Positions 1-64,000 of a DNA stretch of 64,000 nucleotides are shown one piece after another. This stretch comes from a virus: positions 1-64,000 of IMG/VR virus record IMGVR_UViG_3300019757_000007; one strand, given 5' to 3'. Each line of letters opens with the position of its first letter. Position 1 is the stretch's first letter. Both the position numbers and the translations under genes were made by a program. The notes under the pieces are model-generated. The model was not told the DNA's origin and ran no database searches. It saw only the letters and a list, made by a program, of their open reading frames with translations.

Positions 1-115
1 CATTTGATCCAACATTGTTTACTGCATTTGCTAATAAATCATCTAGTGAACCAGATTTTGCTGGAACTTGTAATAATGTTGAAGATACTGGTGAAATTTT
101 AATTGTGTTTAACAT
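1..115 (-). CDS. hypothetical protein, 5' part (runs off window start)
   Basis: AAGG-type RBS, then ATG at 115 and an open frame MLNTIKISPVSS... to the window edge. Confidence 0.6.
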   Translation of the reverse strand, partial: MLNTIKISPVSSTLLQVPAKSGSLDDLLANAVNNVGSN

Positions 116-210
116 GGATATACCTTTTAATATTTAATTGAGTTTTGCTATAACTTCGGTTATAAATACATCGGTATTAAAAGTGAAAAATAAATAGGAT
201 TTAATCCTAT

Positions 211-708
211 TTATTTTAAAAATGATTTTTTAATAAATTTACAAAATTTATTAAAATCGATCCATTTAGGATCTTGGTGGGTTTTAGTTTGACCAACTAA
301 AATAGTTCCATTGTTTTTATTTACACTAAAACAATAAACACTATTTACGTTATCTTTAATTGTGTTTTTTTTTAGAGGAATAGTTTGACCTTTTAATCTA
401 TCAAGATCAAAAGTCGCATCATTTTTAGAAGTTTCTTCTTTTAATCTTTCTTTAACCATCTTCTCTAAATCTTGGCGATTACCAGTAGAAAATTTATATG
501 TTTTATTATAGTCATTTGGAAGATATCTAAATTGATTAATAAACTCAATTAAATCTTTTTTCTTAATTGTTGTAATTCCACTTACCTTTTTTTTAAAATC
601 AAAAGTTACGAAATCTATAGATTTTTTTTCTTCTAATAATACAACAACTTGTCTATCTTCATTTCTAAAGATCATTCCTGGTTCTAATATGTGTATTTTT
701 TTTTCCAT
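211..708 (-). CDS. hypothetical protein, paralog of 711-1271
   Basis: Shares PGMxF, SVYxFSVN and PKW motifs with the neighbouring ORF. Confidence 0.75.
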   Translation of the reverse strand: MEKKIHILEPGMIFRNEDRQVVVLLEEKKSIDFVTFDFKKKVSGITTIKKKDLIEFINQFRYLPNDYNKTYKFSTGNRQDLEKMVKERLKEETSKNDATFDLDRLKGQTIPLKKNTIKDNVNSVYCFSVNKNNGTILVGQTKTHQDPKWIDFNKFCKFIKKSFLK

Positions 709-710
709 TA

Positions 711-1271
711 TTATTTACCTGCTAACTTTTTAAAAAGTTCTACTGCTTTACCTGCTAATTCTTCTGTTGAAGAAGCATTTATAGAACCAGACGATAAATT
801 TTGTAAATCTTCTGGCATTACTTGTTGAAGAATTGAATCTGCTGGCATCCATTTAGGTTTTTCATCATGCTCATCTTCTCCAATAAGAACTGTTTTCTGA
901 CAAGGATTAACACTAAAAATATAAACACTCTCAACACCATGGTCATTAGGCTGTATTCTAAGAGTCTTATTTACTAATTTATCCATATTAATCATAAAAC
1001 CAGTACAATTTTTAGCTGGTTGGCCAGGAGTACCTGCAACTCCAGTTACTGTTTTAGTACTTTGATCAGTATTAAAATCATCAAGAATTGTTAATCCCTC
1101 GATTTTTTTTGCAAACTTTTTAGCATTCCAAGATTTTTGAACCCCAGGTTTTCCAGGTTTAATTACAATTACATTAATTAACTCTTTTTCTTCATCGATA
1201 GAAGTAACTGTAATTTTTATATCTTTTCCGATAAAACTCATACCGGGGATTAAAGTCGATTCTTTTTTCAT
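711..1271 (-). CDS. hypothetical protein (probable start MKKESTL at 1271)
   Basis: AGGA RBS before ATG 1271; paralog of 211-708; first gene downstream of the promoter motif at 1455-1498. Confidence 0.7.
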   Translation of the reverse strand: MKKESTLIPGMSFIGKDIKITVTSIDEEKELINVIVIKPGKPGVQKSWNAKKFAKKIEGLTILDDFNTDQSTKTVTGVAGTPGQPAKNCTGFMINMDKLVNKTLRIQPNDHGVESVYIFSVNPCQKTVLIGEDEHDEKPKWMPADSILQQVMPEDLQNLSSGSINASSTEELAGKAVELFKKLAGK

Positions 1272-1454
1272 TTGGATTTTCCTTTTTATATTTAGATATT
1301 TAGACATCGGTCTAAAAGGTTTATAAAAAAAATAGAATAAAAAAATAAAAATAAAATAAAAAGATAACTTTTTAATTCTATTAAATTACTTATTTCTAAT
1401 TCCTACATTATTTATAACAATAAAATAATATAACTTTTCAATTATACCATCTTA

Positions 1455-1498
1455 TCTGATTATAATATATCTATACTTTAGAGTACTTATTATAAAGT
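1455..1498 (-). promoter_or_regulatory. conserved 44-bp phage promoter motif, copy 1
   Basis: ACTTTA(A/T)AATAA-N-AGTATAGATATATTATAATC(A/G)(G/A)A with constant spacing in 5 intergenic regions. Confidence 0.8.
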
Positions 1499-1544
1499 AT
1501 TATATTGTATAGATATCCTGTTTTTATCCCTAAGGATTATATAA

Positions 1545-1596
1545 TAGCTTAGCTTAAGATAGCTATAGCTTAGTATAGTGAGCTAGTTCTTAGCTA
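1545..1596. repeat. AGCT-rich dispersed intergenic repeat
   Basis: Reverse complement reads TAGCTAAGAACTAGCTCACTATA, identical to the start of the copy at 32208. Confidence 0.75.
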
Positions 1597-1602
1597 TTTA
1601 CT

Positions 1603-2529
1603 TTAAAAATCCGTAGTCTCAAACCTAAGATGATTATCTCTAAATTCGGTCCTACTTTTATTAAAAAAGTAATAATCTAATTTATGCTCGTCTAATTTCA
1701 GCCATTTATTTAGATTAATTAAAGCTAAAAAAGTAGCGGCTCTTATAGCATTAACCTTTCTTTTAGATTTAATTACTGTTTTACCATCAAAATACTTATT
1801 AAATTTTTTAGGTAATTTAATAAAATCTAAAAATTTTAAAGCTGATGGTAATCGATAATCTATTGGAAAATATAAATGTTCTGAATAAGAGTGCAATAAT
1901 AAATGATTTGGTATAACATCTTTAATAAAATACCAAGCTAATATCTCTCGTTTGAAGTATCTATCATTTCCAAAAGATGGAAAAACAGTTCCTAAAAATT
2001 TAATAAAACTATCTATATCTATTTTTTTATTCAAAATTCTTGAAATATATTTTCTAACGTAGTCTACTCGTTCCCGAGAATATATAGTTATATCAAAAAA
2101 ATATTTAGTTGTTTTAATATATTTTTTTCTATTTTTAAAAGATTTATGACTAATACATTTTAATAATTTCTTATAAAATTTATGACGTTTTCGTAAATCA
2201 GAATGAAAAAATAAAGACAACGTTTTATTATCTAGTATTTTATAGATTCTATCTAATAAATCAGAACTGTTAAATAATTGCTTTTCTCCCCAAAAATTAT
2301 AATTATACATATTAATAATAATACTTCTAAGGATTAAATTTTCTGGAGAAATACTTTTATTATCCCCACCATAGATATTTTTTTTATGTTGATAAGATTC
2401 GGTTATTTCTTTTAATAACTTATCTTTTTCATAAGAATCTAAATTACCTTCAGGAGTATCAAAATATTTAATTTTAGGATAACTTTTTAGATCTGTTTTA
2501 GCATTATTAATTATTTTTTTTAATAACAT
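1603..2529 (-). CDS. queuosine salvage (QNG1/DUF2419)-like nucleotide N-glycosylase/hydrolase
   Basis: Motifs YNFW, YFKRE, PIDYRLP, IRAAT, LDYYFF and C-terminal HLRFETTDF parallel the family NFxFW, FxKRA, ADYxxP, EIR, DxxLW and HHxTxTxxY motifs. Confidence 0.7.
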   Translation of the reverse strand: MLLKKIINNAKTDLKSYPKIKYFDTPEGNLDSYEKDKLLKEITESYQHKKNIYGGDNKSISPENLILRSIIINMYNYNFWGEKQLFNSSDLLDRIYKILDNKTLSLFFHSDLRKRHKFYKKLLKCISHKSFKNRKKYIKTTKYFFDITIYSRERVDYVRKYISRILNKKIDIDSFIKFLGTVFPSFGNDRYFKREILAWYFIKDVIPNHLLLHSYSEHLYFPIDYRLPSALKFLDFIKLPKKFNKYFDGKTVIKSKRKVNAIRAATFLALINLNKWLKLDEHKLDYYFFNKSRTEFRDNHLRFETTDF

Positions 2530-2936
2530 TATTTATCCTTTATATAAAAAATAATTTTATTATGAGTAATTACAAAACCATTTACATGAAAAAAATCATT
2601 TAATTCTTCTTTAAATTGATTCTCAATATGTTCCATAATTTCCGATTTCATTCCTTTTTCTAATTCTTCCTCAGTTAAAAAATGATCTGGTAACCAGGCA
2701 CCTCTATTATGAAATTTAGTATTCTTCTTTACTAAGAATTTATTATTTAATCCGTCGAGACTAAACTTAACTCTATTTTTATCTAACCAAGTATATACTA
2801 AAGTATCTGAGTATAAATCTATATTTAAGAAAGCCGCTTTTAATATAGCTTGTCTTGGTACCAAATACAGATCATGAGGTTTTTCTTCTGGAACCATTTC
2901 TTGCTCTGCTTCTTGTAAAGTATCCATTAACCCCAT
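2529..2936 (-). CDS. hypothetical protein
   Basis: 135-aa ORF with stop/start overlaps to both neighbours. Confidence 0.7.
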   Translation of the reverse strand: MGLMDTLQEAEQEMVPEEKPHDLYLVPRQAILKAAFLNIDLYSDTLVYTWLDKNRVKFSLDGLNNKFLVKKNTKFHNRGAWLPDHFLTEEELEKGMKSEIMEHIENQFKEELNDFFHVNGFVITHNKIIFYIKDK

Positions 2937-3511
2937 TATTTTACCTTTTCTACTTCAACATTATCAGCTACTAACCTTACTTTATTTTTTTCAGCTTCTG
3001 CTTTTTCTTTACGAATACGTTCGGCTTCTTTTCTAGATTTCTCTTGTTGTTTAAGAGCATCCGCTCGAGCTTTCAAGTCTTTATTTTTTTGAATCATTTC
3101 TTCTATTTTTTTCTGTTCTCTTTTAGCAGCTTCTTCTTCAGCCTCTTTAGTCATAGTTCTTAATAGAGCATGTAACTTCAAAAGTTCTTGAGTATTTCTT
3201 GTGTATACATTCGAGTATCTATCTATAATCTCTTTAATATTTCTATTATCTTCTTGGAATGCAGTAATCTTACTAGTAAGATTTCCACTCTTTTTAAAAT
3301 TAAGGTGATGAGTTTTTTCTAATTTTTCAAATTCTAATAAGAAACCTTTTTCTATTAACTTCTTATTTTCTTTTTTTAAAGAACTAACAGTTGATTTTAG
3401 GTAATCTATTTCTTTAACATAATTATATTTATCATGTACTACACTATTTAAAAAATAAATTAATATAGCTGTTATTATAAGACACCATACTATAGTTTGA
3501 TTTTTTGTCAT
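2936..3511 (-). CDS. membrane-anchored coiled-coil protein
   Basis: N-terminal hydrophobic helix followed by an E/K/A-rich coiled coil. Confidence 0.65.
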   Translation of the reverse strand: MTKNQTIVWCLIITAILIYFLNSVVHDKYNYVKEIDYLKSTVSSLKKENKKLIEKGFLLEFEKLEKTHHLNFKKSGNLTSKITAFQEDNRNIKEIIDRYSNVYTRNTQELLKLHALLRTMTKEAEEEAAKREQKKIEEMIQKNKDLKARADALKQQEKSRKEAERIRKEKAEAEKNKVRLVADNVEVEKVK

Positions 3512-3570
3512 ATTTTTTTCCTTTGTAATTTAACGACAGGAAGGCTGGATGAGATTCCTCATCCATTTTC

Positions 3571-4215
3571 CTAAGTTCTTGAAAAAGCAGCCGCGGCTTC
3601 TCTTTCTTTTAATAATTTTTGATTAACAGTTTCATTAGCTAAAGCTTCTATTTGCTTAGCAACTCCAACTGCATGCCATTTATCTAAACTTAATTGAATT
3701 TGTGAATTTCCTTTATAATTAATATAAATTCTTTTCTTACCTCTAAATTCTCCGGCTCCAATACTACATTGTTTTGTAACACCTTGACCATTTGCAGATG
3801 CTTTTGAACTATCAGTATATACAACAAAGTCGGCATCTCCACCTTCCCCTTTAACAGCCATAAGAATAGCTTCACCCATAGCAAATAAATCCCGAACACT
3901 AATTTTCATAGTTTCTTTTGCAGCTTGATTATATGTAATTCCGGTAGCTTTTGTATTATCTGGAATACCGGGAATAACTGTTACAAATGCTGAGGCTTCT
4001 GGAAATTTTTTACTTAAGTCTACAAACCCAGTAACCTCAAATAATTGTTTGGCAGTATAGTTAATTTTTCCAACAATATGATTATTATATTCTCTTGCTG
4101 GTCCAGAAGTTTGAACTCCTGCTGGTGCGGTTCCTGGAACTGGTGCTCCTGTTTGTACTGGTGCTACTCCTGCTGGTGGTACTGACATATTTTTTCCTTT
4201 GAGGCTATTCGCCAA
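3571..4215 (-). CDS. putative Whirly-like ssDNA-binding protein
   Basis: YNQAAKETMKISVRDL, VYTDSSKASANGQGVTKQCSI and IQLSLDKWH resemble Whirly YDWxxKxxFxLSxxE, FFHDPxKGxSxxGxVxKxL and IxIPVTxxE. Confidence 0.45.
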   Translation of the reverse strand: MANSLKGKNMSVPPAGVAPVQTGAPVPGTAPAGVQTSGPAREYNNHIVGKINYTAKQLFEVTGFVDLSKKFPEASAFVTVIPGIPDNTKATGITYNQAAKETMKISVRDLFAMGEAILMAVKGEGGDADFVVYTDSSKASANGQGVTKQCSIGAGEFRGKKRIYINYKGNSQIQLSLDKWHAVGVAKQIEALANETVNQKLLKEREAAAAFSRT

Positions 4216-4429
4216 TATGATTGCTAGTTAAATTTTTACCTTGCTCGGTTACATAAAATAACTCTTGTTTACCATATTCTTCATTATTTAAAATAATACC
4301 ATTATCCGGAAGAATTTCAATTTCATATCCGTACATAATATTTTTTAATTTTTCAATGGCATCTTCTTCATTCTTTCCAACTACCGTAGTAATTTCCATC
4401 TCACTGAAGAGAGTTATTTTAAAATCCAT
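4205..4429 (-). CDS. hypothetical protein
   Basis: 74-aa ORF within the operon. Confidence 0.6.
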   Translation of the reverse strand: MDFKITLFSEMEITTVVGKNEEDAIEKLKNIMYGYEIEILPDNGIILNNEEYGKQELFYVTEQGKNLTSNHIGE

Positions 4430-4854
4430 TAAAATAAATCATCCACATCAATTCCTAAATCTATATCTACTCCATCAACATTTATTGGAGCAGTAGTATC
4501 TAGGTTAGATAATTTGGCTTCTATCGCAGAAGCCCCATCCTCTATTTGAGAAGCGAAAACTCTACCAGTATCATTTTCATATTTTTTTAAATGAGTTTCT
4601 AAATCAGTTAAAAAAGTATCTTGTAATTTTAAAGCATCGGCTTCAGCTTGACTTCCAATTTTAACTGGAACTAGAACCATTTTATGATCCATAGAATCTA
4701 ATAAATTATTTAAACCCTTTTCACCCATTTTATCTTGCTTTCCAGCTAAGAAATATCTTACTCCAAGATAACTTCCTGGTAAATTTAAATCTTTTAAAAA
4801 TGTTGTTTTGTTTGGGATTTTTGAAATAATTTCTTTTAACTTTGTATAAAACAT
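4429..4854 (-). CDS. hypothetical protein, possible N-terminal HTH, acidic tail
   Basis: Helical N-terminus; C-terminus DIDLGIDVDDLF. Confidence 0.55.
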   Translation of the reverse strand: MFYTKLKEIISKIPNKTTFLKDLNLPGSYLGVRYFLAGKQDKMGEKGLNNLLDSMDHKMVLVPVKIGSQAEADALKLQDTFLTDLETHLKKYENDTGRVFASQIEDGASAIEAKLSNLDTTAPINVDGVDIDLGIDVDDLF

Positions 4855-4887
4855 ATATGTTTCCTTTTATGGCTTTTAGCCCATTTT

Positions 4888-6186
4888 TTAATAACTAAGA
4901 GTTTTAAACTCTCCAGTACATAAGAATGGATCTTCTAACTCATTTACTTCCTTTAATGATTGAACATTCTTTGGGTTTCTTTGAGGTATAAATCTAATAT
5001 CTGATGCTATGGTTAAATTATTATTCTTTGGTATTAAATTCGATTTTCTACCCAGTTTAAAATAATCATAAGGTGCTCCTTCTTTAAAGGCTACTGTATA
5101 TATCTCTGGCTTTAATTTATATAAAGAAATAATAGCATTTCTATTAAGTAAATAATCCTTTTGAGATAAAGTAGTTTCAAAGAATTCGGTATGTATATTA
5201 TTATTTTTTGAACTTACTGGTTCGCTAAATTTTCCATTTACATTTTCTATAGTTAATTTTTGAGATACTTCTTCTGGATCAATTACATAAGATGTATTAT
5301 CATAAGTATTCTTTACAGAATGTTTACAGCTAATAAATCTATTACTAAATGTATTTCCAAAATAATTTCCATTTTTAACTATTATAGGTTGAGACTGAAC
5401 TTGAACTGTACTATCCTTTTCAAATAAAGCACATTCGGTACTTTGATTTCTCCAAGATGATGGATCTTTAAAATCTATCATAATTAATTCAGTACAGTTT
5501 TTTGAAACTCTTGCATCAAATCCCTCATCAAATCCATATTCTATTGGATTTAAGGAGAATGGATAAGTGCCAAGCATATACTCAATATTATCATAATTAC
5601 TTTTATTAACTGGAAAACTTAAATCGGTATAACCAGTTGAACTCATATTCTCAGTACAATAATTCTGAACGCTAAATCCAGAACCATAAGTATCTATTAA
5701 TATTTTTGGTAATTTTTCAAATATAAGAGTTGTACTTTTCTTAAACCCACCAGAGCCATTTACTTCCGTATTTACAGCTCCTAGAGTTTTCTCCCTTTCT
5801 AATTTATTCATTATAATTGATTTTAATATGATATTAGAATCGGTTAAATCAGCTCCCGCAATTGCTTCTTTACTTGTATCAAAATCAGCAGTTACTACAT
5901 TATAAAAATTATTATAAAAAGTAACTCCTTGTTGAGACACATTAATTTCAATAAAATATAAATTACTATTTAAGGCAGTAATTAATTCTATTGGAACTTG
6001 ATTCAATTTTAATTGAGCTAATGGAATTTTTTTATTAACTAGGGATTTACTTTGAGCAAAATAACCTATATTTACAGCACCAAAATTAGCTTTATGAAAA
6101 GCTAATACAGTTGGGTCTAATGAAGCTACATCCGCGGAATTAAAATGGATAGTAGCTTTTATATTATAATATAGATTAGAAGCCAT
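4888..6186 (-). CDS. hypothetical protein (432 aa)
   Basis: Long ORF with no recognised motif. Confidence 0.75.
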   Translation of the reverse strand: MASNLYYNIKATIHFNSADVASLDPTVLAFHKANFGAVNIGYFAQSKSLVNKKIPLAQLKLNQVPIELITALNSNLYFIEINVSQQGVTFYNNFYNVVTADFDTSKEAIAGADLTDSNIILKSIIMNKLEREKTLGAVNTEVNGSGGFKKSTTLIFEKLPKILIDTYGSGFSVQNYCTENMSSTGYTDLSFPVNKSNYDNIEYMLGTYPFSLNPIEYGFDEGFDARVSKNCTELIMIDFKDPSSWRNQSTECALFEKDSTVQVQSQPIIVKNGNYFGNTFSNRFISCKHSVKNTYDNTSYVIDPEEVSQKLTIENVNGKFSEPVSSKNNNIHTEFFETTLSQKDYLLNRNAIISLYKLKPEIYTVAFKEGAPYDYFKLGRKSNLIPKNNNLTIASDIRFIPQRNPKNVQSLKEVNELEDPFLCTGEFKTLSY

Positions 6187-6195
6187 TTAATACCC

Positions 6196-7056
6196 CTAAT
6201 CTAATCGTCTGTCTACATGTATTCTTGGAGAATATCTTAGACCATTTTGTAGAGCCATTTTTGAAGATGCGTCTTTAGATGCTTCCCAAATATCTCTATC
6301 TTTATCCAATGGATCTTCTGGAGTCCAAGGCATAACTAGAATATTTCTATTTTCAAAACCAGCTTCTTTTACAAGATTAATTAATTTGAATAATAAGAAG
6401 TTATCTTTAGCGCCTTCTTTATACACAAATTTAAAATTAATTGGATAATGAATTAAATAAGTTTTACAGTTATCGATAACTTTTGAATACATCTCAAAGA
6501 TTTCATCATCAGTTAAAGAACCAGCATAACATTCTTCTGCATCAATTTTTGGACTAATAGTTAACATAGTATTGATACCTAAATCATTTTTAATAGTATT
6601 AAAAGTTTTTAGTACTTTAAGAACCACATCATCTTTACTTAAAAGATTTCCATTACTCTCAATTCCTAAATAATCCAAAGACTTAGATTCTAAATCTTGA
6701 CCCCAATGAAATATCTGAGGGATAAATTCAATAAAATGTAAAGGTTCCCCACCTGTAATAGTCATTCTTTTAATTTCTTTTCCAGCCATTTCAGTTTGTA
6801 CTTTTTCAGTTAATGAACCAAGTTCATCTTTACCATCTTTTACAAACCAAGAATATTTAGAATCACACCAAGTACAAGAAGCAGAATAGCAACCGGCTAA
6901 TCTAATATATAAAGATGGTTCTCCAATAGCCCCACCCTCTCCTTCTAAACTACAAAACCATTGACTAATCTTTGGAAACTTATTAATAGTATCAAAAAAT
7001 AATTTCTTATCTTTTAAGTTATTATTTTCTGTTATTAAATCTCTTTCATTTTTCAT
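6196..7056 (-). CDS. queE: 7-carboxy-7-deazaguanine synthase (radical SAM)
   Basis: FxSLEGEG, IRLAGC-x4-C-x2-CDS, ITGGEP, IESNG, TISPK, YSPRIH. Confidence 0.88.
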   Translation of the reverse strand: MKNERDLITENNNLKDKKLFFDTINKFPKISQWFCSLEGEGGAIGEPSLYIRLAGCYSASCTWCDSKYSWFVKDGKDELGSLTEKVQTEMAGKEIKRMTITGGEPLHFIEFIPQIFHWGQDLESKSLDYLGIESNGNLLSKDDVVLKVLKTFNTIKNDLGINTMLTISPKIDAEECYAGSLTDDEIFEMYSKVIDNCKTYLIHYPINFKFVYKEGAKDNFLLFKLINLVKEAGFENRNILVMPWTPEDPLDKDRDIWEASKDASSKMALQNGLRYSPRIHVDRRLD

Positions 7057-7107
7057 TTTCTTCCTTTTTAATTTAGGTATATACTATTATATCTTTAATA
7101 TCTTATA

Positions 7108-7611
7108 CTAGTTCTTCTTTTCTTTATTTATATTATCCCACGGAAAATTAATCCAACCATCTGGTTTTTCTAATCCCCAATAATCGGCTCTTTGTGGAGA
7201 TTCATTATGAACTGGTTTCTTATTTTGATATATACAAGCCACTTTAGAATTAATTTTTTCAGAATGAAAAAACCCTCTAATTAATTTAACTGTTTCTCCA
7301 GAATCAATTAAATCATCAACAATTAATACATTAATTAATCTATCTTCCGCTGGATTTAATAAACCTAATTTTTCAATTTTTGCAATACACGTATTAATTT
7401 CAGTACTGGCTCTATTAATATTATCTCTTAATTGCACACTAATACTTTCTACATTTTTAACATCTAAACCATATGCAATATATTGAGCTGGAACTAGACC
7501 GCCTCTAGCTAATCCAATAATCACATCAGGATAAAAATTACTAGCTTTCACTTGTTTAATTATTTCTCTAACACCATTTTCTATATCATTTATTTCGATA
7601 TTTATTGCCAT
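7108..7611 (-). CDS. purine phosphoribosyltransferase (Gpt/XGPRT-like)
   Basis: IIGLARGGLVPA, PRPP-binding VLIVDDLIDSGET, WINFPWD. Confidence 0.88.
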   Translation of the reverse strand: MAINIEINDIENGVREIIKQVKASNFYPDVIIGLARGGLVPAQYIAYGLDVKNVESISVQLRDNINRASTEINTCIAKIEKLGLLNPAEDRLINVLIVDDLIDSGETVKLIRGFFHSEKINSKVACIYQNKKPVHNESPQRADYWGLEKPDGWINFPWDNINKEKKN

Positions 7612-9297
7612 ATCATTCCTTTTTTATTTTTAATAATCTTAGCCGATTTATAATTATGTACTTCTCCCATCCGAGGAATATCTTCTCTAATTTTATACGC
7701 ACAAATTCTTCCCGTCATTCTATGAACTGACTGGATCATCCAAGGATAGATATAATGTTCTTTTCTATCATGAAAATCACCATTATCTAATTTAGCATAA
7801 TAAAACCGGTGGATATGGTTTAAAACGATATGTTCATTATTTAAAAGAATTTTTCCATTTTCCGAATTAGTCACAAAGTAATTATAATCTTCAATTTTTA
7901 TACAAACATCCGTTTCTTTAAAAACTATGTACTTATCCATAATAATTTCGTGATCTGGATATAATTTTAATAGATCGGGTATACTAAATAATATTACCAA
8001 TACCCTTCCACTTCTCCAATTACTTGGAGCCAGGTTTTCAATTTCAGTTCCTCTTGAAAATACTTTAGTAAATACATTTCTACTCATGATCGAGCCAAAG
8101 ATTAGGAATTAAACGACCTACTTTTTGCATTAAAGTAGAACATTCTTTTTTATTGATATTTTCTGTTTGATCAAAACTTCTTTTTTGAAAATCCTCAATC
8201 TCTTTTATTAATTCTAAAAGTTTTTCTTTATCATGATAATCATTTTCATAATTACTTAAAGAACCCCAATATTGAGCAACTCTTTTTAATTTAGTATTTA
8301 ATAGTTCTAAAATAAAAAAATAATCAGTATCCCGATCGTTATATATTACTTTTCTATAAGCTATTAAATTACCAAGTCCAACGAAAAATCTACTTATTTT
8401 TCCTAACATTTTATTTCCTTATTTAAAATATATTCCAGTTTTTTCAAATAAATCATCATTACTAAATTGATATAATTCATCTAAAAAGATAACGCTATCT
8501 TTATAAGTAGCTATTGGATAATCCATTATATCTTTATCATGAGTTCTAATAATATAACCCATTTTAATTCTACCATCATCATTCATAACTATTAAAACAT
8601 CCTTATTCTCAATATTAACATAACTATTATTTAAGTGATAATTAATTCTTAAAAGACTTTGAGGAATAGTAAAATTATCTCTCCATCTATATCGATAATT
8701 TAATCGGGGATCAATACTCTTATAATAAAGACCAAAGGCAAAATTATTATATTCATTTCCAATACTATGATTTTCCATAAAATTACGAGAATGATAATCT
8801 ATTACCCTCACTCTAGCTGTTTTACGATTACTTCTATATAATAAATTATATATACCACAATAATCATTGTCTAATGATAAAAAGATTAATAAAGTTTCTA
8901 TAAACATAATACAAAATAAAGCTGGTATTTCAAATAATGTAAATAAATTTAAACCGAAAAAATTTCCTATATACCATTTATTTTTTTTATAAGTTACATT
9001 CATAAATACATGTAATTGATTCATATAATAATCAGGTAAAACTATATTATGTTTCCCAAATTTATTAAATAATTTAAGAATTTTTAAGAATAAAAAGAAA
9101 CGGGTATGATAAAAAAGTAAAAAGGTAAAATCCCTAATTGGATATATCACCATACGCATAATTGGGTTACTATTAAAATTTCTATATAAATTATGAGTAA
9201 TCGAATAATAAAACAGAGTAAGTATTATTATATCGACCCCATTATCTTTTAAATTAAATCTTTTTTTACTTTTAAAATTTTTATAATCATATATCAA
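7602..9297 (-). CDS. three hypothetical proteins (7602-8087, 8080-8409, 8419-9297)
   Basis: Contiguous ORFs with no recognised motif. Confidence 0.6.
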
Positions 9298-10390
9298 AAA
9301 ATACCTCCTTGTTTAATTTTTTAAATCTTAGCAAATCATCTTGCTTAGTATAATGTAAATTATTTCTAAAAGTATACATTAGTGACCTACCATTAGTAGT
9401 AGCACTCATAATACTATTATTATAATTATTTAAAGACCACTGTAACTCCATAAATTTTAATTTATTATCTAATAAATATACAATAAGTGTATCGAAAATA
9501 TTGTACGTAAGATAACCAACTATATTATTAAGATAATTCCAATTGAATCCTCCAGGTAAATCTAACTTATTTATTTTTAACTCTACTTCAGCTACTGTAT
9601 TTAATTTATAATTAGGTAACGATTTACCTAATCCCCCACCCATTTGATCTACTGGTTTATATAATTTTAATATATCTACCTTTAGATAATCTGGCCAATC
9701 GTAAGAATTTCCTCTTTTTTGAATTTGAGCAAACTCCGATATAATTCTAGCTGCTTTATCTTTACCAACTAAGTTAATTAGTCGGTTAGTTATATAAGGA
9801 TCATCAAACAGATCACTATTAAATCCAATTAAGAATAAAGATTGTTCATCTATTCTATCTTTAAAGAAAGCCGATAATAATTCAACCTCATCTTTAAATG
9901 GAATAACATTTATTTCTATATTGGGAATTTTATAGGCTGGATTAGTTACACATAAATCATCGTATAACTTTCTTACCTCTTCTTGAATAACAGCTGTGTC
10001 TCTAATATTTGGATACATCATTCCTGCATTTGGATCATTAGTAAGATTGGCCTGTAGTTGAGTTAAGTAATAAACATCTACTTTATTTAAAACTGAATTA
10101 TAGGCCGCTATTGCATTTACTTGCCTACTAGCTTTTTCTGGATCTGGAAAGTATGGTTCATCTACCCAAGTCTCAATATCATAATAAGTTTTATTAAGAA
10201 CTTTTAACTGAGGATCTGGTTCAATAAACCCTTTCTTTTTAAAATCATGAAAAGCATAAGCACTTGGATTAAAATCAACATTATAAAATCTATAAAATTT
10301 TAAATCTTCTTTTATTCTATTCATCAATTCTTTTTTTACTTTATTATCTAGAATTACTTGATGATTAGTAAATGGAACTTTTGGTATCAT
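9287..10390 (-). CDS. family B DNA polymerase, N-terminal/3'-5' exonuclease fragment
   Basis: ExoI YDIET..FPDP, ExoII GFNSDLFDDPYI, YKLNTVAEVEL, ExoIII YNIFD; ends before polymerase motif A. Confidence 0.82.
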   Translation of the reverse strand: MIPKVPFTNHQVILDNKVKKELMNRIKEDLKFYRFYNVDFNPSAYAFHDFKKKGFIEPDPQLKVLNKTYYDIETWVDEPYFPDPEKASRQVNAIAAYNSVLNKVDVYYLTQLQANLTNDPNAGMMYPNIRDTAVIQEEVRKLYDDLCVTNPAYKIPNIEINVIPFKDEVELLSAFFKDRIDEQSLFLIGFNSDLFDDPYITNRLINLVGKDKAARIISEFAQIQKRGNSYDWPDYLKVDILKLYKPVDQMGGGLGKSLPNYKLNTVAEVELKINKLDLPGGFNWNYLNNIVGYLTYNIFDTLIVYLLDNKLKFMELQWSLNNYNNSIMSATTNGRSLMYTFRNNLHYTKQDDLLRFKKLNKEVFFDI

Positions 10391-11352
10391 AATTTTCCTT
10401 CAAATAGTTTTTCAAATTGAACAATCTTCATATTAATATTAATATCCATAATTCTATCATAATCAATTTTTATATCCAATTCCTCAAATAGCTTTTTAAT
10501 TTCTATCAATTCCTCTTCTTTAAATTCGCTTTCCGATGGAAATGCAATAACATTAATTTTTCTATCCATTAGCTCTATTGGTAATTGATACTTACTTATT
10601 ACTGGTTGAGAATAAGTTCTTTTAATTAATAATTCTCTACTAATTTTAATAGGTACTAAAGAAATACTATCTCCTGGTCTAAGTTTATCATTAAATAAAT
10701 AATTATAAAGCATAGCTCCTTTAATATGAATAGGTATCGTTTTCTTTTCGGATAACGGCCATTTCTTTGGAGTAATAAATTCAGCGAATTTAAAATTATT
10801 AATACTGTCCCCTAATTGCTTAACATATTTATTTTTAATCTCTTTAAAAATTATATTATATATTTGAGGTATACTCTTTAAGTCGGTTCTAATAGTTAGT
10901 ACTTTATAAATATCAGTAAGTAAATTAAAAGTAATCCCACTACAATCCGCTTTAAGTATTTGACCACCAGTTTTCTTAATTTCTAATTCCTGATAAAAGG
11001 TACCTTCCATCCAAATTTTAGCTAATGCATAAAACTTTTTAGTATTAAAGAATCCTCTATAAGCAACAACCTCTGATTTAAAATCCATCATATTATATTT
11101 TGGATTTATATTGGCTCTTTTAAATAAAAGAGTATCGTATATATTTTTATATTTTATATTAGCATCTTTAGCTACTTTTTGACTATAATCAACAGTCTTC
11201 AAAGAACTATCAAATTTACTAAAGGGTAATTTTAAAATATTATAGGTACTATCGGTATCCGCATATTTTAAGTTAGGTTTAAACTCTATTGTATCGATAA
11301 AGTTTATATCAAAAACTCCATCTAAGTCATCAGCCATCGCAATCGTGTTCAT
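10387..11352 (-). CDS. family B DNA polymerase, C-terminal palm (motif C)/thumb fragment
   Basis: YADTDS at residues ~31-36, FKSE, KKFYAL, IKKTG, PIHIKGAMLYN. Confidence 0.82.
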   Translation of the reverse strand: MNTIAMADDLDGVFDINFIDTIEFKPNLKYADTDSTYNILKLPFSKFDSSLKTVDYSQKVAKDANIKYKNIYDTLLFKRANINPKYNMMDFKSEVVAYRGFFNTKKFYALAKIWMEGTFYQELEIKKTGGQILKADCSGITFNLLTDIYKVLTIRTDLKSIPQIYNIIFKEIKNKYVKQLGDSINNFKFAEFITPKKWPLSEKKTIPIHIKGAMLYNYLFNDKLRPGDSISLVPIKISRELLIKRTYSQPVISKYQLPIELMDRKINVIAFPSESEFKEEELIEIKKLFEELDIKIDYDRIMDININMKIVQFEKLFEGKL

Positions 11353-11360
11353 TAACTCTC

Positions 11361-12106
11361 CTATAATGCTACATAAATTATTAAGTTAATAATAACAGAA
11401 AAACCAACCATATATTGAAATATATTTTCATAAATATGATTAAATACTCCCGAAGTATTATTTCTAAATTCATTTCTAGTATTATTATAATACATATCTA
11501 TTGCATTTTTTAATGGACGAGCATTATGAAGATTAATATCTTCTTCGTCTATACCATATTTTAAATATTGTAGTTTATAATTATTATCAACTACCTCTGT
11601 TTTTATATTTCTAGGATTGGATGAAAACGACCAAAAGGTTGCTTTATTTACATTCATTATTTACCTTTTAATTTATTAAAATAAAATAAAAAATATATTT
11701 CCATTAATATATTTTTATTTATTTTATATCTAGTGCAAATATTATCTTGCATAATATCAAATTTCAAATTACAGTACTCTATTTCCCATATAATTCTGAA
11801 AATTGTATTATACAAGTCCCGATCTAAATTAATTCCGGTACTTTTTTTCATTTCTCTTTCAAGTTTATTTATATTCATACTTAAACCTAATTCAATATCT
11901 TTTAAATCCTTATAATTGCACCAAAAACAATATCCATCTTTGGCCTGAACATAAACGTTATTTATACTATTATGTAAATTATGGAATTTTAAAATAGTTA
12001 AAGTTTCTCCTAAATAATTTTCTAATCTTTTATTTGCTCCAACTCTTGTCATTTTTACTGATACGAACTTTACTTTCGTACAATACGGGACTCTTGTTAT
12101 TCTCAT
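11361..12106 (-). CDS. two hypothetical proteins (11361-11657, 11657-12106)
   Basis: Contiguous ORFs. Confidence 0.55.
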
Positions 12107-12160
12107 ACTAACCTTTCAATAATATCTATGTATAAGTATTACTAGCTTAGTACCAAAATA

Positions 12161-15133
12161 CTAAGTAGTTAAATAATTATAATAGTCTTCAAAATTCTTT
12201 ATTAATAGTTCTTTAAACAGTAATAAATCCTTTTCTAATTTTAATATATTATCTTCCGATAACATACACCTATGTTTTAATAATATCTCTAATTCTTTTT
12301 CAAACAATTTTAAAGCTTGATATCTAGATTCTTTACAGCTAAATAAATTACCCTCGCTTTTTTGGGCTAAACTATCTAATAAATTATCTTTCTTTTTACT
12401 ATTTAATATCATGTATTGAGAGTTTCTATCTTTTTCATAATCAGTATCATCTGATGAAGCAAAGTAATTAAAATTTTCTCTCATTCTTTTCGGTAAATTT
12501 ACAACATCTATTTTATTTAAGAATGAATCTAGTACTTGCTTTTGCGCTAAATCTAAATCTCTTTTTTCATCAGTCTCTAAATTAAAATCTAAACCAAATT
12601 CTTGATTAAATGTTTTATTATATTTATTATAATATTTATCATCCCCATTAAAAAAAGATCTTAATATTAATTCTGGATAAGGCATATCAATAAATTTTTT
12701 AAATAAAGGGAATTCGTTTAATGTTTCATTATCTAATAAAGAAATATATCTACAAAAATTAGTCATCATTAATGAACTCATCGAGTTAGTTCCAATTAAT
12801 TTTAAATTTTCTTTCGTTAAAGAAGGAAGTTCCTTTTCAAATATATTTTTACTTATATTATTACTAATAGTATTTATCATCTCAGATGGAAAAAATATTG
12901 AGCTCAATTGAGTAGAATATTCTTCTCCTTTGCCATAATAATTAGACTCTTTTATTTCTAGAAAATCGATCGCCCCATTCTTTAATAATTTATTATGTCC
13001 TTGCTTAGTACTAAAATATATTTTTACTGGTTTCCCAAATTTATCCTGAACAGCTTGCTCTATAATTTTCATTAGCCCCAGATATAAAAAAGCTGGGAAA
13101 TGAGTATAAGTAAAATTATTATCTTTTAATAGTTTATTTCTATCAATAGCTAAAGCGTTATCATTATTTATATGAATTGAAACAATTGATATATCTTTAA
13201 TACTTTCATTATCTATTGGAATAGTTGTAGGTCGGATATAATGTCCTAATTTACTTCTATTTGAAAAAAGATTTAACCCAATAAGATTAGGAATAAAATT
13301 AAAACCCCGAACTGGCACATTAGACGCCTCTCCCATATTTTTTAAATCTTCTTCTTTGAATAGTTTTTCACTCAGCCAATTAACAGCGTATCTATCATGC
13401 AATTTTTTAAAATTAATTCCTTTTAAAATCAATTCCGCTGGTATACTTTTTACTTCAAGCAAAGCTATTTTGGGGCGATTATGTAATAGTTTTAGTTTTC
13501 TAGATTTAAATTTAGTATCATCTACTATAATTAATTCTTCTACACCATTTTGAAAAACATCAGAAATATTTGGAACCATAGAAACTTGAACATATTTTGA
13601 CCTAGATTTCTTTTTTAATACAAAATGTTCGTCTTCTCTTTTAAATATTTTACCTAGATTTAATTTATCTAAATATAATCTTTTATCCTCTGGAACATCC
13701 AGTATCATTTGATAAAAATCATAAAAAGGTATTAACGATAATTTATCTGGAGAATTAAATCCTGCCTCATAGCTATCAATAGATATACCTAAACTAGATC
13801 CAAATATTGGACTAAGTTGATTTAATAAATTTGATGTCATTCTACCTAGATAATTGCTTTTTTTAAATAAATCTATTAAAGATATTTTATTTATACCTTG
13901 TGGAGTTAATCTTATATCCTCTTTATATAGAGAAGTATTTGTAATTTTAAAATTAGATAAAATAGAAAAAGTAACTCTAGTTCTCTTAAAAACATCAAAT
14001 AAAGTTGTTATGATATTTTTTCCAATAAATACTAAATCATGAGCTATTTTATTTTTAATTTCTCTTAAATCTAAAGTATCTATTTTATAATGAAGATTAT
14101 TTAATATAAGAATACTCCAACAAAAAATCTTTTCTCTTTCCTCTTGATTCAATTTACCTAAAATTGTATCTTTAATATGGTGTTGATAATCTTCATAAAT
14201 ACCTGGAATAGAGTTAAGATGCATATTTGTCTGAGAATAATAACCTTCCTCATTGCATAATACAAAACCATTTATATCGTCTCGATGGGAAGAATTTATA
14301 GTTACTAAATTAGATAAACTTTCTGGATGAGAAGATTTAAATAATATATCTTTATTATTATGCTCTATGTAGTTTATATAGTGAAAATTATTATTTAGAT
14401 TATTATCAATTCCATTTTTATATACTACTTTATTATCTTTAATTTGCATAAGATATTGGAAACTATCATCTCCAAAAGAATCGTTGCTATAGTTTTTTCT
14501 AACCATATGTCGTACTAGGTCATTATCAGAAGCATATCTAAAATTTCCATTATAATACATATCCTGTATATTTAACTCTTCAATATTAAAAGTAAAATTA
14601 GTACTATAATTAGATAAATCTTTTTTTTCTAAGAAATTAAAAATATTAGGCAATAAAAAAGAATCTTTCATAAAGAAAAGTAACTTTGGTTTATTTAAAT
14701 AACCCATTACCTCATTTAGATAAGGCCCAGATGGATATTTAGAATGATTTTGACGATAAACTCTTTCTAATAAAACTCCAATATTTTTAGATATATCAGT
14801 TCTATAAAATAAATTTTGTGGATTAGTACTAAAATCATTATATTCAATATTACTGTAATTATTACTTACGTCAAACATATTATCTTTATCGAAATGACAA
14901 ATTACCGAAATATTCTCAAAATTTAAATCTAAAAGATGTTTTGAATTTTTTAGATTATTTAAAAAATGCCTGCTTTCTAAATCCGAATTAAGTACGACAC
15001 TTAATAAGGAATAATTACCTCCATTATTTAATTTTATAGTCTCAATATTTAATGTAAAATTAAAATCTGGTATATGAGAATTTTTTGCAGTTTCATCTAT
15101 AATATTAAAAATATTATTAAATGTGTTTTCCAT
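12161..15133 (-). CDS. large hypothetical protein (990 aa)
   Basis: Long ORF with RBS; no motif recognised. Confidence 0.8.
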   Translation of the reverse strand: MENTFNNIFNIIDETAKNSHIPDFNFTLNIETIKLNNGGNYSLLSVVLNSDLESRHFLNNLKNSKHLLDLNFENISVICHFDKDNMFDVSNNYSNIEYNDFSTNPQNLFYRTDISKNIGVLLERVYRQNHSKYPSGPYLNEVMGYLNKPKLLFFMKDSFLLPNIFNFLEKKDLSNYSTNFTFNIEELNIQDMYYNGNFRYASDNDLVRHMVRKNYSNDSFGDDSFQYLMQIKDNKVVYKNGIDNNLNNNFHYINYIEHNNKDILFKSSHPESLSNLVTINSSHRDDINGFVLCNEEGYYSQTNMHLNSIPGIYEDYQHHIKDTILGKLNQEEREKIFCWSILILNNLHYKIDTLDLREIKNKIAHDLVFIGKNIITTLFDVFKRTRVTFSILSNFKITNTSLYKEDIRLTPQGINKISLIDLFKKSNYLGRMTSNLLNQLSPIFGSSLGISIDSYEAGFNSPDKLSLIPFYDFYQMILDVPEDKRLYLDKLNLGKIFKREDEHFVLKKKSRSKYVQVSMVPNISDVFQNGVEELIIVDDTKFKSRKLKLLHNRPKIALLEVKSIPAELILKGINFKKLHDRYAVNWLSEKLFKEEDLKNMGEASNVPVRGFNFIPNLIGLNLFSNRSKLGHYIRPTTIPIDNESIKDISIVSIHINNDNALAIDRNKLLKDNNFTYTHFPAFLYLGLMKIIEQAVQDKFGKPVKIYFSTKQGHNKLLKNGAIDFLEIKESNYYGKGEEYSTQLSSIFFPSEMINTISNNISKNIFEKELPSLTKENLKLIGTNSMSSLMMTNFCRYISLLDNETLNEFPLFKKFIDMPYPELILRSFFNGDDKYYNKYNKTFNQEFGLDFNLETDEKRDLDLAQKQVLDSFLNKIDVVNLPKRMRENFNYFASSDDTDYEKDRNSQYMILNSKKKDNLLDSLAQKSEGNLFSCKESRYQALKLFEKELEILLKHRCMLSEDNILKLEKDLLLFKELLIKNFEDYYNYLTT

Positions 15134-15187
15134 ATAGGTCCTTTGTATATTTTATTTTTTAGACGAATAAAAAAAGTATTTGAATAG

Positions 15188-16102
15188 TTAACTATTCAAA
15201 TACTCTCTTCTTAAATATGCTATAAAAGCATCTAAGAATTCATCTTGTAATTTTATATCTCTAGCACTTCCACCAACAGTCATTCGACCACCAGCGTTCT
15301 CACCAAAGAAATTCTGGAGTGGTTCGACCACTCCATTTTCTCCAAAATATCGTTTAGCTATTTTTTCATTCTTACATGACATACTAATAGTATTACTACC
15401 AATATTATAATGTACCACTATATCATTTGAAATATCATTTACTAGATAACCATCTAGTAAAAAAGTATCTCCTTTATAAACAACCATTACTCCAGGTAAC
15501 GATAGCTCTTTAACTAAATGACTATTTTTAATAATCTCTTTTTTTTCAATAAAATTTATATTTCTTTCTTTTACGTCATCTGGCACATTAAACATAATTA
15601 AATCTTTAATACGAAGTATTAATTTATGTACCATTCTTGAAATATCTTCAGAATCGTTTATATTATTGAATTTCCAAGAAGATACCAAGCTACCAATAGC
15701 TAAGAATTTCTCTTGTATATTATTATTTATTTTATTGTATTTATGTTCCATAAACCAATGGAATCCATTAATATCAACATTGCCTATTAATTGACATAAT
15801 TCTAAAACTAACTTAGTTGGTTTTAGAAATCCTGCCGCCCACATAATGCCTAAAATAGCATCAGTGTCTATATGGGATACGATAAAATTATCATATACCT
15901 TATCGATTTTCTGTTTATAAAAACTTAAACATGCTGGTGGATTATCTTCGAATTCTCCATGATGGAGTAATTCAACTTCTGCTCCATCTTTGACTCCAAA
16001 ATAATCATTGCCGTATTCAGTTTCAACCGCAACTAAACCTTTAACTTTTTTTGAATATTCCAGAGCAGCAGTATAACTTTTACATTTCTGGACAGTTAAC
16101 AT
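15188..16102 (-). CDS. DHH-superfamily-like phosphoesterase (divergent)
   Basis: LHH, SHIDTD, DxxG and C-terminal GGR..GGS motifs. Confidence 0.5.
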   Translation of the reverse strand: MLTVQKCKSYTAALEYSKKVKGLVAVETEYGNDYFGVKDGAEVELLHHGEFEDNPPACLSFYKQKIDKVYDNFIVSHIDTDAILGIMWAAGFLKPTKLVLELCQLIGNVDINGFHWFMEHKYNKINNNIQEKFLAIGSLVSSWKFNNINDSEDISRMVHKLILRIKDLIMFNVPDDVKERNINFIEKKEIIKNSHLVKELSLPGVMVVYKGDTFLLDGYLVNDISNDIVVHYNIGSNTISMSCKNEKIAKRYFGENGVVEPLQNFFGENAGGRMTVGGSARDIKLQDEFLDAFIAYLRREYLNS

Positions 16103-16114
16103 AATACCTCCTTG

Positions 16115-17548
16115 TTATTTTTGCTCTTCTGTTTTTACTATAGCTGGATCAGTATTATTAATATTAACGTCCTGCATTTCCATTGTCTGAGTTTTTTCCA
16201 TCTCTGCAATAACCTCATCTAAGCTTTTCTTTGGCTCTTCTTCAACAACTTCTTCCGTTGCTTCTACATCATCTTCAGTATTAGGTTCTGGTAAAGTTTC
16301 AACATCTTCTGTTGTTTCTGGTTGTGGATTTTCAGCAGCTTCGATTCTCTCTAAATAATCAAATAAACTAAAATCGTTTCTATCTAAAGAAACATTTTCT
16401 GGTAAATCATCCATTAACTCAGGATATAATAACATTGCACCATTTACGAAATTAATTAACTTTGTAGTTAAATCTTCATCTTTAATAATTACATTAAGGT
16501 AAGATTTACCAAAGATTAAATTCTCTTCTTTATAGTTTTCACCAGCACCAAATAAGATAACTAAATCTTCTGGAACTTCATCAACTGCCATATTATCAGA
16601 ATTTCTTGCTGAGGGATTGTTTTCAACAATGTTACATCTTTTTAATTCTTCTGGTAATAATCTAATAACTACTTTGCTTTGATTATGACCAGTACCAGTA
16701 GTTTTAATTACAGCAATGATATTATTTAATAAATATTGCTCGAAATCAAATATAACGTCATCTAGCTTTTGATCTTTATAAAAAATATCATATGAGCTAT
16801 CATATTTAACTGTTAATTGATCAATACTATAAGCAATTCTAATTAATCCAAGAATAATATTTTTTAAAGCTGGTTTATTTTCTTTAAATTCTTTTAGTAA
16901 AACACCAGATGAATTCATTTCAATAACATTAATAAAGTTTTTTACTTCTTCATTATTTGCAAAATCATTTAATAAATAATCTTTTGTAAGGAATGAATGC
17001 ATGTATTTACTACCACTTAAAGTTTTAGATGGCGTAAAATTGTTCTTAAAAATAGTTCCTAAAGAATGAGCCGGTGGATTTAATGGTACTACATAAGCAG
17101 TATTTGCAACAAGTTCACATTGATCTTGAGGATAACCACTCGTTCTTAATTCATTAGCTAAGTTAGCTAATTCTGCTCTAATTCTATCTGAATTTTGCTC
17201 TCTATTCATATCTCTATTATATGAATTTACGATAGTAGTAAGTCTCGTATTTTTATACGTTTCTAAATCTTGAGCCGTTGTAATTCTTTGCGGTCTATTA
17301 TTTACCACTTGTTCCATTGTTTGTCTACCACCAGTTTCTGGAGCAGCAGCTGCATCAGTTTGAGTAGCACCTGGCGCATTTAAGATATAACTATCTTGTA
17401 ATGTTCTTGTATTTACATCAAATGTATTTCCCGTTTGATCTTCGAATGTAACTGTATTACCTTGTATAGCATTAACCTTAACTGTTAATGTTGGCGAACC
17501 GTGAGCCACGTTTCTCATTTCTAAATTTTGACCTAAGTGAATATCCAT
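16115..17548 (-). CDS. hypothetical protein with acidic C-terminal tail
   Basis: 477 aa; first gene after promoter copy 2. Confidence 0.75.
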   Translation of the reverse strand: MDIHLGQNLEMRNVAHGSPTLTVKVNAIQGNTVTFEDQTGNTFDVNTRTLQDSYILNAPGATQTDAAAAPETGGRQTMEQVVNNRPQRITTAQDLETYKNTRLTTIVNSYNRDMNREQNSDRIRAELANLANELRTSGYPQDQCELVANTAYVVPLNPPAHSLGTIFKNNFTPSKTLSGSKYMHSFLTKDYLLNDFANNEEVKNFINVIEMNSSGVLLKEFKENKPALKNIILGLIRIAYSIDQLTVKYDSSYDIFYKDQKLDDVIFDFEQYLLNNIIAVIKTTGTGHNQSKVVIRLLPEELKRCNIVENNPSARNSDNMAVDEVPEDLVILFGAGENYKEENLIFGKSYLNVIIKDEDLTTKLINFVNGAMLLYPELMDDLPENVSLDRNDFSLFDYLERIEAAENPQPETTEDVETLPEPNTEDDVEATEEVVEEEPKKSLDEVIAEMEKTQTMEMQDVNINNTDPAIVKTEEQK

Positions 17549-17620
17549 AATTCATTTCTCCTGTTTTATTTAAATTTTTTGTACAATAAAAAAATAGTAT
17601 TTTTCAATACTATTGTCTTA

Positions 17621-17664
17621 TCTGATTATAATATATCTATACTCTGAAGTACTTATTTTAAAGT
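17621..17664 (-). promoter_or_regulatory. conserved 44-bp phage promoter motif, copy 2
   Basis: Same motif as 1455-1498. Confidence 0.8.
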
Positions 17665-17736
17665 CAAAAAGTATAGATAAGGCCATAAAATCCCTAAAGA
17701 TTTTTAACGACAGGAATACAGACTAAGGTTTTACCC

Positions 17737-19809
17737 TTAATCTATAATAATATTTGCTTCGAGCAATTCCTGTTCCGCTTCTAATTTTCTAGCAGCTATT
17801 TCATCTTCTGTTAAAAATTCCATACCAATCATCTTCAATGCATTATTGATAGTTTTTTTGGTATTACTTTCATATCTTTCTTTCATTTGATATTCGCCAT
17901 CTTTAATAATTTTCATTAAAAACGATTCTTTATCTTCCATACTATCCGATTTAAAAGTAAATAACTCTTTTAAGATATTGTTATTTTCTTTATGAGATAA
18001 TAAAGCAGCCGTTGTTTGCCAAGAAATATGTTGACCACCTTGCTTCTTTCTACCTCTTGTTGGTTGACCAGTAGTTTTACTATAACTATTAGTAAACGCA
18101 ATAGCATTATATTTAGAATTACTTGTATGATATAATTTGCTTAGGTAGTTTTCTCCACAATAACATTCAATTTCTTGTTCATAAAAACTATCTATTTTAC
18201 TTGATTTAAAGATAGTACTTTCAAACCCAAGATAAGTTCTTAAGTACATCATTAATTTATTTTCAAATTTAATTTTACTTTTTGAATTTAGATCTATTCC
18301 AAATCTTTCTCCGTACTGAGCAATAAAATCTTCATAATACTCAGCATAAGTAATATCATTAAAGTTTCTAAAATAAAAATATAATTTATCTTTGACTACA
18401 TTTTCTCTTAATTCACTTAAGTTATTAGATAAAATTTCTTTAACTGATAAGTAATATTCTTCATCAGTTCTTTTAATTAAATTTTCATTAACGAATTCAA
18501 TTCTTTCTTTAAAATCAAGTAAATCATCAGCACCTTCTATATCTCGAACAATCTTACTCATAGCTAATTCAAAAATACTTCCCCAGTTATTTCTACCAAA
18601 GATTCCTAATGGATTAAATATCATATCAAATGGTAAACCAGTCTTTGGATCTTTAGGCATTAAATCATCTGGAATAACTAAACCAACCACACCTTTACCA
18701 GCATATAAGTTAGTGAACTTATCTCCTCTAGAAGTATTCTCAGTATAACTAGTATCAACCTCAATAATATAATCAATATCATCTGGATCTAAATTATAAT
18801 TATCTCTCATATCATTTAGAACTGATTTAGGTACAGTTTCCATACTAATATATTGATTATATAAAGTATCACTTAATTCATCAATTTTATCTTGAGGTAG
18901 TTTTAAAGAAGTAAAACATTTAGTTAAATCTTCTTTAGTAGTTTTTTGCGAATTGTCGTAAAATTCTAATTCATCAATAAGTTCTTTTGTATAAAGATAA
19001 GCTTCTCTATTTTCATTAAAAGTTTTTTTAGTAATAGTATGTACTCTGATGTTATCTACAGTACCACCTTGAATACCTTTAAAACTTTTAGTATAATATT
19101 TTGATTCTGTATGTTCATCTAAATTAATTACTTCCGTTAAGAAGAATTCAGATGCATCTATCATATAGTAACTTAAAATGTTTTCAGTATTTAATTTATC
19201 CCCTAATTTAGGTAAATAATCAATACCATTTTTTAAGAATCTCATCTGTTTAGTAACTGGAATAAACATCTTATCGCTATATTCTATTTGAGTTTTCTTA
19301 CTAAATGATTCAGAAATAACAACAGCATCATCAGCCGCGTATCCAAAGAAACTACTAAATAAAATATTCGCTCTATATCCAATTCTCGGCATTTTAATTT
19401 CTGGCAGCATATTAGTATAATCAAATAATAAAGCCCCTTTCTTAAAACTCTTATATTCATCAGCAATACAATATTTTAAACTAAGACTATTATTAATTAA
19501 TTTTTTATGACCAGGTACTTGTTTAAATATCATTCTCTTTTCAGTAGTATAATATAATATAAGTATTTCTTTTTGATAGAATAAAACTATTCCGTCATCT
19601 TCTGCAATTTCCGAATAAGGAGAATTGATTTCTGATAATGAACTATAGTATTTATCAATAACAATAGGTGTTTCCGTTTTTTTAGATACAACTACTTGGG
19701 TTAGCTGTTTAGAAGCCATTTGCAATCTGCTTGGATCTACATTATTAGCAAATGGTACGAATGTTTCTATTTGTGGACTAAACAATACTACATTTTTATC
19801 TTGTTTCAT
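17737..19809 (-). CDS. multisubunit RNA polymerase set A, beta C-terminal half
   Basis: PFANNVDPSRLQMASKQ (cf. PFLEHDDANRALMGANMQ), GYAADDAVVISE, GDKFTNLYAGKGVV, DMIFNPLG, KLYH, TGQPTRGRKKQGGQ. Confidence 0.9.
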   Translation of the reverse strand: MKQDKNVVLFSPQIETFVPFANNVDPSRLQMASKQLTQVVVSKKTETPIVIDKYYSSLSEINSPYSEIAEDDGIVLFYQKEILILYYTTEKRMIFKQVPGHKKLINNSLSLKYCIADEYKSFKKGALLFDYTNMLPEIKMPRIGYRANILFSSFFGYAADDAVVISESFSKKTQIEYSDKMFIPVTKQMRFLKNGIDYLPKLGDKLNTENILSYYMIDASEFFLTEVINLDEHTESKYYTKSFKGIQGGTVDNIRVHTITKKTFNENREAYLYTKELIDELEFYDNSQKTTKEDLTKCFTSLKLPQDKIDELSDTLYNQYISMETVPKSVLNDMRDNYNLDPDDIDYIIEVDTSYTENTSRGDKFTNLYAGKGVVGLVIPDDLMPKDPKTGLPFDMIFNPLGIFGRNNWGSIFELAMSKIVRDIEGADDLLDFKERIEFVNENLIKRTDEEYYLSVKEILSNNLSELRENVVKDKLYFYFRNFNDITYAEYYEDFIAQYGERFGIDLNSKSKIKFENKLMMYLRTYLGFESTIFKSSKIDSFYEQEIECYCGENYLSKLYHTSNSKYNAIAFTNSYSKTTGQPTRGRKKQGGQHISWQTTAALLSHKENNNILKELFTFKSDSMEDKESFLMKIIKDGEYQMKERYESNTKKTINNALKMIGMEFLTEDEIAARKLEAEQELLEANIIID

Positions 19810-19817
19810 TTTTTTCC

Positions 19818-21548
19818 TTATTTATGACTTGTTCTAGATATTAATTGTCCACATGTTGGACATTGACAAGGAGAGGTAAGTTCAGTAAGAGTTTGGTAGT
19901 AAGTATCCTCAAATTGTTCAGCACAATTACCACAAATGTATTTTCTTACTGTATCTTTTTCTTCTTTATCTCCATTACTATCTAAAGGAATTTCAACATC
20001 TTCGCTATCTTTTAATAGTTCTTTTGCAAAATTAAATGCATTTCTTTCTTCTGATATTTCAATTAAAGTATTCGCAACTGTTTTATCATCTCTAATTTCG
20101 ATAAATCTTGGATGCATTAAACTCCAAATTTCAATACCATCTTTAATATTATCATCGGATAATGTAATATCATTAGCTCTTACTTCTACAATTTTACCTA
20201 AGTATTTTTCTTGATTGTTCCAAATCTCATGTTTCCTATCTTCTGTAAAACCACTTGTTTTACTTTTTAATAAACCATCTTCACTTTCAATAAAAATAGC
20301 TCCAAGAGTATTCTTATATTTACCAGAACCTTTTTCAAAACCAACTATTTTATAATCAGAACTAAATTCATTTTTAAATTTAATACAATTCGTGCTTTTC
20401 CCAGATTTAAATAGTCCAGAAGCTTCTTTTAGGATTATACCTTCTTTACCCTCTTTTAATTTATTCTCAAAATACTTAATTGCCCCTTGTAATTGATTAA
20501 TTCCAAAATACTTATAATCGACTAATTGTATATGTTTAAAATCTTTTAATTTTTTTAAACAACTTTTTAAAGCTTCAAATCTAGAAAGATTATCCGATTT
20601 TAATAAAGCAGAATTAGTTAAATCCCAAACAGTATATCTAATTTTAGATTGTAATTCCTCAAAGGATTGACCAAAAGTTTCTTCTAATGCAGCTATATAT
20701 TTTTTTAATTCCGCCTTAGTTAATCCTTCTTCCTTTTTATTATAAATAGTAGTAAGTGCTTTAAATACCCCATTACTAGTTAATCTATCTAAACCTTCAA
20801 TAGTAAATTCCCCATGAAGAACTGATTTATCATGAACCATACTTTTAAGTTGTTTGAACTCAGCTGCTAATTCTTTAAAATTAATACTAATCGGTTTTAA
20901 TCTTCTAGATTGAAATCCATTTCCTGATTTTAAATCACTACAATCATTTATACTCGCAAATGAAAATAAACCATCAGCTTTTTCTTGAGCTATATAAAAT
21001 CTAGTATTATTTTTTTTAGCAATACTATATTTAGAAACTCTTTTTACTATATTACTAATTCCAGGAAAAGAAACAGCTCCCATATATTCAGGTAAAGGTA
21101 AACAATAAGGAATTCCAGTATTAATTCCCTTTTCTGACATACCAATTTTTAAATCTCTATCTATTATTTTTTGGACAAGAGATCTGGTCTCGTTATCACA
21201 AGACCTAAGTATTTCGCATAATTTTTCATTTGCTTTATTTCCAGTTAATTTATCAACTAAAAAAGCTTTATCTAATTGAGCCATAGCTTCTACAATATCG
21301 TTTATAGGTAGGCTAAAATATTTTGATTTAGTTTTTAATAATTTATTAGGAACATTTTTTATTCCAAAAATAATAAATGGACTATAAACATAATTAAAAT
21401 ATTGTTTAACTATTTTCTTTTCGGTATTATTTATACTAGAATAAAACATCGCTAATTCATTTCTTTTTTCATTAGTACCAGTAAGGGCTGAGATTCTATT
21501 TAATACTTTATATAATTCATTATTAAGTAATACTATTTTATTTATCAT
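19818..21548 (-). CDS. ATP-dependent DNA ligase with C-terminal Zn ribbon
   Basis: QEKADG, HGE, WD, EGIILK, IKFK, HPRFIEIRDDK; terminal CxxC...CxxC. Confidence 0.9.
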   Translation of the reverse strand: MINKIVLLNNELYKVLNRISALTGTNEKRNELAMFYSSINNTEKKIVKQYFNYVYSPFIIFGIKNVPNKLLKTKSKYFSLPINDIVEAMAQLDKAFLVDKLTGNKANEKLCEILRSCDNETRSLVQKIIDRDLKIGMSEKGINTGIPYCLPLPEYMGAVSFPGISNIVKRVSKYSIAKKNNTRFYIAQEKADGLFSFASINDCSDLKSGNGFQSRRLKPISINFKELAAEFKQLKSMVHDKSVLHGEFTIEGLDRLTSNGVFKALTTIYNKKEEGLTKAELKKYIAALEETFGQSFEELQSKIRYTVWDLTNSALLKSDNLSRFEALKSCLKKLKDFKHIQLVDYKYFGINQLQGAIKYFENKLKEGKEGIILKEASGLFKSGKSTNCIKFKNEFSSDYKIVGFEKGSGKYKNTLGAIFIESEDGLLKSKTSGFTEDRKHEIWNNQEKYLGKIVEVRANDITLSDDNIKDGIEIWSLMHPRFIEIRDDKTVANTLIEISEERNAFNFAKELLKDSEDVEIPLDSNGDKEEKDTVRKYICGNCAEQFEDTYYQTLTELTSPCQCPTCGQLISRTSHK

Positions 21549-21611
21549 TGTATATTTTCCTTTTTAATTTAATGGTTTCTATTTAATAATCTAGGTTAAC
21601 CTAGATTATTT

Positions 21612-22184
21612 TTATTGTGGCATTGTAGGAACTTGTGGTGCCTGCGGAACTACTGGAGTACTTGGTATGCTAGGAGCTTGTGGTACTTCTGGTGAAGTTG
21701 GAACTGTTGGTACTACTGGAGTATTAGTTGCAGGTACTTGTGGTGTAAGAGGAGCATTTGGAGCCTCTACCGCTGGATTTGGAACTGCAGTTGCTGGTTC
21801 TGTTGGTTGACCAGGTTGTAGTTCTGGAGTAGCAGCTGGAGCTGATTCCGCACCTGGAAGTACTAAAGAAGAAACCATTAATTGATATTCAGTATTTCCA
21901 TTCCATGTATTTTCTTTGAATTCTCCATCCATTGAAATTGACTTACCTTTTAGATTTTGTGGATCAAAGGCTTTTAAAGCTGCTACTGAAGCATCATCGA
22001 ATAATAAGAATTTGTAAGATTGATTTGCGCCATTTGCATCTGGTAGTTGAATATAACCTGTTGCGTAATCTTTATTTTTCTTGCTTAAGTTAACGTATGC
22101 TGCTGTAATTGTTCCTGTGTAAGTTTGTGTATTTGCCATTTTTTTATTTCCTTTTAAATGTATATATTTTGTGATTTTTATCAC
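21612..22184 (-). CDS. OB-fold (SSB-like) protein with Pro-rich tail
   Basis: OB-like beta pattern (ISMDGEFKENTWNG..YQLMV); long P/A/T/V-rich tail; likely start MANTQ near 22139. Confidence 0.55.
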   Translation of the reverse strand: MIKITKYIHLKGNKKMANTQTYTGTITAAYVNLSKKNKDYATGYIQLPDANGANQSYKFLLFDDASVAALKAFDPQNLKGKSISMDGEFKENTWNGNTEYQLMVSSLVLPGAESAPAATPELQPGQPTEPATAVPNPAVEAPNAPLTPQVPATNTPVVPTVPTSPEVPQAPSIPSTPVVPQAPQVPTMPQ

Positions 22185-22260
22185 AACCTTAATTGGTATC
22201 GACCAAGTTCTTTCTGTATCTAATATATCTTTTCTATAGTATCTGGAACTCTATATCCAG

Positions 22261-23433
22261 TTATGTAGCAGTTTCTATCTTTCCAAAAACATTTAATTCT
22301 GTTTCGGAAGTAAATATTAGATTCAGGGCAGTGTTTTGAGAAGAGATACTAATTGGACAAATTTTTCCAAAACCACTTGGATTATTTTCTGTCCAAGATT
22401 TTGGTAATCTACCATCTCTAATAATACTAATTGCTTGCGATACCTTATGAATTAAGGGAGCCGGAAATGGAAGGCTTAAGTCGTATAAATTTCCTCTATG
22501 TAAGTTCTTATTAAAACCAGTAGTCATAATACTTAACTCATTCATAGTTGGTAAAAAGTTCTGGTTATTTTTATCAATAATACCATACAATAATCTTAAA
22601 TAAATTTCAAATATTGGTCTTATTAAATATTCGAGTAGTACTACTCTTCTATTTTTTAAGTCCGCCATATTAATTTCTATTTTCTCTTCATTAATAACTA
22701 TAATCTTTTTAAAGATATCCGATAAAGTATTAGTCTCGAAAAAATTATTGAACATATCTCGATAATATTCTAATAATAATTGTTCATCTAAAAACTTAGC
22801 TACATCCATCTCTTCAAAGAATTCCACCTTATGAAAATTGAAAAATTTAATAAACTTTTTAAATTCCTCTTTTGTAAATCCAGGTTTTTTAATATATTTT
22901 AATTTTATTAATTCCTCAATATACTGTGGATCTTTATCAAAAAATATTTTTAAGAATAAATCTAATTCCATAGACTTACCTTTAAATTGAATTGTTCCAG
23001 CTATGAAATCAAAGGTAAAGTTAAATACTGCATTAACATTTGCAAATATTTTATTTTTTCCTTCTTCTGGTAAATAGATTCTATCTATCGGAGCCTTCTC
23101 TAAGAATAATAAAGGAACATAAACCATATTATTTAAAATATAGTAATTGTCTTGGACTAATTTTGGTACTAAAAAGGTTATAGTATTTTTATAATCCTTA
23201 TAACCTTGATTAACTATAACCTTATCATAATAAGAAGTATTTAGATTTAGATAAGTAGGATTCATAGTTTCGTATGAAATATCAAAAGTATATTCTGGAT
23301 CTAATTTCTTAATCCTCTTAAACATATCTTCTAATATAAATTCTAATTTCTCAGCGTCGGCTTTTCTAAAATCTTTTACCAGCATATTTCCTGGAGCCAT
23401 TTCTTTTTGCTTGTCGAATTTAATTAAATTCAT
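22261..23433 (-). CDS. multisubunit RNA polymerase set A, beta N-terminal half
   Basis: VPKLVQDNYYILNN (cf. IPLMTDNGTFVING), ADLKNRRV, NPSGFGKICPIS (cf. HPTHYGRVCPIE). Confidence 0.8.
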   Translation of the reverse strand: MNLIKFDKQKEMAPGNMLVKDFRKADAEKLEFILEDMFKRIKKLDPEYTFDISYETMNPTYLNLNTSYYDKVIVNQGYKDYKNTITFLVPKLVQDNYYILNNMVYVPLLFLEKAPIDRIYLPEEGKNKIFANVNAVFNFTFDFIAGTIQFKGKSMELDLFLKIFFDKDPQYIEELIKLKYIKKPGFTKEEFKKFIKFFNFHKVEFFEEMDVAKFLDEQLLLEYYRDMFNNFFETNTLSDIFKKIIVINEEKIEINMADLKNRRVVLLEYLIRPIFEIYLRLLYGIIDKNNQNFLPTMNELSIMTTGFNKNLHRGNLYDLSLPFPAPLIHKVSQAISIIRDGRLPKSWTENNPSGFGKICPISISSQNTALNLIFTSETELNVFGKIETAT

Positions 23434-24301
23434 TTACTTCCTTTATTTTACAAGTACTTGGATACTCTAATACACCCTTTTCTTTATTAATAAATTTAAT
23501 ATCTAAACCATTATTCGTTATAATTTCCCAACCAGTTTTTTTAGATACTATGAAAATATTACAATATAAGGTTTTATTATTTTTAAAATTTTGTTGATTA
23601 TAAGATACTATTTTATTATAATCGCTGTTCTGTTTAGCTATAAAAAAACTAAAAATACTAATAGTTAAAAATAGTATAAAACCAAAAATAATATTATTTC
23701 TTTTTTCTAATTTTTTTAACTTTTCTTCCTCCTCAGAATAATCTTCAACTATTCTTTCTCTATTAGCCGATTTAATTAGCTCTTTTAATTCTTTTTTATC
23801 TTCTAAATTCATTTACTTCCTTTTCTTTGTGCTACATAAATAATACATAATAACTCACAAAATAAATATAGTAAAATAAAGTAGCAAATGCTACTTTATC
23901 TGCTTCTGTTTTAAAATGTTTCGTTAATGTTCTATCAGAATATAATAATAGTAGAATAATATATAATATAAATAATATAAAAATACTGATAATAAAACCA
24001 GTTATTTGTAATAATCCACTTACTATTACTAATAAAAATAATAGTACTATATAAATATTATGAAATACTTTAATTAAAACTTTAAATAATTTCATTCCCA
24101 TATCGTAAATATACTAACATATTCTACTATTCCCATTAAAATTAGTAGGCATATACATTCTATTGGACTAATGTCATTTAAATAATGATTTTCATTCATG
24201 AATAGAGCCATAAAGAAGAAAGTTATTATTCCAAATGCGACTATTCCTATTGTTGATTGAAAATACATACCGAAGATATCTCCGGTTAAGAACGCTTCCA
24301 T
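23420..24301 (-). CDS. three small membrane proteins (23420-23812, 23832-24101, 24092-24301)
   Basis: Each has hydrophobic segments. Confidence 0.6.
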
Positions 24302-26307
24302 TAGTAGTAGATATCTAAGATATCATTATACATATGAGTAGTTCCTTCGCTAAATTTTGCTTTATAAACATTTGAAATAGCTCTATTACTAAAGTTATAA
24401 AATATTGATAATTTAGGATCTAACTGCTCAATTACATTTTTCAATGCTACCTGTTTAACTATCTCTTTATCACTATATCTAATTAATAATCCATCTTCAT
24501 CATAGAATAATAATGATAAAATCATTTCAAAATAAATACTAAGAATATTATTTTGAGTAATTACTTCTACTAGATTACCATAAATATCGTTAATACTTCT
24601 AAGAGCATCATCTTTTCTATTTTTATCAATTAAAGAAACAATTCCATTTAGAATCTTAACAGAATCATCATTAAATGGTAATTCATTTACAGTAATAGTT
24701 AATACTTCTTTATTATTTTCTTTATCTTCATGTGTATCTAAAGTAATATGTTCTTCATTTGGATATTTCTTAGCTAAATAACCTTTGATATAATCTATAT
24801 CTTCCGGTGCTCCAACTATTGAGTCTCCACCTACTACAGTTGATCTCATAAATATTTTAGATATTTCTCTATCTTCCTCAGTAATAAAAGCTCCACCAAA
24901 GTGATGCGTTCTAAGAACAGATTGAATAATACCTTCCGCAATATAAGAACCAAGACTAGCTCCAACATGTTTACTTGTTGGTTGTTTACTACCAAAACAT
25001 TTTTTACAAATACCAAAACCATGAGTCTTACATCTAATAGGAGATCTTAATTTAATATCAGTTCCTATTAATTCAGTTTCTGTTCCAGTTAATTCTCTTT
25101 CTTCTGTTCCAGCATCATACCATCTATATTTTAAAGACATTAGATGATCTTTATCTAAAATAGTAAATTTCTCATAACTTTTATTTTCATGAGATATATC
25201 TTCTTGACAATCTTCGATATCAATTCTAAAATTTAAAATACCAGTACTAAAGAAGAATTTTCTTTGTAGTTCTCCACCCTTTGGAATAGCATCCTGTCTT
25301 TGCATTAATGCTAGTCTAGCTGAATCTCCAGTACCAAAGTACTCTTCTTGAGTTAATCCATCAAGTAATGAATTTTCTATATTTCTAGGAAAAGCCTTTC
25401 CATAAATATCTGTTGGAATACCTGTATTACTAGCTGCTTTAAGTAACTGAACTGATTTCAGTCTAGCTCCAGAATCATAAACCTTATCTAGAATATTTTC
25501 TTTATCTTTTTCAACCTCTGGTCTAATAAAGTTTTCGAAAAGAACTAGATTTTGATGGAAAGCTAAATATGGTTCTACTTGAATCATATTCTTTTTGTAT
25601 TCCTCAATAGCATCGCTTCGTACACTAAAATCATCTAATTTAAAACTTGGATTACAGCTACTAATAACTGTTCCTACTTCTAAAAATAATTTATTTAACT
25701 CATGAACCCAATTATAAAATTGATTTTTATCTTTAGTGAATTCGATCTTTTTCCAAAAATCATAAGTCATTTTCATAAGATTCTTTTTATTTAAAGCTAC
25801 TCTATTTGTATAATAAACTTTAAATTTATCATCAATATGAACTTCTTCATTATGAACTTCCTGATTTTCATCCCATTCAGTATCATTTAAACTTCTATTA
25901 ATTAACCATTCAGTTAAATGAAGACCATCCTCGTTACCTTGAATAGGAAGTTGTTCTATATTAATAATTAATTTACCAGCTGAGATATCTTCGATATTAA
26001 TATATTTTTCTCTTAACTCTGCAAAATCTTTTACAGTTACCTTTGTACATTCATTATTTTCAATATTATCTAACATAATTTTTGTATACATATAAGAAGC
26101 ATAAATACTCTCATGTTCATAACTGAACAGTAAAGAATCTCTATGTTCGAATTCCACTAAATTATTTACGAAATGATCGTGGAAATCTTCTCTTGCTTGT
26201 TTTGAATGAAGTGCGACAGAAATCATAGTATCACCATCATAATCATGGTTCGTAAATTGAGAAACATTACTAGATATTTCTTTTACTCTATTTCTTTTTA
26301 TTTGCAA
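24301..26307 (-). CDS. multisubunit RNA polymerase set A, beta' C-terminal part with catalytic motif
   Basis: NHDYDGD at residues ~20-26, SGAR, GLTQEEYF, GELQRK, LRSPIRC, CKKCFG, trigger-loop QSVLRTHH; TTG start with AAGGA RBS. Confidence 0.9.
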   Translation of the reverse strand: MQIKRNRVKEISSNVSQFTNHDYDGDTMISVALHSKQAREDFHDHFVNNLVEFEHRDSLLFSYEHESIYASYMYTKIMLDNIENNECTKVTVKDFAELREKYINIEDISAGKLIINIEQLPIQGNEDGLHLTEWLINRSLNDTEWDENQEVHNEEVHIDDKFKVYYTNRVALNKKNLMKMTYDFWKKIEFTKDKNQFYNWVHELNKLFLEVGTVISSCNPSFKLDDFSVRSDAIEEYKKNMIQVEPYLAFHQNLVLFENFIRPEVEKDKENILDKVYDSGARLKSVQLLKAASNTGIPTDIYGKAFPRNIENSLLDGLTQEEYFGTGDSARLALMQRQDAIPKGGELQRKFFFSTGILNFRIDIEDCQEDISHENKSYEKFTILDKDHLMSLKYRWYDAGTEERELTGTETELIGTDIKLRSPIRCKTHGFGICKKCFGSKQPTSKHVGASLGSYIAEGIIQSVLRTHHFGGAFITEEDREISKIFMRSTVVGGDSIVGAPEDIDYIKGYLAKKYPNEEHITLDTHEDKENNKEVLTITVNELPFNDDSVKILNGIVSLIDKNRKDDALRSINDIYGNLVEVITQNNILSIYFEMILSLLFYDEDGLLIRYSDKEIVKQVALKNVIEQLDPKLSIFYNFSNRAISNVYKAKFSEGTTHMYNDILDIYY

Positions 26308-26319
26308 TCTTTATCCTTT

Positions 26320-26862
26320 TTATTTGGCTTTAGCCTTTTCCATTTTAATTCTTTTTAAAAGAACATCTTTTATTCTATTTATATCTGTTGTTTTTTTAGT
26401 AGCCAATTCTTTTTTCTCAGCTGAAACTTTATCTGGATGCCATACTTTTAATAATAATTTCCATTTATCCTTAACCTCTCTTTCGGTGTAAGGATAGTCT
26501 AAATTAAACAATTTTTCTCCTTGTTTAATTTCTTCTATTATATTACCAGTATCCGTTTTTTTATATAGTTCCTCGATATGTTTTTTAAATATCCAATTAG
26601 CCATATGATTATAACGGAGTTTTTTATATTTATCTCTAAATAAATCTTTATGTAAATAAATATATTCTACATCATGACCTAAGTCAGTTTCTTCTTTAAT
26701 TACTGATGCTACCGTTTTAGCTGAAATTATTATTTGAATAAATAACCCAGCTAAAAATCCCCATACATATAACATTACCGTAGTAAAAAAATAAGTTAGT
26801 ACTGCAAGAAAAAGAATAAGTTTAATATTATCACTAGAATACTTTATTATTTTTTTTAACAT
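26320..26862 (-). CDS. membrane-anchored DnaJ-domain protein
   Basis: N-terminal TM segments; C-terminal J domain with WHPDK. Confidence 0.8.
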   Translation of the reverse strand: MLKKIIKYSSDNIKLILFLAVLTYFFTTVMLYVWGFLAGLFIQIIISAKTVASVIKEETDLGHDVEYIYLHKDLFRDKYKKLRYNHMANWIFKKHIEELYKKTDTGNIIEEIKQGEKLFNLDYPYTEREVKDKWKLLLKVWHPDKVSAEKKELATKKTTDINRIKDVLLKRIKMEKAKAK

Positions 26863-26872
26863 TTCAATTCCT

Positions 26873-28010
26873 TTAAATTGCTTTAATTGTTACCTTAGTT
26901 AAATGAGAAGTCCATTCGTCTGGAATGTTGAATAATTCTCTTCCTTTTTTAGTAATGTCAACATGATTATAATCAACGTAACCTAGATGAGCCTGACCAT
27001 TATGTCCAAAAATATCAAAGATTTTATCTTCACCAATATATAAATTTTTATTTTTTAATTCTATATTGGCTTGAAAATCTCTTAATTTTGGCTCCCCATT
27101 AATGGTCTGAGTAATATAAATATTACTCTTTCCATAATTAATTATCATCTATCTTTCCAGCTTTAGTAGGTAATATTAATTCTTCTTCTGGATGATTATC
27201 ATGAAAATTATTTAATTGATATAATGGATCTTCTAAAAATTCTTTCGGATATAACCCATTTCTAAACGCATGAGCATTATTTCTTTTTATGATTTTTAAA
27301 AAAGCTTTTTCTTCTTTTTTATTTCTAACCGCTACTAATAGACCATTCCCACCATTTAAAGATTCTTTATCCCAAGCTAAAAAATATTGTTTAAATAGTT
27401 TATCACCATCTATAGAAAACCATTTTTTACCATTTTTAATTTCGCCATCTGATACTATAGAATCCGGTTTAACTTTAACATTATTTTTTGATTGATTAAC
27501 TTTTTTAGGAGTTCTTTCTTGTTTAATATCTATACAGCCTGTTAAAATTTCTTGAGTAATTAATTCAATTTTATCCTGCTCTCCATTTGAAATTAACTCT
27601 TCTGTCGTACTTTCGATAGTATCTTTAATTAATTCAATTTCTAAGTCAGAAAAACCTAAATTTTTTAAATGTTTAACTTTTATTTTTTTTGCCATTGTAT
27701 TTCCTTTTTTATTTTTAAGTTCTTTTGCTAGTGCTTTTTTTGGTAGAGTTCTATGTTCTTCTTCTGTTTTAGCTTTTAATAAATTAGCATAATTTTGACC
27801 AATTTGAGGAATTTTTAAATGTCTTTGAACATCTTCTCTTGATAATAATTTCTTAATGAAATATTTAGCTGCTTTAACATCTTCGCCTTTTTTAGCTTCT
27901 ATAATAATATTTAAAAAGCTATCTAAACCTTCTTTAATATTTGCTAAATCTCCATCTACTAATGTCATTAAAAACGATAATCTATACTTTAATTTTTCTA
28001 CTTTTTTCAT
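26873..28010 (-). CDS. two hypothetical proteins (26873-27148, 27138-28010)
   Basis: ORFs lying between the two beta' genes. Confidence 0.65.
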
Positions 28011-28011
28011 G

Positions 28012-29496
28012 TTATATTTCCTCAGCTTCTAAAGCTTGTATTTTTGTGTTGTAAATTTTTCTTACGGCCATTTTCATATTATTTAAATAAATTTTGGAAA
28101 AAGCAGAACCTTTCTCTTGTAACGCTCTGACATAATCAGGTGCTTCATTCATTGCTTCGAAATAATATTTTCTGTATTCATCCGGAATACCTATTTCTGT
28201 AAACTCAGGTATTTGATAAATATCATCCTCTGAATCCCCGTAGCTTCGAGCTATAGAATAACAACTACTACTAAACTTCCATAAGTTAGGTTGTCTTTCA
28301 GTAAGTACCCTAAAATCTTTCATTTTCTTTTCTAAGAAGTTTTTAAAATCTTCATCAGGTAAAGTAATTTCAAAATTATTATTGAACCTATCATAGATAT
28401 ATTGGATATATTCCACCACGTCAAAACTATTTTGAGAACCATCCTCATCAATAATACTAATCTCTTTATCTTCATATTCTACGAATAAATATCTTAGTAA
28501 TTCTGGTAAAAATATTTTCTTAATACTTTCTTCTGGTAAACCTAATTGATATGGTTTTAAAACTGGATTTGGAATAATAACAGCTCTCTGACTAAATTCT
28601 ACTGTTTTTCCAGTTAAAGATTCTCTTACATAATTATCTTTCTTTTGAAAATTAAATTGTAATATTTCGTGATATACATCATCAATACTTTGCTGATACT
28701 TATAAACAGTATTACCAAAAAAATCAGAATTTGTATTATAAAGATTATCAAGAACAGAAGTCCCTTTGGAAATATTTTTAAGTATTTCAATATAAGCCTT
28801 TGTAATTGGATGTGGTAAAATCTTAGTATTACTAATTTTTACTACCTGTCTACTATTTGGAGGAGTTACTAAAATATAATTTAAGAAAACATATTTTAAA
28901 TAATCTTCTTTAATACTACCAGTTAAATGATGTCGGTACTTCCATTCTACTGGAATTCCTTCCTCAGGTGGTTTTGCCATTAAATCATGCAATAAAAAAA
29001 ACAAGTCCTTTAAGGAATTAATATCAAAAACTGGATGATCAATAAAATCTTTATCACCTTCCGCTATTTTAGTACTTTTGATTAACTTATATTTCTTAAG
29101 ATGGAAATAATAAGGTGCTTCTTTATTACTATTATATGCATGTTTTGATAAAATATTTTTAATACTATTATGACCGAAAATATCTTGTAAAGCATTCTTA
29201 AAATCGGGGTTTACTATAAAGATACCAGCGGGTAACATTATTTTAGCGAATTGAATATTTCTAGATTCATTCTTAGAACATTTTACATTACAGTTTGTAC
29301 ATACTTTACTAGCATTTATTTTGCCAAATACTTTTCCACACTGACATTTATATATCTTTTCTGGGCCAAAAATTTGCTCCGAATAGAGCCCATCTTTAGT
29401 AAAAGTATCATGTTTGTTACTTGTAAAAATACTTGGGTTAGTGATTTCTTCTAAATCGTCGACACCAGCGTATTCCTTAAAATTAAGTACTATCAT
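28012..29496 (-). CDS. multisubunit RNA polymerase set A, beta' N-terminal part
   Basis: DGLYSEQIFGP, Zn finger CQCG..CTNC, VTPPNSR, GKTVEFSQRAVI, LGLP, RQPNLW. Confidence 0.9.
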   Translation of the reverse strand: MIVLNFKEYAGVDDLEEITNPSIFTSNKHDTFTKDGLYSEQIFGPEKIYKCQCGKVFGKINASKVCTNCNVKCSKNESRNIQFAKIMLPAGIFIVNPDFKNALQDIFGHNSIKNILSKHAYNSNKEAPYYFHLKKYKLIKSTKIAEGDKDFIDHPVFDINSLKDLFFLLHDLMAKPPEEGIPVEWKYRHHLTGSIKEDYLKYVFLNYILVTPPNSRQVVKISNTKILPHPITKAYIEILKNISKGTSVLDNLYNTNSDFFGNTVYKYQQSIDDVYHEILQFNFQKKDNYVRESLTGKTVEFSQRAVIIPNPVLKPYQLGLPEESIKKIFLPELLRYLFVEYEDKEISIIDEDGSQNSFDVVEYIQYIYDRFNNNFEITLPDEDFKNFLEKKMKDFRVLTERQPNLWKFSSSCYSIARSYGDSEDDIYQIPEFTEIGIPDEYRKYYFEAMNEAPDYVRALQEKGSAFSKIYLNNMKMAVRKIYNTKIQALEAEEI

Positions 29497-29940
29497 GTAA
29501 TATTTCTCCCATTTTCATAATCGGGGCTATCTAATTCATGTTCTACTACCGAACATGTATTTCTATGATTTGGTAAATTACCATCTCTTTCTTTAGCGCA
29601 AGTTATTGCGTGGTCCTCAACTGTGAATGAATCAACTATATTTCTATAACCTAAATCCGAATCAATTACGGTGTATATTGTCATCTTAACCCTTTGTATT
29701 TTTTAATATCGCGATATTATTATATGATATATTGTCTAGATCCCGAATTAAATTTATTGTTTTACCAATATGAAATCCACCCATTGGAACCATTCTTATT
29801 ATTTTGTCGTTCTCAGTAAATCTAGGCTTTTGCTTTTTTATAGCAACTTTCTTTTTTTTACGAGCCATATTTTGTCCTTTCATATGTACTATATTTTATC
29901 TATTATAACTAAGAATAGTCAAGGCTATACTCCAGTTAAT

Positions 29941-30977
29941 TTAATAGCTTATTTCTAAACTAAACCCATTTTTTTTATTAACTTTTTTTATAATCTTTTC
30001 TGTAATAATACACCATCTATTATGTATAATTACACTATTATATCCAAAGTTAGCGGCTTCCCCAGTTAGTACTAATTTATTTTTAACTACTCCATTTGCA
30101 GTAGTACATAATTGGAATTCATTTTCTAAAAAAGTTTTATTTGCAAGTAACTTTATTATATCTCTTTTTATAATCTTTTTCTTTCCATCATCCCCTAGTA
30201 GGACAATTGCTTTACTATGACTATGAAAAGTATTTTCTGATTCGAACCATTCTAGGGACTTAATTATGTATGATTTCATCTAGAATAAATCCGCCTCTTC
30301 TATTAATTTTACGAAGGGTTCTTTCTGGAATAATTAAAATATCGTACCAACTCTTATAAAATGTTCTAGTGACCTCTTCTACTTGAATACCATTGTATTC
30401 TTTCATAAATTTTACTCTGAGGTCGCCATTTTTTAATATAGTCCATATATTATCTGATTCTTTAATTATTTTATTACAAAAAGGAATCATATCCCTATTA
30501 AAAGATTTAATTCCTGTAGTATATCCATATGAATTTGTAATTGGACATCTCCAACTATAAGAATCGGATGATGTTTTATTTTTACGAAACCAAGCTTCTG
30601 ATTTTATTTTATATACCTTCATTTAAAATAAAACCTCCTTTAATTTTTTTAGTTTTAAGAGTTGTTACTGGAAATTCAATTTCATCATACCACCCCTCAT
30701 AAAAATACCAATGATCTTTTGAATTAGATAGATTATTATCTTTTATAATTAATGTACTTTTTCCTCTTCTGCTTAAATCCGGATCATGTTTATGAAATAT
30801 CTTATCGCAAAAATCTAACATTAATTCATTAAATTTCTCCTTATATAAATTAGACCCAGAACCTTCTACTGGACATTCCCAAGTTTTAAAATGTTTACCC
30901 CTAGTAAAGCTAAGAAACCATTCCTTTGATTTGATTTTATAAGCTTTCATTTTAGATACACCCACCACAGGAACCAC
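29941..30977 (-). CDS. three tandem paralogous small proteins (29941-30279, 30260-30622, 30609-30977)
   Basis: All have MKxYxIKSxxWF at or near the N-terminus and end in a basic stretch plus GF(S/I)L. Confidence 0.75.
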
Positions 30978-31766
30978 TTCTCCAATCTCTCTGTTCTATA
31001 CCTAGTATTAATAATTTAGTACTTTCTTCTGTTAAAGTAAATCCATTTAATTCTAATAGTTCGACTATCTTTTTAAATTTATCACTTAATAAAAAGTCTT
31101 GTTCTGTTATACCATCATGATAATTATTCCAGTGTTCCTCGTAGTTATCTCCAAATTCCCAAGCACTATAAGTACCAGAAATTCCAAGATGTTCTGTCAT
31201 CCAATGTCCATACTCATACTTATCTATAGGTTTTCCATACTTATCACATTCACTTGGTAAATAGTTTCCATTTACTTTAAATACCCAATGACCAGAACAT
31301 AAATTTGGATAGCCTCCAGTCCAATTTACATTAATAATATCAATTGGTATTAACTTCGGCTTTGCTTCTACTGTTAAAGTAGGATCTATCGTATAATCTA
31401 TATTTGATAATCTCTCATTAATATTCATTATTGTTCCTTTTAACTAACCTCGTATTTGTCATAAAATTTTTGAAAAGCCGACTCTATATTTTTATAAGAA
31501 TGTCGTACAAATAAAAAAATTATACCTAATAAATAAATTCCATCAAAAAAGTATTCTTTATGTTCTAGTGAAAATAAAATTTCAATACCATAAACCATAA
31601 AAGAAAATAAAATTAAAGCTACAAAATAAACTAACCATAAATTAGATATAGTCTGATTAATAATTTTCCATCTTGTATTATTTTCAATCTCTTTCGTTAT
31701 TTTATACTTACCAGTTTCTTCATTTTTTTCTATATTATATTGATGTTCTAATACATCTGTTCTCAT
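30952..31766 (-). CDS. two hypothetical proteins (30952-31428 ending CGGC; 31440-31766 membrane)
   Basis: ORFs with RBS. Confidence 0.6.
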
Positions 31767-31775
31767 AATATTTCC

Positions 31776-32174
31776 TTATTTTCCTGTATTGATTAAGTAT
31801 TTTAATGCATGACTAACATGCTTGCAATGTTTTTTATTGCAATTCGGATTTGTACTTGTTGGAGCTTCGTCTAAAAATCCTTCTGGGATTAATAACGACC
31901 CTGCTAGTTTTAAACAATAAGCTCGACGAAAAATAAAATCATGACAAGAACAATAAACTTGTACTTCAGTATTAGGTTCTATTTTGGCAACCCCATTTCT
32001 TCCTCTAATTTTTACCGTGTAAATTTGAGGACCACCATATTTATTTTTTAAAGTAGTATTTTTACTTCTAAGTACTAACTGTTTAGTTTGACCATTATGC
32101 TCGTTAGTTTTATATAAGTTAGTAACTCTAATATCTTCTGTATTACCATCCATTAATTCATGTGCTCGTAACAT
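31776..32174 (-). CDS. SWIM zinc-finger protein
   Basis: CSCxDF...CKH. Confidence 0.75.
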   Translation of the reverse strand: MLRAHELMDGNTEDIRVTNLYKTNEHNGQTKQLVLRSKNTTLKNKYGGPQIYTVKIRGRNGVAKIEPNTEVQVYCSCHDFIFRRAYCLKLAGSLLIPEGFLDEAPTSTNPNCNKKHCKHVSHALKYLINTGK

Positions 32175-32207
32175 TTTTATCCTTTTTAATTTAATTTAAT
32201 TTTGATT

Positions 32208-32252
32208 TAGCTAAGAACTAGCTCACTATAGCCAGCTATCTGTAGCTAGCTA
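32208..32252. repeat. AGCT-rich dispersed repeat
   Basis: TAGCTAAGAACTAGCTCACTATAGCCAGCTA. Confidence 0.8.
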
Positions 32253-33086
32253 TCTTAATATTTTTAATTCCATTATGTTAATTATTTTTCTAGCCTCATA
32301 ATTATGTAATCTTCCATCAAAAAAATCTTCTTCTGTTATATTTTGGGAAGTACAATAAGGTAAATAATTTAAGTTTATAGAAGGATTAATTTTTATTCTT
32401 TCCTTATTTCTTTTTACTAAATAACCATCTTGTACAATAACCAATGTTTTTGCAGACATTCTTTTTTTAAATAATCTATCTCCTTGACCCATAACGATAT
32501 TTGAATTGTGATTTTTAGGCAAGATTAATTCATATATATCATCTCGTAATTGGTAAATTTTTACCCCTTTTTCTTCCGGAGTAAAAAAACTAATAGAACC
32601 TTTATTTTTTTTCATACTTAAAGAATTATCTTTTTCTTTATCATCTAATGGTGGGATATCTCTTTGATTCATTTCTAAAGTTTCTGTAATACATAAATTA
32701 TCTAATTCAGCGTTAACTCTTGTTTCTATAGCTAAAGATTTTCGACGTATTCTTCTTAAGTAATCGTCCATCACTGTATTTTGTCCATTATATGGATTAA
32801 TAGATAATGGGATTCTATTAATTGCTCCATACACATCATTTCTAGAAGAAACTGATCGCGGATATGGAGAGGCACCTGATGATGGAACTGGAGGTGCAGG
32901 TGGTGGATGTGGAATCGATCCAAATAAATTACCTTCTTGACCACTTTGTATTATTTGATTCCTTTCTAGTCTTAACTGCCTTATATGTTCTTCTTTTTCT
33001 AGTCTTAATTGCCTTATATGTTCTTCTCTTCTTCTTTCTAAAGCCAATTTTTTAGCACGTTCGTGTCTATTAATACTTTGATCCAT
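32250..33086 (-). CDS. hypothetical protein
   Basis: 278 aa; contains a 33-nt tandem duplication (EEHIRQLRLE x2) and a Pro-rich patch. Confidence 0.7.
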   Translation of the reverse strand: MDQSINRHERAKKLALERRREEHIRQLRLEKEEHIRQLRLERNQIIQSGQEGNLFGSIPHPPPAPPVPSSGASPYPRSVSSRNDVYGAINRIPLSINPYNGQNTVMDDYLRRIRRKSLAIETRVNAELDNLCITETLEMNQRDIPPLDDKEKDNSLSMKKNKGSISFFTPEEKGVKIYQLRDDIYELILPKNHNSNIVMGQGDRLFKKRMSAKTLVIVQDGYLVKRNKERIKINPSINLNYLPYCTSQNITEEDFFDGRLHNYEARKIINIMELKILR

Positions 33087-33090
33087 AAGA

Positions 33091-33918
33091 TTAATCCTCT
33101 TTATTTTTAAATAACTCCTTAATTGCTATCGGAGCAAAGTTTGTATTTTCTATACTACAATTTCTAAAATTCCACCAACCAGCTTCAGGATGATCTTTAT
33201 CCTCTTGAACTATTCTACTATGAGTATGTCCATGAATATTATCAGATATTCCAAAATCTGGAGCCATTCCAAGTAAAGTTTCTATTCTAGGTTGAATAAC
33301 ATTATTTGGATTTTTAGTACGCTTAGTCCATTTCTCTTCTGTAATAGTAGCGGGATAATGACTAAATAAAATATTTTTCATATCTCCATTTACTTTTATC
33401 TGAAGATTCAATGAACTAAAAAGTTCGTCCTTACTTGCCGCAATTTCTAATCTAGAAGATGTTTCCCATTTATTCAATAATCTATAACTACCCCGAACTA
33501 CGTGTTCGCAATCTTTATAAACATGATCCCCTTTTCTATCATGATTCCCAAGAATCATGATAATTCTTCCATTTAATCTTGGAAGAATTTCCTGGATACC
33601 TTTCCAAGCAAAATCACCTAAACATAAAACTAGTTCGTCTGGTTGAACTTCAGTATTCCATCTATGAATTAACCATTCATTATGAATATCAGTAAGTCCT
33701 TTCATCTGTTCTTTTTTTTCTGGAAGTAGTTTTAATGTTTCTGGAATGAACCAATCATTCATATTTACTTCTTCCTTTAAAAAACCATCTTCTACCATCT
33801 GTTCCATTCTACATGATTCAAATCTTAAAATACCATCATGATTAAAATGTGGATCCGAACACACTTTTGTATTTTCATCTATTTCTGAAAATAAATGATA
33901 TAATTTATTTTTAAACAT
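33091..33918 (-). CDS. calcineurin-like metallophosphoesterase
   Basis: SDPH, LGD, GNHD, SHYP, HGHTH. Confidence 0.88.
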   Translation of the reverse strand: MFKNKLYHLFSEIDENTKVCSDPHFNHDGILRFESCRMEQMVEDGFLKEEVNMNDWFIPETLKLLPEKKEQMKGLTDIHNEWLIHRWNTEVQPDELVLCLGDFAWKGIQEILPRLNGRIIMILGNHDRKGDHVYKDCEHVVRGSYRLLNKWETSSRLEIAASKDELFSSLNLQIKVNGDMKNILFSHYPATITEEKWTKRTKNPNNVIQPRIETLLGMAPDFGISDNIHGHTHSRIVQEDKDHPEAGWWNFRNCSIENTNFAPIAIKELFKNKED

Positions 33919-34085
33919 TTTTATCCTTTTTTAATTTCTTTTATGACATATTTTATATGTTCTATTGGATGTAAAGTATAATATATCTGTCGAATAAAAA
34001 AAGATTTATAATTAAAGTTTTTTATATAATTATAGATATTCATTAAGAATTCCCCAATCCAGTACTTTTGTCTTTATTATCAAAT

Positions 34086-34967
34086 TCAAAGTTCTTCCTC
34101 CTTATAATCTTCATGTAATTCCATAATTATTCTTTGAGTCGATTCATTAAGTTTATTAATATCGAACCATTCTCCTGGATATTTAGTATTAGTAAAACCA
34201 TCCCATATTAATAATTGAATCCTATTTTTATTATGCTTGTCAAAATTAACCATAAGCATACCCTCTTTTTTTGGTAGATATTCTCCAAAGAAAACTCTCT
34301 CAGAATAAACAGTAGCTAAGTCTATAGGGGCTTTTTCTATTACATTCATTCCGATAGCCATATCTACAGCCGCTTCATAAGAAGTTGATTGAGCTTTAAT
34401 TATTTTCTTCTCTGCTATAAATTCTAAAAATTTTAATTCTTCTTGAGGATTACTCATTTTCTTTCTCCTATTTAATTTAACTTAGACTAAAGCTTCCTGC
34501 TTTTTTAGTCATGTTTAATTTAGTCGGACTAGCTTTCTTTTTTGCTAATTCGGCTAATCCAATTCCTTTATCTTCATATATCTGAGATATTCTATTATTC
34601 GAATCGATGGTCATCTTAGCATCCATACTATCCCACATATCATATAATTCTTGTTTTCTTTGTCTAGTCATAAGTATCCTTTAAAAATAAAACCATTTTT
34701 TTTATTCTCTTTTTTTAATGGGTTTCTATATTTTTTTAACTCAGTTCTATAAAATTCAGTATCTCCTTCATTTTTCCAAACAACAGACTCTAAATTTTTA
34801 ATATATTTTTGAGAAACAGCTCCATCTTTTTCTAATTGTTCAATTAACTCGATTATCTCAATGGCCTCTTCCATTTTAAGAGTCCCTTTATTTAATATAA
34901 AATCTTTATATTCGTCTAGTTTTTTAAAAATTATACTTAATTGTCCAAATGATAAACGTGTGTCCAT
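34086..34967 (-). CDS. three small hypothetical proteins (34086-34457, 34477-34671, 34668-34967)
   Basis: ORFs with RBS. Confidence 0.6.
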
Positions 34968-35015
34968 ACTTTTTCCTTAATAAGTAATCTCCTTTAAAAT
35001 AAAAATTAACCAAAC

Positions 35016-35207
35016 AAAAAATGATCCCGCACCACCTTTCAAGCAGTTAAGCTATTCATTAATGATAGTCCAGACCCTTACCTTAATCCTAGTACCTTGT
35101 GGGTAAGCTAGTTTCTTGTCCTGATTGAATCTCCATTATTGAATACCATAACTCTATCGAGATAGCCGGTAATCCGAATGTCGTGAAGTCTTTCATTCAC
35201 AATATTC
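35016..35207 (-). ncRNA. candidate structured non-coding RNA or leader (~190 nt)
   Basis: About 40% GC (hand count) in a very AT-rich context; directly downstream of promoter copy 3; four hand-foldable stems; ends in a U-tract. Confidence 0.55.
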
Positions 35208-35212
35208 TTTTA

Positions 35213-35256
35213 TTCGATTATAATATATCTATACTTTAGCTATGTTATTTTAAAGT
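35213..35256 (-). promoter_or_regulatory. conserved 44-bp phage promoter motif, copy 3
   Basis: Same motif as 1455-1498. Confidence 0.78.
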
Positions 35257-35260
35257 TAAT

Positions 35261-35824
35261 TTAAGCTTTTTTTTGCGAATATAACAACTGTTCTAATAAA
35301 AAAAGAGACGTTTCCGTACTTCTTAAAGCTCCAGGAATATCACTAAATTCATTAATAATTAAAGATTTAGCTACATCTAGACTTTCGCCTAACCAGTTAG
35401 TACCTCTCCAATTTCGTCTATCAAAAATTTTATCGTCGTTAACAGCCAGTCCAATTCCCCAAATTCTATCATAAGGACTAGCTTCTACAAAGAATCTATC
35501 TTTATGTTCTAATATTTGAGGTCTTAATTTATCGTTATTGAACTTAAGATAATTTCCAAGAATTACAACAGGCATTGCAATTTTTTCCCACTTTTCTTTA
35601 TTAAAATTCTTAACTTGTCTTCCAAACGCTTTAACTGCTTTTGGACTTCTTTCTTTAAGAATTTTTTCCATCATCTCTTTATCATCAAAACATTTAGCTT
35701 TATGGTACATCATAAAGTGTTCTGCGGTAAAGAAATTATTTCCTTCCCTATCTCTAAAAGGAGCATCTCCCCATTGAGAGAATATACTACCATAAAAAAA
35801 TACATGTGTGTCTGTAATTACCAT
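35261..35824 (-). CDS. NADAR (YbiA-like) family protein
   Basis: FSQW, TAEHFMMYHKA..F.D, KAFGRQVKNF, VEASPYDRIWGIG, GTNWLG. Confidence 0.92.
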   Translation of the reverse strand: MVITDTHVFFYGSIFSQWGDAPFRDREGNNFFTAEHFMMYHKAKCFDDKEMMEKILKERSPKAVKAFGRQVKNFNKEKWEKIAMPVVILGNYLKFNNDKLRPQILEHKDRFFVEASPYDRIWGIGLAVNDDKIFDRRNWRGTNWLGESLDVAKSLIINEFSDIPGALRSTETSLFLLEQLLYSQKKA

Positions 35825-36221
35825 TTAGTCTTCCTTTTCTTTTATTGCTTTTATCTCAGAATTAAGATTTTTTAATTCTAACATTCTTTCTTCTATTTCT
35901 TCATTAAGCTCTAATAGAACTTGAGAAGATTTCTGTAACTGTTTAGATACTTCTTCTACAGAAGCGTGTTGATTTTCTGGATTATCGACCTCTTCTGTTA
36001 ATCCAAATTCATGAACTTCTTTTAATTCAGACCCCTCTAACATATTAGAATTAATTTGATCCTCTTCTTTTAATTCAATACCTTTTACTTTATGAACTAC
36101 CATTTGAAAAGCCCCAATTAAATTAATGAATTCCTCTACTGAGTAATCGAACCGTTTTCCATCTAGAGTTCCACCAAACTTAGTTTTATCATTAGACATA
36201 TATACTTCTATATTCATTTTA

Positions 36222-36917
36222 TTATTCTCCTAAACCTATTATTTTTGATTGACCACTTATCGAAGTCTGATTACTTCTTGTTTCGGAATTATTAGCCATT
36301 ATATTACTTTGACCACTTGTTGATAACCCATTGTTTTCTATATTACAATTATTAAATAATATAGCACTTTGTCCTGATGAATCTAGTCTAGTAAACTTAA
36401 CAAGACTATCCGAGATAGTAATATTACTTTGTCCAGATGTTCTAACAGTACAATGAGTTATCTTTCTATTTTTTATATCAATTTTACTTTGACCTTGGGC
36501 TCTAATTTTACCAATAATGATATCAGTATCTTTTAGATAATATGTTTTTGATTTATTCATATCCATATTATTAACAACAGAACCATTATTTATAGTAACC
36601 CCATTAATAGTAATTGTCGAATTTATATTATTATCTCCAATTATTTGAGTAATATTATAAGCTTCTGGATTCTCGGCTTCCTCAACATCTAATTCCAAAG
36701 ATAAAACTTGTTCTTTTACTCTTGGAATATAAGGCCCAAATACTTTTAACTCTCTTACATTTAATTCTATATGACAACCCGATCCAATATTAATACTAAC
36801 GAATTCGTCTAAAGTATTATTTGATTTAGCTACCTTTTCATCTGAAGTTGAATTTAAAGCTTCTTGGATTTTTCCAGTTAAATTAAAATTCTTTTCTTGT
36901 CTATCTCTAAAACTCAT
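36222..36917 (-). CDS. beta-solenoid protein with SGQS repeats (DUF2807/GIN-like)
   Basis: Five (S/Q)GQS(N/K/A)I repeats at ~19-aa spacing. Confidence 0.55.
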   Translation of the reverse strand: MSFRDRQEKNFNLTGKIQEALNSTSDEKVAKSNNTLDEFVSINIGSGCHIELNVRELKVFGPYIPRVKEQVLSLELDVEEAENPEAYNITQIIGDNNINSTITINGVTINNGSVVNNMDMNKSKTYYLKDTDIIIGKIRAQGQSKIDIKNRKITHCTVRTSGQSNITISDSLVKFTRLDSSGQSAILFNNCNIENNGLSTSGQSNIMANNSETRSNQTSISGQSKIIGLGE

Positions 36918-37149
36918 TTTATTCCCCCTTTAAGTTTAAATATACGTTATACTTATAATTTTATAATCTTGATTTTTTATTTTTTTATCAAGATTAAATT
37001 TTTTTATGAATTTAGCTTCGGCTTCTTCAAACATATTTTCTCTATTTTTTATAAGTACTTCTATAACTTCTACTTCTCCAATTTTCCAAAGGGAAGATTT
37101 ATCTTTAATATTATATTTAAAAATAAAATCTTCTAAATCTCCTTGATTT

Positions 37150-37527
37150 TTAGACATTGGTTGTAGTTTCGTACCATAAAATATCTTCCGCACCAAATTC
37201 TGGGTTAATCCCTTTATTTGGCTCGAATCCATATTTAGTACAAAGTGCTCTCATTGCATTGCTAGGATTTGGAACTAAGATACTGTATCCTAAAGATTCT
37301 ATAGTTTTAAATAAATTCCAAGTATTTCCTTGTCTTGGGAATTTGCTTGTAATTAACGAGATAATAATATGTTTATTTTCATTTTCTTTTACTTCCGGTC
37401 TCCATAAATAACCATGAAATAACCCTTCTGTAAAACCTATTTTATTAGCAAAATCGTCCCCTAATGTTATCATTCCTTTTTCTTTACTACCTGGTACTTC
37501 TTCAAACTTTATTAAATTATCAAACAT
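37150..37527 (-). CDS. GNAT-like acetyltransferase (divergent)
   Basis: ISLITSKFPRQG and NAMRALCTKYGF resemble GNAT motifs A and B. Confidence 0.45.
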   Translation of the reverse strand: MFDNLIKFEEVPGSKEKGMITLGDDFANKIGFTEGLFHGYLWRPEVKENENKHIIISLITSKFPRQGNTWNLFKTIESLGYSILVPNPSNAMRALCTKYGFEPNKGINPEFGAEDILWYETTTNV

Positions 37528-38230
37528 TATTTTTCCTTATTTTTATTGTACTATAATAACTATTCTATATTGCCAATTTCCCCAAATCTCTTCTAAAGAA
37601 ACGTAAGGATAATCGCACCAATGACCATATTCATCTTCTTGTTTTTGAATTTCATATTCTAAACCATGTTCATCTACATAACTTTTAAACTCTTCTAATT
37701 TTTCTTTTTGTATAGAAGTCATTTTAAGATTCCGTCTTTTCTTGTACTTCCGATACATTGATATCAGTTACTTGGTAACAATCACTATCAGTCCATCTAT
37801 CATATGATATATTAGCAATAGCAGTTCCACTAATAGAAACAGTACAAAATTGATTATCTTTTTCTACAGTAAATGTTTCCCACCAATTAACATTAGTACT
37901 ATGATCCGTTTTATCTTCATCCGAATCAATAGGATTATATTTATAACCAGCTTTTGTAAAAACCATATTTAATTCAGCTTCGTCTAAATCAACATCATCT
38001 ATAATTTTTTCAATATCAGCTTTTAACATTTAAGATTCCTTCTTTTCCTGTAATGTGTAATAACATAAGTATCCAAAAGCCAAACTTAAGAATACTCCTT
38101 GACCAAACCCCATATTTACCGGATGTATTAATCCTGAGAAAAATAAAGAACCACCCATAAAATTACTTAGGTTATGGGATTTTTTATAATCTGGAATTAT
38201 TAAATTCATTTTTTTCCTTTATCTAATAAC

Positions 38231-38250
38231 TAGCTCTCTATAGCCAGCTA
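38231..38250. repeat. AGCT-rich dispersed repeat
   Basis: TAGCTCTCTATAGCCAGCTA. Confidence 0.75.
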
Positions 38251-38541
38251 TCCTATTTTATTCGTCTATAACTTCACATTCATCTATATTTTCAGTATCC
38301 AATAAAGAATCAATAATTTTCTGTAAGTCTTCATTTGCTACAGTATCTCCAGTTTTTGAATGATATATAGCACAACTACCTTCTCCATCCTGACCATAAA
38401 TTTCACACTCTTGCATCCATCCACAGATAGAATTCCAATCATATCCTAATGTTTCACCATGACTATTTATATCGCTTGAATCACATGTCCAATTTTGCTC
38501 TAATGCCATTTTATATCCTTTTTAATTTAATTTATTTTTAT

Positions 38542-38573
38542 TTAGCTGGTAGCTAGCTATCTATAGCCAGCTA
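38542..38573. repeat. AGCT-rich dispersed repeat
   Basis: TAGCTGGTAGCTAGCTATCTATAGCCAGCTA. Confidence 0.75.
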
Positions 38574-38796
38574 CTCTATTTTTAATTCCAGTTATCTATA
38601 ACTTTAGATAAATCATCTCTTAACTCTACTATAGAATCAATAGGAAGAACTCCTACTAAATCCATAATTTCGTAGCTAAGATCATCTATCTTTTCATCTA
38701 ATTCTTCATTAGAAGAGTATTCTATAGTCATAACATCCTCTAATACCAAACACTTATCGTTTTCTTTTACTATAGGAAGAACTTTTATTACTCCCA

Positions 38797-39834
38797 TTAT
38801 AAACCTTTTCTTTTTCCTATCTCTAGAAAACATTTATTGATAGTACTCATTAAATGCAAGTTAGGGAATTTTTTAAGATCTATATCTTGATAGTTTTCAT
38901 GAACAATATTCTTAACATCTAAATGAAAAGGACCTTCTTTGATTCTATCAAAAATAAAATCATAATCTAAAGTCATATCATTTTTAGTAACGTCTAAAAT
39001 ATTTTTATAGTATTGACCAAGAGTTGGATCATTCATAACGTTTGATAATAAAAGATTTATTTTTTCTGGAGTAAGTAATTCTACTGATTGAATTAAATAA
39101 GTAATTAATTCAAGTATGTACTCTTCATTGTTATTAGTACTTTTAAATTCTCCAATACCACCGAGAGTTTTAACTCCATTTACTTCACTTATATTAATCT
39201 CTAAATTGTTTACTAAATCTCTTAAACCTTTAGCAATATTTTTATAAGTAAATTCCCATACTTTTTCTTTATCATATTTAACTTCTTCTTTATCAAGAAT
39301 ACCTAAAAGATAAGCAAAAGCGGTTTCAGGTTGAATCTCTTTAAAATTTAATCTAAAATTAAATCTAGTTTTTAAAGCTTTATCTAATCCTTCGACTCTA
39401 TTTGTATTAGCAATAAAAGTAGTATTATGTTGATACTTCTCCATAAGATCTACTTTTAACATTGTTTGAGCTTCTTTACTTAATTTATCAGCTTCTTCAA
39501 TAAGTACGACTCTTTGATGACTTTTACCTTTACCTGGAACTAACCAAGCTTTTAATTCTTCGATATCATTAACACCTTTACCAACCATATGATAATCTTT
39601 AGGTTCTAATAAAAGCGCTGCTTTTAAGATATCCGCTAATGATGATTTACCAAAGCCACCAGGTCCATAATTTAATATATTTCCAGGTACATTTTTATTT
39701 TGAACCATACTTACAAATTTTTTCTTAATCTCTTCCGGAGACATTTCTTCTTCATTTAATATATTTGGAAAGATTAAATCATCCATTATTTTAGGTTGAT
39801 GTTTTTTATACCAGGCTCTATTATCTACTTGCAT
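38797..39834 (-). CDS. sliding-clamp loader AAA+ subunit (RFC small/T4 gp44-like)
   Basis: WYKKHQP, Walker A GPGGFGKS, Walker B IEEAD, ALKTRF, LRDLVN. Confidence 0.88.
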   Translation of the reverse strand: MQVDNRAWYKKHQPKIMDDLIFPNILNEEEMSPEEIKKKFVSMVQNKNVPGNILNYGPGGFGKSSLADILKAALLLEPKDYHMVGKGVNDIEELKAWLVPGKGKSHQRVVLIEEADKLSKEAQTMLKVDLMEKYQHNTTFIANTNRVEGLDKALKTRFNFRLNFKEIQPETAFAYLLGILDKEEVKYDKEKVWEFTYKNIAKGLRDLVNNLEINISEVNGVKTLGGIGEFKSTNNNEEYILELITYLIQSVELLTPEKINLLLSNVMNDPTLGQYYKNILDVTKNDMTLDYDFIFDRIKEGPFHLDVKNIVHENYQDIDLKKFPNLHLMSTINKCFLEIGKRKGL

Positions 39835-41613
39835 TATTTTCCCTTTTAATTCTTTTTATAACTTTTAATATAGTATCTTGATTTTCTTGATAATCTAAAT
39901 CATTTACTTCGCACGTTTTTATATAATATTGACTCTTATATAAAGTTAACTTTTCTTTTAGTACTACTAATAAATCTTTTGCTGATATTTTTTTAGATCT
40001 TTCTGTGTTGAAATAATCTAATTTCATTCTGGTAAAATTTTTATTAAAACCATAAATATTAAAGTTATATAAACTTTTTCTTTTATCTGTTTTCTTTAGC
40101 ATATATATATTATATAGACGCCCATCTTCACCGTTATTAATATAAAAAGTTACCTCCGGATAATTGATTTTATTTTCTTCGCTTTTGTCAGAATCCATTT
40201 TTTCCCCTTTCTCCATAATAAAGTTAATGGTAAAAAATACAATTTAGTACTAAAAATAATTTGGGCTTTAGTTACTTCCCAAGTAATTTTTGATTCTGGG
40301 TTATAACGTCTTACGAATCGACCATACTTACTTTGATCACCATCTTTTATTAACCATTTATAAATTTTTAGAATATTTTCTTTTATTTTCATGTATCGAA
40401 TCCCCCAAAAAAATCAACTATATTGTCTTCATACCCATATTTTTTAATTAAAAAAGTCATAGCTAATGTATAGTCTTCATAATCATCTCCAATATTTTTT
40501 GTATCAAACCCAAAGATATTAGCTATTAATGGTAATACATGCCATAAATCCCAAGAACTATTTCTACAATAAATTAAAAAATCTTTCGGTTCTTTTAATT
40601 CTTTAATAGTATCTATTTCTTTTCGATCCATTTTTTCCTTAAAAAATTTCTGTTTTCTCTTATACTCATTTATAAAAAAGTTTATATGAACACTAACTGA
40701 TTTATCTATATCAATATCCTTATTATAAATACAACCAGTTTTTTTATCAACTACCATTTTTAAAAAAGATTCTAGTGTAGGATACTTATTTAATAATTCA
40801 GGAACTTCCTCTTCCAATCTACTATATTGATAGCTATCCAAAGAAGATAACCGAATTTCATTATTTATCATTTTTTCCCCTTATTTTTCTTAATTAATTT
40901 TCTAATACATTTAGCATTTTTTAAAGTACCTTTATTGATAATACTCTTCGCAAATATTTCCTCATTAATTACTTTTAAGAATCTATATTTATATAACTCT
41001 ATTGTCTTTGGAATAGAGATTTTTTTATCATCTTTAATAAAAAAACCACGCAATAAAAAAGTTCTTATATTTAATAAATGTTTTAAAGACAAAGAACTTA
41101 TTTTTTTAACTTTTCTTTTTCCATCTATCCAACATTTATTTTGGCATGCGACTGATACTAAAATTAATGGATACCTAGAACCCTCTCCTAACTTTATAAA
41201 GTTAGGAGAGATAATTTTTTCTTGTTCTAATATCATATTACCTCTTTTATAATTTAGATATTCTATCCTGATAAGATCTATTTTTAGCTAGAAAATAATC
41301 CGCTATTATTTGAAAGTTAATTATTTTTTTAACTTTTACTTCTTCATCTTCCTCGATATTATCTATTAAAGTATCTCTTAATTTATTTATATAAATATAT
41401 AAATCATTACAGAATAAATATTGTTTTATATATACTTCTCTTAACGTTCCAGTACTTAAACAATTATTATGAAACTCCCGTTTTATAAAAGAATCGATTT
41501 TATTTTCAATAGTATTACTATTAATACCTGCTCGCTTTATATTAATAATACTATCTAGTAATAATAAGTGACTACCGTCTAAATTTCTTGAAGAATGTTC
41601 CATTATTAACCCT

Positions 41614-43029
41614 TTATAAGTCTAATTTTTTTTCAGCAGTATCTCTTAGAATACAACTACCACATTTACCACACTTTTCTCCATTTATCGGATAGTAACA
41701 ACTAAACGATAATTCTAATAATTTTTCTAAAGTACTTTCTCTGAATTCATTTTTGAAATCTTTAAGAGTATTAGTCTTAGTGCGATTCATATAAGGAGAA
41801 ATAATTTGAGTATTTTGATAAAACTTACCACCAGCATTTAACATCTGTTCAGTACATTCAACCCACTTACTATTATTATCTCCAAATACCATTCCTTCCG
41901 AAAGATTTAAACCAAGTACGATAATATTATTATCTCCTCGTTTTCCTTCTTTCTGCATAGTAGCATTTAAAGCCATACAAAATAAAGTATTTCTATATGG
42001 AACATAAGATATATTTTCTTCTGTTTCTCTAGCATCTCCAACCGCATCTTTGTCAGCTATTTTTAAATAATCTCCAGAAATATTAGAAAATCCTTTGATC
42101 ATATCACTAGCTTCTACCACTCTTAATTCTATAGATAATTCTGGAAACTTCCCTATATAAAAACCAAGTAATCTTTGACAAGCTTCTATTTCCACTTTAC
42201 TAGCATTAGTACCATAATCAAAATAAGTTAAAATAACTTTTTGCTTCCCAATATCTTTATTATCCAAAGATCTATTTGATCTACTTTCTAATTTAGCCAG
42301 AATATAATAAGCACTCATGCTTATATCCATACCAGCACTAAAAGCAATATTTACAGTATCAATTCTCTTTCTAGTACTACTTGTAATTACTTGATTCTTT
42401 TCATTATCAAAATTAGAACATTGTTTTACTTGAACTTCATTTACTTCTTTTTCCCAAAGACCCATACCTTTATCATAAGCTTTTATACCATCAGTTGGAT
42501 AATCCATATCAAATACAAAATATGTAAATAGACCTTCTAGATTATCTATTTCTGATTCATTAATATATTTAAATAATTCAGTATCCACTGAAATATCTAT
42601 ACCATTTGGAAACTTTTTAGAACGATTATTTAATTCCCTAATATTATTAAGTACCTCTTTATCATTACTAATAGTACCATGAACCCAATAATATTGAGCC
42701 ATTCCTTTATTCCAATATGGTGGAATTAATACATTGTTTGCTTCCTCCTCTGGAATTTGTCTACTAAACCATACCATAGTAATACCTTCATCTGGATGAT
42801 GAATATTTATAAAATCCTTTAATATAGAAACATCTTGAATAAAGGTTTCTTCATCTTTTGATCTAATAATTAATGGTTCATGTTCAGCCATTTCTCCAAC
42901 TACAAATAAACTGTACTCATCCGATCCTTTAACATTTAAAGTATCTATCGTACTAGCTATATTTCCGGATAAAGATGCTCTTAAAGCATCATCTTGATTT
43001 TTATAATATTTACTTACTATTTGACACAT
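41614..43029 (-). CDS. queC: Gat-QueC fusion: Ntn glutamine amidotransferase plus preQ0 synthase
   Basis: N-terminal MC, HGTISN and DTE Ntn motifs; QueC motifs FSAGMD, FDYG, YVPYRN, SCY...CGKCGSC. Confidence 0.88.
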   Translation of the reverse strand: MCQIVSKYYKNQDDALRASLSGNIASTIDTLNVKGSDEYSLFVVGEMAEHEPLIIRSKDEETFIQDVSILKDFINIHHPDEGITMVWFSRQIPEEEANNVLIPPYWNKGMAQYYWVHGTISNDKEVLNNIRELNNRSKKFPNGIDISVDTELFKYINESEIDNLEGLFTYFVFDMDYPTDGIKAYDKGMGLWEKEVNEVQVKQCSNFDNEKNQVITSSTRKRIDTVNIAFSAGMDISMSAYYILAKLESRSNRSLDNKDIGKQKVILTYFDYGTNASKVEIEACQRLLGFYIGKFPELSIELRVVEASDMIKGFSNISGDYLKIADKDAVGDARETEENISYVPYRNTLFCMALNATMQKEGKRGDNNIIVLGLNLSEGMVFGDNNSKWVECTEQMLNAGGKFYQNTQIISPYMNRTKTNTLKDFKNEFRESTLEKLLELSFSCYYPINGEKCGKCGSCILRDTAEKKLDL

Positions 43030-43240
43030 TACATTTTTTCCTTATCTTGTTTATATTTTTTTATTAATCTCTTTGTCATATTTGGAGAAACATTATTATT
43101 TCTACAATAATACCTTATATTTTCTTCCTGTATATTAAATTTTCCAGATAGAATTTCTATATGAGTATCCATTCTTACTTTAGAATATGAACGGGGCATA
43201 ATTGACCTTTTTTAATTTAATTTTTCTTTATAATAAAAAA

Positions 43241-43265
43241 AATAAAAGCCGAAGCTTTTATTTTT
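43241..43265 (-). terminator. intrinsic terminator
   Basis: AATAAAAGC-TTCG-GCTTTTATT hairpin followed by a T-tract on the minus strand. Confidence 0.75.
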
Positions 43266-43273
43266 AACTTAAG

Positions 43274-44287
43274 CTATTTACCAGCTTTAACTTTTTTCAT
43301 TTCGTCTTCTTCGATGTACTCAAATTCATCCCAACCTAAGTTTTCTTCATCTTCCATAAATTGAGCAGCGCCTTCCCAACCAAGTAAATCACTTTCCTCA
43401 GCTAAATCTGGAGCAGCATCTGCAATACAAGTCGCTAGCATTCTCATACCTTGATTCTTGATTACATCTTTACTTCTTTTACTAATCTTTTTAGAAGCTT
43501 TACCAATAAGTAATGCTCTCGAAGAGATTGTTGGAATATTAATTAACTTTCCATTCACTTTATATGAAACCACTGCTGGTTCAAAGAATGGTGCTCTCAT
43601 AGCGATAGCTGCATGATTCATTTCAACTAGCATATATTTACCACTATTTAAAATCTTTTGAGCATCAGCAAATGGTGAACTACCAACTAACATAATAGGT
43701 TTACCGGAATTGATCATACTTCCAACATCAGCCATAACTTTTAATCTAAAATTTAAACCTAATTTATTACTTAAAGCTTTTGCAACTACACTTGAACCAG
43801 AGTTACTTACGATTATCTGATCTTTTAATGTATTGATATCTAAAGTTACTGGTTGAACATTTCCAATTGCATTATTAAATTTATCTCCTAGCATTGAGAA
43901 CATATCAGCATCTGGATTTTCTGGTTTATATCCAAATGGAATAAATATATTTACTGGCTCTTTATCTAAGTAAGCAATTACTTTCAATTTTTTATCGTTG
44001 ATTTTTGAATTCTCAGAAGCTAAAACCATCAGAGTTGCAATATCGGTCATACCAATTCTATACTTCTTAGTCATAAGACCATCAATATTATCAACCGCAC
44101 CAGTCGCTTCAGTTGAAATATAATCATCTCTATTAATATCTGTATTTGGACAGTACTCTAAAATTTCAGTTGCATATTTAATATACGTTCCAGTTGGTTT
44201 ACCTGTTCCCCATATTCTATTTTTTGCTCCGAAAGCACTTACACTTAATAACATAACACTTAGTGCTAATAATAATAATTTTTTCAT
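43274..44287 (-). CDS. TAXI-family TRAP solute-binding-like protein with signal peptide
   Basis: Signal peptide; TGKPTGTY, TGAVDNI and LDKEPV motifs. Confidence 0.7.
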   Translation of the reverse strand: MKKLLLLALSVMLLSVSAFGAKNRIWGTGKPTGTYIKYATEILEYCPNTDINRDDYISTEATGAVDNIDGLMTKKYRIGMTDIATLMVLASENSKINDKKLKVIAYLDKEPVNIFIPFGYKPENPDADMFSMLGDKFNNAIGNVQPVTLDINTLKDQIIVSNSGSSVVAKALSNKLGLNFRLKVMADVGSMINSGKPIMLVGSSPFADAQKILNSGKYMLVEMNHAAIAMRAPFFEPAVVSYKVNGKLINIPTISSRALLIGKASKKISKRSKDVIKNQGMRMLATCIADAAPDLAEESDLLGWEGAAQFMEDEENLGWDEFEYIEEDEMKKVKAGK

Positions 44288-44347
44288 TTTTTTCCTTTTT
44301 TAATTTAACTAAGCTAAGCTGCTTAGCTTAAGACAGTTGTTCTAAGT

Positions 44348-44518
44348 TTAGTAACCTTGATGGTAACCACTAGAATTACTTGAAGTACTTGAAGTACTTG
44401 GTTTATTCATAACAGCAATAACACCTGCAACTATAACTACCCCAATTACTATTTTAGAAATTAATTTCCACTTTTTATTTGCTCCAGTTATTTCACTGTA
44501 ATCTATATCATTTGCCAT
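44348..44518 (-). CDS. small single-pass membrane protein (56 aa, not in ORF track)
   Basis: MANDIDYSEITGANKKWKLISKIVIGVVIVAGVIAVMNKP...; GGAG RBS. Confidence 0.6.
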   Translation of the reverse strand: MANDIDYSEITGANKKWKLISKIVIGVVIVAGVIAVMNKPSTSSTSSNSSGYHQGY

Positions 44519-44521
44519 TTT

Positions 44522-45271
44522 TTATTCTCCTTCTATTTCTGCAATTTTACTTGCTGCATCAATCTCTGCTACTGCATTACAGTAATCAGTATCTATAGCG
44601 TCAAATGCTTCTAATGTTAACATTTCATTAACTTTAGAGTCTCCAGCCATTGTATTAAGTTTATCAGCAATATCTGCAAACTCATCTTTTAATTTATAAT
44701 CTTCTACCATATCTTCAAACGACTTATTATTTTTATAAACCATTTTAACATTCTTTGTAACTAAGTCAACTGCTTTCTTAGCTGCATCATACATAGTTTG
44801 TAAAGATTTATTAGTTTTTTCATTTTTAGAAGTTCCAAGTTTCATTTTAAGTTTAGAAAGATGTCCTTCCATTTCAACTAAACCAGCTTTCTTTTGCTCG
44901 TATACTTTATGTCTTTCTATAATTTGAAGCTTAAGATGTTCAATGGCATTATCTCTTGCTTCAGCAATTCTAACCTGAATCAATTTTCTTTTTATTTTAT
45001 CTTGGATAATAGGATCAGCATCTTTTAAAGCTTTGAATCCATATTTAGCTGCAATACCAAAACCAATTAAAGCAATAGCTGCTACAATTCCGCTTAAAAT
45101 ATTTATAAAAAACATTCCAGCTAGAAGTATTCCACCCACTAATAAACCACCACCAATAAGATGTTGTTTATTTATATTAAGAGGCTGCTTTTCAAATTCT
45201 TGAATAGCCTGATTCTCTTTACCAATATTCTCTTTCAATTGTCCAAATGACAATAAATTATTTTTCCCCAT
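44522..45271 (-). CDS. membrane protein with PspA-like coiled coil
   Basis: Two N-terminal TM helices followed by a long coiled coil. Confidence 0.6.
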   Translation of the reverse strand: MGKNNLLSFGQLKENIGKENQAIQEFEKQPLNINKQHLIGGGLLVGGILLAGMFFINILSGIVAAIALIGFGIAAKYGFKALKDADPIIQDKIKRKLIQVRIAEARDNAIEHLKLQIIERHKVYEQKKAGLVEMEGHLSKLKMKLGTSKNEKTNKSLQTMYDAAKKAVDLVTKNVKMVYKNNKSFEDMVEDYKLKDEFADIADKLNTMAGDSKVNEMLTLEAFDAIDTDYCNAVAEIDAASKIAEIEGE

Positions 45272-45373
45272 TTTTTCTCCATTTTAAATTTAATGTTTCT
45301 TCGTGTTAATTGAACGCATCGGCGTTCTACTTTGGCTTAATCGAAATGATTATCATCCCCCCAAATTATATTA

Positions 45374-45685
45374 TTATTTCTTTGTGGTTCTTTTGCCATC
45401 TTTCTTTCCTTTAGTATATTTTAACTTCTTTAAAATATCTGGATGTCGATCTAAATATTTAATAACATCTTCTTCATTGACTTCCTTCTCTTCAAGAGGA
45501 AAAAGTTTAAAGTAGGTTTTTATCATCAAAGCTGCTACAACAGAATGAGTCAAAATTATACCAAATGGTATTAAATTGTAGGTTAAAATCTTTTCGACTA
45601 AAGAAATAGTAGTTGGGGCTATAAAATAAAACCCTGTACTAAGTGTTAAAAAACTACCAATCTCAACACCATCATTTTTCCTCAT
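45374..45685 (-). CDS. small membrane protein (probable start MRKNDG at 45685)
   Basis: AGGAAG RBS before ATG 45685; two hydrophobic segments. Confidence 0.55.
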   Translation of the reverse strand: MRKNDGVEIGSFLTLSTGFYFIAPTTISLVEKILTYNLIPFGIILTHSVVAALMIKTYFKLFPLEEKEVNEEDVIKYLDRHPDILKKLKYTKGKKDGKRTTKK

Positions 45686-45746
45686 AACTTTCTTCCTTTC
45701 TAATAGAAGTAATAAAATAATATAACTTTTCAATTATATCATCTTA

Positions 45747-45790
45747 TCTGATTATAATATATCTATACTTTACATTACTTATTATAAAGC
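45747..45790 (-). promoter_or_regulatory. conserved 44-bp phage promoter motif, copy 4
   Basis: Same motif as 1455-1498. Confidence 0.8.
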
Positions 45791-45826
45791 TATCTTTAGC
45801 TAAAACTATCGACAGGAAATGAAGAG

Positions 45827-47524
45827 TTACGGATTATCCGTAACTCTTTCAAAGTTTAAAATTCTTAATGATAATTTTTCGCTTCCTCTAAATGTATCAA
45901 TATCTGGTTTAAAAGTAATATAGTACTCTTCTCCTTTAAGTGGTTCTTTATCATGGAAGAAAAATAACCCTTTAAAATTAAGCATACCTTTTGAATCAGT
46001 AATACTTAAAGTTTGGTGATTTTTTTGCTTTCCGATAATATTAAATGATTTAATTGTAGCTCTAGTAGTAAATGCTGGTCTTGGAAATTTTTCCCCGAAT
46101 GGTTCAAACTTCTGTAATCTATGATATAAATCAATATCGATAGTATTTATATCTACATATCCCATACTAGAAATTTTTGGTTTAAATTGGTCTTTTTCAA
46201 TAAGACTGGATTTATGGATTATCTTTTTATAGAATTCATCGAAATTATCTTTATGAACTCCAATACCTAATGCTACCTTATGTCCTCCAACATGATCAAT
46301 TAATGAATTAATATCGTCATCCCTAAACATACCAAGTATATTAATATCTCCAACCGATCTACCACTACCCGAATAGATTCCTGTTTCTTCATTAAGATTT
46401 AATACAATACAAGGTTTTTTATATTTCTCAGCTAATCTACCAGCAATAATACCAAGTACTCCTTTATATTCTTTATGGAAGTTTCCAGGAATACAAATGA
46501 AATTAAGATTATCTATCCCATTTACTTTCTTAGGGAGAAACTCCTTATATCTATACTCTACATAGTCTAATAATTTCTGTTGTCTTTCTTTTCTAGTATC
46601 ATTTATATTTCCTAGATATTCAAACCATTCTAAAGAAGCTTTATCATCTTCTTGTATTAAAAAATTAGCACCATCATCTGCTTTTGTAATTCTTTGGGTA
46701 GCATTAATTAATGGAGTAAATCCAAATGCTATATCTTCGGCAGTAGGCGAATCATTTTTAGTTTCTAGAAAAGTTTTAGCATACGCTCTTGGCGAGTTCT
46801 TTATTTTGCTATTTACTAAATAATCTTGGACGAAGAATCTGTTAAGATGTTTATTAACTGGCATAACATCAGATAAAGTAGTTAAAGCTAATTCTCCTAA
46901 AAATTCATGATACATATCAATATCTAACTTGTACTTTTCGGCTATTGCTTTAAATAAAAACCAACATACTACGCTTCCAGAAATATCTGGATAAGGAAAG
47001 TTACATCCAGGTTGATGTGGATCAACTACAGCTAACCCTTCTTTACTATTTGATAAAGGCCATATTTCTGGATCAATTTGGTGATGATCGTTAATAATAA
47101 CTTTAGCTCCAATAGAATGAGCTTGATCAATAGCCGCTTTAGCAGTAATACCATTATCAAAAGTAATATATAAATCAGCTGGAAATTTATCTACATGTAA
47201 TGGTAGAAATCCATAACCTTCTTTTCTATTAGTAATTGTCATATTTAAATTTGGATAATGAAAATATTTCTTAAAGAAAAACCAAGCGATAGTATATGTT
47301 CCTAGTCCATCCATATCACTATCATGTACTAAACATATTCTTTTATTTTGCGATACTGCTTCTACGAACATATCTACTGCTTTTTCCATATCTTTAAATT
47401 CTAAAGCATTTGGTATTTCTTCTATTGAAGATATCTGTTTTTCGATATTTAATTTCCCTTTTAAAATATCTTCTATTTCTTCTATGTTATTAAATTGTTT
47501 TAAATTTAAATATTCTGCATCCAT
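45827..47524 (-). CDS. recJ: single-stranded DNA exonuclease RecJ
   Basis: DSDMDG, EGYG, TFDNG, NDHH, SDVMP, GSGRS, GGH, EPFG; probable start MDAEY at 47524. Confidence 0.92.
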   Translation of the reverse strand: MDAEYLNLKQFNNIEEIEDILKGKLNIEKQISSIEEIPNALEFKDMEKAVDMFVEAVSQNKRICLVHDSDMDGLGTYTIAWFFFKKYFHYPNLNMTITNRKEGYGFLPLHVDKFPADLYITFDNGITAKAAIDQAHSIGAKVIINDHHQIDPEIWPLSNSKEGLAVVDPHQPGCNFPYPDISGSVVCWFLFKAIAEKYKLDIDMYHEFLGELALTTLSDVMPVNKHLNRFFVQDYLVNSKIKNSPRAYAKTFLETKNDSPTAEDIAFGFTPLINATQRITKADDGANFLIQEDDKASLEWFEYLGNINDTRKERQQKLLDYVEYRYKEFLPKKVNGIDNLNFICIPGNFHKEYKGVLGIIAGRLAEKYKKPCIVLNLNEETGIYSGSGRSVGDINILGMFRDDDINSLIDHVGGHKVALGIGVHKDNFDEFYKKIIHKSSLIEKDQFKPKISSMGYVDINTIDIDLYHRLQKFEPFGEKFPRPAFTTRATIKSFNIIGKQKNHQTLSITDSKGMLNFKGLFFFHDKEPLKGEEYYITFKPDIDTFRGSEKLSLRILNFERVTDNP

Positions 47525-47577
47525 ATTTTTCCCTTTTAATTTTATCCTTAATATATCTATTAGAACTAAGTCCAAGA

Positions 47578-47608
47578 TAGCTAAGAACTAGCTCACTACC
47601 TCCAGCTA
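47578..47608. repeat. AGCT-rich dispersed repeat
   Basis: TAGCTAAGAACTAGCTCACTACCTCCAGCTA. Confidence 0.75.
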
Positions 47609-47640
47609 TTCTAGTTTTTTATTTATCGGTACAATAAAAA

Positions 47641-47663
47641 AAATAAGACCGAAGTCTTATTTT
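47641..47663 (-). terminator. intrinsic terminator
   Basis: AAATAAGAC-TTCG-GTCTTATTT hairpin followed by a T-tract. Confidence 0.75.
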
Positions 47664-48630
47664 AATTATCAACTTCTATATGTTTTATTGTAAAGAATTT
47701 TTTATATATAAAAGTCTCTCTATTACTATATAATAAATAACCGAAGAATAAGTTACATACAAAATTTAACCAATCGATATTTTGATTAGCTATTGTATAC
47801 CAGGTATGATAAATAACTATTAATAAAATCCAATAATAAACAACTCTTCTATCATTTAACCATAAAAAATAAATAATTAAATCATAAGCGGCTATATAAT
47901 AGGCAGCTACTAAATCTTGAGATAATGTTTTCTTCTCTGATAAATTAGCAATATTATCTCCAAATATATCTGTAAATACTCCTAATCCAATTACAACATG
48001 ACTAATTACTAACCAAGCCAGAAAAAAATAGAATAGTGTATGTAGAGAAGGACTTCTATTATTTGGATTTAAAAATCTTTTTACTTTTTCTTTAAATGTC
48101 ATTTTCTACCTTTATCTTATTAAGGGTAAATATTTTTTTACTATATCTGGTACCCAATATGGAAATCTATTACATAATAATTCACCTACTTTAAAGTAGG
48201 TGAATTTCTCTGAACTTAAATCTGGATATTTTCTTTTTTCCATACAATCATGGGTAATATAATTATGGAAATCGGCACATTCTTTAAGTGTCCAATTACT
48301 AAAATCTATCGCTGGTTTAGTTAGATTATGATTTAGATAGTGAACATTAATCCAATCATTTAACTCTTTATAATTCTCATTAATAGTATCTTCATCTTTC
48401 AAATCTAATATCTCACAAATATAAGTAAGAATACAATAAAAATTATCATTAACAACTGCAATACTATGTTCTCCCGAACCACCACCAATTAATATTGTAT
48501 ATGATGAGGCGGTAGTTTCAGCCCCCATTCTAGTATCTTCTTGTTTTAAATAATAAGTTTCTATATTTAAAATACTAGGTAAAATATCATGGTCTAATGC
48601 ATCTATATAACTCATTTTTATCCTTTCATT

Positions 48631-48660
48631 TGCTGGCAGCTAGCTCACTATAGCCAGCTA
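48631..48660. repeat. AGCT-rich dispersed repeat
   Basis: GCTGGCAGCTAGCTCACTATAGCCAGCTA; supplies the TAG stop of ORF 48658-49161. Confidence 0.78.
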
Positions 48661-49157
48661 CTGTTTAAATAATTCCTGATCAGTTAAAGCTTCTTTATAA
48701 CTATCAGAACCATAATAAGAATCAACCTCAACTACTTCTATTGATATTTCCTCTTCGTCTTCATTTGCTTGTTTGTACTCTTCTATTAATTCTTGATCAA
48801 TTATTGTATAAGTAGTAGTATCTCCAAACTCAATAGTAGTAACAGCATATAATGTTACTGGTTGAACTTCTCTAAAATTATCTTCTTCTTTTAACCTATG
48901 GAAATATTCGATAGTACCTTTAAGAAGAGTTTCTTTATTTGGAATATTATAGGTACCAAATTCTTTTATAATAAGTTCTTCTGTAGCTAAAATACAATCC
49001 GTTAATTTACCATATTTATATTGGAACTTATCTTTTTTACCATTATTTGTAAAACCTAATCTTACTTCTACCTCATTTTCAGTACAAGCTGAAAGTTTAC
49101 CTACAAATAAACCACCTTCGTTTTTTAAAATAACAATATCGTTTTTTTTCATTTTTA

Positions 49158-49531
49158 TCATTTTTTTTCTCCTTTTTCATTTATAAAGCAACTTAATGCC
49201 CGACCTCTATATTCATTTATTCTTGTCATCATTGAAGATAAAGAATCAAAATTAATTTGATTTTCATTATCAATATTATTAGTATCTGTTATAGCATAAT
49301 GGTTTTCATTATAACAAGTTAAGAAAACAGAAGTTTCTACTAACCCAAAAATCCAACCATCTTCGTTACCATCATCTATCTCTATAAAATCAATTATATA
49401 ATAATCATCCCCTTCCGTAATAATTTGCTCAGAATAAAGTTTTTTTAATTCTTCTGGAACAACTAAGTTTTTATTACCAAACCAATTTTCTAAATTTTCT
49501 AGGGTGTTTTTATTTCAACTGTTAACGTCAT
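49158..49531 (-). pseudogene. frameshifted ORF (~124 aa), not in ORF track
   Basis: ATG 49531 overlaps the upstream stop. The frame breaks near an A5 run (49507-49511) and continues -1 for ~115 codons to a TGA overlapping the next ATG. Confidence 0.6.
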
Positions 49532-49844
49532 AATTTTTTTTCCTCATCTATTTTTTTTAGCAGAGCCTGATAATATTCAAGCATCATTTTTTCCATTTTT
49601 TCCGGTTCCTTTAATTTAAATTGACCTACTAAATCAATAAGTCTTTCTTCGCTAGCGACCTTAAAACATTGATTCAGAGCAATTTTTCTAGCAGATATAT
49701 CAGATGAATTAATTCCAATTTGAAGAATACTTTGTACTTCATTCTTCTCATATATTCTACCAAGGTAGAAACCTTCTGGTTGTAATAATATAGATATATC
49801 TCCAATATTAAGTAAATCTATTTCGTTTATTGTATTATTTATCA

Positions 49845-50784
49845 TTAACTTTCCTTTATTAATTTTCTACCGATGTACTTAAACTTACCTTCCAATAAAC
49901 CACAATTAATTTTTGTAGTTAATAGAAGTTCCTGTAACTGATTTAAATTTATTTTTACTTCAAAATGGTATGGATGTAAAAAGAATATTTGAGTACTATA
50001 AGTACCTTTAGATAATCTGAGAAATCTCCAACCCTCTAAAAACTTCTCTTCAAAAACTATTACCTCATCTCTTGCTGGATAAATAGCTTGTCGAGTATTA
50101 TAAAAATCGCTTAATTTTGGAGGTATTTCGCCTTTCACTACTTTACCAATTACAGCTGTTTTTATATTAGAACCGGTTGCCAATTTAGCTCTTAATAAAA
50201 ATTGATTACCTTTTAATTTTGGTAGATCATCTATTTTATAAGTATCTAATAACGATAACATACCTAACTTATCTGCTTGAATTAAATCATTACGAAACAT
50301 CTTTATTTCCTTCCGGTTCTCTTAATAAAGTTTTATTAGTATGTTTAAATTTACCTTGAAGAATCCCATTCTTAATTTGAATATTTTCCATTAATTCAGC
50401 AAAATTAGTATCTGAAATTTCAATATCAAAACCATAAGGATGTTGGATAATTACCCAAGTTCTACTACTTCCATATCTAAAACTTTTAAATTTCCAACCC
50501 GCAAAAAAATCTTCTTTATAAATTACCACTTCCTCTTTATTAGCTGGATAAGTAAGATCATTATTATATCTACGAAAATCTAAAAACTTTTTAGGTATTG
50601 TCCCATTTTTATTTAATCTTGTAATAATAACTTCTTTTCTACTATGTTGTGGTCTAGCACGATTTTCCAAATAATACAACTTTAATAAAAATTGATCTTC
50701 TTCTAAATCAGTTACCTCCGATAATTTTATGGTATCTAATAAAGATACCATACCTAATACTTGAGCACTTATTTGGGTTACCAT
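49845..50784 (-). CDS. two tandem paralogous hypothetical proteins (49845-50300, 50290-50784)
   Basis: Shared LGMxSLLDT, QFLL, YPA, GWxF, HPYxF and GKFK motifs. Confidence 0.75.
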
Positions 50785-50835
50785 ATTTTTTCCTTTTCTA
50801 ATTAAATAAAAATTAAGAGACTAAGCCTCTTAATT

Positions 50836-51663
50836 TTAAACATGCACTTTTAATTGATCACATAAAGCTTTTGCTTGAGATACAAACATAGACTCTTTAT
50901 ACTTCCCATTTTCAACTTGATGCACTAAGAACTCTAAGAACTCTATATACTTATTAAGGGTACCTTTTTTTATAAAGTATTCTTTACTTCCAAATAAGTT
51001 AAACCACTTATCGACCATTTTACAATACCAGAAATCTTCATTAAATGTATCGATATTATCTTTCATGAATTGGAATTCATCCATAGAACTCATTCCTTCT
51101 TCGATAGTACAATGACCAATTAATGAAGTTACTCTGTCTGTAATATATCTATTTTTAAATAGTTGTTCTAACTTAGCTTGGATCTGCTCTAGCGTAACGC
51201 TAGTATCTTCAATAACATCATGGCCAAGTAAAGCTACTGCAAGAACAACTCTATTGATAAAGGATAATTCATCTGAGTTATTATCTTCCATTACCATAAA
51301 GGCGCAAGCGATTGGATGACAATAATATGGAGTTCTCCCATCATGTCCTCTAACTGCATTTCTTGGACTTAACGATTTCTTCATATGGGCTTCAGATATG
51401 AATCCAGCAAAGTTTGCTAATTTATTTTGAAGATCATCAATTACAATTTCCCCTTCAATTAAATGAAATAGATCTAATTCTCTTACTTGAGCGTCTGGGT
51501 AATTGCAAATAAAATCATTGATATTTACATTATGTTCTTGTACTGTTTTAAGTACCTTGATTAAACCACCAGCTGCAATAATTGCTTTTTCATTTTTAGC
51601 TTTATTCAGTACATTTAAATTACTATTTTTTATTATATTTTCTATAATTTTATTGTCGAACAT
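50836..51663 (-). CDS. HD-domain hydrolase of RelA/SpoT-Mesh1 type (small alarmone hydrolase-like)
   Basis: RxxxxxTPYYCHP, ALLGHDVIEDT, KMVDKWFN. Confidence 0.78.
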   Translation of the reverse strand: MFDNKIIENIIKNSNLNVLNKAKNEKAIIAAGGLIKVLKTVQEHNVNINDFICNYPDAQVRELDLFHLIEGEIVIDDLQNKLANFAGFISEAHMKKSLSPRNAVRGHDGRTPYYCHPIACAFMVMEDNNSDELSFINRVVLAVALLGHDVIEDTSVTLEQIQAKLEQLFKNRYITDRVTSLIGHCTIEEGMSSMDEFQFMKDNIDTFNEDFWYCKMVDKWFNLFGSKEYFIKKGTLNKYIEFLEFLVHQVENGKYKESMFVSQAKALCDQLKVHV

Positions 51664-51727
51664 TTTCTTTCTCCGTTTTTAATTTAAAGTTTTTAAAGGG
51701 ATCGAAATCCCTTAAGTTGTTTAATGC

Positions 51728-52348
51728 TTACGCATCAACCTCAGTTGGTAATAATAACTCATCTAAGTTTCTACCACCTTTTGTCATATAACCAGCTAAT
51801 TCTTCTTTTGGAACTAATTGTTTAGCCATAATAAATTCAGCTAATTCTTCAGGAACTGAAGAAGCCATAGAAGATTTTAATACATGAGCTAAACCTTTAC
51901 CTCTAGCAACCTCACCAAGAAGTACTAAATTGTATCCCATTACTTCAACATTAAAACCTTCCGCTGTATGTAGGTTTCTTTGTATCTTTTCCATCTTTTC
52001 CATAGATACTTCAACTGCATATAAATGAGACGTTAATGTATTATTTGGTCCAGTAGGAAAGTTATGTGTACAAATCTCTTCTAATTTTTTAGGCTTAATT
52101 TTATAAGCTACTTCTTCCATAGCTTCTCTAATAACAGCTTGCGCTGCATTTTCACCTGCATCAACTTTACCACCAATAAAACCTAATCTACCATCTGATC
52201 TATTTACCATAAGAACTGCATTGTAAACTTTATCTCTTTGATCAGCTGGAACCGATTCTTTATTTTCCCAAGGCTTAATACCTTTTACATATACTGCTAC
52301 AAATGACGCGTTCGCCGATCCTACTGTTCCTGTTACTAATTTTTTCAT
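51728..52348 (-). CDS. Nudix hydrolase, NUDT16-like
   Basis: Nudix box GGKVDAGENAAQAVIREAMEEV preceded by RSDGRLGF; later EVMG. Confidence 0.85.
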   Translation of the reverse strand: MKKLVTGTVGSANASFVAVYVKGIKPWENKESVPADQRDKVYNAVLMVNRSDGRLGFIGGKVDAGENAAQAVIREAMEEVAYKIKPKKLEEICTHNFPTGPNNTLTSHLYAVEVSMEKMEKIQRNLHTAEGFNVEVMGYNLVLLGEVARGKGLAHVLKSSMASSVPEELAEFIMAKQLVPKEELAGYMTKGGRNLDELLLPTEVDA

Positions 52349-52414
52349 TTTCTTTCTCCGTTTTTAATTTAATTTAGAATAAAATTAATATAACTTTTCA
52401 ATTATATCATCCTA

Positions 52415-52458
52415 TCTGATTATAATATATCTATACTCTGTTGAACTTATTTTAAAGT
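52415..52458 (-). promoter_or_regulatory. conserved 44-bp phage promoter motif, copy 5, at the strand switch
   Basis: Same motif as 1455-1498. Confidence 0.8.
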
Positions 52459-52518
52459 AATTTTTAGGACCTTTTTATTAGTAAGGAACCAAACTCTATA
52501 AATAAAAAAGGAAATTCA

Positions 52519-53223
52519 ATGGGTAGGAAGAAAAAGAATATAATTGATGTTATTACAGACTTTAATAAAAAACATGGAAATTTTTATGATTATTCTTTAA
52601 TAGATTATAAGAATAGTAATAGTAAATTAAATATACTATGTCCAATACATGGATCTTTTTGGCAAACTTCTAATAATCATAGTCAGGGCCAAGGATGTCC
52701 TAAATGCCGTTCAAATAATAAAAAAACTTTAGCAGAAACCATTAACGATTTTAAAAAAGTTCATGGTAATAGATACGATTATTCTAAGGTTAATTATATA
52801 AATACTACTAAAAAAGTTGAGGTTATATGTAAAATAAAAAACCATAAATCATTTTTAGTTACTCCGAATAATCATAAAAAAGGAAGTGGGTGTCCATTAT
52901 GTAATAATAGTAAAGGAGAAACTTTAATTTTAACTTTTCTAGAAGATAATAATATTCTATTTAAAAAGGAATATACTTTTTCTAATCTTCCAAGAAAAAG
53001 ATTTGACTTCTTTCTAGAAGAATTAAATTTATGTATAGAATTTGATGGAAAACAACATTTTGAACCGATAGAACATTTTGGTGGAAAAGAAACATTTAAT
53101 TGGCTTAAAAGATCGGACAATCTTAAGAACCAATTTTGTAAAGATAATAATATTAAATTATTACGAATATCTTATTTAGAAATAAATAAAATTAAAGAAA
53201 TATTAAAAGGAAATATATGTTAG
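52519..53223 (+). mobile_element. free-standing homing endonuclease (Zn-finger repeats plus Vsr-like PD-(D/E)XK domain)
   Basis: Two HGNxYDYS...C..H.F....NNH..G.GCP.C repeats; SKGE; FDFF..LCIEFDGKQH. Confidence 0.8.
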
Positions 53224-56200
53224 AACATGATAATAGAGATACAAAAATTAAAATAAATTTTCAAAATAAAGTAAATGATACTTTAAGATTCTATGAGAAA
53301 TTTGCTAAAGATGGGTTATTAATAGAATATGCTTATTTAGATAAGACTAAAAATATTACTTATCATACAGCATTAGGAGATGTTAAACATTTCCCAAAAG
53401 AAAGATTAAATACATTTTTAATTAATCTTTATAATAAAATAACAACAGATAAAATAGGGACATTACCTAATCATAATCAGAAAACAAGAATTGATTTAAA
53501 AAATAAAACAAGTAATGTTTATTACTCATTAAGAATGTTTGGATTTGATAGTCCATTATTTATTATGTTTATGGTAAATAAAGGGTTAATGGGAGCATTA
53601 ACTTATTTTGGAATTAATAGTAACCTTACAAAGACTAAGGATAAAGGGGCTTTCTTAAGTGTTAAGATTCATGATAAGAATGGAGATTTAGGATATTTAA
53701 ATACTTATGCTAAAGATTTACATCACGAATATTTATTAAATGGATTAAGAAAAGAAGCTAATAAGATATTCCCATTAAAGGAAGAAGATTTAACTAGTAC
53801 AGAAGTACTTCAAAAATATTTCCAGAACTATTATAATGTTCAAAGATACCTAAATTATAAAGAAGCTCCGAATAGTTTTATTGATGTTACTACTAAAAAG
53901 ATTCTAAAAACGTATGGATATGACACCGATTTCTTTAAGTTATATGGGGAGTTTATGCCACATAAACTCATGAATGATAAAGTAGAAGATATTAATAATC
54001 TAAAAAATCAAAGAGTTCGTATGTCTGAAAGTATCGCGCATGCGGCTTATAAAGTACTACAACAAGGTATTATTCATATGAAGAATAATAAGAATCAATT
54101 TAATATTAAATTAGATATTGATAAGAACTTTATTACAAAAGAGCTTATGAGTTCTGGTATGTTGCAGTATACTCAAACTATTAATCCTTTAGAAGAATTA
54201 ATTCTGAGTACTAAGATTACTAAATCGGGTATTGGTAATATGAAGAAAGAGCAAATTACTTTAGAAAGAAGAGATTTAAATCCATCTTATTTTGGGACAA
54301 TTTCTCCTTCGACTACTAATGAGTACGGTAATATTGGTATGAATCAAACACTTAGTAATAGAAGTATTATTAAAGATAGATTCGGAAGTATTCTTATTAA
54401 ACCTTTTGATAATCATCAGAATCCTTTGGATGCTTTATCTGCTACTGATTCATTATCCCCATTCTTTGAATTTGATGATACTACTAGACGTATTATGGGT
54501 AATCAACAGTTTGCTCAGTTTGCTCAAATAGATAGACCGGATGAACCATTAATTCAAACTGGTATGGAAGGGATTATTCCTTACTTAGTATCAGATAGAT
54601 TTGCTATTAAAGCTAAAGATGATGGTAAAGTAACTGGTGTTGGAGAAGAACTTAAATTAACTTATAAAGATGGTACTAAAGATCAATACTCTGTTAAAGA
54701 TAAAAAATCTAGAACAAAGCGTGGTATTTTTATGCCTATTAAATATTCGGTACTTGTAAAAACGGGAGAGAAAGTTAAGAAAGGTCAATTACTGGCTGCT
54801 ACTAGTTCTCTAAAAAGTGGAAAATTAGCAGTAGGTAAAAATCTAAATGTAGCCTTAATGGGGTACAGAGGAATGAATTATGAAGATGGTTGGGTAGCAG
54901 CTGAAACTATTGGAGCTAAATATACTAATACTCTTTATAATAAAATTACTATTCCTATAGATACTGGAGCTAAAATTTTAAAATTTAATATAGCTGATGG
55001 TACGGATACTAAACCTGGAGAAGTTCTAGTTGAATATAGAAGTGGAAATGTCAACTTAGAAGATATTGTTAATAATGAAATCCAAATAGAAAATGGAGAT
55101 GATGATCTTTTAGTTGGTAGAGAAGTATCTGGTGGAACTATTAAACATAGAAGTCCAGGTGGGAAAATTAAAGATATTAAAATTCTTTTAAATGGTACAC
55201 AGATAGATAATAATGTTCTTCAGGCTTGGAAAACATTAACTAAAGATATTAAAAATAAATTAAAAGTTTGTGACGATATTTTAGATCCAGTAAAAAAATT
55301 AGATTGTCAAAATAGTATTGAAAATATTGAGTCTTTAAAAGTAGGTTCTCATAAAGTAAATAATAATGAATTTGATGGTTATATTATTGAGCTATTTATA
55401 GAAAAAGAAAATCCAGTTGGAAATGGTAGTAAGTTTGCCTTACTTGGAGGTTCTGGAGGTAAAGGAACTATTCAATATCAAATTCCAGAAGGAAAAGAAC
55501 CAGTATCTGTAGATACAGGTTTAAAGATTGAATTTATCCCAACACCCGCATCTAATATTTCAAGAAAGAATATGTCTGTTGTTTTAAGTCTTTTTGTAGG
55601 TAAAATTGTTTACTTCCTTAATAAGAAAGCACAAGAGTTAATATTTGCTGGAAAGATACATCAAGCCGAACAACTATTATTGAAAACATATAGTTATTTA
55701 GATAGGACTAAAGAAAGCAATATCCTAGAAGATCTTAAATTATTTTTCGATCAAAGTACTAAAGATATTATTACTTATGTGCGAAAATGTAATCCTAGAA
55801 GTAAACCAGCATTTCCATTGTTAGTTACTCCATTTAAGAATAAAATTACTATGCCTGATATAGAAAAAGCAGCAGCTGTAATTAATATTCCATTAAATGA
55901 AAAGGTCAGAATTCCAGAAGAAGATAATATTATTACTGAGTATTCAGTACCTGTAGGTATATTCCCAGTAGTTTACTTAGAACATTTCCCTAAAGAGATG
56001 TCGGGAATAAGAGCAAATATTAAAGCTAAAAAACAATTTACAACTGGACAAGGTAGATCAGGAACTAAGGATGGTGATGGAGCTATTAAGTTAGGAGTAT
56101 ATGATTTATTTGCGGTTGCTAGTAAAAAAGCTTCTTCTGTTATTACTGAATTACATATGATGAAATCGGATAATGAGGTAGGTAGTAAAAAACTTAGAAA

Positions 56201-56342
56201 TAAGATACTTAAAGATGGTCTAATTGTGGATCAAGATGATATTGAGATTACTCAAGAACTTAAAGATAATGCAAAAACTAAGAAGTTAGTAGATACTTAC
56301 TTCAGAGGAGCATTACTAGATCCGAATTTATCAGGAGCATAA
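53217..56342 (+). CDS. multisubunit RNA polymerase set B, beta subunit (apparently lacking the N-terminal segment)
   Basis: NLKNQRVR, INPLEEL, RRDLNPSYFGTISPSTT..GNIG, PFFEFDDTTRRIMGNQ, GMNYEDG, GSKF..GGKGTI, LEH, GAIKLG. Confidence 0.9.
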   Translation: MLEHDNRDTKIKINFQNKVNDTLRFYEKFAKDGLLIEYAYLDKTKNITYHTALGDVKHFPKERLNTFLINLYNKITTDKIGTLPNHNQKTRIDLKNKTSNVYYSLRMFGFDSPLFIMFMVNKGLMGALTYFGINSNLTKTKDKGAFLSVKIHDKNGDLGYLNTYAKDLHHEYLLNGLRKEANKIFPLKEEDLTSTEVLQKYFQNYYNVQRYLNYKEAPNSFIDVTTKKILKTYGYDTDFFKLYGEFMPHKLMNDKVEDINNLKNQRVRMSESIAHAAYKVLQQGIIHMKNNKNQFNIKLDIDKNFITKELMSSGMLQYTQTINPLEELILSTKITKSGIGNMKKEQITLERRDLNPSYFGTISPSTTNEYGNIGMNQTLSNRSIIKDRFGSILIKPFDNHQNPLDALSATDSLSPFFEFDDTTRRIMGNQQFAQFAQIDRPDEPLIQTGMEGIIPYLVSDRFAIKAKDDGKVTGVGEELKLTYKDGTKDQYSVKDKKSRTKRGIFMPIKYSVLVKTGEKVKKGQLLAATSSLKSGKLAVGKNLNVALMGYRGMNYEDGWVAAETIGAKYTNTLYNKITIPIDTGAKILKFNIADGTDTKPGEVLVEYRSGNVNLEDIVNNEIQIENGDDDLLVGREVSGGTIKHRSPGGKIKDIKILLNGTQIDNNVLQAWKTLTKDIKNKLKVCDDILDPVKKLDCQNSIENIESLKVGSHKVNNNEFDGYIIELFIEKENPVGNGSKFALLGGSGGKGTIQYQIPEGKEPVSVDTGLKIEFIPTPASNISRKNMSVVLSLFVGKIVYFLNKKAQELIFAGKIHQAEQLLLKTYSYLDRTKESNILEDLKLFFDQSTKDIITYVRKCNPRSKPAFPLLVTPFKNKITMPDIEKAAAVINIPLNEKVRIPEEDNIITEYSVPVGIFPVVYLEHFPKEMSGIRANIKAKKQFTTGQGRSGTKDGDGAIKLGVYDLFAVASKKASSVITELHMMKSDNEVGSKKLRNKILKDGLIVDQDDIEITQELKDNAKTKKLVDTYFRGALLDPNLSGA

Positions 56343-56343
56343 A

Positions 56344-56622
56344 ATGACGGTTACTTTAGAAGTAAATAAAGAATTAATAACAGAATCTATGTTTGGTGGA
56401 GCAGGTAAAAGATTAATTCAAAATCAATTAGATAGAAAAGTACGGGATAGAATGAAACATCATGAAACTATGGCCGATATGAGAAAAACGGCAGATCGAG
56501 TAAACGCTCGATCTAAAGAAACTATTAAAGATGAAGTTAATAAGGTAGAGATATCTGATAAATCTTCTTCTTATGGTCCAAGACCAAAAACAAAGCCTAA
56601 TCCATATGATAAATATTTATAA
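56344..56622 (+). CDS. small basic protein, possible virion-internal protein
   Basis: N-terminal VNKELITE, similar to the ORF at 58669. Confidence 0.55.
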   Translation: MTVTLEVNKELITESMFGGAGKRLIQNQLDRKVRDRMKHHETMADMRKTADRVNARSKETIKDEVNKVEISDKSSSYGPRPKTKPNPYDKYL

Positions 56623-56633
56623 AGGAAATTGAT

Positions 56634-56795
56634 ATGTTAACTAAAAGCACTAGTCAAGTACTAGTAAATAAAGCCAGAGGTTCTGGAGATAAATTATCTC
56701 CTGATATGAAGAAAATAGAAGAAAGCGCTAAACCAGTTAAGATTAACGATAAAATGGTTATAGATTTATACGGAAATAAACAGAATAAAAAGTAA
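56634..56795 (+). CDS. small hypothetical protein (53 aa, not in ORF track)
   Basis: AAGGA RBS, ATG at 56634, open to TAA at 56795. Confidence 0.55.
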   Translation: MLTKSTSQVLVNKARGSGDKLSPDMKKIEESAKPVKINDKMVIDLYGNKQNKK

Positions 56796-56796
56796 A

Positions 56797-56849
56797 TAGC
56801 TGGTCAGCTATACTAAGCTATAGCTGGCTATAGTGAGCTAGCTATTAGC
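56797..56849. repeat. AGCT-rich dispersed repeat
   Basis: TAGCTGGCTATAGTGAGCTA, the reverse complement of the copies in the minus-strand region. Confidence 0.8.
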
Positions 56850-56881
56850 AAAATAAAAAAAATAACAAGGAAAAAATTAAA

Positions 56882-58429
56882 ATGTGGATATATAAAAATA
56901 AAGTAATAACAGAAATACCACCAGAGGCAATATCTTTTACATATAAAATAACTAGATTAAATATAGAGGATGATAATACAAGCCCAATTTATTATATAGG
57001 AAAAAAGAATTTTTATAGAAAATCAAGAAAAAAAATATTAGAATCGGATTGGATGGAGTATTATGGTTCTTCTGAATGGTTAAAGGAACATGTTAAAAAA
57101 TATGGTTCTGATAATTTTGAAAGAGAAATATTAGAAATATGTTTTTCTAAATCCGAGGCTACTTATAAAGAGGTTAAACTATTAATAGAGAACGAGGTTC
57201 TTGAAGTAGATCATACTAATAAAATGAAAAAATTATATTATAATCTAAGTATTCTTGGAAGATATTCTACGAATAAATTTTTTACCAAATCAGATTTAGA
57301 AAAATTAAGTTATTATAAAAAACAACCGGATAAATATATAGATAGATTTGCTGTAAATAATGGAGTATCTACTAGATTTTTAAACTCGGAACTTTACGAT
57401 ATAGAGGAATTTTTATTGGAGAACCCAGAATGGACTTTAGGTACTGGAATAACACAAAAATATAAAGATATGATTTGTTGTACTGATGGTATAGAAAATA
57501 TATATATAGAAAAATATAATATTGATACTTTTCTTGAAGAAAATAAATTATTTTATAAAGGTAGTAAATTTAAAGGAAAATATAAAAGAATTAATAATGG
57601 AATCGAAGAAAGAAGAATTCCTATCAATGATGTTTTACCGGAAGGATTTGTACTAGGTGGAATAGTCAATATTGATTATAATAATAAAATAAGATTAATT
57701 CATTATAAAAAATACACAACTATAACCATACCTGACTACCATAAGGATTCTTATTTAGAAGATGGTTGGGAAATATGTCCAGATGATTTTAATATTTCTA
57801 CTTTCTCTAGATGGATAAATAAGGATTCTATAAATAAAAAAATAAAATTATCGGAAATTAATTCCTATCTAACAGATGGTTGGGAATTAGGAAGATATAA
57901 TAATTATAATAAAAATAAGGTATCTATAGTTAAGGATGAGGAAATTAAATATATATCTATAGATGATATCGAATCGTATATAAAAGATGGGTGGATTCTA
58001 GGTGGGAAAAAAATTGGTTCTTTAAAAGAGAGAAATTTAGTATTAGTTAGTGATAATAAAAATAATAAAAAAACTATCCCTATTAATAATCTAAAAGATT
58101 TTTTATCAAAAAATCCAGAATGGAAAGAAGGATTTACCCCAAAACATAAATTTAATACAAAAAATCAAGTATTTGTATATGATATTACTAAAGATAATTT
58201 ACCTCTTATAGTTACTCCAGAAGAATATAAAAATAATAAAAATTTAGTTCTTAGAAACACGGTACAATTACAAAAGAAAAAAGGGTTAACTAAAACAGAA
58301 ATAAATAGAATAAATAAATATTATCTTGAGGTATATCCAAAAAGAAGAAAAATCCCAACTTATAAATATCATAATTCAACCGTAGATAAAATATTAAAAG
58401 ATATTGAGGAGTATAGATATGGTAAATAG
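56882..58429 (+). mobile_element. GIY-YIG (Seg-like) homing endonuclease with repeated GWxLG DNA-binding modules
   Basis: FTYKIT..YYIGKK, YYGSS, YGSDNFEREIL, YYN; about seven C-terminal repeats ending (G/E)WxxG or a variant. Confidence 0.8.
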
Positions 58430-59019
58430 AAGCTCCCAAATAACATTAGAATATTTAAATAGTTATTTTCCTTATCTTCAGAATCAAGTTCTAAACGAAG
58501 TAAATAAAAATTTTAAAAATATTCCAGATGAGGAAGTAGATAATTTAGTACAACATTTAATCCGTTCTAAATTATCAGATAAGATGAAGAATCTAAAAAC
58601 ATTTAAACAAGAATTAACAGAATTGGGTATTATAAAACCTAAAGAAGAAAAAAAAGAGGATATATTAAATGAAAAGAAACATACATCAATTAAGCGTAAA
58701 TAAATCTCTTATCTTAGAAGAGGCTAAAGAACTCCAGAAATTATCTAAAGAAGAAATTCAAACTAAAAAAGATAAGTTCGGAAAAATGGCAAAAGGATTA
58801 AAGAAAGGAAACTTTACTTCTTATTGTCAAAGTCATGGATATACTACAGGAAGCCATCCAGATTGTATTGCTAAAGCTTTAAAAGAAGCAGATGATACTG
58901 GTAATAGTACTTTAAAAAGAAGAGCTGTACTGGCTAGAACATTTGCTGGGATGGCTAAGAAAAGAAAAGAAAATAATGCCGCTAAATTAAATAATTCTGT
59001 GGCAAGTTCTTATAGTTAG
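58404..59019 (+). CDS. two small hypothetical proteins (58404-58703, 58669-59019)
   Basis: Overlapping ORFs; the second is basic, with VNKSLILEE near its N-terminus. Confidence 0.6.
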
Positions 59020-59095
59020 TAATGATATATTAATGTATATAATATCATTATATTATCAACAAATGGATACTATAATATTATATATGGAGTTAAAG

Positions 59096-59479
59096 ATGAA
59101 GAAAATAAATGAATTAAATGTATTGGTAGTAGACGATTCTAAAACAATTTGTAGAATTAATAAAATGATAGTTACTCAAATGGGAGTAAATAATTGTGAT
59201 ACAGCAGAAGATGGTTCTGTGGGATTAAAATTATTTATGAAAAATGATTACGACTTAGTACTATCAGATATTAATATGCCAGTAATGAATGGTTTTGAGT
59301 TCGTTGCCGAAATACGTAAAAGAAAATCAAAAGATGAATGTCCGGTATTTATGATTACTACAGAGGGTGGCAAACAAGAAGTACTTAGAGCTCTAAAATT
59401 AGGAGCAAATAATTATTTAGTTAAACCATTAGATAAAGATAATTTAATACAGAAAATAGAAGATTTATACCAAGCTTAA
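59096..59479 (+). CDS. cheY: CheY-like single-domain response regulator
   Basis: VLVVDDS, phospho-acceptor SDINMPVMNG, MITTEGGK, GANNYLVKP; GGAG RBS before ATG 59096. Confidence 0.88.
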   Translation: MKKINELNVLVVDDSKTICRINKMIVTQMGVNNCDTAEDGSVGLKLFMKNDYDLVLSDINMPVMNGFEFVAEIRKRKSKDECPVFMITTEGGKQEVLRALKLGANNYLVKPLDKDNLIQKIEDLYQA

Positions 59480-59541
59480 GAACTACTAGTAGTTCATAGA
59501 GATATAAATAATAAAAGAAAAATAATTTAAGGAAATAGGAA

Positions 59542-61062
59542 ATGATTTATTATTATAATGACGAGGAAATTATAAAAGTAAGAATAAAAGAACCCGAAGA
59601 TGATAGTAAATTTACTATGACTTCTGAGATTGAGTACCTGCAGCAAATGGATATTAAAAATTTTAATTACTATGTATTTGAAAGTGATATAGAAAAGCTT
59701 TCATATGAAGAATTTGAGTACTGGTATCAACAATATTTTAGAGATTGGATTAGTGATTTAAATGAGGATTATTTAGATATAGATTTAGAAAACCTCGAAA
59801 GAAATTTTAAGAATCCAGATGAAAAAAGATTCTTTCTAAAGAAAATAGTATTCTTTGTAATGCATATATTTCCTTATGAGATATTAAAAGATATAATGTT
59901 GGATATTCAAAAATATCCAGAATTGGCTGGAGATTTAGATTTAAATAATTTATACGAAGGTGATTTTTATAATATATTTGATATAGATAATCCAAATGTA
60001 ATCCATTTAAAAGCCTGTATTCAAAAGTTACTTAATCATAGAATAGTTAAATTAAAAAATTGGATTAATATTTTAGATGATTTTAGTACGGTATCTAAAA
60101 AAGATACTTTAGAAGATAGTGTTGCTTTATTAGATTCTCATATAGATAAACAGAATATGTTTAATAATATGTATATTGAAATTATAGATGGTACTCCTTT
60201 AGAAAAGATTACTAACTTATTTAATATTTATATTGAAAAAGACTTTTTAAACCTTAGTGTTTAAAAGTCTGAACTAAATTGAAGATAAAATTAAAGGAAA
60301 AATATGAATACTAAAATTGTTCTTAGAGACTATAATGAATTAAAATTTATAGCTCAAGATGGTGACTCAACTAGAAAAATAGATGATAAATTAAATCTAT
60401 TATTAAAATATATCGGTTCTATGGAAATGGATATTGATGAAATATTAATTAACCCAAAAGGAGATGGTGGTAAAAACCTAACTTTTGTAAATAATAATTT
60501 ATCTCCAGAAAGAAATTTCTATAATGTAAAAATTCCAGAAAGCTGGACAACTTCTGTATCATTAAATGATAATCAAGATAAAATTTATTGTAAAAAATGT
60601 AATTTTATGGTTTCTCCTGATTCAGTATATCATTTTCCAGATGAAAAAATATTAGAATCTGGAACTGCTGGTGAAGCAGATGCTGTTTATAGAAAAGCTT
60701 TATATCAAGATAGATTAGATGATAATACAAAAGATACTGTTTGCCCAGTATGTTCAAGTATTAATAGATTCGCTACTTTAGCATAGGAACTTATTATGAA
60801 ATTAACTACTAGAAATCTTAGTTTTAGTCAAAGTATCGAAGAGGCCGATTTAAATGCAATAGCAAAAGCTGCTAATGGTAGTACTATGAAAAATACTTGG
60901 GATAGTATGACTAAAGGTATAGGTAATATGTTTAAAGATAAAAATACTACTAGACCAAGTTCAAAACCAGGTACTCATGTATCTACTTCAGAAAAAGAAA
61001 TTAATAATCCAACTTATAATCCCGACGCTGGAAAACCAGATTGGTTCGAAGCTAATACATAA
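59542..61062 (+). CDS. three hypothetical proteins (59542-60264; 60304-60786 with CxxC...CxxC; 60796-61062)
   Basis: ORFs with RBS. Confidence 0.65.
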
Positions 61063-61065
61063 GAT

Positions 61066-61083
61066 AATCCCCTTCGGGGATTT
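61066..61083 (+). terminator. hairpin/terminator
   Basis: AATCCCC-TTCG-GGGATT. Confidence 0.65.
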
Positions 61084-61183
61084 CCTGTCGTAGTTAAAAC
61101 TACACTTTACTTTAAAATAACTCCGAACTAAAGATAGTATTAATAGATATTATAGGCTATAATAAAAAGAAAAGGAAATAAAA

Positions 61184-62524
61184 ATGCAGAAATTGCACAA
61201 TACAAAAATTGAAAATAATCGTACGATATTGGATATAGAAAATAGATTTGAAAGTGTCGGTGAAGATGGTAAGTTGATTAGTCAAGAAACTATTAACATG
61301 GTAGAACATACAGTACAAGATCAATATCAGGTACTTTCTAAAAATGATTTTGGTAAAACCCCACAGAGAATTAATATTGGATTTTTTAATAAGAAAACTG
61401 ATTTTAGAGTATCTGGTAAAGATAGTATAATTGCTTTTAATAAAGAAACGGCAGAAATTGTTTCACCAAGTATAGAAGAAATTAAAAATCATCCTTATAG
61501 ATATTTAATGATTTATAAATATCCTTTCTTTGATAATATTTGGAACGATGAAATAGAAATTAAATTAGAAGATATACCTAATGATTTTCATAAGATAATT
61601 CTAGATGAAAATTTTGGGGAATATTTAGGGAAGTTATTAAAAAAATTAACTCGAATGGTTCAAGTAGATGGAGTTACTGTAAATGATCTTGGAGTATTAG
61701 ATATCGATTTTAGAAGACGAAAAGTTCTAGAAACTATTATTCAAGTACAAGGTACTAATAAATTTAGTATTAATAAAAAGATATTACTTAATAGTAATCC
61801 AAGTTTCTTAATGGGAATTCTAGAAGGATTCTTTGATACTGAAAATACTAAATATTTTAATATTCCAGAAACTATTAATGTATATACTATAAGTACAATA
61901 TTTAATTTATTAAGTGCTTCATATAGTATTAGATTAAATAGAGAAAATGAAGTTAAAAAAGGTATCTTTACAGCTAGGTTTAAATTGCCTAATTCATTAA
62001 ATGAGTTTCCAAATAATTTAAATAATGATATTTTTAGAAAACACAAATACCTATTTTTACCAAACAAGGTAGGGGAATTTGATAATTTTAAAATTAAATT
62101 TTTAAAAGATTCTAGAAATTATATTAAAAATAATACACCAGAAATAACTCAAAAATATATTGAAAATGGTTTTACAGAAATGATGTATTTAGTTAATAAT
62201 GGATTAATAGAATTAATCCCTACTTGGGATTTAGTATTTAATAAAATTCCAGAAGAAGAAGCTAAAGAAAATATGATGTATGATTTAATTATGGAAAATG
62301 ATAAAGCTCATAATTTCCAATTAAATAATTTACCTATGTTACATAACTCTGATGGAGATATTATGGGGGTAATTGGATTATTTACAAAACAAGCTTGTGC
62401 TGATGCTAGAAAACATTTCTCTGCTGAGAATAAATTAAAATTTAAAGATCCAGTTAGTTCAAATGTTATGAACTGGGGAATTAAAACGGATGCCCAAGTT
62501 GGTTGGTATAATGCTACAAAATAA
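61184..62524 (+). CDS. intein (degenerate LAGLIDADG, no N-extein) fused to a 58-aa RNA polymerase beta' catalytic-loop fragment (set B)
   Basis: Blocks F/G MYDLIME..HNF..MLHN|S with the junction at 62347/62348; LAGLIDADG-like ILEGFFDTE. The extein SDGDIMGVIGLFTKQACADAR...DAQVGWYNAT aligns with beta' DGDQMAVHVPLSxEAxxEAR...DxVLGLYYMT. Confidence 0.82.
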   Translation: MQKLHNTKIENNRTILDIENRFESVGEDGKLISQETINMVEHTVQDQYQVLSKNDFGKTPQRINIGFFNKKTDFRVSGKDSIIAFNKETAEIVSPSIEEIKNHPYRYLMIYKYPFFDNIWNDEIEIKLEDIPNDFHKIILDENFGEYLGKLLKKLTRMVQVDGVTVNDLGVLDIDFRRRKVLETIIQVQGTNKFSINKKILLNSNPSFLMGILEGFFDTENTKYFNIPETINVYTISTIFNLLSASYSIRLNRENEVKKGIFTARFKLPNSLNEFPNNLNNDIFRKHKYLFLPNKVGEFDNFKIKFLKDSRNYIKNNTPEITQKYIENGFTEMMYLVNNGLIELIPTWDLVFNKIPEEEAKENMMYDLIMENDKAHNFQLNNLPMLHNSDGDIMGVIGLFTKQACADARKHFSAENKLKFKDPVSSNVMNWGIKTDAQVGWYNATK

Positions 62525-62697
62525 AAAAGAAATTGAGAGTTTACTAAAGGATTTTCAAGTTGACTCAACTGATTTAGGTAAAATAAAAACTGAATTAATA
62601 AAAACACAAGGTATTGAGTTTATAGAGAAATATGATATTTTATTAGATGAAATAATACATGAAAAATTATATAAAAATAAATTAAGAAGGAAATAAA

Positions 62698-63345
62698 ATG
62701 CAATTAAAAGAATATATAGATTTAGCTTTAAGAACGGAAAGTTCATTAAGCCCATTGACAAAAGAAGTTGAAGATAGAGGTCTAACGAATAGAACTTTTC
62801 ATGGAGTAATTGGAGTAAATACAGAAGTAGGTGAAATGATTGAATGTATTGAAAATGGAAAATTTAAAGCTGATGAACCAGAAAATGCTCCGGACTGGGT
62901 TAATTTATTAGAAGAATGTGGAGATGCCTTATGGTACTTAGCTATTAAGATAGATGAGTTATTTGGATTAGATTATGATCATTTTCAAGATTCTTTAAAT
63001 AGAAACTCAGTAGATACTTTAGATAAAAGAACAATAGAAGAATTAATTGAAAGATTAAGATTCTCTGCTAATGAAGAATTAGATTACTCTAAAAAAGTTA
63101 TGATGTATGGAAAAGATGATGATAATATGTTAAAATTTCAAAATTGTACTTTCGTTCAATTCTTATTAATTATTAGAATAATCAATAAAGTTACTAAAAA
63201 AGCTGATAGCATTGAACAAGTTATGAAAGTAAATATTGCTAAATTAAACCAAAGATATCCAGATAAGTTCTCAACAACAGATGCCGATATTAGAGATTTA
63301 GTATCAGAAAGAACTATTCTAGAAAGTTTACCAACACCAGAATAA
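62698..63345 (+). CDS. MazG-like NTP pyrophosphohydrolase
   Basis: ExGExxE...EECGDALWY; NIAKLNQRYPDKF. Confidence 0.85.
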   Translation: MQLKEYIDLALRTESSLSPLTKEVEDRGLTNRTFHGVIGVNTEVGEMIECIENGKFKADEPENAPDWVNLLEECGDALWYLAIKIDELFGLDYDHFQDSLNRNSVDTLDKRTIEELIERLRFSANEELDYSKKVMMYGKDDDNMLKFQNCTFVQFLLIIRIINKVTKKADSIEQVMKVNIAKLNQRYPDKFSTTDADIRDLVSERTILESLPTPE

Positions 63346-63480
63346 GATAGGAATACCCTATCTTTAGGCAAGATAATAATGATATTATCCAGTAATATAC
63401 AACGGCTTCTTTAAGAGCTTGCAGTATAAACAAAATGAAATTTATAAAAAATAAATAATACAAAAATTAAGGAAAATAAT

Positions 63481-64000
63481 ATGTCACAAACTAACTCAAA
63501 TGTAGCTCCAGTTCAAACGGGTGTCCTAGCAGGGACTTCGAATATAAATCTAGAAGATGTACAAAATTATTGGAATAAGATAATTAAAACTGAACAACTT
63601 CAAGAGGACGAGACTGCAAGAATAGTTTTTCAAGCAAGAGTTAAACCTAATTTAGCAACACAGTATGAAAATTTAAAGAATTTTGAAATTACTGAAAGCA
63701 AACAATTAAGAACGGCGGTAGATGTTTTTAGTTATATTGAAGAAAAGACTAGATCTTTACCACATCATGATGTTGGTATAAGTATCAGTTCAGCCGTTTA
63801 TAATTACGATCCGACAAATGTTAATGAAAAAGGAAATGTAAAAGCTCCTAGTTATAATACTCTTAAAAAGATTAATTCATTAGTATTTGATATCGATGCT
63901 CACATTAAAGGGTCTAAAGAAAGATTTCATATTTATACTTTAGATGATAAATATATCCAAGTTGTTATTCTTAGATCATATATTGAAATTATGGATTTAT
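63481..64000 (+). CDS. probable primase-polymerase (AEP) N-terminus, truncated by window end
   Basis: AAGGA RBS; open frame MSQTNSNV... containing LVFDIDAH (hhDhD motif I). Confidence 0.45.
   Translation, partial: MSQTNSNVAPVQTGVLAGTSNINLEDVQNYWNKIIKTEQLQEDETARIVFQARVKPNLATQYENLKNFEITESKQLRTAVDVFSYIEEKTRSLPHHDVGISISSAVYNYDPTNVNEKGNVKAPSYNTLKKINSLVFDIDAHIKGSKERFHIYTLDDKYIQVVILRSYIEIMDL

Follow-up and report, generated by a model that had tools for sequence, protein, structure and literature searches.

An open reading frame (ORF) at positions 61184-62524 of the IMG/VR virus record IMGVR_UViG_3300019757_000007 (the first 64,000 nucleotides of this record were analysed and are called the window below) raises the question of how an RNA polymerase can obtain its catalytic centre from a gene that begins with intein-like sequence and ends with only 58 residues of a beta' subunit. 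The initial annotation of the locus had offered two answers: either the ORF is part of an atypically split intein, whose short N-terminal portion ends a separate beta'-N protein, so that the active site exists only after trans-splicing, or it is a domesticated intein performing only C-terminal self-cleavage, with the catalytic triad being assembled from two chains. The evidence presented here supports the first of these answers. The ORF probably codes for the C-terminal part (IntC) of an atypically split, cysteine-less (Ser1/Ser+1) class-1 intein, inserted in the Mg-binding loop of beta' in the phage's second RNA polymerase (set B), and the active site most likely forms only after two proteins have been joined.

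The ORF is present on the + strand as annotated and codes for 446 amino acids (Table 1). The absence of an N-extein is borne out by the upstream sequence, with two in-frame stop codons located seven codons 5' of the ORF and all three frames closed at 61063-61183, and an assembly break just 5' of 61184 was looked for and not found, the start of the gene being the same in ten independent contigs. A ribosome binding site belonging to the gene itself is recognizable in the AAGGA sequence, as had been claimed, while little speaks for the promoter-like region reported along with it: the sequence at 61158-61163 reads TATAAT, yet a scan for sigma-70 promoters gave no site directly 5' of the ORF. The phage's own polymerases probably use promoters other than the sigma-70 type. 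A GC hairpin is found at 61066-61082, 3' of the preceding gene.

Table 1. Features of the IntC gene and of the set-B polymerase locus; positions refer to the window unless given as genome positions.
Feature	Position	Strand	Basis
Whole gene: IntC (388 aa), 58-aa beta' middle segment and stop	61184..62524	+	ORF list, sequence
Shine-Dalgarno-like AAGGA, 7 nt 5' of the ATG	61172..61176	+	Read from sequence
IntC, residues 1-388: Hint fold without first strand, with inserted LAGLIDADG-like domain (modelled)	61184..62347	+	AF2, Foldseek, VIA-align
Codon of His42, candidate "NX-motif" His of Ser1 inteins	61307..61309	+	Invariance, predicted interface
Block B equivalent VSGKDS, residues 76-81, His position being Asp80	61409..61426	+	Co-fold, family columns
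Decayed LAGLIDADG-like domain, residues ~137-286	61592..62041	+	VIA-align to I-DmoI, BLASTP
Blocks F/G, MYDLIME...HNF...LHN, ending at terminal Asn388	62276..62347	+	Conservation
C-extein, 58-aa beta' segment SDGD...GWYNATK with second and third catalytic Asp	62348..62521	+	Conservation, alignments
Set-B beta subunit, 1041 aa	53217..56342	+	PHROG RNAP beta families, Pfam Rpb2_6/Rpb2_3
Start of primase-helicase gene (runs to genome 66591)	63481..64000	+	Pfam Zn_ribbon_DnaG, DUF5906
beta'-N and IntN	genome 69292-70620 (L001:9293-10621), outside window	+	L001 ORFs, family alignment
beta'-C	genome 70622-71893 (L001:10623-11894), outside window	+	L001 ORFs, Rpb1_5 match

The junction between intein and extein was placed correctly between N388 and S389 (62347/62348), and the 58 residues thereafter indeed represent the beta' region starting from the Mg-binding loop, as they match NHDYDGDTM... 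of the set-A beta' encoded in this genome and align to the C-terminus of the related protein P0141 (E 9e-9). The residues S389, D390, G391, and D392 are each invariant among the 63 full-length IntC homologs, and the Ser at the +1 position contrasts with the Phe or Tyr found there in other beta' subunits, including that of set A (NHDYDGD). The Mg-binding loop is divided between two genes, with GGD being encoded by the beta'-N gene and SDGD by the ORF studied here. Because the neighbouring beta'-N and beta'-C genes do not contain the 58-aa segment, the ORF is the only source of these residues and of the two catalytic Asp among them; together, beta'-N, the 58-aa piece and beta'-C presumably cover beta' without overlap, if E. 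coli beta' is taken as the guide. A reading of NSDGD as a degenerate, but complete NADFDGD loop following a divergent barrel strand was rejected in view of the fold matches, the GGD|S end of the partner protein, and the contiguous alleles described below.

The Hint fold expected for the remaining 388 residues is present in the AF2 model of the ORF (pLDDT 75.5, with core residues 40-390 mostly above 80). Foldseek matches the model to the TliVMA intein (E 5.8e-9), followed by PI-SceI and PI-PfuI, and VIA-align yields a Z score of 12.0 against PI-SceI (rmsd 4.5, 266 residues aligned) and of 8-9.8 against mini-inteins (111-129 residues aligned). In these alignments, model residues 16-20 onward correspond to chain residues 11-47 onward; since the mini-inteins align from about residue 12 onward, IntC appears to lack the first strand of the Hint fold. 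The inserted domain adopts an I-DmoI-like LAGLIDADG fold in the model (Z of about 6 for residues 137-286), and its core is decayed, as had been noted: the catalytic acidic positions are not conserved, the first motif (FGEYLGKLLKK) contains no acidic residue, and the second (ILEGFFDTEN) shows a Glu in this protein at a column which is variable across the family. The Pfam LAGLIDADG models gave no match, and residues 201-259 match the LAGLIDADG_3 region of the related cis intein P0144 in BLASTP (E 0.003). Splicing by itself gives no reason why 150 aa of decayed endonuclease should persist under what looks like selection.

Among the splicing motifs, the C-terminal blocks F and G are intact as annotated, with Asp367 and Asn388 conserved in all 63 members and Asn377 in 62, while conservation does not extend to the penultimate His, a Lys in 47 of the 63. 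Block B was rightly recognized in VSGKDS, which lines up by eye with VSEDHS of P0144, and the proposed loss of its His holds for Asp80 of this protein; the corresponding column contains His in 8/63 members, whereas Ser81 is present in 62/63. The loss of the block-B His is a trait of the family, which P0141, P0142, and P0143, the contiguous alleles, show as well. Another His, His42, is invariant in all members and lies within the predicted IntN interface; it precedes the block-B His column by 38 residues and follows a Lys or Arg in 26 of the members. It may correspond by analogy to the conserved NX His of Ser1 inteins, which is located some 40 residues before block B, usually after Lys or Arg (Pasch et al., 2023; PMC10189870). 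Across the two families, full invariance within the intein is confined to Ser1, His42, the block-F Asp (D367), and the terminal Asn (N388). Profile methods do not recognize this intein: Pfam and PHROGs scans of the ORF, including the Pfam Intein_splicing model PF14890, gave no intein match, two of 21 relatives match PF14890 at E<=0.01, the best of them (P0002, profile positions 95-155) with 24.7 bits against a cut-off of 35.8, and the A1 profile search against PDB sequences returned a chance match only.

A second beta'-N gene, the search for which had been proposed as a check, was found 6.8 kb 3' of the IntC gene, with beta'-C directly following and the primase-helicase gene standing between the IntC gene and its partners. 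Its product ends with ...PIGGD|SFSTNSYL..., in which Ser393 and 49 more residues constitute an IntN of 50 aa; the anticipated intein-like end after GGD is thus present, but not with the anticipated length of 15-30 aa. The sequence G391-D392-S393 is kept in 55/55 aligned beta'-N homologs and is followed by tails of 45-95 aa. The beta'-N protein aligns to P0141, which itself matches positions 2-130 of the Pfam Rpb1_2 profile. The gene for the set-B beta subunit lies on the same strand as the split beta' genes and is syntenic in L003, L004, L009, and L011. A search for an undivided set-B beta' that has a DxDGD of its own gave none in 74.6 kb of this genome, a part of the whole (the same protein is recorded on a 224.7-kb contig), or in two near-complete relatives. 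The set-A genes were rejected as partners, as the set-A beta' has its own NHDYDGD and an N-part without an intein-like end. By its best match to AR9, the set-B polymerase would be of the virion type. A DUF559/Vsr-like gene is located just 5' of beta'-N and a SegE-like gene after the beta gene.

The two intein parts are predicted to complement each other into one Hint domain. In a co-fold of IntC residues 1-400 with beta'-N residues 381-442, which had also been suggested as a check, the IntN tail docks on the ORF product with an ipSAE of 0.90 (0.90, 0.90, and 0.86 in the single runs) versus 0.00 for the best control, a partner pLDDT of at least 78, and at least 82% of the contacts common to the runs. 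Of 80 solved complexes, 58 attain the mark applied here, as do two of 110 mismatched pairs; as split inteins are represented among solved structures, part of this outcome may reflect likeness to these. In the predicted complex, the IntN strand 393-398 pairs with the block-B strand 72-77 of IntC, the interface includes residues 363-367 and 386-389 of blocks F/G, and residues 197-203 of IntC contact the IntN tail.

Both proteins occur throughout the clade, as seen from the 63 IntC homologs, which all share the same architecture, and from 56 members of the beta'-N family. In seven IMG/VR contigs, the IntC gene is followed by beta'-N and beta'-C on the same strand 3-7 kb downstream, and in an eighth (G002) these are located 13 kb 3' of it, while two near-complete relatives (100% and 97% complete) contain exactly one copy of each gene. 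Neither the ORF nor its region was matched in searches of 50,697 phage records by tblastn and megablast; beta'-N retrieved only AR9-, Listeria-, and Staphylococcus-type jumbo phages of about 26% identity, and its intein tail was never matched. Contiguous forms are represented by P0141, P0142, and P0143, single polypeptides that read GGD|C (or T), a mini-intein, and N|SDGD...YNATK; P0141 aligns to both halves of the split system, with E values of 8e-32 for beta'-N and 9e-9 for the 58-aa tail. A profile search of 1.84 billion representative proteins yielded only these mini-intein alleles and an intein at a neighbouring site, and no single-chain, endonuclease-bearing intein at the GGD|SDGD site. 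A reconstitution of D-S-D-G-D by trans-splicing is supported by the unsplit mini-inteins that related phages have at this site, and by a beta'-N partner that ends in GGD|S plus an intein tail and co-folds with the ORF product.

The proposed process would start from two proteins, IntC (388 aa) fused to SDGD...GWYNATK (58 aa), and beta'-N (residues 1-392, ending with ...PIGGD) fused to IntN (Ser393 and 49 aa). The first strand of IntN would slot in beside the block-B strand of IntC and complete the Hint fold, while the rest of IntN would dock on the Hint N-lobe and the LAGLIDADG-like domain. Ser393 would then undergo the N-O acyl shift, probably assisted by His42 instead of the usual block-B His, followed by attack of Ser389 on the ester and cyclization of Asn388. 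The expected product is a beta'-N subunit of 450 aa with a contiguous G-G-D-S-D-G-D loop as the equivalent of NADFDGD, which would then assemble with beta'-C and beta. We infer ligation, rather than mere association or cleavage, and likewise the identity of the catalytic residues.

The process might also stop short of ligation, with the parts docking, Asn388 cyclizing and the Ser393 ester being hydrolysed, such that the GGD end and a free SDGD peptide would sit side by side without a bond. Such an extension of the cleavage model offered initially appears rather unlikely, even if it would fit the missing block-B His of most members and the non-conserved penultimate His, two residues which normally help to coordinate the steps of splicing. 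A sizeable C-cleavage side reaction is also known from the PolB16 OarG intein (PMC10189870). However, the contiguous alleles P0141-P0143 agree with the split form in their junctions and in the lack of the block-B His, and a nicked Mg-binding loop with charged termini would make an improbable catalytic centre. Cleavage alone is disfavoured because both Ser1 of the partner and Ser+1 are invariant, the latter in 63/63 members at a position where other beta' subunits carry Phe or Tyr, and a +1 nucleophile is needed for ligation, but not for cleavage. Very unlikely is a non-covalent adaptor, in which the chemistry is lost and the intein parts hold beta'-N and the 58-aa piece together, remaining in the mature polymerase as a lineage-specific domain. 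The strong predicted interface and the conservation of the LAGLIDADG-like domain and of many non-catalytic positions in relatives down to 29% identity would agree with it, but the invariant intein residues are exactly the catalytic ones, and an insert of about 440 residues between the first and second catalytic Asp would occupy the active centre, which is buried in the established architecture of RNA polymerases. The decayed endonuclease motifs, missing block-B His, and lack of HMM matches might suggest that the ORF is what decay has left of a beta' gene with an intein, without present function. Such a relic is hardly credible, since the frame has stayed open in 63 diverged members that agree in length and at both termini, gene order is conserved, and near-complete relatives contain single copies.

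Among known systems, the trans-splicing intein proposed here resembles the PolB16 OarG intein, which is also naturally and atypically split into a short IntN and a large IntC and is cysteine-less with Ser1/Ser+1 (Pasch et al., 2023; PMC10189870). That intein can do without its block-B His and requires an NX His located upstream of it, near Ser1; the spacing of this NX His to block B is 41 residues, compared to 38 for His42 (PMC10189870). The two differ in the host protein (PolB DNA polymerase versus RNA polymerase beta'), in the length of IntN (15 versus 50 aa), in the absence of an endonuclease domain from the IntC of PolB16 OarG, and in its retention of the block-B His, which most members of the present family lack and which is found in every Ser1 intein examined by Pasch et al. 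(PMC10189870); no sequence similarity between the two inteins was detected. The AceL-TerL and GOS-TerL inteins (IntN of 25 and 37 aa) are likewise from phage or metagenome sources and broken near the intein N-terminus rather than at the endonuclease insertion point, but they reside in the large terminase subunit and are mini-inteins without endonuclease, using other nucleophiles (PMC11766414). The "fractured genes" of Dassa et al. (2009; PMC2677866) similarly consist of essential phage-type genes in two ORFs rejoined by split inteins, with free-standing GIY-YIG and Vsr-like endonuclease genes nearby, as are the DUF559/Vsr-like and SegE-like genes here. In those genes, the N-terminal half directly precedes the C-terminal one and the break coincides with the point of endonuclease insertion except for the terminase case, whereas the present halves are in swapped order, 3-13 kb apart, broken elsewhere and with the LAGLIDADG domain inside IntC; no RNA polymerase is among those cases (PMC2677866). 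The best structural matches, PI-SceI, PI-PfuI, and the Tli and Pho VMA inteins, share the Hint plus LAGLIDADG topology, but are single-chain proteins with Cys1, block-B His, and active endonuclease motifs, whereas the intein studied here lacks the first strand in IntC and has decayed motifs. P0141-P0143 share the insertion site, exteins, YNATK end, and homologous blocks F/G with it, but they are mini-inteins in one piece, start with Cys1 or Thr1, and lack an endonuclease domain. The intein of P0144 is inserted after GADFDGD, which places it four residues further downstream, and its block B still reads SEDH. In the open-access literature, no report of an intein in a phage RNA polymerase beta' or in the NADFDGD loop was found.

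Unusual are the IntN length of 50 aa, the decayed LAGLIDADG domain that remains within IntC, and the loss of the block-B His in most members. A more far-reaching, still tentative proposal, which may well prove too broad, is that trans-splicing is obligatory for the catalytic centre of the virion-type RNA polymerase in an AR9-like clade of uncultured jumbo phages, with a Ser1/Ser+1 split intein that uses the invariant His42 and no block-B His, a dead LAGLIDADG domain kept as docking platform for the 50-aa IntN, and a maturation that depends on, and may be timed by, two separately transcribed genes. If splicing is confirmed, the active site of a multisubunit RNA polymerase would be absent from any single gene product and be made after translation, which would add a new layer of control over phage transcription. 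More than 60 diverged cysteine-less, atypically split inteins would then form a large natural family, which, being mostly without block-B His, would put the recent proposal of an NX-histidine mechanism to a natural test and provide more candidates for redox-insensitive protein ligation tools. For annotation, note that the beta' of these phages is routinely mis-called, with a 446-aa gene that lacks any family match. Among the sequencing runs, none listed as containing the DNA of this phage was of RNA; three microbial-mat metagenome runs, one of which may be the source, contain it.

The IntC ORF (446 codons) codes for a 388-aa C-terminal intein fragment followed by a segment of the RNA polymerase beta' subunit. 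Two in-frame stops precede it, seven codons before the start, and the 120-nt spacer is closed in every frame, so the IntC protein carries no N-extein. AAGGA stands 7 nt ahead of the ATG, and a TATAAT is visible upstream, at which a sigma-70 scan called no promoter. Two near-identical short palindromes were also seen, one after the gene upstream of the IntC ORF and the other within the IntC coding region. The C-terminal junction, which the initial annotation had placed at nt 62347/62348, is confirmed as N388|S389, and the 58-residue C-extein behind it (SDGD to GWYNATK) matches the post-Mg-loop region of beta' in set A, the phage's other polymerase (NHDYDGDTM...), as well as the C-terminus of P0141, a metagenomic beta' protein with a contiguous intein (E 9e-9, IntC ORF residues 362-446). 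Set A likewise has its beta' divided between two genes, with the break just ahead of the intact NHDYDGD and within about 15 residues of the split-intein position of set B, the polymerase with the intein-split beta'; the set-A beta' contains no intein.

Genes and sequence elements of the split beta' and its surroundings (L001, numbering of the downstream locus; L016, AR9 locus)
Feature	Position	Strand	Basis or match
IntC ORF	61184-62524	+	Window ORF list and sequence
TATAAT	61158-61163
Palindrome AATCCCC TTC GGGGATT	61066-61082
Palindrome AATCCC TACTT GGGATT	62215-62231
beta'-N + IntN gene, 442 aa	genome 69292-70620 (L001:9293-10621)	same as IntC ORF	ORF reading
beta'-C gene, 423 aa	genome 70622-71893		Pfam Rpb1_5
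Set A polymerase	24301-26307 (beta' with NHDYDGD), 28012-29496, 17737-19809	-
515-aa protein	56882-58429	+	SegE-type GIY-YIG domain, E 1.6e-22
Receiver-domain protein	59033-59479	+	Pfam Response_reg, E 1e-29
246-aa gene	genome 68559-69299 (L001:8560-9300)	+	DUF559 (Vsr-like endonuclease fold, 22.4 bits, above cut-off); RAP/DUF2726
AR9 virion-RNAP beta' N-terminal gene	KU878088.1 118211-123163 (L016)		Annotated join of three pieces

The complementary partner is encoded further along the genome record, a single contig of 74,566 bp that opens with the 64-kb window. The barrel strand of this beta'-N protein ends in ...IVPAFIYAPIGGD and continues with SFSTNSYL..., giving 50 residues to the stop, while the beta'-C gene directly behind it holds the bridge-helix and trigger-loop part, as indicated by its Pfam match and by motifs read from the sequence. 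Together with the IntC ORF, these genes represent one full coverage of beta', in which the IntC ORF alone supplies both catalytic Asp of DGD. The beta'-N family comprises 56 members, and in all 55 that were aligned G391-D392-S393 is invariant and followed by a tail of 45-95 aa; none of these 55 continues with DGD. A relative of the IntC ORF occurs in ten IMG/VR contigs; seven of these have beta'-N and beta'-C on the same strand, 3-7 kb further downstream, and four have the set-B beta gene upstream, while an eighth record has beta'-N 13 kb downstream. In each of two records rated 100% and 97% complete, this type of beta'-N and the IntC gene occur exactly once. The gene order is permuted, since the C-half precedes the N-half, and in this genome a primase-helicase gene sits between the IntC ORF and its partners.

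Searches of Pfam and PHROGs with the IntC protein gave no match. A word-indexed search retrieved 20 metagenomic homologs of the same length and layout with identities down to 29%, and when 1.84 billion representatives were searched exhaustively with a profile, 73 matches came up, the full-length ones all of 356-466 aa. An AlphaFold2 model based on a 21-sequence alignment (pLDDT 75.5, mostly >80 for residues ~40-390, with 26 residues at the start and ~55 at the end disordered) gave only endonuclease-bearing inteins as top Foldseek matches, namely TliVMA (E 5.8e-9), PhoVMA, PI-SceI, and PI-PfuI. In VIA-align, PI-SceI reached Z 12.0 (rmsd 4.5, 266 aligned), the mini-inteins AceL NrdHF, RadA, Aes123 PolB1, Npu DnaE, and Ssp DnaB Z 8-9.8 over model residues ~16-390, and I-DmoI Z about 6 over residues 137-286. 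As the aligned part starts only at residue ~12 in the mini-inteins, 25 in PI-SceI, and 44 in the VMA inteins, the modelled IntC is a Hint domain from which the first strand is missing and which houses a LAGLIDADG domain at the usual insertion point. Its endonuclease motifs have decayed: there is no acidic residue in the first, and the second varies at the catalytic position. A LAGLIDADG-like domain is nevertheless kept in every family member.

Co-folding of IntC 1-400 with beta'-N 381-442, both given as alignments, supports a docking of IntN onto IntC, with ipSAE values of 0.90, 0.90, and 0.86 against 0.00 for the best of three controls, part of which may be explained by likeness to known structures, because solved split inteins exist. 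Partner pLDDT did not fall below 78, and the runs had at least 82% of their contacts in common; in calibration, 58 of 80 solved complexes attained the mark for such co-folds, as did 2 of 110 mismatched pairs. In the predicted complex, beta'-N 393-398 runs antiparallel to IntC 72-77, the strand that runs into block B, and also contacts block F (363-367) and block G with Ser+1 (386-389); such strand pairing and block F/G contacts are found in a complete intein active site. The rest of IntN (408-440) contacts the Hint N-lobe (118-130) and LAGLIDADG-like residues 197-203, which offers a possible reason for keeping this domain.

In an alignment of 63 full-length family members, only His42, Asp367 (block F), and the terminal Asn388 are invariant within the intein part, as are Ser389, Asp390, Gly391, and Asp392 behind it. 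The block-B His column (position 80) holds His in eight members and N, K, D, S, E, or Q in the others, next to Ser81 (62/63), and the penultimate intein residue is Lys in 47 and His in seven. Selection therefore kept exactly the residues of oxyester splicing and released both "helper" histidines. The block-B His is dispensable in PolB16 OarG, a Ser1/Ser+1 split intein in which an upstream NX-motif His is essential (Pasch et al. 2023, PMC10189870). By analogy to that intein, His42, which lies 38 residues upstream of column 80 within the predicted IntN interface, may fill the role of the NX-motif His; the preceding Lys/Arg of this motif occurs in only 26/63 members.

The profile search also yielded P0141-P0143, beta'-N subunits of 604-632 aa whose mini-intein is unsplit and occupies the same point, arranged as ...P(I/L)GGD|C or T, ~190 aa, N|SDGD...YN(A/V)TK (YKITKD in P0143). 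Residues 5-397 of the beta'-N align with P0141, PIGGDS over PIGGDC (E 8e-32), and the N-part of P0141 matches Pfam Rpb1_2 over positions 2-130 of the 166 in the profile, the domain thus being interrupted where NADFDGD belongs. Since a contiguous insertion leaves no working polymerase without splicing, and the block-B His is missing here too (SETNS, SDENS, GARQS), the His-less state would seem to be a working trait of the family and not decay. P0143 (616 aa) has Thr at intein position 1, not Cys or Ser. Another metagenomic phage beta', P0144 (1170 aa), has its contiguous LAGLIDADG intein placed four residues farther on (GADFDGD|S...), with a block B (VSEDHS) that lines up by eye with VSGKDS of IntC and a LAGLIDADG_3 region matching IntC residues 201-259 (E 0.003); because it sits in the same loop, the beta' Mg loop seems to be a repeated intein target. 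The P0144 intein appears to end in Asp instead of Asn, before Thr+1.

We infer from these features that the beta'-N and IntC ORF products undergo trans-splicing, in which an N-O shift at Ser393, assisted by His42, attack by Ser389, and cyclisation of Asn388 would yield a 450-aa beta'-N with a GGDSDGD loop. With the splicing residues retained on both parts, cleavage without ligation is unlikely; a purely non-covalent assembly of both products, to which the predicted docking also applies, is very improbable, and the idea of the IntC ORF as a relic, with the DGD lacking from the beta'-N and beta'-C genes, is extremely improbable. Short IntN parts are known from the atypical split inteins PolB16 OarG (15 aa), AceL-TerL (25 aa), and GOS-TerL (37 aa; PMC10189870, PMC11766414), and according to Dassa et al. 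[quoted passage not shown] The present family differs from known split inteins in being hosted by the RNAP Mg loop, in its permuted, widely spaced genes, in an IntN of 50 aa, in the LAGLIDADG domain retained inside IntC, and in the general loss of the block-B His. No published report of an intein in a phage RNAP beta' or NADFDGD loop was found in the open-access literature.

The closest cultured relatives of the beta'-N are found in AR9/PBS1, Listeria LPJP1, and Staphylococcus jumbo phages (~26% identity). Its match in Bacillus phage AR9 is annotated as the virion-RNAP beta' N-terminus and interrupted by group I introns; the annotation includes a group I intron VSR endonuclease. Distant relatives, too, have this gene interrupted by mobile elements. 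The 246-aa gene outside the window, which overlaps the beta'-N gene start, probably encodes a free-standing homing endonuclease like those known from "fractured genes". A second probable free-standing homing endonuclease is the 515-aa protein just downstream of the set-B beta gene, in which several repeats that end in a GW/GF-x-L-G motif come after the N-terminal nuclease domain. DNA of the phage is present in microbial-mat metagenome runs, and its genome also encodes a stand-alone response-regulator receiver domain with no output domain.
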